DNA of 64,000 nt from Carcharhinus amblyrhynchos (lineage: Eukaryota): positions 53,382,001-53,446,000 of the forward strand of contig OZ336874.1 of assembly GCA_965287045.1 (NCBI GenBank). Direction: 5' to 3'. The position numbers and the translations under genes are program-made. Under the pieces are notes generated by a model that was not told the origin of the DNA, did no database searches, and worked only from the letters and a program-made list of their open reading frames with translations. Below, piece after piece: positions 1 through 64,000 of this stretch (positions within the stretch are counted from its first letter, which is position 1; every line of letters starts with the position of its first letter).

Positions 1-185
1 CGGGTACTCCAGTTTCCTCCCACAGTGTGAAAGACAAGCTGATTAGGTACATTGGTCATGCTAAGTTCTCCCTCAGTGTACATGAAAAAGCACCGGAGTA
101 CGGCGACTAGGGGATTTTCACAATAACTTCATTGCACCATGAATGTAAGCCTATGTGTTACACCAATAAATAAATTTAAACTTAA
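1..185 (+). mobile_element. HE1/V-SINE-type SINE, tail type B, cut by window edge
   Basis: Core 'ctccagtttcctcccacagt...ggtacattggtcatgctaa' and tail 'gactaggggattttcacaataacttcattgca...aataaa', shared with copies at 43333, 54897, 60780. Confidence 0.85.
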
Positions 186-780
186 ATGAAATAATGAAAA
201 CACAGAAAGAAGATAAATTGTAATTCCTTGCTATGAATTGTGAATTGCAACTACGCCTTGTTTTCCAGCAAAAAAATTACAGAATGTTTTTTGGAAGGGC
301 ACAATTTCCATTCTCCAGGACTCCCTAACTCAATGGCCAAGAGGTAAGTCCAGTGATTCGGTTACTGGCTATTAGCATCCTGATGAAACACCCTTGCTAC
401 AACTGCAAGTTTTATTAGTGGAGAGCAGCAAGCACAAATTGTGTCACCTTGCTGCACTGGGCAGTGGTTACCAGCAATGTTATTAAACAATACCAAAAGG
501 GTCAGAATGAAAGCAGAAATTGGAACTATATGGCAGTATAAATGGATCTTCAGATGCTCAGGCAACATATTGTGGATAATAAAAACGGAATGTTCACCAG
601 AAGAAAGTTACCCAATATAAGATAAGGGTTTGGCAAGAAGAGGGTTAACATGGGACTGAATACAGCAGCTCTCACAGGGTGATATAATGGAACACATGGT
701 CTGAGTCTAGAGGGCAGGCTTGTACGGTGCAGAGACATGTGTAAAGGCAAGCATGGAGACAGCGCCTAGCTTAGACTTTG

Positions 781-915
781 TCTGGAATTCTCCAGCCGTT
801 CACACCAGCGGGATTCTCTTGTCCCACTGCTGGGAATGGGGATTTGATTGAATGCCAAATTCTCCATCCTCGCTTGGAGCAGCAGTGGGGCGTGAACAGC
901 TAGAGAGTTCCAGCC
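781..915. mobile_element. Palindromic MITE inserted in the 5' LTR (Harbinger-like termini)
   Basis: TIR 'ctggaattctccagccgttcacacc' matches the reverse complement of 'ggcgtgaacagctagagagttccag'; absent from the 3' LTR; related copy at ~40660-40770. Confidence 0.8.
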
Positions 916-1205
916 TTTATATACCATATATATGTATACAGATCCAAGTAGGTAATAAACTTGCTGATAAACTATACAAGACTTAAGAACCTCTTTATGA
1001 GACAAACCAGACTACACACATTTAACAACATGGCTGCTATCGGAATAACCCTGAACCTCATAGGGGCTGGAGAAGAAAGGTAAAACCTGGATGATTGAAA
1101 AGAGCAGCATTCTGACCTGACAGCAGGCATCCAGAGCGATGACAGTGAAGGAGCTCACCAGAGAAAAGCTCCAAAGCAGCATAGGAAGCAGAAAGTAGAA
1201 GTAAT

Positions 1206-2304
1206 GACTGTGATTCTCCCATTGCCACCCACAACTTTTCTGGCGGTCAGGGTGGGAAATGCATGTCGCTGGCCTTGTTCCAGGATTTGTGCATACGCCA
1301 GGAACAGATGCGCATTTCCCAGAGCCGGAGAACAGTCAGAGACCAGACCACGCTGAACCTTTTTTTTAATGTGCTTTAAATGTATTTTACATTCCATTAC
1401 CGGGATCTTACTGGTCCAGATTGAATCTCCCACCCCACCAGGAGTACTTAGATCCAATGGGGTTTAGACTACCTCCCCAAGTTTGGGGAACTAGCGGGAG
1501 ACCCTGCCGGAATGAAGGGGGGCAATTGGGGCCCCCAGGGAGTCAATCCCCGGAAGGGTGGTGCCCGTTGGGCACGGCCATCCTGGCACTGCCAGCCTAT
1601 GCCCCTTGGCATTGCCTAAGGGACAAATTGCCCATGCCCAGGTGACACCTTAGCACTGCCCATCAGGCATCAGGCAGTGTCAAGGGGCAGGGTCTCTTGT
1701 GGGCAGAGCCTAGGAGCGATTGGTAGGGGTGTGGGTTCCCGCTTCTACTGCATAGCAATCGGTTTGGAACGGAGGGAGGGCAGCGATTGGGGTGGGTTGG
1801 GGGGTGTGGTCTGCTGGGGGGGTGGCCTGATTCTCAGGAGGGGGAGGGTCTGACTGTGGGGTGGGATTAGCAAGGGGGCGGCATCTGCCAGGATGACAGG
1901 GTGAGGGGATCACCATTGTTGGGAGGGGGTTGGCCGGGCATCAGGGTGCTCTGGGGTGGGGGTTGTCAGGGCTGGCCTGGGAATTGTTGTGGGGGCCGTG
2001 ATTGGGCCGTTGGGGAGGAGGGGCTGGAGCGGCAGCACCGCAGGGGTCCTGGGCTGGCCAATGACTGAGCTGGCCAGCAAATGGGGAGCCTGACAGATCA
2101 GGGCCACTGCGCATGCGCAGAGTTCCAGAATTGTCAGTCTGGCATGAATAGGCCCCGCCCCTCTGGGTTTTTTATGAGATTCACAAATTGGGACCTCTGC
2201 AGTGCACAGAGTGGGAAGATTTGCGTGAGAAGTTGAACTGACAAAACAGTTGTGATCTAGAACAGTTTTGCGATCAATTCAGCGCTTTTGGGAGAATTGC
2301 CCCC
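1206..2304. mobile_element. GC-rich non-autonomous DNA transposon (Harbinger-like)
   Basis: Degenerate TIR 'gtgattctccc' / 'gggagaattgcccc'; internal segments recur at 16508-16735 and 20395-20961. Confidence 0.65.
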
Positions 2305-2759
2305 AGTGTGTCACACTGCAGCAGAAGACTCAGCTGAAGCCTTGTTTAGAGAGTGCAAAATCAGCAGACCTAGCTCGGGTGAGCTAAAAATACTAACGTT
2401 CTTGGCCAGAATGAGTTTTAAAAAGGTTGGCAGTTGTTAGAATTGCTGTTTTAGAACACCTGAACATGTGGCGGCTGAGATAGTTCCAATTGAGAAACCA
2501 GAAATAATATAACTTTTAAAAGATGGGCAGTTAAAAAACACAGCAAAACCCAGGAATCAATGGTTTTGCAACTCAAGAGTATCTATGTCCTGTAGGGAAG
2601 ACTCAAAAAGGGGCAATCTAGGGGAGCAAAAATTTAAATCACAGTTATGGTGACTGCTGTTACTGTGGGAGCTCACCAAAACTGACAAGCATTGGAGATC
2701 TTGTTGAGAAGAAGTGTTCGGCAGTGCCATCTTGGATTTCCCAATAGCACAGAAAGCTA

Positions 2760-3560
2760 TCAGTACTTTTAATTTTCACCAACCATGGATCAAGAATCTA
2801 CCTCACTGGGTCCGTTTGGATTTAAAGCCAAGACCAGTCACAAAATTTGGACATCGGAAAAGGTGATTTCTTAGATATATGATTGCTTCAAGTGTAGATA
2901 AAAAGACAGAAGCTGAACAGGTTAACACACTGCTTTATTTGGTAGGTCCAATAGCCGACAATATAATAGCTAGACACGAATCCTTAGCAAAAGTTTTAAA
3001 GTTATTTGACACATGTTTGAATCTAAGAAACAATATGATCCCTGAAAGACCAAGCTTTAAAACTTATCCAATGGCCAGAAAAAACTGTTGATCTTTCATT
3101 AATGAGCTATATAGAAAGGCTGGAGGCTGTGACTATGGTGACCTGAAATCAGAGCGAATCAGCAACAGAAATGTTGTTAGAGGCAGGGAGATGATGCACT
3201 CCCACATATGCTCCAAACTAAGAAAGATGTGATCCTAGAAAAAGCCATTTAAGGTGTCAGGCAATCTAAAATCCATTTGCAGCACTGATCCACCTTAAAG
3301 AGTGAAAGCAAGCCATGGTACAGAGCAGTCTCCACAATCCAGCTAGTAAAACAACAAAGGAGCAGGATAGCTGAGGCCATGGGAGGTAATAACCTTAATC
3401 AACCACTAGAGGGTGGATGACAAGCCCTGTAGAGCCAAGCAAACCCACAGGCATAATCAATGTTCAGCAGTCCGAGCACAGTGATTTAATTGCAACCGCA
3501 TAGGACACTTCGGAACGCTATACAAAACTAAAACAACTAGACCCACAGATGATCAAAAGA
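2760..3560 (+). pseudogene. Gypsy gag remnant with decayed zinc knuckle
   Basis: Translates to 'EQVNTLLYLVGPIADNII', 'FINELYRKAGGCDYGDLKSERISNRNVV', and 'C.AVRAQ*FNCNRIGHF'; frameshifts and stops. Confidence 0.8.
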
Positions 3561-3574
3561 CAATACATGAGGTC

Positions 3575-4094
3575 AAGGTAACTGGCATTGGAGGAGCTAT
3601 GGAAGAGATTCACTAGCTTGATTCCAGAGTTGAGAGAATTGGCCAATGAGGAGAGACTGAGTAGACTGGGACTATACTCATTGGAATTCAGAAGAATGAG
3701 GGGATATCACATAAAAACATATAAGATTATGAAGGGAATAGATAAGATAGAAGCAGGGAAGTTGTTTCCAGTGGCGGGTGAAACTAGAACTAGGGGGCAT
3801 AGCCTCAAAATAAGGGGGAACAGATTTAGGACTGAGTTGAGGAACTTCGTCACACAAAGATTGTGAATCTGTGGAATTTCCTGCCCAGTGAAACAGTTGA
3901 GGCTACTTCATTGAATGTTTTTAAGGCAAGGATAGATAAATTTTTGAACAGTCAAGGAATTAGGGGTTATGGTAAGTAAGCGGGTAAGTGGAGCTGAGTC
4001 CACGAAAAGATCAGCCATGATCTTATTGAATGGCAGAGCAGGTTCGAGGGGCCAGATGGCCTACTCCTGCTCCTAGTTCTTATGTTCTTATGTT
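3575..4094 (+). mobile_element. CR1 LINE 3' fragment
   Basis: ORF2 C-terminus 'RLSRLGLYSLEFRRMRG...TRGHSLKI', CR1 3' UTR and (TTCTTATG)n tail. Confidence 0.95.
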
Positions 4095-5699
4095 AACATG
4101 CCTCAGTGAGGCAAGGAAACAAACCAATTAGAATATTGTTGTACAGAAAGCTAAACTGCAAGGTAAGCCCATTGATAAGTCACACACACAGTAAGAAAAG
4201 CTACCTTCCATCCTAACACGTATCACAATGAACCACACATACAAATACAATCTGAATGACCACCAGAGACGAACTGTGAGTTCATCCTCCTCATAAGAAA
4301 TGGGATAAACCAATTGCCATCAATAACATGAGATGGGGAGTTAACTTGGAATAGTTCAACTCCAAAAAATGAAAAAAGGGAATTAACATCAACCAACCAA
4401 ATGCTAGAATAACCACAATCCAAATAACTTCCTGTTCATCAAGGTTTACCCAGTACAACAGAATCAACCACTCCTCCAACTGTAGGATCTGGAAGAATTA
4501 TAAAGCCTCCAGATCACTTGAACATAGAGATTTGAGGTGGAAAGAAATGGCAGAATTAGTATTCTCAATATTTTGGGTAAATAGGACTGCAACGTATGTT
4601 GGATAAAGATTTAGAGGGAGGTGTTGTATAAGGATCTGGCGTAGAATGGGTTAACATGGAACAAGGTACAATATCGCCCACAATGTGATGGAAAGGATCA
4701 CATGACCCAAGTCTAGAGGGCAGACTTGTACTGGACAGAGACATGTGCAGCTTAGACTTTACTCTGTATAATATGTATATAGATACAAGTAGTTAATAAA
4801 CATGCACTGCTAAACTATACAAAACTCAAAACTTCTTCATGAGACCTAACAATTACACACAACAGCAGCTAAAATGAGAGGTTCACTAACTTTCTTCTTG
4901 TCCAGTATTAAATTCAAAGCCTTAGATTTGCACATCTGCTATATCCTGGAGTAATTTCTCTATCACTGTTGATAGGAAATAATTCCTAAATATTTTGATC
5001 ATTCCTTAAACTTACCAGTAGAGACCACACTCCACGCTTATATGTTTATCTCGACGAGAAGCAATGAAAGGCTAGCAGCAGCAATAAATGAGTTAACCAT
5101 TTCTGTGCAGGTAAACAGAAATGTAGGAGGAGAAAAATAATCTAATGTTTATGCTGCCTTTACTTAATAAATAAATTTCCAAATATAGACTTAATTGCGT
5201 TGGAATCATGTTATCGTGAGATGTGAACATCTGGTAACAGTTAGGCAGCTATATCTGTCATTAGGTTTCTTTTTGGGCATGTTTACTCAAATTAATGACA
5301 GCAAGGCACAGAGCAGTCCTAGCAGTTAAACAACAAAAATGGTCAACAGTTGAAGCTTATTGATGACTTTGTATGTGTATTTAATGCAAACCTTACACCT
5401 TTTCCCATTACTCATCCTTACTTGACTGAGAGGGTAGAAGTTTCCAATTTGGGCATCAATGGATTTCAAAGGAAATGCTTGGTATTTTGATTTTAGATAT
5501 GTACCTTTTCTTATTATCAATGAATTTCTTTGTGAAAGTCACTCTGTGGAGGTGTTTTAGTATATTAAATATTTTAGGGACACAAAAAGGATATTTTAAT
5601 TTTTTGAATCTCTGTATTGAAATATATCACAGAACAAGTTATAAAAATATTCTTCTTCTCAAGTTGCTTTATCAAATTCACAGTGATGTGTGGCCAATA

Positions 5700-6007
5700 G
5701 TTATGTTGATCTGTTCACATTGATTGAATGTTAGCTGTGTTTAATTACATTCAGGTGATGGGCATTAACTGGGAACTCACACGTGTCCCTATAAATAGAC
5801 ACACGCCCCACCAGGGGAAGGTGCCTCCATGCCTTTGTGCTTAATCTATTGATAATTTGTTTCATTAAAAGAATATAAATAGCCATGGACTGAAACTGTG
5901 GTTATTGGGTGAGGAAGTGTTTGCTTGTCATCTGTAATGATGTAAATAAATGCTTAGAAAGCATTTCCAGTTGTATCCTTCACCCATTGGCTTTCAGGAA
6001 GATACCA
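5700..6007 (+). mobile_element. Possible solo LTR
   Basis: TG...CA-like ends, TATAAATA near 5790, AATAAA near 5945; no internal sequence. Pattern only. Confidence 0.35.
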
Positions 6008-6265
6008 TGTTCATAATGAGGAGAGTAAATCCCCTCAGAACATAGGCATTGCTTTATTGATTGGTTTTAAACATAAAAACATGAATCCAAATCACGGTGA
6101 CAATTTGACAAGCCGAATCAGGCACAGAAATTATAAATTTCTGAAATACAGCCCAAGCCCAATTTGCAAGCTTGTTTAAGCCATTTCTAATTTAATCAAG
6201 GCATTTTTTAGATGGGTCTGTTGCCAGCCTTAAATGATTACTGGTCTTATCTCACATTTTTTTCC

Positions 6266-6576
6266 GTAGAATCCCTACAGTGCAGAAGAAAGCCATTCAC
6301 TCTACTGGGCCTGCATCAACAACAATCCATCCAGGGCTTATTCCCCCTCATCCCATGCATTTACCCTACTAATCCCCCTGACACCAAGGGGCAATTTACC
6401 ATGGCCAATCCACCTAACCTATGCACCTTTGGACTATGGGAGGAAAGCGGAGCACCCAGAAAAAATCCACACAGACGTGGGAGAACATGCAAACTCCTCA
6501 CAGTCAGTCACCTGAGGCTGGAATTGAATCCAGGTACCTGGCGCTGTGAGGCAGCAGTGTTAACCACTGTGCCACC
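6266..6576 (-). mobile_element. HE1-type SINE (tail type A, CR1/HER1-like)
   Basis: Reverse complement of tRNA-like head 'ggtggcacagtggttaacactgctgcctcacagcgccagg', core, and '...gcactgtagggattcta' tail. Confidence 0.92.
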
Positions 6577-6719
6577 AAACTGCACTTTGTGGAAATTTTG
6601 CAGCACCTCTAACTAGTTTTTCAGGCTCTGTAATAGCTAGCTGTGACATTGTTGAAAGTGGTGGCAAAATAGAACTGGGGATGAAGCTGACTCTGTCATG
6701 ATGGGCACTGTCCTTTTTT

Positions 6720-7040
6720 TAATTAATTCATGGGGCATGGACATCGCTAGGTGACCAGCATTTATTGCCCATCCCTTGTTGCCCTTGAGAAGGTGGTAAT
6801 GAGCCACCTTCTTGAAACATTGCAGTCCACATTGCTGTGGGTTGACCCACAATGCCATTAAGGATGGAATTCCAGGATTTTGACCCAGCAACTGCGACAT
6901 ATTTCCAAATCAGGACTGTCAGTGGCTTGGAGGGGAACTTGCAGGTGTTGATGTTCTCATATATCTTATGTCCTTGTTCTTCTAGATGGAAGTGGTCATG
7001 GGTTTGGAAGATGCTGTCTAACAATCTTTGATGAATTACT
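6720..7040 (-). mobile_element. CR1/L2-group LINE 3' end (second LINE family)
   Basis: Minus-strand 'TCKFPSKPLTVLIWKYVAVAGSKSWNS' and 'FKKVAHYHLLKGN', 3' UTR 'ggcaataaatgctgg'. Confidence 0.8.
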
Positions 7041-7714
7041 GCAGAATCGATCATCAAGGTGCAACATGTAGATGAGGAAGAGGACTGGGCTATCAATGGA
7101 TTATTGGTGAACTATGGAAGTATGTGAATAAGAGCTGGGGCTAAAGCCATTGCTGGAGATTCACTGATTAATTCTGACAGGATAGGAGTGGAAATATATG
7201 CGGCAAACCCACGCAAGTGACATGGTGGATGAAGAAGGCATGATCAAGCAGATCCAACACTGCAAAGAGGTCAGGCAAGACAAACAGTAATGAATCAATG
7301 CGGTCACAGTCAGGAAGGATGCTGTTGGTGACTTTGAGTTAGTCTGTGTGGTGAGTAGGGTGAAAACCAGACTGAAGGTTCCAAGGGAAAAGTTAAATGG
7401 GAATGAAGACATATTCAAGTCTTTGAAAAAGGTGAAGCCAATGATCGGTTAGTCTTGAAGATGACTAAATTACAGGGTTATGGGTTAAAGGCTGTGGTGT
7501 GGAGTAAACTGGACATCTCTTTCAAAGGGTCAGCACAGAGATGACAAATTGACTGATCTCTGTGTGTGCTATATTATTCAATGGTGAAAATGGCTGGTGC
7601 AGTAGTAAGTTTTAAGCAAGGGGATGATAGCAATGAAAGGGGGTAATCGCTTGAATGAATAAAACCAACAACAATGTCACCAAACACTGGTATCAGTAAA
7701 CAGTGAGTCAATAA

Positions 7715-8121
7715 GGTGGCATGGTGGAGCAGTGTTTAGTACTGCTGCCTCATAGTACCAGGGACCCGGGTTCAATTCTGGCCTGTGTAGAGTTTGCACG
7801 TTCCCCCCCGTGTCAAAGAACAAAGAACAAAGAACAACCCAGCATGGGAAACAGGCCCTTCGGCCCAACGAGCCCGCACTGCGAGTCAGTGTGGGTTTCC
7901 CCCAGGTACATCAGTTTCCTCCTACAGCCCAAAGATATGCAGATTAGGTGGATTTTTGCCATGCTAAATTGCTCCTTAGTGTCCCAAGATGTGTAAGCTA
8001 GGGGGATTAGTGGGGTAAACGTGTGGAGTTACAGGGTGGGCCTGAGTAAGATGCTCTTTCAGAGAGTCAGTGCAGACTCGATGGGCCTTCTTCTACACTG
8101 TAAGGGTTCTATGATTCCATG
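7715..8121 (+). mobile_element. HE1-type SINE (tail A) interrupted by a ~65 bp antisense CR1 tail
   Basis: Head with A/B boxes; (AAAGAAC)3 plus 'caggcccttcggccc' insert at ~7815-7880; tail 'gactcgatgggcc...ttctatgattcca'. Confidence 0.9.
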
Positions 8122-9039
8122 AAGTAGATGCACTCGAATAGCCCTAGTTTTATGGGTATGAAAGTGGGAGTTTTAACAGAGTGAATGCAAAGGATAGAAG
8201 ATGCAGAGTTGCTTGATGTAGTTGAGGATGTTGAACACCAAAGCAGGGATCTGTTTAGCAGGCCATGATCATGGGGCTATCATGAGCTGAGACTTAGATG
8301 AGAGGATTTGGGAGAATTAGTTGATAAGAAGGTGATGCTCTGTACCTTCAGGAGTGAAGGATCAGTAATTATTCAATGCTGAAGGAGGGGGACTTAGCAA
8401 GGACATCACCATGAGATGTGGAAGGACAGTCAGTAAAAGGGGCTTTGAATGGAAGTTGAAATTGGTGGAACAGCATGAGGTGCTCTAATGGGGAAAAGCA
8501 GCTGAGGAGTAAAGAAAGAGACTACAAATTGGGAACCACTGATAAAATTAATCACATCACTGTGGCCGGCGCACTGTAAGAAGTGAAGCTTGTTGGGGGT
8601 GCATCAGTGGGGGAAAGTCGCTGCCCATTACTTAGGATAGAAAGGCAACAATTAAGGCAGCAAGGTAGCACCACTGTGCTCAATGAATTCTGAAGGGAAA
8701 GACAAAAAAATGTAAGTAGGCAGTGGCATTTCTGTGTTTACGTGCTACAGTTAAATAAAGCTAAAGATTAAGCTGGGTGTAGCAAACCTAAGACAATCAA
8801 TATCCACCCTTTGTCAGCAATGTAAAACTGTACCCTTGCACTGACTATTGTATTAAACAAACTGAAATCAGATAGACAAATACTTGACTTATTTTCTGAA
8901 ACTCATGATTTATAGATTGATTTTCAAGTAGATGCAGGTCAGAAGATAAAGTATGAGTTTGTTGAATGTTTTATGATGTATATTTTATTCATTAATGATT
9001 TTCACCTCATGAGTATCTTTATTATGCTCTATTATATTG

Positions 9040-9579
9040 TGGCAATATTACCAAGGAGCTTATATGCACAACTCCAGAACATTTGATTCCGAACTTGGGA
9101 CTTTCCAGTCAGCCTCCAAGTTCCTGCGGGTGGTGGGGGCAGTTTAGTTACCTGGAAACGGCCTCCCAGAGGCAGACAGTGGGCAGGGGGGGAGCAGAGG
9201 GGAAACTGTGCTCTACACAGGCTGAGAGGCCCACCTCTGCCTGCCTGGATTCTATAGCAGCCACAGGTCACCTTTTGGGTAAAGCATCCTGCCACCCACC
9301 CCCATGATAGTAATGGACAAACTGTGAAAAAATTGGATTTAACCTCTCTGTCTTCCTCTTGCTCCTACCTGCTATGGTATCATGCTGAGATTTTCGTGCT
9401 GGAAGGCCTCCTATTGGTTGTCAGGACCTGACCACCATCATTAATTAAGATGGCAAGCCTGCCCCCTGGCCAAATCTGGGAAAATCGCAATGATTGACTG
9501 TTCCCCACACAATGTGGGCTCCTGACCTCCGTCTGAGGCTAATGGTGGGGTTCAGAAGCCTGTAGGGAACTCCTGCCCT
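9040..9579. mobile_element. Non-autonomous Harbinger-like DNA element remnant
   Basis: GC-rich block ending 'ctcctgccc', the terminal motif of the other Harbinger derivatives in this window. Confidence 0.4.
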
Positions 9580-10899
9580 GGAATATGGAAAAATGATGAT
9601 TGCATGGCAAACTACCAATCATATTAATTTTCAAGAATGTTGTTAAGTTCTGTCTTGGCATAAGGAATTTCATGCTAATTAAAGCAGAAACCAATGACTT
9701 ACTAGTGTCCCGTAATTCATATGCTGCAGTTAATCATGGCTGACAATTAACTTTTTGCCCTTCCTGAATTAAGACTCAGTGGAAATCAACAGGATTTTGT
9801 GAAAAGGTTTTCGAAGGAGGACAATGGGTTAACATAAAATAAGATGAAATGTCAGCTTTCTAAATGGCACAAATACAAGTATAAGTATTTTGAATAGGGT
9901 AAATCTTCAGGAAGCTCAGGTTCGACTGTGAGAGTTTTTGAATTTATTACTTTCTCTTGTATTTCAACATGCTTTCAATACAGATGTGTATTGCACCAGC
10001 TCAGAATGGTTTACATTTTAGAAAAATGACACTTTATGTGACAGATATTTTCCTCTGTTTCACTTCCAACCCCCCCAAAAAACACATCGACTTCTATACA
10101 TGAACAGTATTTTATCAAATCTCTGTTTTCATAAAGCATTGACTGGTTGATCTGGAGAACTGGAGGTTAGCGTTTGAGTTTCCTGTGTGTGTACAGTCCT
10201 GTTGACAATGTTGTTTTCTTTGGAGAATGTCCAGGTCCTGTGATAATTAAGGTACTATAAAGTTACAGCAACAAATTGCAAGTGATTAATTTGTATAGTT
10301 TAACTGTGTATGGCTCATCAGTGTGAGAAAGAAACTACAACTTGGCAGAGTGGGAACACAATCTGATTTTATCCAACTCAGAGTCTTATTAAATTAATTC
10401 TTAAAAATAACCCTCTTCTAACTGAAGATTTAAGTGCTGCCAGTTTCCGACTTGGCTGCCTTAACTTTGGCAGTAGATTAGTGGAAACCCTAGGGGAGCA
10501 CCCTTAGTAGAATCCTGCCGAAGATTTCTCATCGACAGACGTAACGGAGTCAGGGTTCTGTATGGGGCCGAGGTGTGATCTTGACACCCACCTAATATAT
10601 CTGGCATGATGCCCATGGTCAACATAAGAGCTGGGCTTCATTTAAATTTAAAGTGGTAAGCAAGGAACCAATGGCAACAGGCTGCTCACCGATTGGACAA
10701 CTCTGAACTGACGAAAGAGAATGAGTTGGATTTGTGAACATAAGGTCTTGACTAACACAAACGATGGTAATCCAAACCTCCAGAGCAAGATTAATGTAGA
10801 GGTGTATAACACCCTCAGGCCATGGTACCTGAGGATAGAAGAGGTCATAGTTCACTCATCTAGTTGAGTTGGCGATGAGTACAGTGGACAGCAGACTGT

Positions 10900-11690
10900 C
10901 TTTAATGGTAATTATATGACTTCCAGATAGCATTTGCTAAGGCTCTGCACAACTAATCATTAGCAAAAATGGAAGTGCCTGTGACACAGGCTGGCAATTG
11001 GTTGAGAGATCGGAGACAGAGTGCAAAAACAAAAGGAACATCTTCTGATCATGACAGGTTATGACAAACGATGTTCCCTGGGGATCTTCACTGGCTGTAT
11101 GACCTTGCATGTTAATAAACTAGATGAAGAGTTAGAGGATTATCATCTAAGTTTTCAAATGACACTAATTTAGAAGATGCTGTTAAATTATGTGTTAATT
11201 TGCAACAGAATACAAACAGGCAGACATGTGGGTGATCAAAAGAATAGCAGATAGAGTTCAATGTAGGGTAGTGAGAGGTCAGTCACTTTGTACCCAAGAA
11301 AGACAAATTGAAATACATTTTTAATGTTCAAAGATTAGGAGGTGTCCATATTCTTTCAAAGGTAGCAAACAGACACAAAACATAATCAAAAAGCCAAATG
11401 GAATTTATCTCAGGAGAATTGGAATTCAAAAGTGAGGAAGTGATAAATGGTTTATATTCCCTCAAGTTTAGAAGGCTGAGGAGTGAGCTAATTGAGATCT
11501 TTAACATGATAAAGAGGTTTGATTGGATAGATCATTTCCTCGAGGCAGGGAATCTAATTAGAGCTGGACCACTTAGGAGTGAGATGAGGAAGCAATTTTT
11601 CACACAAAGGACAGTGGTAACCTAAAACTTTCTCCCACAGAACGTTGTGGATTCTGGATTAATTTACATTTTTGAGACTGAGATCTTGAA
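10900..11690 (+). mobile_element. Old CR1 RT-to-3' fragment
   Basis: Decayed 'DFQ.AF', 'VP.GS', 'LYSLKFRRLRSELIEIF...MRKQFFTQR'. Confidence 0.8.
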
Positions 11691-12493
11691 CTGTAATGAT
11701 TTGCGATTAGTGTAGGGACATTATCATTATGCAGCTTTAAGAAAATGTAAGCTGTCTAATTGTGAAAGTCTTCATTTTAACTCTGTAGCTTGATAGTGGG
11801 GTTTGAGGGCATAATGGGGGAGGATCTATTTGCATTCAGACTCAGGAAGGATCCAGGGTGATTGCTCATTCACAGAAAACAGGAGTCTGGCATTTTGGCT
11901 GGATTTGAGCCCGAGGTTAGGCTTCTGAAACATCGAGGGCATGAATGTCCAGGGGATTCTCCCAAATTTCAATTGCAACTTTGGCCGAACGGATGCTGAA
12001 AGCCTGGAATAAAACCATAATTCACCTCACAAGCGTGTACCCAATTTATTTAATTCAGCTTTTCATATTTTTCTTATTTATTTGTTAATTAAGTGAATGT
12101 GGAATGGTTTTTTTGCATTGAACCAGAAGAGATGGGGAGAGTCTCAACTTAAACATCAGAGCAACTACTTAAAAATGTGAATGTTTGTTTATGGAATAGT
12201 GAACCAACTCTTAGTGCAGTAAGGGTTCATTTCAAATATTCAAAACTAAAAGCACAGATATCTGACACATGGGATTAGCGAGGTTTGCAATTGCTATTAA
12301 ACCTGGAAGAAGATTAAAATGATCTTACTGGTCTCTCAGCAACAATCTAAATTCCAGGGTTGTTCCAATAGGCAAAATGGTCTTTCCTTATATTCTTAAC
12401 TTCAAAGAATAATCTAGTTTCTTTACAAATTTACTTTACTTTGAAAAATATGTTGATTTTGGGGACCTGGTTAGAAAATTGGGTTAATACATT

Positions 12494-13235
12494 GGGATAG
12501 ATTTTCATCTTTCCCACTTGGGCATTAAGTACAGCCTGGATGAAGATCAAAGGTGAATATTGATATGGGGAGGATTGCACATCTGTGGACATCTTGGGAA
12601 AGCCTCCAGGTGGAGAAGGCCATTGTACCTTGTGCCACTTGGGCACTTAACTGGCCAGCAGCGGGCCTTCCCTCAAAATCAAGGACCCAGGGTTTGGGAG
12701 TTCCACCCTCTGGGAGATGCCAGCCAGTCAGAGACCAGCAGCTCTTTGTGTTCAGCGCTGCCAACGATGAGACGGTGGCTGCTGCCAGCATCATATCCAC
12801 CCAGGCACCTGAATGCTGAGGGCACAAGTGAGTGATGGTGGAAAAGGGGTCATTGGAAGGGGTTTTTCAAGGACAGGGATGTCAATAGCAAGGGGATGGG
12901 TCTCAGTGCATTGACTGCCTCCCACTCTCTTTGTACTCCCCTTTCACTGAGTGCCTGTGAATGAGGTGCCTTTCCACAGGAGCCAACAAGGAAACATGCT
13001 AGTGTTAGCTTGTCATGCTCCCTGCATGCTGAGCCCCTTATCCGCCACTGAGTCAATACTATTAGTTGCCCCTGTAAGGACCTTAGCGAGTGCCGGGTCG
13101 GAAGACTGTCCACAGGCTTTGTACAGACTTCATCAGGAAAGAACTGAGAAAGCGATGGAGTCTCCATCCAACACCTTCCCATCTGATTAGATACCTCCTG
13201 CCAGCAAGCTTGCCACAGGGCCGGTGCAATTTTAC
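12494..13235. mobile_element. Non-autonomous Harbinger-like element remnant
   Basis: Starts 'gggatagatttt', GC-rich interior; no intact ORF. Confidence 0.4.
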
Positions 13236-13649
13236 TTTTGTTTTAGAAGTCATGACAATATCTTGCCTATGATGTTGTAGAATATTAAATAGATTCCTAT
13301 TGGTGCCCTTCTGGGAGGTAAACTTCGGACACACCACGACCAGCCTCAAAATGACTGATTGTCATCGATGACAATGGACAAATAACAACAGCAAGGTAAA
13401 CATTCCTCCATGGTAACAGTTATGGCACTCATTATCCTGAAACTCCATAATCGGTAAGTGGCACTGGTCACTCCACCAACCCCTGGCAATGACCTGAAGG
13501 TCCATAATAAGATGAGCCACCACCCAGCAGTGCTATAGCTAATAGAACGAAACCAAAAGAGACATGACTTCAGGTACGTAGTTACAAAGTAAGTAACATG
13601 CAGCTTACATGAGGAAGATGAGGAAGTACACACTGTAGGGCTGTCAACT

Positions 13650-13825
13650 AATGTTCACTAATGCTCTTTAAGGAAGGAAATCTGCCGTCCTTACCTGGTC
13701 TGGCCTACATGTGACTCCAGAGCCACAGCAATGTGGTTGACTCTCAACTGCTCTCAGACAACTAGGGATGGGCAATAAATGCTGGCCAGCCAGTGACACC
13801 CATGTTCCACAAATGAATAAAACAA
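13650..13825 (+). mobile_element. SINE (second family) 3' half with CR1/L2-group tail
   Basis: 'aggaaggaaatctgccgtccttacctggtctggcctacatgtgactccag' plus tail shared with the LINE end at 6720; further copies at 41690-41960(-), 52135-52325(-), 53677-54490(+). Confidence 0.85.
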
Positions 13826-15429
13826 AAATTACTCTGCTAAATTTGTGACCTAGTGGCAAAGTTGAAAATTTCTTCCCATATTCTCAACAGCTGGGAACTC
13901 GCTCACTACATTAGATACAAAGCAGTGTTTAATTGCAACACAGGTACGATTATTGCGAGAAAAAGGCCACAAGGATGGAGGAGAGTCAGCTACAATTCTA
14001 ATGCTGACTTGCAGGGCAAAGCTGTGGGTGGTTTTACTGTAACAAAGTTATTGTGTATGTTTATTACATGTATACGGTACACATCCTCTTGAGATAAACA
14101 GTCACAAATTCTTCAGGGCCTCCAAAGGGAAAACAAGATTTAGCTCAACGCTAATTTGCTGTGAGGCCCCTGTGGTGAGATTATTATGCACTAAAAATTC
14201 TACAGGAGATAACATCTACAAACCAGGTCTAAAGAAAACATAAATATCAAAACAACTTAAAGACTTTGGAACTAAAATTTGGAATCACAAGAAATGAGAC
14301 TAGATTTTTACTCTTTCACTACTACATATTGTTATGAAAATTTAATAGCTGTTTAAAAAAGAAAATTTATTTTAAAGTTGACTTGGCCCTTGAAGGAATT
14401 GTGACAGAATCTTTATAACTTGATATTTATAAATAAAAATGACATTTCACCATGTTTGAACTGAAGCTAAACTACAGCATCCATTAAAATGTGACCTTCA
14501 GAGGCCTCCGATAGATTGATCGCACATCACACTGGTTGCATGCACTTAAAAGAAAATTGAGGTCAATTAGATAAACCCTTGAGTGATAAAATCACAACTG
14601 AGTTGGGATCAACTTCAGGAGGGTTGGTCACTCTTCTTGCACTGGTCGTACTATTAAAATTAATAATAATTAATAGAACAGTGAAGGATAACGGTATGAT
14701 TTTCCTAAGGTAAATCAGAAGAAATTGGTCTGATGAAGGTATTTTTATCATACCAATGGAAATACAATTTTATTTTATTTTCATGTACCTTCACCACAAA
14801 AGAGTTGTGAAAATAAGGTAAGTGATGTCTGACGGAGAAGCACAAGCCAGATATTTAACCAAGTGGTTGTGATGACATTTTAAACAATGTGAGAAAAGCT
14901 TGAGCTGTTTATGAATGTGAACAGAAATATAATTGACTGCCTGAGACCAACTGCCAACTATTTATTATTCCTTGTAATCCATATAGTATATAGCTTGTTT
15001 GCAGTGGAGTGGGGGAGTTGGGTAAACACTAAAGTACTGATTTGAACTTGGGCTGCAGATTGTTATGGCGAGGGTAACGGGACATGTGGGATATCACCAA
15101 AATAATGGCAATATGAGCTTAACAATTTTAGTTGATCGATGGACTGCCCTCCAGATTGTGCAACATGGCTGACCCACCCATTGTTAGTGCTATATGCAAC
15201 AGGTCACCCAAGAGTATTTAAAACAGGAGTGTATCTCTTAAAGCAAATGACAGCATAGATACTGAAAAGAGAAACATGCCTGTTGAAGATTTTTATTTTG
15301 CACTCGTCAGGAGAAACACAAAAATGCCAAATTTCAAATGATCACAACGGTTTATGCTAAAGGAGAAAAGAACGTTGATTGGTTGGCAAGTCGACTCTGA
15401 TTGGCCAAAGTGTTACCATGGAGCATTTG

Positions 15430-17600
15430 AACATACAAGTTAAAAGCAGGAGTAGGCCACTCAGCCCTTTGAGCCTGCTCCACCATTCAATGAGATCATG
15501 GCTGATCTGATTGTAACCTTAGCACTACCTTCCTGCCTATCCCAAGATAACCTGCTTACCCCCCGATAACATATCACACTTTTGCTTATTCGGAATCTAT
15601 TTACTTCTGTCTTAAATATATTCAAAGACTCTGCTTTCACCGCCTTTTGAGAAAGGAAGTTCCAAAGACAGCACAACCCTCTAAGAGAAAATATTTTCTC
15701 ATCTCCATTTTAAATGGGCGACTCCTTATTTTTAAACTGTGACCTCCTATTTCTAGATTCTCCCACAAGAGGAAATATCCTCTCCACATCCACCCTGTCA
15801 AGACTCCTGTGCACCTCACACGTTTCAATAAAGTCACCTTTCACTCTTTTAAACTCCAGTGGATATATGCCTAGCCAATTCAACCTTTCCTCATAAGACA
15901 ATTTGCCTGTTCCAGGTATTGATTTAGTAAACCTTCTCAGGACTGCTTCGAATGCATTTACACCCTTCCTTAAGTAAGGAGACCAATACCATACACAATA
16001 CTCAGGGTGTAATCTCACTATGCCCTGTATTATTGAAGCATAACTTCCCTACTTTTGTATTAAATCCCCCTTGCAATAAATGATGCCATTTTATTAGCTT
16101 TCCTAATTACTTGCTGTACCCGTATGCTTGCCTTTTGTGAGTCATGCGCAAGGACATCTAGATCCCTCTGCACTTCAGAGCTCTGAAATATCTCACCATT
16201 TGGATGATTTGCTTCTTTTTCATTTTTCGTGCCAAAATGGATAAATTCACATTTTCCCACATTATACTTCATTTGCCATATCTTTGCCCACTCATTTAAC
16301 CATTCTATATCTCTTTGTAGTTTCTTTGTGTCGTCTTCACAACTTACTATCCCACCTATCTTTGCGCCATCTGCAAATTTAGCGACTATATCTTTGGTCA
16401 CTTAATTCAAATTAATTATATAAACTGAAAAAAGTTGAGACCCCAGCATTGATCATGTGGCACACCATACTGCCAACCATGAAAAGATCCATTCATGCCT
16501 ACTTTCTGGGCAGAACTTTCCCCAAAATATTCTAAGTGTTGAATTTGCAGGAAAATTGGAGTAATTCACGTTGTTTACTTCAGTGAACTTTCACACCGGA
16601 ATCTGTGTAATGCAGAGGCCACCAGAGTGAATATCATTAGATTTCATGGGGTGAGGCCTATTCCCACCCACGACGCTGAAACCAGCGGGCCTCTGCGTAT
16701 GTGCAGTGGACCCGAACTGTCAGCCTCCCGTTCCTCTTGAGCCCTGAGTAGATATCTTGAACCCAAGCACTGGGTAGGCAACACAGCAAGCTGGACTCTT
16801 GCTCTTTGTTACAGACAACAATGTCAACCTCCCTCATTTTACTGTCCCCTACTACCACTACATTCTTTTTGGTTCCCCCACTTGAATGGCTTTCCTGTAC
16901 CATGGTGTCATAGACAGTTTGCTCAACCACCTGCTGTGCTTACTGTCATCCAAATAAGCTAAATGAACCTCAAATCTATAGGACAGTTTCCAAGACTGGC
17001 ACTCCTACCCTTACTGGGTACTACTTCCGTCACACTCTCCTGTTGCTGACCACTGACCAAAGCAGAAGACGCTAGCCTAAGTGGTGTTATTGCCTCCTGG
17101 TACAAAGCATTATTTTCCTCTCCGTGATGTGTCGCCGTGCCCGGAGCTCAGTGACCATCTCAATGATTCTAAGCCAAAGTTCCTCAAGCTGTAAATATTG
17201 CTGCTGACGTGTTTACCCTGGAACACATTGGCACCCAGAAATTCCCACATGTTAGAGCCTTGACAAATCATTTGTCCTGCCATGTTTCATGTGCTTTAAT
17301 TAATGATAGTATTTAATTATTTATTTTCCTTTTCTAAATATTTTATTACTTTACCAGTAGTTTGTATATTATTCTAAGCTGTGGGACTAGGACAGACCTT
17401 AACCACTCACCAGATATTTACCAAACATCTAGCTCCTTCCCTATAACAAAGTAAGGACCAATTCCTTACATGGTAAAAAAAGGAATGGCAAGAGGAAATG
17501 GACACCCCCTGCCCCTCCTCACCAAAATCCCCCACTTACTAAATTCCTTATGCACGCAGTTCCTCAGATGCACTCCTTTGCCTTAGCTGCACTAAAAATA
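15430..17600 (-). mobile_element. CR1 LINE with ORF1 remnant and RT/3' end; central ORF2 deleted
   Basis: ORF1 start near 17283 ('MAGQMICQGSNMWEF...LEELWLRIIE'), esterase motif 'VVVVGDS' near 16850, RT 'KFADG...KCEFIHFG' 16060-16400, 3' UTR near 15430. Confidence 0.9.
16508..16735. mobile_element. Harbinger-like non-autonomous fragment at the CR1 deletion junction
   Basis: Starts 'gggcagaactttccc'; interior matches the reverse complement of ~2085-2300. Confidence 0.65.
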
Positions 17601-18439
17601 AGAACCCAACATGCAGCCTTGCAACTTTTTGCATTACCCGGGAGTTTGAGGAGCCCATGTTTCCCTGTTGCTTTCTCTAGAGCGATGTCTTGGCCAATCA
17701 ACACCCTTTTCTTCTGTAATATAAATTGCTGTGATTGTTTGAAAGTGGGCGTTCTTGCATTTGTCCTGTTGAGTGCAAGATGAAAAGCTTCAGTGACATG
17801 TCTTTCTTTTCAGCAATATTCACGTTTGGTAACTACCAAGCAAATAATATCTACAAGATGTAGATATTATTCCCTCCAGTTCTCTCAACACAAACTGCTA
17901 ACACCTGGTTTAACTCTCCCACTACACCCCACCACCATCACCATCACCACTTCCAAAATTCTCTCTCATCCATTATACCCTTCAACATAGCATCACAAAC
18001 TCCCCTCTTTCTTTTCAAATCACACTCACCTCTTCCTTTATTCACTTCACCCCACACACTAATGCCATTCATTCTCTTCTCCCAACAAACAACTTCTCCC
18101 AGAACTCTTTCCTTACTTTACCTTCCATACATTTGGCTGGGCATTCATCATCAAACCCTATTTTAACCCTGTCACGCTTCATCGACTCTCATCACGCCCA
18201 CCAAACGTAAGAGCTGCATATTTCAACTTAGCTTTTTGATGGCCACTTGCTTACTCTGTCTAAAAGACTCGATATATAGGACGAGATTCTCCGATCTTGT
18301 TCATGGCCACCTCTGTTGGTGAGAACAGAGAATTTGATGTTCAGGTCAAAAATCCATTCACTTTCAGTGGCACCAGAAAATCGCAGACACGATCGAAAAT
18401 GGAGATTTTCGGTGATAATGTCAGCCAGAGGAAAAAGAC

Positions 18440-19480
18440 CAGTTGTGTAATATCAGACATCTCATCCTCACCTAAGTGGAGGAAAAGGCCCTGGACATTG
18501 GTGGTTTGGAATAAGCCATAAACCTCAGGGAAAGTGAAGGTGACAGCACATCTGATGAGGGCTTCTGTATTTTTCTTGTAAACTTTCATAATTTGAAATT
18601 GCAAAACCTGTTCCCTTTCTCTTTCCTCATGACCCTTCTCAGCACCTGGACACCACAGAACATGACACTGCCTCCTAAGGATGTATTGGTAAGTGCTGCA
18701 TCCCTCCCGGGCACCAGCAGACATTGACACTTGGTTAGACAGTGAGCTAGCAAAGTCTGTACCAAGGGAAAGGTCCAACATGATTAAGTTGCAGCATGTA
18801 CTAATGGTAGGGTAGGGAGTTAGTTTCAAAATAGCCTTGATCATTTGTGTGTTAATGTAGCTGCAGGCAACCCAGGCAATTGATGACTACTGCATCACAC
18901 TCTTGACTTTTGCAGAATGCCCAGCCTCTCCATGGCTTTTGTAGCAACAGAGCTGACATAGCCAGTCTAGTTCAATTTTAGTCTATTGTGATCCCTTACA
19001 TATGTTGATGGTGGAGGAATTAGCAATAGTCATGTTATTAAGAGCCATGGGAAGATGGCTCAGCTTTCCTTTGTCTGAGAACATCATTACCTGGCCCTTG
19101 CGTTGCATGTTTCCTGGCATTTGACAGTCTATGTCTGGGGCTTATCCAGGTCTTGCTATATGTTGGTATAGGCTTGCCTCACTACTGGAGGAGCTCTGAA
19201 AGAAGCTGAACACTTTGCACAGAGCAAGAAAATAAATCTGTCATTCGGAGCCTCTGCACATTTTTCCCTAAGCCATTAAGATCTGTGAATTGGCTAACAG
19301 AGACGATAATGATATGCAAATCATCACAAGATGCTCCAGCAGTCAGCCATGATACTCTACAAAAAATGACAGTCCAACCAAAACTAGTACATTGCATCTT
19401 AAAATAATAGTGAGGCTCAGCTTCACCCAAGCAAGCACAGGTACAGTCATTATTAGGCCCCATGTTCTGTAGCATTCATT
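18440..19480 (-). mobile_element. Old CR1/L2-group LINE RT C-terminal fragment
   Basis: Minus strand gives decayed 'QDLD', 'VATKAMERLGIL' and 'SV(M)QYSSIAW' of the same family as 47040-47270. Confidence 0.6.
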
Positions 19481-19961
19481 TCATCTTTTAACTTTATGTG
19501 TGTATTCATTCTGGCAGTGATTTATAGCTCTCCAAAGTCATTGGTGGAACTTCTGGCTGGAAAGTGTGACAGAAAAATGACTTCTGAATGGAACGGTCCT
19601 GAAAAATAAATTGCGTTGGGGCTAGATCATCCATGGGCTTGTGAGTTATGCAGTTCAGTGTCATTCATTTGTTTATTTTTCAGTACACCCTCCTCTGACA
19701 AGTAATTTATTCTCTATTTAATATGAGTCTATAACAGTGTGACAAATGCTTTGTGTATCGTTATCTCAGGTTCAGATTGATATAGTGTGCATATATAGCA
19801 TAGAACTGAAGGCTAGCTGAAGTTCAGCTGTGAAGTATGATCCAGCTGGGATAAATCCTTAGAATGTAGTGGAAAAGAAAGAATAACACATTTATATCTG
19901 TAACAGAATAGATCTCAATGTATTTCGGGAAACATCCAACAACTCTATCATTAATCAAAAC

Positions 19962-20170
19962 ACAGAATGAGATTTTTCACCCATCTCCCCCGTTTACCGA
20001 GGCGGTGAAGTTGGCCTGCTCTTGGTCAGTGGTGGGATGTTCTAGTCCCGCTGCATTCAGCAGGGTTTCATGTTGTTCATGCCCACCACTGCTGGGGAAA
20101 ACACAGCAGGAGCTTTCCACCAGCAGGACCAGACCATCGTTCCAGCAGGAAAGCCTGGAAAATCCTGCCT
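19962..20170. mobile_element. MITE (Harbinger-like)
   Basis: Ends 'ggaaaatcctgcct'; interior homologous to 22790-22996 and 37940-38130. Confidence 0.6.
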
Positions 20171-20394
20171 ATAAGCTCCTACATGGCAATCTTCCAGCTC
20201 GCCACACCAATGGACTAGCTTGTGCCTGGTTTCTCACCTCATGCAATGTTACTGGCCTTGTCCTGCCACAAAACTCAGCCTTGTGCCCAGGAATATTCAT
20301 TAGCTTATTTTAATCTAATCAGCAAGTCCTGGGTACCATCGTCACTTGTCCTTACCTGCTCCCAAGTGGAGGTCCTCAGCCACGAGAGTCATGT

Positions 20395-20961
20395 ATCGTC
20401 CCCATCAATAGGAACCTGATGTGATGGCCTCATCAGTGGGACTGGAGGCCATTTAAGTCCCCTGGATCATCAGGGACAGGGTCGGGCAGTGCCCCTTGAG
20501 CAGTGCCAGTCTTGCACTTCCCATTTGGCAGCCTGGCAGTGCCCACCAGACACCCTGGCAGTGCCCACCAGGCACCACATAGTGCCAAGAAGATGGGGCT
20601 AAGGGGAAGGAGCGGGGCCTGGAGGGGGTAAGACAATGATAAGGCGGGCCATGACAGGGAGGTGGGGGGAAGCCTGTTGGTGAGGGTACTGTGCATCAGG
20701 GGTGGCAACAATTGTCTGGGGGGGATTGGGGCAGCAAACATCCAGGGTGGGAATCAGGGGGTGTAGAGCAGAGCAGCCAGTTTTCTGGCATGAATAGGCT
20801 CTGGATACTCTCCCTACTGGTGAGAATCACATTTTTCAACCTTAGTTTTTTTCTTAAGTGCCATACAATTGTGTCTGGGAGCTCGCCCAAAAATGGGTGC
20901 AATTCTCTCTTGTTTTCACACTCATTCAGCACTTGGGCTTGTTTTGGTAAGTTTGCTCCCC
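20395..20961. mobile_element. GC-rich Harbinger-like non-autonomous element
   Basis: 'ggcagtgcccaccag' repeats and right end 'taagtttgctccc', homologous to 1206-2304. Confidence 0.6.
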
Positions 20962-21177
20962 TAATATATCTGCTGGTCATGATTAAGTTATTTCGTCCAT
21001 TGCCATTTAAATATTAATTTAGAAATGAAAGTAAACTTTCATTTTTGTTTGAATTGTGCGCTGAAATTGGACAGATGTCTCAGCAAAAACAAGTGTCCTT
21101 CCATGAAATATTATTGCATTCTGTGAATGGCAATGAATTTAAAGCAAGTAATCATTTGATAATACAGACCTTGAGTG

Positions 21178-21377
21178 TTGCTGAAAAGAGATGTTTGTCA
21201 AAGCTTTTTGTCTTGTACTCATCAGGACAATGCCAGAGTACCATGACAGGGGAAAGAATAACTTTAGACTGTACTCTTGTACAGTACAAAGTTGTTGTTC
21301 CCCTGTCACTGATATTCTTGCCATTGTCCTGGTAAGTGCAAGATGAAAAGCTTCTAAAACTTCTCTTTGTTTGGCAA
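21178..21377. repeat. ~200 bp fold-back element (family A), one hammerhead motif per arm
   Basis: Arms are imperfect reverse complements around loop 'tctt' (~21276-21279); motifs at ~21195-21230(-) and 21324-21354(+). Confidence 0.85.
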
Positions 21378-21729
21378 TATTTAAATTTAAAGCAATATTT
21401 TAAAAATATGAGTCAGGTATATGTGATTAATGTGCACACTTAAATCTATTATACAGAAGTGAACTATTCTCCAGAGCAATGTTGGATCAATATGGCACCT
21501 TTGTGACTAATCAAGTTGCTTTGACAGAGTGCCCACTCATTAACAATCTGAATGCAAACTAAACAGATCACTGAAAAAGAAACATTGCAGCTTTAAAATA
21601 TGTAGTTTTGATGCAATTTCTAATACTGTATTACTAAATATTATTAAAAGTTAAATTCTCAGGAAACTTGCATGAAGGGAGTGCGCCTCCAGTAATTGAG
21701 TATTCTTCTCATTAAAGTATTGAGAATGA

Positions 21730-22000
21730 ATTTGTATTACGATAGCACTTTAGAAAACTTCAGGATATCCCAAAGTGCTTTGCAGCCAATGCAGTATGTT
21801 TTGATTTGAAGCATAGTCACTGTAGTATTGTAGGAAATAGCCCAGTGCTCTGTGCATAATGGAGCACTGCACAATGTTTTCCAAGGAAGCAAGGCTAAGT
21901 ATCTGGCACAGCTGCAGATTTAAAGGGGAAATAACTGCTCTCATCACTAAAAAAGGTGATGTTAAGGGAATTTCAGCCGAGAAGGTTTGCAGGTTTTGAG
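21730..22000 (-). mobile_element. Deu-domain SINE (SacSINE1/AmnSINE-like) 3' part
   Basis: Reverse complement of 'ttcctacaatactacagtgactatgcttcaaa...cattggctgcaaagcactttgggatatcctgaag'. Confidence 0.7.
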
Positions 22001-22789
22001 GCTGATAGGTTCCTTTCTTGAAAGGTTACTGTGAAATAGTTAAAGATTGATGCTCCAAATAAGACAGACATCTGCAAAGGCAGGAAAGGAATCTTTTGTC
22101 CTCAAGAATTCTGCAACGGTAACTGTACCCAGCATTTAGATGTATCAAGAATAGGGATCAGCATGCCCGAAACAAACAGTTTCACCTCATAGAGATTTAC
22201 ATTTAATGTGGCCACTTGATTTATTCTAGAAATACCTTAGCTTTTGTACAATTATAGACCATTGCAAGGTACACCTATGAGCCACCAAAAGGACTTTCAA
22301 TGTATATGGAAATATTGGCACACTTAAAGAGCTTCCAATAATAGTTTGTCTACATGCCTATCTCGCATATAAATTGTGAGGCAAGGTAGTTACTTTAAAT
22401 TCCAACACTTTACTAATATGCTATTCATCTTGGGATAAAGAAATACATTATAGAATGAAATGGGAGAACCGGTGATGGAGTCAGCAAATCTGGAACTTTT
22501 AATGACACAGAAAAGTAATCTTCACTGTGGACTCAAAAACAAGTGGGGAATTGACAGTGTGATCATTGTGGTCGCCCATTGGTGCCAGTGTGAAACCTGA
22601 GCCATTTCGAAGTTGAAGACTCATTTTCACCCCGCGGGTGCTGAGAGACTGCCCGGCAGCAGCTTGCCAGAGGTGAGAGCTAGGACGGGGATTGGGGGGG
22701 GGCCCAACATGAAAACTGGCTCTTTGGTTATGCTGCTTACATTCTACAGTGTGACCTTGCAGTGGGAAGAAAACTCCCAAACAGTTCTT

Positions 22790-22996
22790 GGCCAGAACTT
22801 TCTGGCTGTTTCCATCGGCAGGATCTTTGGATCCTGCTGGCAGTGCACCCTGCCATGGGTTTTCCAGTGGCATGGAGTGGTGTCAGTGGGAAATTCCATT
22901 GACAGTGACAGGACCAGAAGATCTTTCTACCAGCCAATTGTGCGTTGTCTACCACTGCAAGGAACATGTCGCAGAGAGGTCAGAGAGTCCTGTCCC
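22790..22996. mobile_element. MITE (Harbinger-like)
   Basis: 'ggccagaacttt...gagtcctgtccc' ends with internal inverted repeats. Confidence 0.6.
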
Positions 22997-23456
22997 ACAT
23001 GTGAATTACTGATGACCTGGTGAGCTTCCAAACAGCCTTCAAGGACAGCTCATTATGTCACTTTGTGTCTGATGTAAATATGCATGGAGCACATTCTGTC
23101 CAACTATATCTGGAAATTTCAACTGGCATCCTACACCTGACGCGGGCGCCAGTTTTCATATTTGTGCAACCTTTCATTTGTTTCAGGCAGGCAGAAAGTA
23201 GTTCATTTAATTACAGAGCCATTTGTAATGGGGCTGGCCTCTACCTCCCTGATTTTCAACTGTTGACCGCCAGTTTTGTTAGGCAAAACAAGGGTAGCTG
23301 CCATTAGATAAGCATGAGTAAGTCTCCACAATTCCAGAACATTGAACATTTTCCAGGTATAAGATTTTAGAGCTACTATCTCACACTCACTCATAAACAA
23401 ACTAAACACATTTCAGTTGAGAATTGAGCTTGTGAACTTGCCTGTAGTATGTATCT

Positions 23457-24960
23457 GTTATAAAGTAAACGTTGATCACCCCTTCAAGAACTAACACTTT
23501 ATCACTCAGAGGAGTACCTCACATCATAATCTGTAAAGGTGAGTGTAAAGTGATACCATCTACTCTTCAGCAACTTTTAGTGGTTAAATCAAAATAACTC
23601 CAACAAATAATTTATTTATCTAACTAACAGTGAACAAGTTAACTAAACTATTAACAAACTGAATAAAACAAGATTCTAATGGAACGCTGTTCAGAATTCC
23701 CATTTATTAACAAAGAAAATAGAATTTCTGTCAGTCTCTAAATTACAACCAGATTTTGCATCATCCAGAATATTCTGGGCTTTTCTGTAGATTCTTCTGT
23801 TCGAAACCTCTTTATTCTTTGGTACCCTTTCTATTGAGATGAGGCTTTGAACTAATAACTGTGAGCTATGGCAGATGGCAGTTGCTCTCTCACTCTGTTG
23901 CACTGCCCCTTCCTTTTATATCTTTGATGATATATCAATAACCCCCACAATATGATTGGTCTTAAGGTGCCAAAGTTATCAAATTTAATAATTAATAGAT
24001 TCTTGATATCTAAGTGCCTGATTCAAATTTGATTGACTGAATTCAAAAATTCAAATGCCTGAAAGCCTGTTGCCTTGGTAACCCAACAGCTTGGCCTTCT
24101 GATATGAATGTTTCACTTTGGGCACTCTATCTGTACTTGCATTTTTTTAAACTTTCTAACCACAGAAAAAAAACTGCCTTTTAACAGATAATTTTACAAA
24201 CACCAACTTCGTAACACTTCCCCCTTAAGAAAATAATTAATCATCATGGAAGGATGGCTTCAGCGATAGCATTTTCACAACTCAACATGTATAACCTGTA
24301 AATTAAACACTCATAACATGAGACTCCAATGAAATAATCTAGCGTTCTTGTCCCTAAATCTTTCTAGAAATGTCAAGGATTGTGATCAATATGCACAATC
24401 ATTTTTGATGCATTGTTTGCAATGTATACGTTAAGACGTTGTAAGGCCATTATCAAACTCAATAACTTTTTTTCAATTGTTGAATCTTTGTCTGGTGGAT
24501 ATTGAAATTTTTTGAAAAATAACCGATCACAATCATCCTTCTGTAACACAGCTCCAACACTTACATTGCTGGCGTTGATGGCGACTTTGAAGAGTTTCAA
24601 AACGTTTGGCATGGCTAAAAGAGCGCAGTGGTTAACACTGCTTTTAAATTCTCAAATGCTTCCTGGCATTGTTCTGTCCATCAAAATGTTTTTAATAAAT
24701 CCATCAACAGTGCCACTGCGCTACTAAAGTTTGGAACAAATTTCCTCTAAAATCTGTTCAATCCTAAAAATCGTAGCACTTCCTTCTTTGAGGATGGTCT
24801 TGGAAATTCCTCAATGGTCTTTGTCTTCACATTTCTCCAACGTTGTGCCCTAAAAATGTCACTTCCGCCTTCGCAAATTCTGTTTTTACCAAGTTTATGA
24901 CCAAGGTTTGCCTTCAAACTTTCCCACTTTTACCAAATCTCTTTGCTTACACCATGCAGC
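23457..24960 (-). mobile_element. Gypsy LTR retrotransposon remnant: 3' LTR, PPT, RT/RNase H fragment
   Basis: LTR 23457-24216 (TGTTA...TAACA); minus-strand PPT 'ttaagggggaag' adjoining 24217; 'NASNVSVGAVLQ...STIEKKLLSLIMALQ...DHNP' and 'EFAKAEVTFLGH'. Confidence 0.85.
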
Positions 24961-26879
24961 AGTCTGTGCTTGTTTACACCCAGTCACTTATGAATTGGTG
25001 ATATATTTCCTTGTAAAAGAAGAATGTTAATAGTATTAAATAGGACCACGTTAATAATGGGCAGCTGGAATTTTAACAACTTTTATTAAAGCTATCAAAG
25101 CAGAAAATGCTTACTTTTCCCAGTGGTAACATTTATTTATTATGAAGCTGTAATATTCCTTTCAGTTAGCATTAAGCGCACTTTATCTAAATGGATCCAG
25201 AGCAAGAAGTATCACAAAATCTGAATGACAAATTCCTGGATGCTGGGAATTGCATTAACTCGATGTGAATGAAGCCAAATCGACCAGGGAGGTCCAGATT
25301 GAATTTCTTTACCACTGATTTAGTTGATCTCAACTGGGTTAGTGCTTGGGAAGCTTTGAGATCAGACACTGAAGACAATAATCTTCTTAGCTCCTTCATG
25401 CAGCATAGTCATGCTATCAGTACCCAAGGAATTGTGCCCCAGTTTGACTAAATTTTACAGAAGAAAGGGACAAAGCTGGAGGGCAAATATAGAAAATGTA
25501 AATGTTGGATTAGGAAAAATACCCTAGTATTCAATGGCATAAAGTTAGATATATTGATGGCACCTAGACATTGAATTTTATCATCATTTGGAAAAGAGAC
25601 TCAAAATGACTTGGATAGGCAATCGCAGCATAGAGCCACCAAAACATACGATCATTTAACTACCCAGTCACATGAAATTACTATAACCAGATGAAAAATG
25701 CTAACTAATTTCTGCAAATCGTTGTCCAATTATTGAATTTCAGAGCAAAATGAAAACCTTAAAATGAATTAGTTGGGCCAGTACTGACTATACTGGATGA
25801 TTCAGAATCCCAAAACATTCTAGATAAGCGAAAGAGGATGGTACTAATATATTGTCCTTTACCAAAACAGCGATAACATCATTAGTAGACCTCCCTCGCA
25901 CAGATTTATAATGTTGCTATCAGTGCTGTCAAAACTGGAGAAAACAAATGATAGGCAGGATGGATACCTCTGAATCTTACTCCTTTACAACATGCTTTAA
26001 AAGTTGTTTTTTTCTGTAGATTTTATTAACATTCTAGGATCAATAGCTCAGACTAAAATATTGCCACATCCTTGTTAAACATCTGCTAATGTATATGATT
26101 ATTTTTATTCTGGTGCCTTCTATCTCATTTTGTTTCTGTAATAGGAGGCTGTCATTTCATGGTTACCTCTCTGGGAGATGAGTCCAATGCTGATTATATA
26201 CTTGTTGTAAAGCTATGTTGTGGAACTTCACAGAAAAACAGGCCAGGGAGAAGTTAAGTGTCTAATATCAGTGAAAGGGATTTTGGGAGATTTTAGACAT
26301 GGGCGGGGGGAGCAGACATTGGTGGTGGGAGGTGCGATTGGAGATTGGGGAGATCAGATATTGGAGGTCAGATTGGGGGTGCACGGATCAGATCAGGTTC
26401 ATGGAGTGGGAATCCGATCAGGGTGGTGGCAGAGTGGTGCATATCGGGTCCATCGAGGTTGGGGGGGTCAGGTCAAGGGGGAAAAATGGTGAGGAATCCT
26501 GTGTGGGTGGGGGGGGGAGGGGTAGGATTGGTGGTGGGACATAATGAGGTGGGGAGAGTATTTAGTTGAGGAAGGTGTAGGAGAATCCCCTAGGGAGGGC
26601 AGGGGTATGTGGGGTATCCAGTATGGGGCTCAATCTAGGTGTTTAGAATAGTTATGCAGAAGTTAAAATTGCTTTTGTTTCTTCTTACGCTTTCAGAGTA
26701 ACTATTAGCGTAACACGGGTGTGACCATCCAAAGTAACAAGATAAATCGCTTTGTTGGATGATCCCCAGCACAGTGCAATTGTGCAGGGGAAGATAGCGT
26801 CTCTGGACAATTGCCTGGAAACTTTCCAAAGGGATTCCCCAGCATATCTTTGGGGTACCCCCTCAAAGCCATTCCACTA

Positions 26880-27600
26880 ACCTGCCAATGATCTTTTGAA
26901 GTTCAACACTATTCCCCAGCAGCCACTCATAGAGTCTGGATGTTGGCCTGAAGAGGTGCAACACGTGGAACTCAATAGATGAAGGAATTTATCCATTGAG
27001 TTCTGGGTGTTGCACCTCTTCAGACCAACACTCAGACTCCATGAGTGGCTGCTGGGAAATAGTGTTGAGGAATTCACCTACAAAAAAACATTCCAGCTGG
27101 ACATTTATTGAGCAGAAGTCTTTGTTGTTTAGGAATCTGGGCAGCTGGCCTGTCAGTGTCTTGGTGGATATGGGTACAATATTCCTCTGGACCTGAGGGA
27201 ATCTATCAATGGTAGAATACTCCCAAAGACCTCTGCACCTGTGCTGACCCAGCTGTCTCAAAGTGGATGCATTCCCCTGCCCTTCAGAACAGGGCATCCA
27301 TGACCTGCCTGATCGCGTGAGCTACCAACTGTGAAGTGTCACTCAGCTCCACAGCTGATCTCTGGAACAACTCAGATGAGTAAATATTTAAGTGCCACAG
27401 TGATTTTGATGACTGCAGGTAGTGGATTGCTATGGAGGCCACAAGACACCATCAGATTACTGTGGAACAGAGTACAAATGTCCAAGATCATCGGTCTGGA
27501 TAGGTGCAGTCTCCTATGGCATTGGCACTGTGTCATATTTAGGTACCTGATTCTTCAGTGATACACCCAATGTCTTGGGTATCACCTTCTTCTCCTCACA
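26880..27600 (-). pseudogene. PIF/Harbinger (HARBI1-like) transposase remnant
   Basis: Minus strand: 'YLNMTQCQCHRRLHLSR...LPAVIKITVALK...IRQVMDALF...FPQVQ...FLNNKDFCSINVQLEC'. Confidence 0.85.
26903..27068. repeat. 81 bp inverted repeat, 4 nt loop
   Basis: 26903-26983 vs 26988-27068; 10 mismatches by manual alignment, no gaps. Confidence 0.95.
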
Positions 27601-27800
27601 GCCACTTGCTATGCTCCCCTGGCCTCCTCCTGACCAGGTAGATGTCTCTGCTGAAGCTCCTCCTCTCTGCTCTGTCTCCTGCTCCCATCTCAATTCCATC
27701 AACTGTCAAATGTTTGTCCAGTAGTGTTTCCTCGACCTACCTCTGATATCCAAACACTCCTTGTTCACAAACACAACTCTTTCGGCATTCAGCAACCCTC

Positions 27801-27980
27801 TGATGTGGAGATGCTGCCATTGGACTGGGGTGGGCACAGTAAGAAGTCTCACAACACCAGGTTAAAGTCCAACAGGTTTATTTGGAATCGGGGCTTTTGG
27901 AGCGCTGCTGTTTCATCAGGTGAGTGGAGAAGTAGGTTCACAAACATGGCATGTATAGACAATTGTGAGACTTCTTACAG
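27801..27980. mobile_element. Penelope-derived short element (family C) with hammerhead motif
   Basis: Same 'tgatgtggagatgc...ttggactgggg' start as 48151; minus strand CUGAUGA-A-acagcagcgcucc-AAAAGC at ~27893-27919. Confidence 0.75.
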
Positions 27981-28419
27981 CATCCCTCTATCACTGGTTG
28001 AGCAGCTGAGCATTATTCCTTCATTTCTTATATATATTGACCTGTGCATCAGCCCTCATACCTTTCTGGTATGATCTCAATAGCTGCACCCTGATATAAC
28101 CTTTCCCACCTCTTTTCTTCATCTCTCCTCATTGCTTCTCCAGTGACTGTCAATAAGCTCCATAACAAGTTGAACAAGTAACAATATCACAGTTTTCAAT
28201 GCTTGTCTCTACCCAAATTCGTTCTCACAGGTGATTGAAAATCTAGCTCCTGGTATAAGAGAAAAGTGAATTGCCACCCAAAGGTGCAGACCACTTTATC
28301 AGCACAATGTTCTAGCAAGGGTTTCTGCATAAAGAACCCACCTGCTGTTTATCTCCCATTCCAGAAATACCATCACATGCAAACTACTATGTCAGTAGCT
28401 ACTGCCACAGAGAAATCTA

Positions 28420-29950
28420 GAGCTGTAAGTCTGCAGTCACCATAAAGATCAAATTGCTTTGTAAAAAGATACCTGTGCTATTCCATAAGGTTATGTTGAG
28501 CTTCACTGGAGCAAGGACAAAGTTCAAAGACAGAAGTCTGAGTGGAGTGGAGAATTGAAGTAACACGAGGCAGGAATTGGCATTGCACTTGAGGATGGAA
28601 CAAAAATGTTTGTTAAACACTTAATTGGCATTTAGTCTCCCTGAAGTCGAGGAAACTAACCATGGGCAGCACACACCGCATAATAGATAAGAGATAGAAC
28701 ATGAGATTGCTGTTCTCAACCCAGATGGGGTGTTGCATTCCTGAACAGTGATGTGGAAGGAAGTGAAAATAAATCTCCTGGGTTTATACACGAAAGTATT
28801 GGGGAAGAAATGTATGAATAATGATGGAAGAACCAATCAGAGTGTCACTGAAGAAACCACTTCTTTAGAAAGCTGCAGGGGGTGAGGAGAGCAAAAGATG
28901 TTTGATGATGAGATCATGTTGGAAATGGTAGGAAAGATGGAGCTAGTGGGAAGGGAGGACACGAGGGATTCGAACTCTGAGGAGGTGCTGATGTGGGCAG
29001 AGAAATGGAATGGATTCATCCACATTGGTGGTGAAGAATCCTCAGCTGATGGAAAATAAAATTGGAACTTGGCATCCTTAGAACATAAGAACACAGGAAT
29101 GTAAGAACTCAAAGTAGGTTTAACATTGAGTCTGTATTATTCTTCTCCAGAGTGTTACAGTAACTCTGTTTCTCTCTCCACATGTGCTGTCAACCTTTTT
29201 CTAACATTTTCTGTTTTTATTTCAGATTTCCAGCATCCACAGTATTTTGCTTTTATTTCACTGGGAGCAACGATATGTTATTTAGCCCATTCAGCCATTT
29301 CCACCATTCCATAAGATCATGGCTAATCTGACTGTGGTCTCTACCTCACCTTCCTGTCTGTCCCATTACCATTGACTCCCTTGTCAATCAAACATCTATC
29401 TAATTCCACCTTGAATACATTCAATGACCAGCCTCTACTACTCTCTGGGAAAGAGAATTTTGCTGGCAGAAAAAAAAAATCTCCTCATTCTGTCTTCAGT
29501 GGAAGACCCCGAATCTTTAAACTAAGTTTCCTAGTTCTAGACTCCTCCACAAAGGGAAACATCTGCTCAGCATCCATCTTGTTAATTCCCCACAGGATCT
29601 CAGAATGTCATGCAAGGGAGATAGAGTTGGAGAGAAGATAATGGAGTCCCTGCACTGTGTACACTGACTGGTTAATGTTTAATATTATTGGTAACTGCAG
29701 AAGCATGCTGGAATTACCCCATGTCATCTTAACAGCCATTGGTGTTGTGGTGCTGTAGGTGGAGAGGGGACTGACTGCAGATTGGGTTACAGTATGCGGT
29801 ATAACTAACTCTTTGATAGCTTCCTCTCTGAGACAACACCATGTGTAAGCACTGTTCCTGAATCGGTTTGAGGTAGGTCTGGATATTCTGGTTTATGAGT
29901 TCCCGTGTGTCGGTGCTGTGTGTCCCCTGTGCTGCCTAACCAGTCCTCTG
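28420..29950 (-). mobile_element. Decayed Penelope-like element (RT + GIY-YIG endonuclease), interrupted by CR1
   Basis: Minus strand shows decayed matches to 'HKPEYP' and 'QS.YT' (29620-29900) and to 'ETKCQL', 'FNS', 'SEAQHNL' (28450-28700), in Penelope order. Confidence 0.6.
29080..29600 (-). mobile_element. CR1 3' end with a nested family B fold-back arm (29160-29258)
   Basis: 'agaacataagaaca' tail and 'aagatcatggctaatct' UTR; arm 'ttcagatttccagcatccacagtattttgcttttatt'. Confidence 0.75.
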
Positions 29951-30095
29951 CTATGATTTGTCTTACTTCAGAAAACAAAAATATAGAGGTATTCCCAATA
30001 AGAATTCCATTGTGGTTTCTTTAAATTGGGGCTGCAGGAGGAATGGGATACTTGCAGCAGAAGATACAAATATACTTGGTGATGCAGGAATACAT

Positions 30096-30651
30096 GGGGA
30101 GAGATTCTGGTGGGATTTCCCCACACCCCCCAATTTCAGCGGGTGAGCAAACCCGTGGGGATAGAGAATCCAATGGTAGTCCCCAAGTAACTTTTATAAC
30201 AGCCTGATTTCCTGTTGCCATTGTCCCCGCCCCACAACAATGACATAATGGGGTTCCTGCCATGAAAGGTTGGGAACCCTGTTACCATACATTTAAATAT
30301 CATTAGCGGGCTTCCTGCTGTATTATCCCCTCATGTAAGGGCTACTCCCAACCCTGATAGTGTGACATCAGGTCAGTAGGATTTACAACAGGTTTGGACA
30401 AATGGGGACAGGGGCGCACAGTAAATACAGCCTCCATAGGGAACAGAGTCATGCTCGGGCAGTACCTGTACAGGGTCCTTCATTTGGGCAAGATTGGGGT
30501 GGGAGATTGAGGTGTTCCTGAGTTCATGGAAGGGAGAGGGGTTTCCATGGAATATTTCTTTTGTTATATTTATTGTTTTTTGATTTGTTAGGGCGACCTG
30601 GAATAATGAATGCACATCATGTTTCCTCCCACCCTCACTGAAATATTGCCC
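30096..30651. mobile_element. Harbinger-like non-autonomous element
   Basis: Termini 'gggagagattc' / 'aatattgccc'. Confidence 0.45.
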
Positions 30652-31286
30652 AAATACTGAATAGTATGAGAAGGAAAATCCAGGCTTATGGATAAGGAGA
30701 ACTATTCACGATAATTGCATTGATTAGTTGGAGACTCCTATCAGAGCACACCTTGAGGTCATTAAATATATTGCTGTAGCCATGATTTCTGCACAGGACT
30801 CTGTGCAGTTACATGCTTGGCTAACTTCTATCACCATCCTTATCCTGTATTGTGGGCCCAGCTATTAACCGATCTCTGAAAGAATGCAGCTGCCTTATCT
30901 GGAACATTTGATACAGTAATATTTCTTTTCTTTTGACATCTATTCAGCCCCTCAAGCTTGTTCTGCCTTTCAATTAGATCATGACTGATCTGCACCTCAA
31001 TTCCATTTACCTACTTTGATTCCATATCCTCTGCACATTGTAATGACTATGTTGCTATCAGAGCTTTTCATTGACATTGGTGTGGTCTCAGCACTGAGCT
31101 TAAAATTGAACAGTGCCACTTTGTAGGCAATGGAGTTTGCAATGCATGGTTATCCTGTGCCTTTTTGAGGTGAAGTGGGCAGCGTGCAAGCTTGGTGCTG
31201 CCTGATCATCGGCATGAGCTTTGTAAGCAGCTCAGTGTGAAGTGTGCTGCTAACTGGATGCATGCTCAACAGGAAGTCCACATGCA

Positions 31287-31470
31287 TGAATAAAAGCAAA
31301 TTATTGCAGATACTGGAATTTGAAACCAAAAGAGAAAATGCTGGAAAATCTCAGCAGGTCTGGCAGCATCTGTAAGGAGAGGAAAGATCTGACATTTCGA
31401 GTCCAGATGACTCTTTGTCAAATCTTTCAAAGCCAGACCTGCTGAGATTTTCCAGCTTTCTCTCTGTTGA
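31287..31470. mobile_element. Fold-back element (family B) with decayed hammerhead
   Basis: 'gctggaaaatctcagcaggtctggc' inverted with 'gccagacctgctgagattttccagc'; minus strand UUGACAA-A-GAGUC-aucug-GACUC-GAAAUGUC. Confidence 0.8.
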
Positions 31471-31538
31471 ATCCAGGTCCATGTCTGGCCAATATGAGTC
31501 ACACCTAACTCACATTTCTTAAAACCAGCCCACACTTC

Positions 31539-31830
31539 TAAAGTTTGTTTATTAGTCACAAGTAGGCTTACATTAACACTGCAATAAAGTTGTGAAAATC
31601 CCCTAGTCACCACACTCTGGTGCCTATTCAGGTACACTGAGGGAGAATTCAGCATGGCCAATCCATCTAACCAGCACACCTTTGGACTATGGAAGGAAAC
31701 TAGAGCACCTGAAGGAAACCCAGGCAGACACAGAGAGAAAGTGTGGACTCCCCATAGACAGTGATCCAAGCCAGGAATTGAACCGGGGTCCCTGGTGCTG
31801 TAAGGCAGCAGTGCTAACTATTGTGCCACC
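31539..31830 (-). mobile_element. HE1/V-SINE-type SINE, tail B
   Basis: Complete head, core and tail B on the minus strand. Confidence 0.92.
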
Positions 31831-31834
31831 TACA

Positions 31835-33800
31835 CCTCTTAAAGGGGAGGTACAGCCTTCAGGATGCAATAGCTGGTGAAACTATCTTCAAAAGTATTTC
31901 AGAGAAGAAATAGGAATACCAGAAATACTAGAGAAGTACAAGTGGAGCTGCATACCAGAAAGTGGGCTCCAGGTACTTGGGTGCAACAGTGGAGATCTTA
32001 GTCCAGCTGCTGGAAAGGGAAAGACATGTCATGTTTCATGGGGATGGGGGGGGGTGGGGGGGATGCAGTGTTTGTCTAGGCAAAGAGAATTGTAGTTAGT
32101 TAAAGCCAGGCTCTCAAGGGCATCCTGCAAGGCCATCTGCAAGCTCTCCCAATCAGAATCAGCAGTTTCCACTGTCCAGGAATGCACATATTTCAGTTTT
32201 GCATGCATTATTGAAGACAATATTGAACACAGTTTTTCTGAAATTTTATTTGGAGCCTTTTTTATTTTAGGAAAATGAGATTGTGATGCCTGTAGCAGAT
32301 TGATGGAAAGGTTGAGAGTAGTGGATCAGCAGTGACGTGGCAATTTTAAGGTAAGTCCATTTACAGCAATGGGATGCCAAATGCCTCATCCCTTTCTTGT
32401 CTCCATCTTCCTCCTGCTCCTCCTTCTGAAGTCCTTGCTGAAGGCCTGTTGGCAAGGCATGTCCTCAAGAGAGCCAGACCATGTAACACTAAACAGACCC
32501 ACCAAGAATGTGGAGACGTAAGTCCCTTGTAGAATGGATTGCCCTTTCACCAAGCAACTAGGCTCTGGTTCATTGTGTTGGCTTGAACATGGCAGGAATG
32601 GCAGACAGGCACAGGGAAATTATCATGGCTGCTTCCAGGGGAGTGGGCATTTACTGACAATGATCTGTATGGTCACACAGTAGCTGCACATTAGGGCAGT
32701 AAGAGCCTTTGTGGTTTCAGTGCATCTATCTGTTGGCATGCCGGTGGCAGAGTTCTGAGGAATGTGGAGGAACTGAGGGATATTGGGGTTCATATCCACA
32801 GATCTCTGAAGGTTGCAACTCAAGTGGATAGAGCCATAAAGAAGGCTTATAGTGCGTTAGCATTTATTAACAGGAAGTCTGATTTTAAGAGTCGTGGGGT
32901 TATGCTGCAACTATACTGGACGTTGGTGAGACCACATTTGGAATATTGTGTGCAGTTCTGGTCACCTCATTATAAGAAGGATGTGGAAGCATTGGAGAAA
33001 GTGCAGAGGAGATTTACCAGGTTGCTGCCTGGTTTGGAGGGTAGGTCTTATGAGGAAAGGTTGAGGGAGCTGGGTCTTTTCTCTTTAGAGCAGAGGAGGA
33101 TGAGAGATGACTTAATAGAGGTTTATAAGATGATGAGGGGGATAGATAGAGTGGACGTGCAGAAACTATTTCCCCAGGTGGATATGGCTGTTACTAGGGG
33201 GCATAACCATAAGATTCATGGTGGGAGATATAGGAGAGATGTCCGAGGTAGATTCTTTACTCTGAGAGTGGTTGGGGTGTGGAATGCACTGCCTGCTGTG
33301 ATAGTGGAGTCGGACACTTTAGGAACTTTCAAGCAGTTATTGGATAGGCACATGGAACACATCAGAATGATAGGGAGTGGGATAATTTGATCTTGAGTTC
33401 AGACATAGCTCAGCACAACATTGAGGGCTGAAGGGCCTGTACTGTGCTGTACTATTCTATGTTCTATGTTCTGCATGGTGTGCAGAGACACTGCTGTCAG
33501 TGATTCCCTACATCATTGGGAATTCTGCTATCCTGGTAAAGTCACATCCTCACTCCTGCTGCTTCTCACTGTCCATTAAGCAGCAAGAGAGATTTAACTG
33601 AGAATATTTAAGAAAGGGAACATGCAGGGTTCAAAATGGCAGGTCTGCCCACCAGTATGCTTCCAGCACTTGCATAGCATGCTCACATTAATACCCTTAC
33701 AAGCATGGCGACTGTGTAGACTGTGCCTGATGTAGCCAGAAGGGATTCAATTTCTAGCCGCACCGCAGCACCCCACCCCCCAACTTCACCACCAACAGAG
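31835..33800. mobile_element. Decayed two-gene Harbinger element (Myb-like +, transposase -) split by CR1
   Basis: Plus 31955-32040 'APRYLGATVEILVQLLERERHVMF'-like Myb start; minus 'FTRIAEFPM' (~33520) continuing across CR1 to 'NVQLLCDH...PGSSHD...LLGE' (32540-32750). Confidence 0.75.
32757..33472 (+). mobile_element. CR1 (HER1-like) 3' fragment with open ORF2 C-terminus
   Basis: 208 aa ORF 32764-33390 'LVRPHLEYCVQFWSP...TRGH'; (TTCTATG)n tail. Confidence 0.95.
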
Positions 33801-35844
33801 TTACAGAGCCAAATCTTACAGTTTTTTATAATTCATTCATGAGTATTCCAGCAGTTCCCCTTTCAATCATTGCATGTAATTTCCCAGCCACTAATCAACA
33901 AGCTACCAACCCAAGGCATTCATCAGACCTGGTGCCTGCCCACAACAAACTAATTGTACTGAACTTGCAATACAACACCAGAATTATTGGACATGTACAA
34001 ACATTGCACTGCTCAACACATGCCGGTACAGACGACCACCATGAAAATTAGTGTCTTAGTCTCATCTAACAGCTGAATTTGGCATCACGTAATGGAAAAC
34101 TTCTTTCATCACAGCCTGAATCATCTGGTGGAGCAAAATATAAATGACCGGATAAGATGAGGTGCTGTTTGATTTGGTATTGCCTTCAACATGCAAAGAA
34201 AGCAACACCTCATCACATCTGGAATGTTGAATAGCATCAGGTGGGACCAGTTTGTCTTCCGAACCCATATATAGAAACGATAAGCTAACTGAGGTTAATA
34301 AAAAGAAATGACAAATGAAGTACAAATTCAATCAAGTAAGTGCATCATTATAAAACATGAGACACATGTTAAATCTGTTATCGGAACAAGGGAGAATCAC
34401 CTTTGACAGCTCTCTTCATCATTCAGAGATGCCTTTCAGTAATGTTTTTGAGTTTCTGAAATTTTGTTAACATTAATAGTTTATCCAGCTGAGCTGCCTA
34501 GCACTACAATAACCCTGGCATTCTATAATTAGAGACAGGCTGACAGACACAGCAAGACGTGTGTGGTAGAGAATGGTACAGAAAATGTCATGCTTTGCAT
34601 GTTTTAGTTGACAAGACAATAAATGACTTGCGTTCCGTTAATGCTTTTCCCCCATTTATAATTGATCAATCTAATTGAAAGACATATGGTGTTATTTACT
34701 GGTGCCATGATATCAGTTAGCGTGCTTTCAAAACAGGTGCTGAAAATGCAAATGAAAGGCCGCCTGCGTGTATGTGTATTTGTGTGTGGTCTGCCTCAAG
34801 TGTAATAGAGTACCACACACACAGATGGAAAGACAACTTATTGTATGAAATTAGTGTTCATTGTGTAGTTAATGTAAAGTTACACCTGAGCATCAGCTGT
34901 GGTTCCATCTCATTATCTAAACATGACCTAAAAGGATTCGAGATACAAATTAATCAAAGAATCTGTGTGTCGTTTGGACACAAACACAGAATCTACTGCT
35001 GCTGCTAACACTAACACTATTAAAATAGCAAAAATTTAGATGATAGATGACAAAATATTAACTTTCAACATGTGTTTCTAATAAACTTTGGAATAAGCTT
35101 AGTATTTTAGTGTTTTAATGGTACACATTTAGTAAACAGGTCAAATTGTAGGCTTTTAAATGAATCTGTTTTGAGAAAGTTAAAAAATCTATTACCCTAA
35201 AAACAAAGTAATATTACTGTGATTGCTGTTACATCATTGCACACTGCATTTATGGCAGTCTATCCTTGCTGCTGTGCTATTGCACATTACATTTGGTGCT
35301 ATTGCTTTCGTTGCTGCTTTGTTGCCATCTGTTATATTTTATGGCCACCCTATCAATGCTGCTAACGTAGAATATATTACTGATTTCCTCCAATGTGACA
35401 TTAAAAAATGTGTTCCTATGAGGGGTTAATACTGGCAAGGCAGTATTTATTTTAGTCCCTAGTTGTCACAAGAGGTATACACTTTTAAGGGTTAAAAATG
35501 ATCTCCAGATCTTTGAGCAGCAAGTCATGACCCTGGTTGTCTCAGGAGTAGGCAGAATGCAAATTTGATCCAACCTCCTTGCTTACCTGATTGTCACATT
35601 GGTACAAGTCGGTCCTGTGCTGCTGGCTGCTTGAGCATTCAGCAAGGGGAGAACAGTTCATCTCACCTCATGTAGCCAGCCTGCTTTTCTTAAAGACAAT
35701 CTGTCCCTCTTAAAGGTGACCTGCATTGTATGGGAGCTGCTTCTGACTGTACTAATATTGGCTGAGTGTAGCAACTGCACAAATGGAAGATAAGGGAAGG
35801 AAAGGGAGAGACAGCTCATAGATAAATGAATGTAGCACTGGAGG

Positions 35845-35921
35845 CTTTAGTGGTTCAGGTGCAGAGGTGAACAAATGCCATATTTTAACATCTGTTCACC
35901 TCTACACCTGAACCACTAAAG
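35845..35921. repeat. 33 bp inverted repeat, 11 nt loop
   Basis: 35845-35877 vs 35889-35921; 2 mismatches. Confidence 0.95.
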
Positions 35922-35997
35922 GAGGCCCTCAGGAAATACCATCTGAAGGAATTTGGAGCAGGTGATCATGGAGGTTAATGCAGAGAATCTGAATCCT

Positions 35998-36311
35998 GGG
36001 TGGCACAGTGACACAGTGGTTAGCAATGCTGCCTCACAGCATCAGGAATCCATGTTCATTTCCAGCCTCGGGTCGGTTTCTGTGTGGATTTTGCATGTTC
36101 TCCCTGTGCCTGCATAGGTTTCCTCTGGGTGCTTTGGTTTCCTCCCACGATCTAAAGATGTGCGGGTTAGGTGGATTGGCCATGCCAAATTGGTCCTTAA
36201 TGTCAGGGGGATTAACGAGGGTAAATGCATGGGATTATAGGGATAGAGCCTGGGTGGGATTGTGGTCAGTTCAGACTCGATGGGCCTCCTTCTGTACAGT
36301 AGGATTCTATG
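35998..36311 (+). mobile_element. HE1-type SINE, tail A
   Basis: Full head, core and tail. Confidence 0.92.
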
Positions 36312-36379
36312 TATTTAACTTGGCAGCAGTGGTAGAAGTTGTTCAATGATCTTACATGGCTGGTGAAGGTCAGTGAATG

Positions 36380-36505
36380 AAAGAACAATATACTGCAGGT
36401 GCTTGAAATCTGAAATAAGAACAGGACATACTGGAAATGCTCAGAAGGTCTGGTCTGTGGAAAGAGAAACAGAGTCAACATTTCAGGTCACGACCTTTCA
36501 TCAGT
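36380..36505 (-). mobile_element. Family B arm with best-preserved hammerhead core
   Basis: Minus strand 36504-36477: CUGAUGA-A-AGGUC-GU-GACCU-GAAA-UGUU. Confidence 0.75.
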
Positions 36506-36549
36506 GAATATATCTTTTATGACATCTCCTAACCACCGTACCAGCAATC

Positions 36550-36870
36550 GTGGTGGCACAGTGGTTAGCACTGCTGCCTCACAGCACCAGGAACCTTGGA
36601 TCAATTCCCGGCTTGGGCCACTATCTGTGTGGAGTTTGCATGTTCTCCCTGTGTCTGCGTAGGTTTCCTCCAGGTGCCCTGATTTCCTCCCACAGTCCAA
36701 AGATGTGCGGGTTAGGAGAATTGGCTATGCTACATTGTCCCTTAGTTTCAGAGGGACTCGCTAGGGTAAATGCATCGGGTTATGGGGATAGGGCCTGCGT
36801 GGGATTGTGATTGGAGCAGACTCAATGGGTCAAATGGCCTCCTTCTGCCCTGTAGGATTCTATGATTCTA
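36550..36870 (+). mobile_element. HE1-type SINE, tail A
   Basis: Full head, core and tail 'gattctatgattcta'. Confidence 0.93.
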
Positions 36871-39386
36871 ACCTGCTCAATTCACTGTATCCCATCACTC
36901 TTCCTGGCACTCAGGATTCACTCCTAACATCCAGATACTCACTTCAACCAATGATGCCAGCCTCACACCCACTCCTACTACCTCCATAGTCCTCCAAGTA
37001 TTCACTGGGGAAGATGCATCATCCAAACACAGAGGCATACTTGCCTCTCTCTTGCAGAACCAGTGGAAGACAATGGAATGGAGCAAAGCATAACTGGTGG
37101 AGGGCAAGGACAGCAGCATCTTCTGAGCCCTACAGGAAATGGCTCTTGTGCCATGACACCAGATGCAACAGAGCCTTTGGCATTGACCATCACTGAGAAT
37201 ATCGAGAATGGGACATTACTGCCTTATGCCCTTTCTCAACACCTTGTACACCATCAGTTTGCCACCTGGCGTGAGGAGCAAGCTGATGAGTGCGTGGCCT
37301 TGGACCGTTTGCTTTCACTTGGCCCCACTTCCCTCACACCAACCTTTCCCTTTCTTTCTTCTTGCTCTGAGACACCCAAACACTGCCACCTGTCCAGCCA
37401 CAAGAGGAAGGGGAAAGAGTGACAGCACAGCTCTAATGAAGAACTGAAGTCTCTTCATTTGCAACTCGCAGTCACCACCCCACAATCTGGCACTGCTCAT
37501 TCCTTAGAGCAGGCATCTTCCCGTAGTGAGCCACCAGGGTTCAGTGGGCTGCAGCCAGGCCAAGGGTAAAGGACAATTTGTGCGCTATCTATCCAGAGGC
37601 CACAGCTACAGAGTGGACACAGATGAGGATTTTGACAGGGTGATGTACAGGAGAATACGATGAGGATGCAGATAGAGATGCTGGGTACATTGGCTGACTT
37701 GCAGACAATCTTCTATCACTATTAATGAGGTTGGAAAGCCTGGCTCCAATGGTGCAGAGGATCATGCCGAGCTTGCCCCCCTGCAAGTTCCATCCCCTTG
37801 TCCTGTTGCAGAGCCAGAAGAGCAGCTTCAGCCCCCATACCTGTTGCAGCTTATTTGTGTGGAGAGGTCACCAAATTCTCTGCTATCCCTATGAGGATGC
37901 AGCAACTCCCCACTGCCAAAACCAGCAGTTCAACATAACAGACAGGATTTCCTGTCCTTTCCTGCTGGCAGGATCTTCCTATCCTGCCAAATCTGACCCC
38001 CACTGCAGTTTCCCTGGCACTGTGCCAGCGAGCAACATAAATGGCCATTAACTTTTCCAGTGGCCAATGGCGAGTTGCTTCCTATGCTGGAACAGCCACC
38101 ACATGGTGGGGGGTAGATAATCCTGGCCAGCATCTCCAAAAACTCTAGTTGGAACTTTCAGCAACTTTGCAATAGCAAAAGTTATTTTAAATTTCAATAA
38201 CTGACTCTTTAAATAATGCTAGCAGTGGGCTCTGACTGCAGCTGGAACACATGCTGTTTGGTGAAGCGAATATGTTGATTGGACATGTGTCAGGAGGTAC
38301 GGTGGGAGTTAGGAGGTTTACTGCATACAGTGCAGCCTGAGTGAGTACCCTTTTCAGCATGACGGCACACCCCGTGGTGCTCAGGGGCATTCCGCTTCCA
38401 TCAAGCTATCTCCAGCAACATTACAGACTGGAATGTTGTGCCAGGAACAGTTATTTTTAGGCCAGGACTGCATAGGTATATCAGATTCACTTCCACAAAA
38501 AACACTAGTTACCTGGCTGAGTCTATACAACAATCCGGTGACTTTAATGATTATATTCTCCTCTGCCAGCCTACAACTTCATTGAATTCAATTTTATTAT
38601 TTGCCAGGATAAGATTTGAACTCATGACCTCCAGTACAGTGCAATAACCACTAGACAAACACTCAATTTATATTGCACTTTCTATTTCCATAAGAAAGTT
38701 GTCAGCTTGGTAGCTTACGTGGCTAAGTATGTGACTCCTCGTCCCATTTGGTTGGCTCAGTTACAATCTCCCATAGTTAATCGTTGCTTTAATTTGATAA
38801 CTTTAAAAACCGTCCACACCAGTGTCCATTCTTGTTTTGAAACTGAGTTGAGTGTTGCTACGGTGTTGCGGCAACAAGTCACTGTACCCCGATTCAACAC
38901 TCACAGGCGAGTTGGTGACAGAACTGCAGGGAAAGGAGCTTCCAAAGTCCACAGCTGACTTATTCTGGAAAACGTTTTGTACTGTAAACAAAACTTCAGT
39001 CACAGCTCATTTCTGCTGCATAAAACAAGTCAATCGGCAGAAATAATAACTGAGATTTCCAAGCCCCACACTGGTGGTACGTGCTGTTTATGCAAAAATG
39101 TGTGTGGCATTGAGTTCTTACTGCCATGACTGCATCTTTTAAATTTGATATGAGTAGATAGATTTAAAGGTGATTTGGCTTCTTGTTAATGTCAGCAACA
39201 CCTTAACTGGCACTCAAATACAAAGCAAAGAGGGTTATTATTCTATCAGATACCAATCAAGAAAACCAGCAAAAGTTGATCAATATTTTCAAGAAGGCTG
39301 ATATAGCTTCAAAATGCTGCCAACTGAAAAGGATCCTGAATTTTACTTGTACTCACACTGAGAGCGTGGTGGAGCATCAGCTTATT

Positions 39387-40097
39387 GGGCTGAATTTTAC
39401 CCCAAAGAGAGGCTATAAAGCGAGTCCTGAATTGTGCTTGGTGGCAGCAATTTTACCACAGGTGGCATCACTGCGTGCCCACCATTCATTAAGCATGGCA
39501 CGCAGGCCCCTGATGTTGTTGGCCAGCCGCTCTGAAACCTCAGAAACTGGAGAGGTGGATGCTGCTGAGAGAGTTCAGAAACTTCAGGGGTACCTCAAGT
39601 TGCAGACATCCTTGAAGGACAAAATTAAATTGAGGATGACCAAAGAAGGAGACCTAACGATTCTTAATGATTCGGAGAATCATTAAGATAGCGGGGCCTG
39701 TTTTCCTATCTGTGGCCCTCCCTTTGAAGGATTGCACCTCTGGATCCTATGCTGTCCCTGCCTATCACATCCATGCCCCGCTCCCCAACTGCACCCTTGG
39801 CCAGCTGCAGGGAGGCCTCATCTGTGAGGCTGGGGGTCTCCCTATATATTGTGCTAGGGGGAGGGAAGGGTGAGTTCATCCCATTGTTGGAGCCTTTACC
39901 AGCAGCTCCACAAAATGGTGGTCAGTAGCACTTTTCGTTATGCAAATTGACTGCCTGTTTGTATTCAGCAGGAACCTGCTGCTGGGAAACTTCACCTGAA
40001 GTGGGAATCCATTAGGGAGCAATCCCAACATGGCTCTGACTATATTACCGCCCATTCACACCTGTTGCTGCAATCTAGCAATCAGTCAAATCCTGCC
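39387..40097. mobile_element. Harbinger-like non-autonomous element
   Basis: Termini 'gggctgaatttt' / 'aaatcctgcct'. Confidence 0.55.
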
Positions 40098-40799
40098 TAT
40101 TATATCAGCAAAAGTGGGTATATCCAAGCCCCAATAATGTAATGCCAACAAAATCAGAGTTGTAGTCAGCTATTGAAAGGATATGCCCACCCTACTAACA
40201 AGGCAAGTTCCCTCAAATTTTGTAAGGCAAGGCCTCCCTTCCATCTGCACATACTTCTTGTGCATGGGAAAATGATTTTAGGGAGCAATCCACAAATTTA
40301 ATTGGCTCCCAATTGCAAAACATAGCCAGTCATGCCCTCTTAAAGGGATGCTGTCCACCCTTCGACAAGAAATTAATTTTGCTGCAATGGAATGACTATT
40401 TTCATTGGATCAAAATGATTACAAGGAGCAATGTAGACTCCTTACAAGGCTGTGGGAGATGCAGAAAGTGGTGGGTGATCTCCTTAGGGCCACCAACAGA
40501 AATGCAATTGGTTTGCAGAAAAATGTTGCATCCAGGGTGTGATGGTGCAGACAAATGGTGAACATGTTTTACAGAATCCGTAAGAATTGTCAGGTTAGGT
40601 ATATTTCTTCTTTAAACATATGGATATCTCTTTGTCCATGGAAGTTATAATCATGAAGAGCTGGAATTTTCTGCCGTTTAGACCCTGTTGCCACTGCAAA
40701 CGAGAATGGAGAATTTGGTGCTCAGCTAACTCTCCAACCAAAGAATCACACTGGCGTGAATGGCCAGAATGAGTCTTTCCTGCTTATTATGGAAAAATC

Positions 40800-41490
40800 T
40801 GAGCTTGTCTATTTTGGCATGAAGAATTGAAAAACAGAATTCTGCTTAAATGGAGAGAGACTGCACAATGTCACAGCATGGAGTGATCTGGGTATCTGTT
40901 CATGAATCACAAAAAATTAGTATGCAGGTACAGCAAGTGATTATGAAGGCAAATAGAATGTTGGCCTTTATTGCAAAAGGACTGGAGTATAAAAGTAGGG
41001 AAGTCTTGCTACAACAGGATATTGGTGAGACCATAGCTAAATTATAGTGTACAGTTTTGGTCTCTTTACTGAAAGCAGGATAAACTTTCATTGGAAGCAG
41101 TTCAAAGAAGGGTCACTAGGCTACTAAGACGGAGGGATTATTTTATGAGGAAAAATTGAGCAAGTTGGACCTATACTCATTGGAATTTAGAAGAAATGCA
41201 CAAGATTCTGAGTGGATTTGGCAGGGTGGAGACTGAGACAATGTTTCCCCTTGTGGGGGAATCTGGAACTAGAGGGCACAGTTTCAAAATAATGGATCTC
41301 CCATTTAATATTGAGATAAGGAAAAGGTCTGCTGTCAAGGAATTGTTGTCTTTAGAATTGTCTTGACTGGGGCTTCAGAGTTATGGGGGATAGGCAGGAG
41401 AGTGGTGTTAAAGCTATAATCAGAGCAGTTATTATCTTACTGAATAACGGAGCAGGCTCAATGAGCTAAATGATGTAGTACTCCGAATGA
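40800..41490 (+). mobile_element. CR1 3' fragment
   Basis: 'VQQVIMKANRMLAFIAKGLEYKSREVLLQ' and decayed 3' UTR. Confidence 0.9.
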
Positions 41491-41970
41491 TCTTGTGATA
41501 AAGCAGGCAAGAATATTTTCCCCTTTTTTGGAAGATTCATGCATGAAATTAAGATAGGAGCACAATGCAATAGGATACATTGATACCTCATATTTAAGTA
41601 ATTACAATTTCTGCATGAATTCAAGATTGCTAGCAGAAACACTATGCTAACTTACTTTTCTAAAAGTTAATTCTGACAAATGTATTTATTTGTGGATACC
41701 CCTGGCATTTGTTACTGTGAGAAGGTGGTAATGGTGGTGTAGCAATTTGATACAACAGAGTGGCTTGCTAGACCATTTCAGAGGTGTTAAGTTGAAAGTT
41801 ATTTATTAGTCACAAGTAGGCTTATGCTGCAATGAATCTACTGCGCAAATACCCTAGTTGCCACACTGTTAATTGTCAGACAATTTGGTGTGGAGCTGGA
41901 GTTAAATGTGGGGCAGACGAGATGAGGACAGCAGCTTTCCTTTGCCAAACATGACCCGGTTCTGCTTTTA

Positions 41971-42271
41971 GATCATAAAATCCCAACAGCGCAGAAGGAA
42001 GCCATTCAGTCCGTCAAGCCTGCACAGACAACAATCCTATCCAGGACCTGTCCCTGTAAACCCCCAAATTTACCCTTGTTAGTCCCCTTGATACTAAGGG
42101 GCAATTTAGCATGGCCAATCAACCTGACCCGCACAACTTTGGAGTGTGGGAGGAGACTGGACCACCTGGAGGAAACCCACAAAGGCACAAGGAGAACATG
42201 TAAACTCCACACAGTCACCCAAGGCCAGAATTGAACCTGGGTTGTTGGTGCTGTGAGGCAGCAATGCTATC
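41971..42271 (-). mobile_element. HE1-type SINE, tail A, nested in second-family SINE (41690-42340)
   Basis: Head/core/tail on the minus strand; a tail B fragment also lies at 41790-41868. Confidence 0.88.
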
Positions 42272-43007
42272 TTGGTATAAGATCAATTTTGTATTTTGAT
42301 GGCCACTTTTTTACTGATATTGGATATTTATTTCCAGATTTTCTTTACTCTACACAAGATAATATTAACAGGTTAGAATAGAATTGTGAATTCTAATGCT
42401 TAGTTATGTGATGTTGTCCAGCAAGCAGTTAGAAATTCTCTAAGAATAACAACGAGAGAAAATTTTTGCCCAGAGTGTCAATATACCATCATGGAAGGCT
42501 TCTGAACAAATAATAAACCAGCACTACTTATGGGTGATCATTTGCCAGTGGTAAGTTCAATGTTGAAGCAGAATGATTGGTGTGTACAAAGTGGAAATTA
42601 TCAGAAACTTTGAAGTAAACATTACAGCAAAGACCTGCAATTTAGTTTTGAAAGAGTAAATTAGGAAATATTATTTTTTGTTGTGGGGGGGGCGGGTTAA
42701 TGATGAAAGATTATCAATTCTAAGTTATTATTAAAACTCCAGAGATTTCTTGTAGCATAGAACACTTTACCACTGAGAATAATTGACGCAGAGACCATTG
42801 CACCTTTTAAGAGAAAAGTGGATACATAACTGAAGTACAGGAAATTATCATAGGGAACAGGTCAATGGGATTGGCTTTGAATTGCTATTGTAAAAGACTG
42901 GCACAGGCATGATAGACTTGAATGATAACCTTCTGTGCTATAGACATCTCTAGTTCCTTAATTTTACAGTAGAAAATAGAATGAGGACATTCAGGAATAA
43001 TAGGATG

Positions 43008-43212
43008 TTGGTTAGCTCAGTTGGTTGGACATCTGGTTAGCGATGCAGAACAATGCCAACAGTGTGGGTTCAATTCCTGGCTGAGGTTATCCATAAAGGC
43101 TCCACCTTCTCAACCTTGCCTATTGCCTGAGGTGTGGTGACCCTCATGTTAAACCATCACTAGTCAGCTTCCTCTCAAAGGAGGAGAGCAGCTTCTGGGA
43201 CTAAGGCAGCAT
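43008..43212 (+). mobile_element. tRNA-derived SINE (third family)
   Basis: A box 'tagctcagttgg', B box 'ggttcaattcc', followed by a non-tRNA body. Confidence 0.7.
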
Positions 43213-43332
43213 ATATGAGTTCATAAATAATTTGTCACAACTGAATGAATATTGTGAAGTTCTTTTACAGATTATTTTCTATGCAGTAGGTGTTGTGCAT
43301 ATATTTGATAACATTCTACATGAAAGCATGAA

Positions 43333-43586
43333 TGGTGACACAGTGGTTAGCACTGCTGCCTCACAGTGCCAGGGATCCGGGTTCGATTCCCAGCGTGGGT
43401 CACTGTCTGTGTGGAGTTTGCATGTTCTCCCTGTGTCTGGATGGGTTTCCTCCCACAGTTTGAAAGATGTGCTGATTAAGTGCATTGACCCAAACAGGTG
43501 CCGGAGTATGGCGACTAGGATAATCTCACAGTAACTTCATTATAATATTAAAGTAAGTCGTACTTGTGACTAATAACTAAACTTTA
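43333..43586 (+). mobile_element. HE1/V-SINE-type SINE, tail B
   Basis: Head 'cagtggttagcactgctgcctcacag...gggttcgattccc', tail B. Confidence 0.92.
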
Positions 43587-45171
43587 TATTATGCTTGGAT
43601 CAGGATTATATGATTTTCAAAGAATTGAAATTCTACCAAAAAAAGGATGTGATTTGAAGCACTGAATATGTCTGGAGGAGGCATGCAGTTAATTGGAGTA
43701 TTTTGCATATTGTGGAGATGTAAAATGCCTTGATTCTGGGGTTTGGAATTTGTTCATTATAGTGAACAAGGGCCTTACCCGTGATACACTCCAGTCAGAC
43801 ATGCATGCATATAATCAGAACAATGAGTAGACTTATTTTTCAGTATTATGCCTTTAGAGGGCACACTATTTTTACAGTCACAGGTAAGATCACTTTCTTG
43901 TATAGCTCTCCATTCACACTCTCCTTCCTCCTCCTAACCCTACTTCTTCCTGTGTCCACCCCTGGAAAAATCTTATCCTCAATTCATTTACAGTTGTACT
44001 TCCAAAATTTCAACTCTTGAATCTTTGCCCCTCCATTTTGATTTGGAAATTGGGGCATTTTTCTCTGTTAAAGATGTTATATAAATACTGGTTGGTTAGT
44101 ATTATTCCCATCTGTTGGTGCTCTGCTGAACCAGACATCTGTGATCAAGAAGGAAAGTTAAGTAGCCCTTTATGGGCCACCACCAGTATCACTGTGTTAA
44201 TAACATACTGTACTGATGATTTTTTTCAGTCTATCTGTGCCAAGGTTGGAAATGCGCACCAAAAAAATTAGTCATTTGGACTTGTATCAAAACTGATGAA
44301 CGTCCATACCTGATATGTTAATCTATTCTTTTGTACTAACCAGATGTTGCAAGATCTGCTCTGCATGTCCAAAAGCTTCTGTTTTCATTGCAGGTTTCCA
44401 GTATCCCATTATCTGTTTTATTGCTGTGCTCATGAACGAATGTATATAGGAGCTGGATAAATACTGGGCTGAGAATGGAACTGAAGGATCCATAGAGACT
44501 ATAATGCTCAAAAAGTCTATTACAAGCAATGGATCCGGTGGTGCTGAGACCACTGAAAAGGCATTTCTGGAATGCAATTGCATATGTGAAAAGCAAACAC
44601 ATCATGTTGGTTGTAAGGTTGGATAGATATTGCTTTTAAATGCTTTTAAAGCAAGAGAAAGATTTTGCAGAGCTTTCCCCTTGAACTAAATTTGGGAGAA
44701 TTTATATAATGTTATCTCATGCAGTTTAGGAGATGCAATCAGGCTCCAAGTCAACTTAGATATGCAGCTATATCCTGTATAGGCCTATTGTATGCAAGAT
44801 ACCACTCTGATCCTGCTGATGTGTTATAACTTGAAATTAATTTTTTTTTAACCTGTTTTACTGAACAGATTATCAATCTCTCAAACAATGCCAAATAAAG
44901 AGGTGGAGCTGATTCAATGGATTTCAATCGAGGAAGGACTGCTGCTTAAACAGCTGTTAAGACCGATTAGATGGGGAGCAACTGCACTGGCTTCACAAAT
45001 CGTACAAATGCAAGTTTGATGCTGATAATCCCCACATCCCAGTGTAAATGCCATGATGTATCTCTGCTGCTAACCCCACAAGACGTTTCAGAGTCAAGGA
45101 TCCATTATTAGCATTTGAATGGTTGCTTCCTGAGCCTTTGTGTATAATAGAATGAAATTCAGGACTGCAGG

Positions 45172-45484
45172 ATCATAGAATAGAATCATAGAATCCCAAT
45201 GGTACAGAAGGAGGCCATTCGACCCATCAAGGCTGCGCCAACAACAATCCCACCCAGACCCTATCCCCATAATCCCATGTATTTACTCTGCTAATTCCCC
45301 TGACACTAAAAGGTAACTTAGCATGACCAATCAACCTAAATCACACATCTTTGGAGTGTGGGAGGAAACCAGAACGCCCAGAGGAAACGCACGCAGAGAC
45401 AGGGAGAACGCGTAAACTCCACACAGTCACTGAAGGCTAGAATTGAACCCGGGGCCTTGGCGCTGTGAGGCAGCAGTGCCACCG
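45172..45484 (-). mobile_element. HE1-type SINE, tail A
   Basis: 'tagaatcatagaat' tail and core/head on the minus strand. Confidence 0.92.
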
Positions 45485-45897
45485 GTGCAGGAAATATGGT
45501 GCCCCACTATCAAGAATGAGGAATTGTAATTCTTGCTGAAAGGGGTCATTTTAATTGATACAAATTGGACAGGTAAGCATTTAAAGTTACTTACATGTCG
45601 TGGAGCTACCAGAAGCTAGCCATCTCCAAATTTAACCCACAGCACTAAACAAGTGGCAAGTGTCAGCTACGTAAAACTGACTGGAATTCAATGAGGTCGT
45701 GTCTCATTGCTGCAATAGGAGGTTTTTAAAACACACCTGCTCAAAACCTTCCCAAATATAAAATTAACCCCAAAGTTATTGAGTCTTAAAAGTTCAATGT
45801 TTGTGCCAGGGCCAGAGGCTGACATTAAACATCAGAACAGGAGGAGTCCATTCAACCCATCAAGCCTATTCCACTTTTCAGTTAGATCATGGTCCAC

Positions 45898-46090
45898 CAG
45901 GAGACAATTTAGAAGGCCAATCCACTTAAACTGCACATCTTTGGACTGTGGGAAGAAACCAAAGCATGCGGAGGAATCCCACGCAGAAATGGGAGAACGT
46001 GCGAACTCCACACAGTTACCAAGGCTGGCATCGAATCTGGTTTCCTAGCACTGTGAGGCAGCTGTGCTAACCACAGTTCCACCATCCCAC
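45898..46090 (-). mobile_element. HE1-type SINE, 3'-truncated
   Basis: Head and core only. Confidence 0.85.
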
Positions 46091-47039
46091 CCATCAACCT
46101 TATTATACTGATGTCATCCTTAATTAATCGAGCTGTAAAACCATCTTTTTCTAGCCTCCTGTTCTTACCAAATGTCATACATTCTTGAATATTCAGTTCC
46201 AGCCTTTGCTTCTGTAATGGTTATCCGATCACACATATTTATTTCTATTTGAGTTGACAATTTTGAAGCAGCAGAATTTGAGTCTTTACATGTAGATTCA
46301 AGTGCCTTCCAATTCTGCTGAATTTCCATTCTCTGTTGGGGATAGATGTCAGCCAAATCATAGGTGGTCCCCACAGGGTGAGGTAAATTCTAGAGCAATT
46401 TGTCCCCAGCTGCTTATTTGTATTGGCACAGATTTGCAGTAAGGATAACAGTGAGGCTATCTGCAATGTTATGGAATAAACTTCAAATCTTCCACAGAGG
46501 TGCAGTTAAACTCAGAAATCAGAAAGTTGCTGTCCGGTTTGTCCTTCTCCTCATTAAGATCCAGAATCTTGCCGTGAGAATCAGCATTGAAAAAAATGAA
46601 GGGCATGAAATTGTGCTGCTTGCCCACTACATACCAACTAAACTCACAAGATAAGGATAGGGCACATCCATTCAAGGGTAATTAAATTTTAACAGAACAA
46701 TAAAGTTTAATAATTTCCAAACAAACTCTCTTAGTGAAAATTAAATATTGAATCTCATTTCTTCAAATTTTAATTATTTTTGGAGGTTTGTTTAAAAACA
46801 ACCAAAATTGCATTTTATTTTTCATGTTGTTTCTTTTATCTCACTCTCTTAATCCCATCCATCTTTCTTCTCTTTATTTCACATTTTTTTCCTGATTTTA
46901 TATTGAATTAAGTATTCTAATTTGTTTTTCCTGGTTTAAATATAGTGTGTCTCAGGGCAGATTCTGCAATCTGGTTCTCGTAGGTCACCTGTAGAGAATG
47001 CTGTGCCATCCCAGACTTCAAATGCTGCAAGGAAATCCC

Positions 47040-47270
47040 TCAAAAAGCCTGTCCACTATCCATAAGGCGCAAGTCAGGAGTGAACAAATACTCTCCATTT
47101 GTCTGGATGAGTACAGCTCCAACACTCAAAAAGCTTGATACCATTCAGGACAAAGCTGCCTGCTTGATTGGCATCTCTACCACAAACAATCACCCCTTCC
47201 TCCATCGACCCACAGTGTGTCCTGTCTGCAAAATGCACCGCAGGAATTCACCTGCTATCCTTTCCAAAAT
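47040..47270 (+). mobile_element. CR1/L2-group LINE fragment
   Basis: 'KAQVRSVNKYSPFVWMSTAPTLKKLDTIQDKAACLIG'. Confidence 0.8.
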
Positions 47271-48150
47271 GCTGCTACTGTTCCTAATACATTTGCTTCT
47301 GTGAGCATCCTCATTCTCCAACTTTATAATGTAAATTTTGCAGCATCCAATATAACCATATTCTTTGGACCTTCACAGGCCTACATTACAGAATGAGCTC
47401 AGATCAATCAACCAATTTGACAGTGCCTTTGCATGCATGGAGTATACTGAGTGATCCTACTAGTTGATGAATGGACTTTGCTTTTGTTTTCTAGGAAGTC
47501 TTTTAATCATCCTACTATTATCTATCAGCATCGTAATGGGTAGCCTTTATCTCCTTGGAGACTACTTGAAATCAAGCTTTTTAGTGCAGGGTTTTGTTTT
47601 GGGATCAGGAACGCAATGCTAGGAGCAAGTATAGGTCTGGACCTCCCACTCTGTTGGATAGAGTCATTCAACACTATTGTGTTCAAAGGTTTAATGAGCA
47701 ATGTTTGATTATGTTAGTCTATTGGCTGATCTATGTTTGTTGCACTTGATTGATTAAGACTGGGTATAGCCTCTGAGAGCTAAAGTAAACAGAAACTTAT
47801 AGAAAAGACCTGTGAACATGTGTATAGAAGTCCTGTGATGGCTGAGATGTTTTAAGGTATTGTAAATAAATCTGTTGTTTACTTAGAACTAGTGTTTTTC
47901 CATTCCTCTGAGGCAAATCAGATATATAAAATATACAAGAAACTGATGAATATACAACAGAATTGGTGATGGGAATCGTTGAGAAATGTTTGATTTTATC
48001 ATCTCCAGCAGTGTTTCTTTTATTGCTGGGAGGTTCATCCTTATCGTGGGTTGGATGGATTTTGAGGCATTGCTTACTACAAGGATAGACAGTCCAGATG
48101 TAGCAGTGATCACAAGAAGGCAATACTTGTATAATGTCTCAGCGTAGAAG

Positions 48151-48356
48151 TGATGTGGAGATGCTGGCGTTGGACTGGGGTAAACACAGTAAGAAGCCTC
48201 ACAACACCAAGTTAAAGTCCAACAGGTTTATTTGTAGCAAATGCCACTAGCTTTCGGTTCTCCCACCCATCCACCTGCAGAAGGAACAGCCAGTTCCAAA
48301 AGCTAGTGGCGTTTGCTACAAATAAACCTGTTGCACTTAAACCTAGTGTTGTCAGA
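48151..48356. mobile_element. Fold-back element (family C) with hammerhead motif and 7 bp TSD
   Basis: GTAGAAG duplicated at 48144-48150 and 48357-48363; inverted arms; motif at 48271-48309. Confidence 0.85.
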
Positions 48357-49159
48357 GTAGAAGGTCAGCAAATATTCAAGCAGCATACAGGAGATATGTT
48401 GACACTTGGTACACCAGTAAGTGCACTCAGAAAATACTTTGGACTAAAGAAAAGTGTAATAATCAAACAATATACATTTTGCCAGAGTTGCCATGGAAAT
48501 GGTAAAAAATGCATGGCAATGTTCAACAATTAGCTTCTAAAATTTGGTACACTTACCAATGGACTAATTCAGTACCAATTAATTGAAAAGACTTCAATGC
48601 CACAAATTAGGGAATGTCTCTTCATGGAGGATGATGATTTAACCCGAGAAAAAAACCTTGGCAGTCCAAATTGGATTTGCCATGCTGGATTTGAAGATGT
48701 TGAGTAGAAATGCATCCTCAGATTCAGGGTCACAGGCACAGCTTGGCCAACTAGCTTAAATGCAGGTATTAGGAACAAAGCAGCAGTCTCATCAACACAT
48801 GCCCCATCACAGTTAGATACCTTCAAAATTGTGCTCAAATTGTAGAAATACTCATCAAAAACCAACACCATTTGAAAAAAATTGTAACTCATGCTTAAAG
48901 TGGAATCATTTTGCCAAGGTGTATAGGTTGTAGAAGAAGAGGACTTGATCAGTTTGGCACATGGAAGAGTCGCTTTCTGAGAGTGAAGTATAGCATGTAT
49001 ATACCATCATGAAAAGTAATGCACTGGGTCATTTCAAGGATTGTTCAGTTGAGATCATAGGCACATCTGTGTTGCTTCTCATTGATGTTGCTGTAAGTAT
49101 TTTGAGCAACAAACTATTATCAGTACTTTACACAACTTCCCCTCAAAAGTCTGATGTCA

Positions 49160-49448
49160 CATACCAACCAACTCATGCGCAGCTTCTTCCCTGCTGCCGT
49201 CAGATTGGACCAACCCTGCATTAAGTTGATCTTTCTCTACACCCTAGCTATGTCTGTGACACTACATTCTGCACTCTCTCATTTCCACCTCTATGAACAG
49301 TGTGTTTTAGCTTTATAGCACACAAGAAACAATACTTTTCATAAGACATACATTCGCAGATTTGCGAGTGTATGTCACAGATTTGACTTGATTTGATTTA
49401 TTATTGTCACATGTTAATATATGTGACAATAAATCAAATCAAGTCAAA
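49160..49448 (+). mobile_element. Rex1/Babar-type LINE 3' end with rearranged tail
   Basis: 'TNQLMRSFFPAAVRL', 3' UTR, tail 'atgtgacaataaatcaaatcaa'. Confidence 0.7.
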
Positions 49449-51572
49449 TCTGCAACTTACACTCGGCAAGCTTACAATGGCTCAATTATCCTAGTTTCAG
49501 GAGCGATCACAGCTCCAATGCAAAAACACTACCCTATCTTCTACATAGCTAAAGGTAGAAGCCGATGGAGTGGATATTTTCATTAGGCTTGGCTTCAGAT
49601 TTGAAGACCCCCATCAGAGCACATGTTAACACTTTCGATGACTTTACATGATTATTTCCTTCCTTAGTGGTTTTGGGAGATTAATCTGTGCTGTAATTTC
49701 CTCATGTTGGCAGATCAGTTCCAGGATTTGGTTGTAGACATCTAGCATCAACAGATGGTAGATCATCTTCATCAGTAAAATTTAGATCAAATATCTTGCA
49801 GGTTCATGCAACCGAGTAGATGTCATGCTTAGCCATACTACTATTGCAGAGACGTCGGCAATGGTGAAGCAACTTGCAATGTTTAAGATTACATGATTAC
49901 AGTGATTTCACACATGACTGAAAATCTTGTTATGCGAGAAGGGTTGGAGGCAGAATCAGCGACAGACAGTGTACTTCAGAAAGTAAGCTAGTATCTATAA
50001 TTCAAATAGCTTTGTGAAATAGTGGAAGAATTGATTCCGTACTACAAAGTACGCAACGAGTTTGCATTGTTTGGTGATAACTATATTGCAAACTGAATTT
50101 GAACGGTTATCCCCAAAGCGCTAAAGCAAAGCGTATTATATCTTATCCATGCAGGACAAGATGTTAAGATGAAACAACAATCCTGTGAATCAGTCTGTTG
50201 GCCAGGGATAGATTGCTGCATGCGAGAGTTCATTGGTGTAGCTTGTACACTCAGTGAAAAATCTGTTAAACCATGTCCCACCTCTCCAGCTCCAACCCCA
50301 TGACCAACAAAACCATGGCAACAATTCCAAGTAGATACTTTTGGAGAAGAGGAAGCAGTCCCTAGGAATCAATGATTTTTGCTTGTTGTTCATGGTGGGG
50401 CCGTGAGAGGTCAGTCTATAAATTATTCTTTGAGTGCTGGACCCCACTCCCGCCAGTGACAAACTTCCCCAATCACCCCACCGTCTGCTTTCTTTCACTG
50501 GCTATTTTTTGACCATCAGAGGGAATCTGCCTGCTGACTAAAATGTTCCAGCCGGTGTTGGAAATCGAGCTTTAATTGCTTCAGTTGGTTCATTGCTGCT
50601 TGTGGGGCAGGTATCTGTTGTGCCTCTGATCCAGCTTTTGTTGAAAATGGCTCAGAGCTGGGCAAATGCCAGCAAACCGGTCTGTCACTAACACTGTGGA
50701 AGTTGCCAGAGAAGTGCACGATGGCAGACTATTGGTCAACAAACTGCACATTGAGAGATTAGCATGCTTTCCTGTTCATGTGTACCTGGCAATTTTTGCA
50801 GGGAGCCGTATGAATTCCACCACCGATCCTGGAGCTTGAGAAATGCTGGTATTCATTAAAACTACAGTGTTCTGTTTTGTTAATGCAAGTTGTCCAAGGG
50901 AAAACTAATGAAGTCATTGGCTCTAGAGAATAATGAATCTGCAAATTGCTCATTGCATTTGTACAGCTGTTTGATCTACACATCTCTCCAGTGACAAAGT
51001 GGAATTTTAAAAATGGCTAAGTGGTTGAACGTGGTGACAACCTGAGCAAACACTGGCAAAATCCAATGGTAATGGGTGCAAGTCTGCTTGCAACATAACT
51101 CACTGACAGTTTTATTTAATAATGTGAAATGTCCACACATTATTCTCCAAGTTAGGAATACATCTGCTGAAATACAATGATGCTGGGGGGTTAGTGATGG
51201 GCGGAGTGTTATGGTGCAGCCTCACCACCTTTCATTTCATTCCATGCACTTTCCAAGAAATAAAGTTAGAGAGAAATCCTCTTAGGAAGCTCATTAGACC
51301 CTGGCTCCATAATGCCCATATTTTCTGTGCTAGTGGCACTTGGGTAAAGACATTAATCTTGTTTTTATGTTGTATTCAAGTCCTTGGGACTGCAGTGTTG
51401 GCATTGACCTCCATGGCTATGTGCTCCAATTTCCTTTTAAGCACTTGTCTGAAGTGCCTTTTTGTCCCCTGTGGGAAGAGGATTTCTTTCCTCTTGAATA
51501 CCTCTTGCATTAGGGCCTTGACTATTGCACCAACAAATTGGGAAAGCTACACTCTGCCATCCTTTACCATAT

Positions 51573-51865
51573 TTATTTATTATGTCACAATGAGGCTTAC
51601 ATTAACACTAAAATGAAGTTAGTGTGAAAATCCCCCAGTTGTCACACAGTCCGGCACCTGTTCAGATACACTGAGGGAGAATTATGCATGGCCAGTGCAC
51701 CTAACCAGCGTGTCTTTCAGATAATGGAAGGAAACCGGAGCAGCCGGAGGAAACCCATGCAGACATGAGGAGAGGGTTCAAACTGCAGAGTGACCCAAGC
51801 CAGGAACTGAGCCCAGGTCTCTGGTGCTATGAGGCAGCAGTGCTAACCACTGTGCTACACTGCCC
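51573..51865 (-). mobile_element. HE1/V-SINE-type SINE, tail B
   Basis: Head/core/tail B on the minus strand. Confidence 0.9.
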
Positions 51866-53454
51866 CAACTACCCCCAGCACCTTTTGCAGCTAGCATGCA
51901 CATGCAGGCTACTTTCATGTAGTACAGACTCATCTGAAGTGGTGCTAGCCTCACATGAACTTGGGACCCCTGCTGAGGCATGCAGCCACTCAGCAGCATG
52001 TTTAGCGCTGGTCTGCATGTCACTATCATATCAGTAAACAGGCAGTATGAAGTTTGCATGCTGCCTGCATTACATTGACCTGATGCGAGTTAATTATTAT
52101 TGCAATGTCCACAAACATCTTTGGAGACAATCCATTTTTTAAATTCACTCATGGTATTTGGGTATCACTGGCTGGCCAGCATTTATTGCCCATCCCTAGT
52201 TGCCCTTGGAGGGCAATTGAGAGTCAACCACATTGCTGAGGCTCTGGAGTCACATGTAGGCCAGGCCGGATAAGGACGGCAAATTTCTTTTTCTAAAGGA
52301 CATCAGTGAACCAAATGGGTTGACTTTTTATTTAGCACAACAGATTTGATGACGGTTGGATAAGACTTGGAGTAAATAAGACGACAGTGACAGGAACTGA
52401 TGTGTGTGACACTATTACAATGTTAGTGCTTGAGATTCATTAACTTGCTTAAAAACAAACTGGGGCTCCTCGCACCTTCTAAAAATGATAGCAGACAATA
52501 GGCTGGGCACTAAAATGGATGGGAGTAAGGATTACTGGATAACCAATTCATTGCCAACTCCATTTGCTCAAATATCAGCCCAAAATCAGAAGCAACATAA
52601 GAAATTGAGGCCAGTCATTCCTCCAAGCCAACCCTCCTCGCTATTAATATTTAATCCAAAATATTTATATTTCAACTGAAATAACATAAAACACAACATT
52701 AAGGTTAATCTTTTTTATCCTTTCTTTTCAAAAGAGGTGATAGTCCCTCTATAAGTGCAAGTTAATGCAACCCTGATGATTCTTTTCTACTTTATCTCCA
52801 TGAGAAAGCCCACTTTGGTAAGAGGGTTGGAAAATGTGCTTTACATCCCTGGGCACGATAGGTTGGAGGTAAGATTGTTTTATCACCAGCTCTACAGGAT
52901 CCCAACATCAAGATTCAAACAAAAATCTCAGCTCTCCCACACTGCTGTTGCTTTTCTATTGCAAACTCTCAGATTAAAAAGCAACTTGCAACATGTCAAA
53001 GCATGCTGTTTAATTTAACACATTGAGTAGCACTTGCTAACATTAAAATCACCGCCCTGAAAAATACATTCCTTCCACCTCTTCCCATTGACAAACTGCC
53101 TGAAGTGATTATATTCTTCTTCCTTGTGTGGTCTATTCAAATGTCAGGATTATTTGCTGCATTTCACAGGCTTTGTAATGAGATAGAATTGTAAGCGATT
53201 TGCAGAGGCACAATAGGTTAGTATGTAACAGGCTCTTTAAGTTTTTCCAACGGCCATTAAGAGAGCAGGAATGAATTCAGAATTAAGGATTTATGTTAGG
53301 CTTGTTGAGTTGGTAGCAGTGCTTTATTCCTCCACTTAGATTCAGCCAGGGTCTTTCTCTTTTACTGAAATAATCCAAGTATCCCTGCATTGATTGTGAA
53401 CCTCAAAACCTTTATAGGTTTGTTTTTGTTTTTTTATTTTAAATTTAAATGTGT

Positions 53455-54715
53455 ACGGCTTGCCTCAAGCAGTATCACCCCCCACCTCTGTATTGGAAAG
53501 TTATGGGTTCTGGTGTCACCTCAAGAATGAAGCACATAGTCTAAATTGGCACTCCAGCCAGATATTGAGGGAACACTGCATTGTCAGAGAGCTTACTGCA
53601 GTTCTTGAGACATAAAACTATTATCCCATCAATACGTTGAGTTATACAGCAAAGATCTAACTGAACTATTTAGGGGTGATGGCGGCACAGTGGTACTGCC
53701 ACTGAACTAGTTATCCAAAGGCCAGGCTAATGCTCTTGGGACATGGGTTTGAATCCCACTGCAGCAGCTGGTGGTATCTAAATTCAATTAATAAATCTGG
53801 AATATAAAGCTAGTCTCAGTAATGGTGACCATGAAGTTATCACCAATTGATGCAAAACTCGTGTGGTTCACAAATGTTCTTTGAGCGTCTGACTAAAGAA
53901 GTTCCTCCTCATCTTGGTCGTCAATGCCCTACCTTCTGAGACTGCTTTCCCTGGTTCTAAACACCATCACCCCAACCAACCAGGGAAACATCCTTCCTGT
54001 ATCTACCCTGTCAAGCTCTGCAAGGATGTTATACACTTCATAGAATCATAGAATTCCTCCAGTGCATAAGGAGGCTGGTCAGCCCATCGAGTCTGCACTG
54101 ACAATAATCTCATCCAGGCCCTATCCCGTAACCCCACTTACACTGCTAATCCTCCAACACTAAGGGGCAATTTAGCATGGTCAATCATCCTAATCCGCAG
54201 ATATTCAGGACCAATGAGATCACCTCTTCTAAACTCAAGAGAATGTTGGCCCAATCTTTCCTCGTAGGACAATTCTGCCATCCCAGGCATTAGTCTGGTA
54301 GCCTTCATTGCACTCCCTCAGTCACCAGTATATCCTTCCTTAGGCTAGGGAATCTGCCATCCTTCCCCAGTCTGGCCCACATGTGACCCCAGACCAGGAG
54401 AATGTGGTTGACTCTTAACTGCCTTCCAAGGGCAATTAAAGAAGGGCAATAAATGTTGGCCTTGCCACCGATACCTATGTAAGTACAAAGAAAAAAAAGA
54501 GCAGAATTTTTCCAGTGTTATCTGTACCTCAAACAATATAACCAGAAAAATAGATTAACTGGTCATTCATCTGCATAGTGACAGAAGGGGTGCTGCTGAA
54601 AAAGATTGACTACTCTATTTTGCCTGAACAGCAGACATCACCGCAATTCAGATAGTAATTGATAATGTAAACTGCTTTGAGAAGTTATGATGTGGTGATG
54701 CACCACAGAAATGAC
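53455..54715 (+). mobile_element. Deu-domain SINE split by three nested insertions
   Basis: Halves 53455-53672 and 54495-54715; inside, a second-family SINE, then CR1(-), then an HE1 tail(-). Confidence 0.7.
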
Positions 54716-54896
54716 AGAATACGTGACCACCCACAAAAACGGCTGTCATCATTACTGGCAGTGTTTTATAAAACATTCTATTCCATTTTATCCTTTAAGT
54801 TCCAGCCTTAAATAGGTAATTCAGTTCTTTGAGAAACACACAGGAACACATCTACAATCTACGTGACCCAGAATGTCTAATTGATAAGCAGCATGT

Positions 54897-55185
54897 TGGC
54901 ACAGTGATAAGCACTGCTGCCTCACAGCACCAAGGGCCCAAGTTCAGTTCCCAGCTTGGGTCACTGTCTGTGCAGAGTCTGCACGTTCTGCCCGTGTCTG
55001 CATGGGTTCCCTCTGGGTGCTCCAGTTTCCTCCCACAGTCCAAAGGACATGCTGGTTAGATGCATTGGCCATGCTAAATTCTTCCTCCGTATACCTGAAC
55101 AGGCACCGCAGTGTGGTGACTAGGGGATTTTCACAGTAACTTCATTGCACAAGTAAAACTACTTGTGACACCTTTAAACTTTAAA
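54897..55185 (+). mobile_element. HE1/V-SINE-type SINE, tail B
   Basis: Full head/core/tail B. Confidence 0.92.
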
Positions 55186-55925
55186 TTAAATCATGCTAAA
55201 ATGCAAAGTCATATTTTAGCATATCTATTAGGTGCATGTAAAAAGCAGAGGTCAAGTGGTTTATGTAAAATATATTACAAGGGTGATTTTGACCCTGCAT
55301 TGGCCATGCACAGGATTGCCGACATGGGCGCAAAATTCAGAGAGAATCGGAAAATGCAACAATTGGCGTTTGCTGGCGAGATCATGATTTCTGATTTTCA
55401 ACCCCCCTTGCTGGTGGAGTAATGTGAAAAACACTGCAAAAGACTGGGAACCTCATTTAGTATGTCATCAGCAAGTCATTCACATGTTAATAGCAAGCAC
55501 TCACCTCCCCCCTCCAATATTCAGCGGGCACTGGTGTGATATTATGCCACTGCAATTTACAACAGCTTTATAAAACTTGGTAAATATGTGGGATTATGGG
55601 TGGGGATAGGGCCTGGGTTGGATGGTTGTAGTCGGTGCAGACTAGACGGTCTAAATGGCCTCCTTCTGCACTGTAGGGTATTCCAACAACGAACTTACTA
55701 CCTCCAGAGGTGAGAGCAGCAGTGTGAAGAAGACTATGTCTGACCCGGGGGAAGATGGACCACCTTTGTCAGGTTACGCAAGGGCTGGAACCAAATGGAT
55801 TGGGAGATCATCCATTGCCGGTGGTCCTGAAATTTGACAGCACTCTGAACTTCTATGCCAGTGGCTTATTTCAGGACTGTGTGGGTGACCTGTGCAACAA
55901 CTCCCATTCAGCTATGCACAGGTTA

Positions 55926-58534
55926 TGATTAAGGATAGCATCACGGTGGTAGCAAGGGATGATATTGGAGCCAAGGAGCAGAGGGTGGAATCGTTGTGGG
56001 TGGAGATTAGGAACAGCAAAGGGAGGAAGACGCTGGTGGGTGTCGTCTATAGGCCCCCGAATAATGATCTGGAGGTGGGGCGAGCTGTTAACGCGCAAAT
56101 AAGTGCGGCGTGCAGGAATGGGACGGCCGTAGTTATGGGGGATTTCAATCTGCATATTGATTGGTCGACCCATGTTGGACGCGGGGGGCTCGAGGAAGAG
56201 TTCTTGGAATGCTGCCGGGATAGTTTCCTCGAACAGTGTGTGTTGGAGCCGACGAGGGAGCGAGCTATCTTGGATCTGGTGCTATGTAATGAGGCGGGTA
56301 GAATTAGGGACCTTGTGGTGAAGAATCCTCTTGGGGAGAGTGATCATTGTATGGTGGAGTTTCTGGTGCAGATGGAGGAGGAGAAAGTGCGTTCCCGGAC
56401 ACGCATCCTTTGTTTGAATAGAGGGGAGTATGGTAGGATGAGAGAAGAATTGGCGAATGTGGACTGGGGGAGCGCGTTGGAGGGAGGGTCTGTTGAGGAG
56501 CAGTGGAGGATCTTTAAGGAGATCTTTCTTGGTGCTCAGCAGAAATTTATTCCGATGGTCAAAAAGGATAGTAGGAGGAGAGGTAATAAGCCGTGGATAA
56601 CGAAGGAGGTGAAGGAAAGTGTTAAACTAAAAGCGGAGGAATTTAGAGTAGCTAAGAGTAGTGGGCGAGAAGAGGATTGGGAGAGGTTTAAATGTCAACA
56701 AAGATTGACAAAGAAGTTGATAAAGAAGGGTAGGAGAAACTATGAAGCTGGGCTAGCGCTTAATATAAAAAAGGATAGCAAGAGTTTTTATAAATATATA
56801 AAAAGGAAGAGGCTGGCTAGGGTGAATGTTGGTCCTTTAGAGGATGAGAAAGGGGACCTAGTGGTAGGGGATGGGGATATGGCTAAGGTATTGAATAACT
56901 TTTTTGTTTCTGTCTTCACGGAGGAGGACGTGAATAATTTGCCGGGTGTTAGCGATGGAAAGGTGGTAGGACTGGAGGGTCTTAATGACATTACTGTTAC
57001 TAGAGAGGCGGTGCTCAACAGACTGGAGGGGCTGATTGTGGACAAGTCCCCAGGACCGGATGGAATGCATCCGAGGGTTCTGAAAGAAATGGCGGAGGTT
57101 ATAGTGGATGCCTTGGTGGTTATTTTCCAGACGTCGCTGGATTCCGGGGAAGTGCCGGATGATTGGAAAACGGCTAAAGTTACGCCGTTGTTTAAGAAGG
57201 GTGCCAGGCAAAAGGCGGGGAATTATAGGCCGGTTAGTTTAACGTCTGTGGTAGGTAAAATGTTAGAATCTGTCATTAAGGAGGAAATTGCAAGGCATCT
57301 TGAAGGGAATTGCTTGATAGAGCAGACGCAGCACGGTTTCATTAAAGGGAAGTCGTGTCTGACAAATTTACTGGAGTTCTATGAGGATGTGCCTAGGGCG
57401 GTGGATAGAGGAGAGCCGGTGGATGTGGTCTTTCTAGATTTTCAGAAGGCGTTTGACAAAGTACCTCACAAGAGGTTATTGCAGAAGGTCGAGGGACATG
57501 GAGTTGGGGGTAGGGTGTTAGCGTGGGTGGAGGATTGGTTGTCAAATAGGAGGCAGAGAGTGGGGGTCAACGGGTGCTATTCGGATTGGCGGATGGTGAC
57601 TAGTGGAGTGCCCCAGGGGTCGGTGCTGGGGCCTCAGCTTTTTACCATTTATATAGATGATCTGGAGGAGGGAACCGAGTGTAGAGTGTCGAAATTTGCT
57701 GATGACACCAAGATTGGGGGAATGGCAAATTGTGCGGAGGGTGTGGAGAGTCTACAGAAGGATCTAGATAGGCTGGGCGAATGGGCCAGAAAATGGCAAA
57801 TGGAATTTAATGTTGGCAAGTGTGAGGTGGTCCACTTTGGTAGGAAGAATGGTAGGAAGGACTATTACTTACGGGGCGAAAAACTGCAGCAGGCCACGGT
57901 GCAGAGGGACCTCGGGGTCCTTGTGCATGAGTTGCAAAAACCCAGCTTGCAGGTGCAGCAGGTGGTCAGGAAGGCGAATGGGATGCTGGCCTTCATAGCG
58001 AGGGGGATTGAATATTAAAGTAGGGAGGTCTTGCTGCAGCTGTATAGGGCATTGGTGAGGCCGCAGCTGGACTACTGTGTGCAGTTTTGGGCGCCGCACC
58101 TGCGCAAAGATATTTTGGCCTTGGAGGGAGTGCAGAGGAGGTTTACTAGGCTGATACCGGAGTTGAGGGGGTTGAACTATGAGGAGAGGCTGAATAAACT
58201 AGGCTTGTACTCGTTAGAGTTTAGAAGAATGAGGGGAGATCTCATTGAGACGTATAAGATGATGAATGGGATGGATAGGATAGAGGTGGAAAGACTCTTC
58301 CCGCTCAAAAAAGACAGTAGGACTAGGGGGCACAGCCTCAAGATAAAAGGGGGGCGGTTTAGAACGGAGTTGAGGAGGAACTTCTTCACTCAAAGGGTGG
58401 TGACTCTCTGGAATTCTCTGCCCGTTGAAGTAGTGGAGGCTGCCTCGCTAAATATTTTTAAGACGCGGGTTGATGGGTTTTTGATAAGAGAGGGGATTAA
58501 GGGTTATGGGGAGAGGGCAGGAAAGTGGAACTGA
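55926..58534 (+). pseudogene. CR1 ORF2 (APE endonuclease + reverse transcriptase), N-truncated, one in-frame TAA at 58016-58018
   Basis: Motifs GDFN, SDH, QHGF, DFQKAFD, GVPQGSVLGP, FADD; ORFs 55892-58018 and 58031-58534 are in the same frame. Confidence 0.95.
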
Positions 58535-58635
58535 GCAGCGACAGATCAGCCATGATCTTATTGAATGGCGGGGCAGGCTCGAAGGGCTGGATGGCCTACT
58601 CCTGCTCCTATTTCTTATGTTCTTATGTTCTTATG
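55926..58635 (+). mobile_element. Young 5'-truncated CR1 LINE (HER1-like)
   Basis: Continuous ORF2, canonical 3' UTR, (TTCTTATG)3 tail; CpG-rich relative to flanks. Confidence 0.97.
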
Positions 58636-59364
58636 AAATCACAGATGTACTATTCGTGAGGACCCACATGTTCATCAACCTGGATTGAGACCAGATGAAC
58701 CAAGACACCAGGGGCATGGGCTTTGCCCACTTAGCAGGCATACCTCAGGGGTAGAGTGTTATCGCCTGCATGCTGCCGTCTTCATGAAGGCATACAGCAC
58801 CGTTCATGAATCTCAAGGGATACCACCCCCTCAATGTTCAGGATGCAGCTCTGTGCTCATTTCCCAGGGAGTACCCACGACAGCTACATCTTGGGGTGCC
58901 CATAGATGCCAGCCATCTTAGAGGGAGAGCAGACATGGAAGGATGACTCGTGAGGAACAGGGGATGTCCCCTCAGGAGGTGGCTGATGAACCAGTGCGGA
59001 AGCCACAAATACCCACTGAGATTCGATAAAATGAGGCTCTTGCATCAATGCATGTGCTGGTTGAGCAGCCCATTGGACAGATCAGGATGCAGTTCCGGAT
59101 TGTGGACTGTTCTGGGGTAAGCCTTGGAATCCAGCTCCCAGAGGGTATCCCACATCATTGTGGTCAGCTGGGCTCTCTACAATTTGGCACTGTAGCCTGG
59201 AGGAGCATGCAAAAGGTGTTAGGAACATGTGAAGTGGCTGGGTGAGAGAACACTATGGAGATGTGAAGGGTATGTGAAGGGGTGCAGCAGGAGACATCAA
59301 AAAGCAGACTTAGCTGCGCGAAGAAGGTAATTCATCTTCTTACAGCACTGTTGCCCCGTCCTAG

Positions 59365-59925
59365 AGTCATAGAGGTTTACAGTATGGAAACAGGCCCTCC
59401 GGCCCAACTTGTCCATGCTGCACTTTTTTTTAAATATCTAAGCTAGTCCCAATTGCTCGCATTTGGCCCATATCCCTCTACACCCCCATCTTACCCATGT
59501 AATTGTTCAAATGCTTTTTAAAAGATAAAATTGTACCTGCCTCTACGACTAGCTCTGGCAGCTTGTTCCAGCTACTCACCATGCTGTGTGAAAAAGTTGC
59601 CGCTCTGAACCCTTTTGTATCTCTCCCCCCTCATCTTAAACCTATGCCCTCTAGTTTTATACTCCCCTACCTTTGGGAAAAGATACTGACGATCTAGCTG
59701 ATCTGTGCCCCTCATTATTTTATAGACCTCTATAAGATCACTCCATCAGCCTTCTACACTCCAGAGAAAAAAGTCCCAGTCTATCCAGCCTCTCATTATA
59801 ACTTAAACCATCAAGTCCCAGTAGCATCCTAGTAAATCTCTTCTGCACTCTTTCTAGTTTAATAATATCCTTTCTATAATAGGGTGACCAGAACTGCGCA
59901 CAGTATTCCAAGAGTGGCCTTACCT
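59365..59925 (-). mobile_element. CR1 3' fragment
   Basis: 'VRPLLEYCAQFWSPYYRKDIIKLERVQKRF' and 3' UTR. Confidence 0.93.
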
Positions 59926-60779
59926 GTTGAGTACGGAGCTGGCACTCGCTAAAGCTGCTATTGCATCCTAGGTAGGGGTAGTGACCTTGATGGAAGGACA
60001 TTTGCGGGAATGTGGGTTATCAGACTTCCCGCCTCTGCTCCACACCATCCAAGATTTTGGTCAGGGCTCCCTCAGAGAATCTTGGTACTGGCTTCCTGAC
60101 AGCCATCCCATCATCTGCATCTGGAACACGTTCTGGGGAACTGTTTAAAAGGAGCGCTGATTCAGAGGTTACATTTTCCTGAGTTGAGCAAATCAACAGT
60201 TAGCCATGCACAAGCGCATCATGAATCACACAGGTAATAACAACTTTGTTAAAGAGGCTGAATATTCTGTGAGATTTCCCACTCAGTGCTAGCAAAAATC
60301 TCTCCAATTTTCTGACTGGAACCCACACTTTGGGTACAATTTTGGCTTTTTCTTCTGACGTGTTGTGAAGCTCATATCTCATTATTGCATCAAATGCTAT
60401 TTCTTCTTCCTTCAATAAACCTTCAAACTACAAGCCTGTTTTGAGACTTTCTAATTTGAAACTTTTTTTTTTCTGGTTCAATGTCCCCATGGATTATTTT
60501 TGAGTTCTCTTCAATCCAGCTCCATAAAACCCCTTGGTAATTTAGAACTCCAAATCCCACAACCAGCCTGGTCCTTTTTCTCAGGACTCTTGTCAAAGCA
60601 AAAAAAAATTTTAAATAGTGAATATATTCTAAAGAACGACATTTTTTTTAAGATTAAAACACGTCTCAGGGCGCAGGTGACATCGGCATGCTCCTCAGCT
60701 ACTTTTAACAGACCGTAGAAAATTGTTGCCTCGTGCAGGCAATTGAACTTGAGATTTAAACAAGATTAAAATAAAATGT

Positions 60780-60913
60780 TTTAAAATGTATTCATTAGTC
60801 ACAAGTAAGGCTTACATTAACAGTGCAGTGAAGTTACTGTGAAATTCCCCCGGTCGCCACGATCTGGCACCTGTTTGGGTCAATGCACCTAACCAGCAAG
60901 TCTTTCAGACTGT

Positions 60914-60944
<31 letters not shown>

Positions 60945-61062
60945 ATGCAGACGCGGGGAGAATGTGCAAATTCCACACAGACAGTGATCCAAGCCAGGAA
61001 TTGAATCTGAGTCGCTGGCACTGTTAGAAAGCAGTGCTAACCACTGTGCCACCGTGCCGCCA
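60780..61062 (-). mobile_element. HE1/V-SINE-type SINE, tail B
   Basis: Full head 'ggcggcacggtggcacagtggttagcact', core, tail B. Confidence 0.93.
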
Positions 61063-61307
61063 TATAAAATATACAACTGTGGGAACAATGGCCAATTAAA
61101 TTCAATTTAATACAGTGGGATGTAAAGTATCAAATGAAGGAAGAAAAGGTTGGCAGCACACATACACCATGTACCGTGTCAAAATAGTTGAAGGTTCATT
61201 TGAAATAGATACCAGAAGGCCCAGATTTCAACATGTCCAATCACTGCTGAGCAATAATCAAGAAAGCAAAGTGATTCTGAAGTACATAGCCAAAATAATG
61301 GAGCATT

Positions 61308-61659
61308 TGTGGCACAGTGGTTAGCACTGTCGCCTCACAGCAGCAAGGACCCAGGTTCAATTCCAGCCTTGGGTGTCTGTCTGTGTGGAGTTTGTATGTT
61401 CTCACCATGTCTGCGTGGGTTTCCTCTGGGAGCTCCAATTTTCTCCCTCATTCCAAATATGTGTAGTACAGGTGGACTGGTCACAGTAAATTATGTAGGT
61501 TAGATGGATTAGCCACAAGAAATGTGCAAGTTACAGGGATAGGGCTGATGGATGGGGGTATGTTGTAGGTGTTGGACTGAGGTAAGATGCTCTTTTGGAG
61601 AGTCAGTGCAGATTTGATGGGCCAAATGATCTCCTTCTGCACTATAGGGAATCTATGAT
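61308..61659 (+). mobile_element. HE1-type SINE, tail A
   Basis: Head, core, tail 'ccttctgcactatagggaatctatga'. Confidence 0.9.
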
Positions 61660-62884
61660 GTCAGAAAGTCATGTATTAATTATAAATTCTATGCCACTTA
61701 ATTAATGACCTCCCAACATATGTCATTGCTTCCTATCCTAGCCAGTATTGTAAGTGGTTCCTTCTCCTCAGTGACTGACCCTTTCAAAATCTGCATTGTC
61801 ACTCCCCTTCTCCGTCATTCCCCGACTTCACAAACAACCACCGGCATCTCCAACATCTTTTTCCTCACTGGAAGATGTTGTTGTCTTCTGAATCTATGGC
61901 CATATTTTCAACAGCTCCATTTTTGAATTTCTCTAATTTGCATTAACACCAAAATGGCCCAATCCAAAACCACAAATGGGAGAAATTAGAAATGAATCTC
62001 AGAGAGAATGGTGGTGGGGGAGGTGAAACTTAATTGTTTTAATTTTATTATGTTGAAGATAATGAGGAAAACAAATTGGGAGGAGTACAGTGAGCCTGCC
62101 ATGCTTTCACTCAAAACAAATGTCACTCCCACCATTATCTACTCAGTGTGTGATCATTCCAATGAATTGACAGTGTTATATGACTGCACTGAAATAAAAA
62201 TCATGAAGAAGGAACAGTGAATAGTTAAACAATTTTTCAGACAATGTGCAATGGTGCTTTGAGGATCATGAGTCGCAAACTCTGCTTGAAAAACTAAGAA
62301 GATCTGCACGTATAAAGACAACTTCAAGCCCACATTTCCGCAGACAAAGAAAGGAACCATTGTGATGAGGAAAGACTCCAGCCAAATAACTGCTATCCCT
62401 CCAAGTGAAGTAAAATGATGAGAACTCACACAGTGGACTAATGACATCCACAAGTGATCCAAGGAGCAGATGACTGCTATTAAGAGGTTGTGAAGATCAC
62501 TAGAGGGAGGTCCTGACATTCTGGGAAATTCACCCCACCAGAGGAACGTTTCCTTGCTGACCCTGAGGTTTTTGCGGGGGTAGAAGGAAATAACCTGGTG
62601 CTCAAGGAGCAAGAAGGAAGATCAGCACCTTGCAATTCATTCTTGTAATCACTTCTCTCAAGAGTACAAATGAGGATCACATTTTTCAGCTTCTTGAAGT
62701 GAAATGTGTTTCTTTTCGTTGTAAAAAATGAACTAAAAAGAGGGACCGGAAAATAAGATTTGACGCTGAAAGAATATTGGCTGGGAAATTTCTCAAACTG
62801 ATCTGCTGGCATTACATTGGTGCACATAAGTGACACTTTGGCACAGTTCCTGCGATGTAGCACCTGTGGACCAGGAGGATATAA

Positions 62885-63520
62885 GACATAGGAACAGAAG
62901 GAGGCCATTCGACCCATTGGGACTGCTCAGTATTCATTAAGATTACAGCTGATTCAATATAATCCTCAATTCCAGTTTCCCACTTTATGCCCATAATCCT
63001 TAATTCCCTTATTGATTAAAATTCTGTCTAACTCGGCCCTGAACATATTTAATCCAACCTCCTCAGCTCTTTGTGGGAAAGAATTCCACAGATTCACTAC
63101 CCACTGAGTGATGAAATTCCTCCTCATCTCTGTTTTGAATGGGTGACCCCTTATTCTGAGATTATCTGATCTAGTCCTGGACTCTCCCACAAGAGGAAAC
63201 ATCCTTTCAGCACTGACCTTGTCAAATCCCGCTGAGAATCCTAGTGTCTCAATAAGGTAACCTCTCATTCTCCTAAACTCCAATGAGTACACGCCCAACC
63301 GACTCAACCTCTCCTCATAAGGAAATCCCTCCATACTCAGGATCAGCCTAGTGAACCTTCTCTGGTCTGCCTCCAATGACAATATATATTTCCTCAGATA
63401 AGGAGAACAAAACTATTCACAGTTTTCCAGGTGTGGTTTAACATTGTCTTACATTGTTTTACATAGTTTTAGCAAGACTTCCCTATTTTTTATGTTCCAT
63501 TGCCTTTGAAATAAAGGCCA
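62885..63520 (-). mobile_element. CR1 3' fragment
   Basis: ORF 62966-63382 'YEERLSRLGVYSLEFRRMRG...RRNFITQWVVNLWNS' and 3' UTR. Confidence 0.93.
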
Positions 63521-63522
63521 CC

Positions 63523-63602
63523 TAGTCACCAAAGGCTAGAGTCAAACCCAGGACCCTGGAACAGTACAACAGCAGTGCTAACCGCTGTGCCACCGTGCCG
63601 CC
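63523..63602 (-). mobile_element. HE1-type SINE head fragment
   Basis: 'cagcagtgctaaccgctgtgccaccgtgccgcc'. Confidence 0.8.
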
Positions 63603-64000
63603 CTCATCTACAATAGTCAACATTCTCGGAATCCCAGACACCTGGGAAACATTCAAAGGTCCCAAACTGTCCAGAATTGGCCTGGAGTCTCCAGGATTTG
63701 AAGATCAATCTGTGTGTGCAATCCTGGAGAAAAATTATTGGGACGTTAAAAAAAGATCTTTTTGTCATTTTCTTTGAACATTTCTGTTTAATTGATGTAA
63801 AAATACTGAAAATGTGAAAAGGGTTGTTTGGCTGATAGTCAAGCATCATCCTCTTGGGCAGTGAGTCTTTTTGTTTTACAATCGATGTAAGAAGGCAGTA
63901 TGTCACAAGGATGGATGTGATGACCGATTAATGGTCGGAGCATAGGGGCAGGTCATGTGCAGGAACCTCCAGGAAGACATTCAATCACAGTTGACATCCC

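Follow-up and report, generated by a model that had tools for sequence, protein, structure and literature searches.

A hammerhead-bearing fold-back in Carcharhinus amblyrhynchos is a decayed insertion stub of a Penelope-like retrotransposon

Results and discussion

The window analysed here is a 64,000-nucleotide stretch of the genome of Carcharhinus amblyrhynchos (contig OZ336874.1, forward strand). A first-pass annotation had described within it a 200 bp fold-back with a minimal hammerhead ribozyme in each arm. The fold is real: the segment 21171-21392 has a predicted folding energy of -115.7 kcal/mol (z -16.4), which was equalled by none of 200 shuffled sequences, and the arms are 78% complementary over 188 nt. 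The limits were misplaced, as the insertion is a 236-base hairpin at 21148-21383 between exact 12-bp direct repeats that had been overlooked. Its parts are as follows.

21136..21147, + strand: left direct repeat, 12 bp, A+T-rich, likely target-site duplication; identical to 21384-21395
21148..21274, - strand: left arm, a 5'-truncated element 3' end including the tail; reference positions ~2648-2776, 84% identity over 122 nt by pairwise alignment
21148..21172, - strand: tail of ~25 nt, on the left arm only; runs into the ORF in full-length copies
21195..21230, - strand: decayed minimal type I hammerhead, from sequence and column counts; first core box intact, G12>A and C17>U
21268..21284, no strand: head-to-head junction, where both 5'-truncated arms meet at a GTAC palindrome
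21275..21383, + strand: right arm, a 5'-truncated 3' end; reference positions ~2643-2752, 82% identity over 109 nt; short end, no tail
21324..21359, + strand: decayed hammerhead, from sequence; A6>G and G8>A, two of five helix I pairs broken
21384..21395, + strand: right direct repeat, 12 bp, second copy of 21136-21147

The 12-bp repeats are in register with both element ends, and a common 12-mer was found in only 2 of 20000 random flank pairs drawn from the window; the repeat is likely a target-site duplication. At the junction the right arm extends ~5 nt further 5' than the left. The letters of both hammerhead motifs had been read exactly in the first-pass annotation, to which the A6>G, G8>A and helix I lesions of the plus-strand arm must be added.

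In sequencing runs labelled as seven organisms (A-G), contigs cross one or both boundaries between element and flank and differ by at most ~5%, so the insertion is shared among those organisms and is old. No empty, pre-insertion site was seen among the joints listed for the 8 of 22 runs examined. An RNA-editing scar between the arms was also looked for, and plus-strand A>G changes (9) against T>C changes (5), which are partly CpG effects, gave no signal. As to host genes, 48 of the 62 open frames of the window were scanned and the sole match was a LINE ORF at 55889-58531 (+). This ORF is G+C-rich, encodes endonuclease and reverse transcriptase domains, is open for 709 aa and, after one stop, for 171 aa more, and it looks young. 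Most repeat families of the window are, we presume, abundant SINE and CR1-like 3' ends.

The parent element

With the insertion as query, 1376 candidates were obtained from the 2.9-Gb genome and 40 of these were scored. Most of the scored matches cover one arm and then continue into a longer body. Successive upstream searches of genome copies allowed a 2.77-kb reference to be assembled for this family, here called family A, and showed the arm to be the 3' end of a ~2.8-kb coding element with a reverse transcriptase (RT) and a GIY-YIG-type endonuclease. The Penelope origin proposed in the first-pass annotation was thus borne out by extending the copies upstream. Among the loci gathered, 121 copies cover the 3' end and 2 reach the 5' end.

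The reference translation reads as a Penelope-like element (PLE)-type RT followed by a C-terminal GIY-YIG-type domain with no Zn-finger linker between them. A profile built from 18 unaltered fragments found 122 proteins (best E 1e-126), nearly all of them with RVT_1 together with PF28514 or PF26215; at E<=0.001 the homologue representatives numbered 16196. The reference is 65% identical to one homologue, P0002, over 418 aa. In Pfam the degenerate family fragments gave RVT_1 at E 0.027 only and nothing above the cutoff, and no GIY-YIG match was found in any family fragment of this genome. A Pfam GIY-YIG match is carried by P0100, from the same homologue list, and fragment L082 aligns with the C-terminus of another homologue, P0007 (45%, E 2e-34); the putative assignment of a C-terminal endonuclease to family A rests on such intact homologues. 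No homologue was found when a single fragment was used as the query, none was found by a PDB profile search, and no intact ORF was present among the genome copies gathered.

The combination of a C-terminal endonuclease with no Zn-finger linker would place family A, by exclusion, in a Penelope/Poseidon-like clade, the clade features being taken from PMC8557442. A literature search, with Repbase and Dfam outside its scope, found no description of this particular PLE family.

Two near-full-length, interrupted copies of family A retain both terminal repeats.

L136, G000:C1:75078000-75087500: near-full-length, interrupted copy, both terminal repeats
L137, G000:C28:9965000-9974500: near-full-length, interrupted copy, both terminal repeats

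Both keep the pLTR-ORF-pLTR layout in one orientation, and the hammerhead motif is present in each repeat. In these copies the tail passes directly into the ORF. By tblastn, the last 48 nt of the element match residues 15-30 of P0007 (75% identity, E 0.003). The outer part of each arm of the insertion therefore corresponds to the ORF start. The translated tail region of its left arm likewise resembles the N-terminus of P0007. The nearest in-frame AUG of family A lies within the first hammerhead core box and is inferred to be the start codon.

The hammerhead motif across the family

A hammerhead pattern made degenerate at CpG sites gave 108 genome matches, and its reversed control gave 0. The family majority keeps both core boxes and the cleavage triplet, with a palindromic helix III, in line with the minimal type I hammerhead originally proposed. 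The consensus quoted with that proposal agrees with the CpG-restored form of the family; the majority sequence, on the other hand, reads UG at both core CpG sites, and the restored form has no exact match in the genome. The idea that the G12>A and C17>U lesions fall in ancestral CpGs held up: the G12 site is CG, TG or CA in 82 of 109 arms (CG in only 3) and the C17 site in 93 of 108 (CG in only 6). Allowing wobble pairs and U17, all core letters are kept in 11 of 101 arms and the ancestral form in none. Family A is old, with a mean identity of 78% over 180 long alignments (best 90%).

Neither arm of the insertion passes the core-letter test, even with wobble and U17 allowed, and as both cores carry mutations both motifs are predicted to be inactive. 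An Rfam scan of the window detected no hammerhead at E<=1. Hammerhead variants with a very short helix II were reportedly described by Lunse et al. in 2017.

A bias of TG over CA at the two core CpGs (0.71 and 0.72) was considered as a sign of selection on the ribozyme and was rejected, the 94 CpG-like sites of the family spanning 0.17-0.84; over all such sites TG and CA total 1681 and 1650. Comparison of 125 family A arms and 31 arms of a sister family, B, revealed no fixed two-sided change. One shift in helix I keeps its pair, being U-A in 89 of 116 family A arms and U-G in 26 of 31 family B arms.

In the predicted ensemble of the isolated motif, helix I is absent (P 0.0) for both the majority and the CpG-restored sequence, and an alternative hairpin prevails (P 0.81-0.99). 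In this hairpin a stretch upstream of helix I pairs with the loop and helix II; it is kept in families A and B without covariation, and as a folding prediction it offers a lead only. Cofolding of two cores predicted no dimeric hammerhead, a weak negative since tertiary contacts and protein are needed for folds of this sort. The two motifs of the insertion lie on opposite strands and face apart, so that any single transcript has only one of them in sense, and therefore the two cannot form a dimer in cis. Whichever strand is read through, folding predicts that the sense motif is base-paired with the antisense arm of the same transcript.

Family B and other fold-backs of the window

Two further copies, at ~15280 and ~17760, had been taken for members of the same family as the insertion. 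Sequence comparison with both families showed that they belong to family B, to which they score higher (209 vs 138 and 225 vs 144).

15262..15426, - strand: single family B 3' end, 5'-truncated; hammerhead core shared with family A, flanks different
17694..17839, + strand: single 5'-truncated 3' end of family B, tail present

Family B, with 1838 genome candidates, shares the hammerhead core; its 3' region is shorter, and it has an endonuclease end distinct from that of family A. In tblastn, 7 of 29 family B loci (L201-L229) matched P0002 at its endonuclease end.

Three other hairpins were noted in the window. The short fold-back at 31338-31458 bears on its minus strand a hammerhead-like core that is decayed and differs in sequence; it has a weak Rfam microRNA match and is likely a stub of another PLE family. 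The one at 26937-27034 has a first core box on each strand and represents a third hammerhead-like family. At 49363-49467 there is a near-perfect 105-nt hairpin whose arms are made of 5-nt repeats; it matches MIR8706 at 60 bits, below the 95-bit cutoff, and is probably a repeat fold-back and not a microRNA.

Joins, ends and the origin of the fold-back

The insertion very probably consists of two 5'-truncated 3' ends of the endonuclease-bearing PLE, set head to head between the direct repeats, and is likely the product of one old event in which both cut strands primed reverse transcription. Other explanations were weighed against the structure of the family as a whole. Head-to-head joins outnumber tail-to-tail joins by 59 to 2 among 132 loci with matches. 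These loci came from several queries, a number of them biased towards fold-backs, and duplicates were removed approximately. The truncation points at the joins lie anywhere between positions ~200 and ~2715 of the reference, and every join has a junction of its own. Elsewhere in the genome, two motif matches at G000:C16:4883053 and 4883747 face each other, tail to tail, 0.7 kb apart, which is the rare orientation.

The first 30 of the 108 CpG-degenerate motif matches, 6 of which score better to family B, served as a sample that was blind to junctions. Their 5' ends are spread over 1780-2693. Truncations were accordingly not concentrated at the edge of the ribozyme or at its cleavage site in this sample, although a query with the whole motif misses arms that start at the cleavage site.

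The first-pass annotation had inferred a non-coding, retrozyme-like derivative, which would spread as a 200-bp unit by means of its two ribozymes. Ten short fold-backs of 210-480 bp, the present one included, were indeed recovered in the first search, with the element as query, and animal retrozymes are described as derived from PLE pLTRs (bioRxiv 10.64898/2026.07.22.740005). Yet the junctions of the ten are all different. In the motif-selected sample 11 of 30 copies have an adjacent inverted partner, only 2 form a short fold-back and none has a direct tandem partner. Same-strand motif pairs occur at 3 of 186 motif loci, 0.98-4.1 kb apart; two of these are full-length elements and none is an array, so that no short head-to-tail arrays of the retrozyme kind were found. 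Both cores of the present copy are broken, its motifs face apart on opposite strands, and its arms are truncated 3' ends of a coding element that include the ORF start. Spread as a miniature ribozyme-bearing unit is therefore very improbable.

The 3' ends of the motif-selected copies fall into two groups, near 2739-2756 and near 2764-2777. When insertions with two ends were collected (38, the present one included), 31 had one long and one short end, 6 had two short ends and 1 had two long ends; a few of the 38 may be neighbouring insertions, and 26 of the 31 long-short cases have a clean junction. This degree of long-short pairing was reached in none of 20000 permutations. In-register direct repeats of at least 9 nt, with at most one mismatch, flank 14 of the 31 against 57 of 930 mismatched pairs, their lengths being 9-16 nt, and repeats of at least 12 nt flank 6 of the 31 against 3 of 930. 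The remaining 17 have a repeat under 9 nt and no clear duplication, which is put down to age.

These ends also bear on whether the hairpin could be a MITE of a DDE transposon, with inverted repeats that resemble a hammerhead by chance. Its small size and hairpin shape would suit a MITE. Against this, the ends are unequal, with a tail on one side; the flanking repeats vary from ~9 to 16 bp and so lack the uniformity of DDE target-site duplications; the junctions are not the same from copy to copy; and the arm leads without a break into an ORF for RT and endonuclease. A DNA transposon, which the first-pass annotation had also rejected, is almost certainly not the source.

A more serious alternative is self-priming, in which one cDNA, or one antisense template, would form a hairpin at a short palindrome and then be copied back along its own length. 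Palindromes at inverted junctions have been interpreted in this way in PMC3846280. The present junction lies at the GTAC palindrome, the starts of its arms are no more than ~5 nt apart, and both arms carry two variants that are rare in the family (6 of 115 and 7 of 113 arms). Simple copy-back predicts, however, that the arm with the tail will be consistently longer, or consistently shorter, than its partner. Over the 26 clean junctions it was longer in 12, shorter in 9 (p 0.66) and equal in 5, as fits two independent cDNAs, and many family junctions show gaps or filler in place of palindromes. Self-priming may account for the present symmetric copy; the fixed polarity it predicts is absent in the family, and as the origin of the structure it is rather unlikely.

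Priming from both cut strands could proceed as follows. The element protein would nick both strands of A+T-rich DNA ~12 nt apart, and each nicked 3' end would prime a cDNA at one of two internal start sites, ~25 nt apart and just downstream of the ribozyme. Both cDNAs would stop early, after 110-125 nt, their inner ends would be joined at the GTAC palindrome, and fill-in would yield the 12-bp duplication. The twin-priming step is borrowed by analogy from another species, in which the protein of an anole PLE cuts and extends both strands and prefers A+T-rich DNA (PMC11167929). In the same account two internal start sites define the tail and ribozyme cleavage is not needed for insertion (PMC11167929). 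The hammerhead of the present insertion is a passenger of the pLTR.

A bolder idea, which we regard as improbable, has two parts. In the first, the stubs would record coupled use of the two start sites by one dimeric PLE protein, one site per cut strand; this is suggested by the 31 of 38 long-short pairs, which are independent of arm length. In the second, a built-in hairpin would keep the ribozyme off, the 6 nt immediately 5' of helix I being predicted to pair with the loop and helix II in both sister families. As the ribozyme also overlaps the start codon, it would work as a switch, triggered by the protein, that decides between translation and cleavage.

Comparison with known systems

An inverted 5'-truncated copy with a tail on one side is a published arrangement (PMC8557442, PMC3846280). 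Pen2a_Av of Adineta vaga (PMC3846280, with a scheme in PMC8557442) has the same head-to-head inverted truncated copy and a tail at one end. Its duplications are given as 8-10 bp (PMC3846280), compared with 12 bp here, and its pLTR overlaps the first codons of the ORF by 12 aa, or 22 with the tail; the corresponding overlaps here would be ~17 and 25 codons, provided that translation begins at the AUG in the core. Unlike Pen2a_Av as described there, the arms studied here have been shortened to 110-125 nt and retain only the pLTR end, the tail is ~25 nt, and the copies are old and CpG-decayed.

Poseidon PAc of Anolis carolinensis (PMC11167929) is alike by its description, with RT and C-terminal GIY-YIG domains and an ORF that starts at the hammerhead. 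PAc and family A share two 3' ends that define the tail and A+T-rich targets. PAc is active and was tested in vitro (PMC11167929). A further difference from the PAc account is that the nearest in-frame AUG of family A lies inside the first core box and the element ends only 30-55 nt past the core.

Minimal hammerheads sit in the pLTRs of PLEs, and those of metazoans have the short helix I and palindromic helix III seen in the present motifs (PMC4209133). Helix II is 2 bp as drawn for the present motif and 7-8 bp in the Schistosoma motifs of that paper, in which opposite-strand hammerhead pairs 100-700 bp apart are ascribed to truncated PLEs (PMC4209133). Cleavage of minimal hammerheads as dimers is covered in a review (PMC6765202). 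The non-LTR retrozymes of animals (PMC7229834; bioRxiv 10.64898/2026.07.22.740005) have the type I hammerhead and PLE pLTR ancestry in common with the present element. They are described as head-to-tail tandem repeats with same-strand ribozymes (PMC7229834), whereas the present element is a head-to-head pair with no array. Nor does the retrozyme trait of being without protein-coding sequence apply, since the ORF start forms the end of the arm and, in long copies, arm and ORF are continuous.

Conclusions

The locus is a decayed Penelope/Poseidon-like insertion stub in a published layout and not a new non-coding element; inverted pLTRs, one-sided tails and opposite-strand hammerhead pairs have all been published already. 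As a fixed, decayed insertion of known layout, this single locus carries little weight. For annotation, Penelope stub is the proper label for hairpins of this kind, which should not be entered as MITEs, microRNA hairpins or retrozymes. The counts across the family, with a long and a short end per insertion, 9-16-nt duplications and an arm length independent of the tail, can be compared with the in vitro reaction of the anole element.
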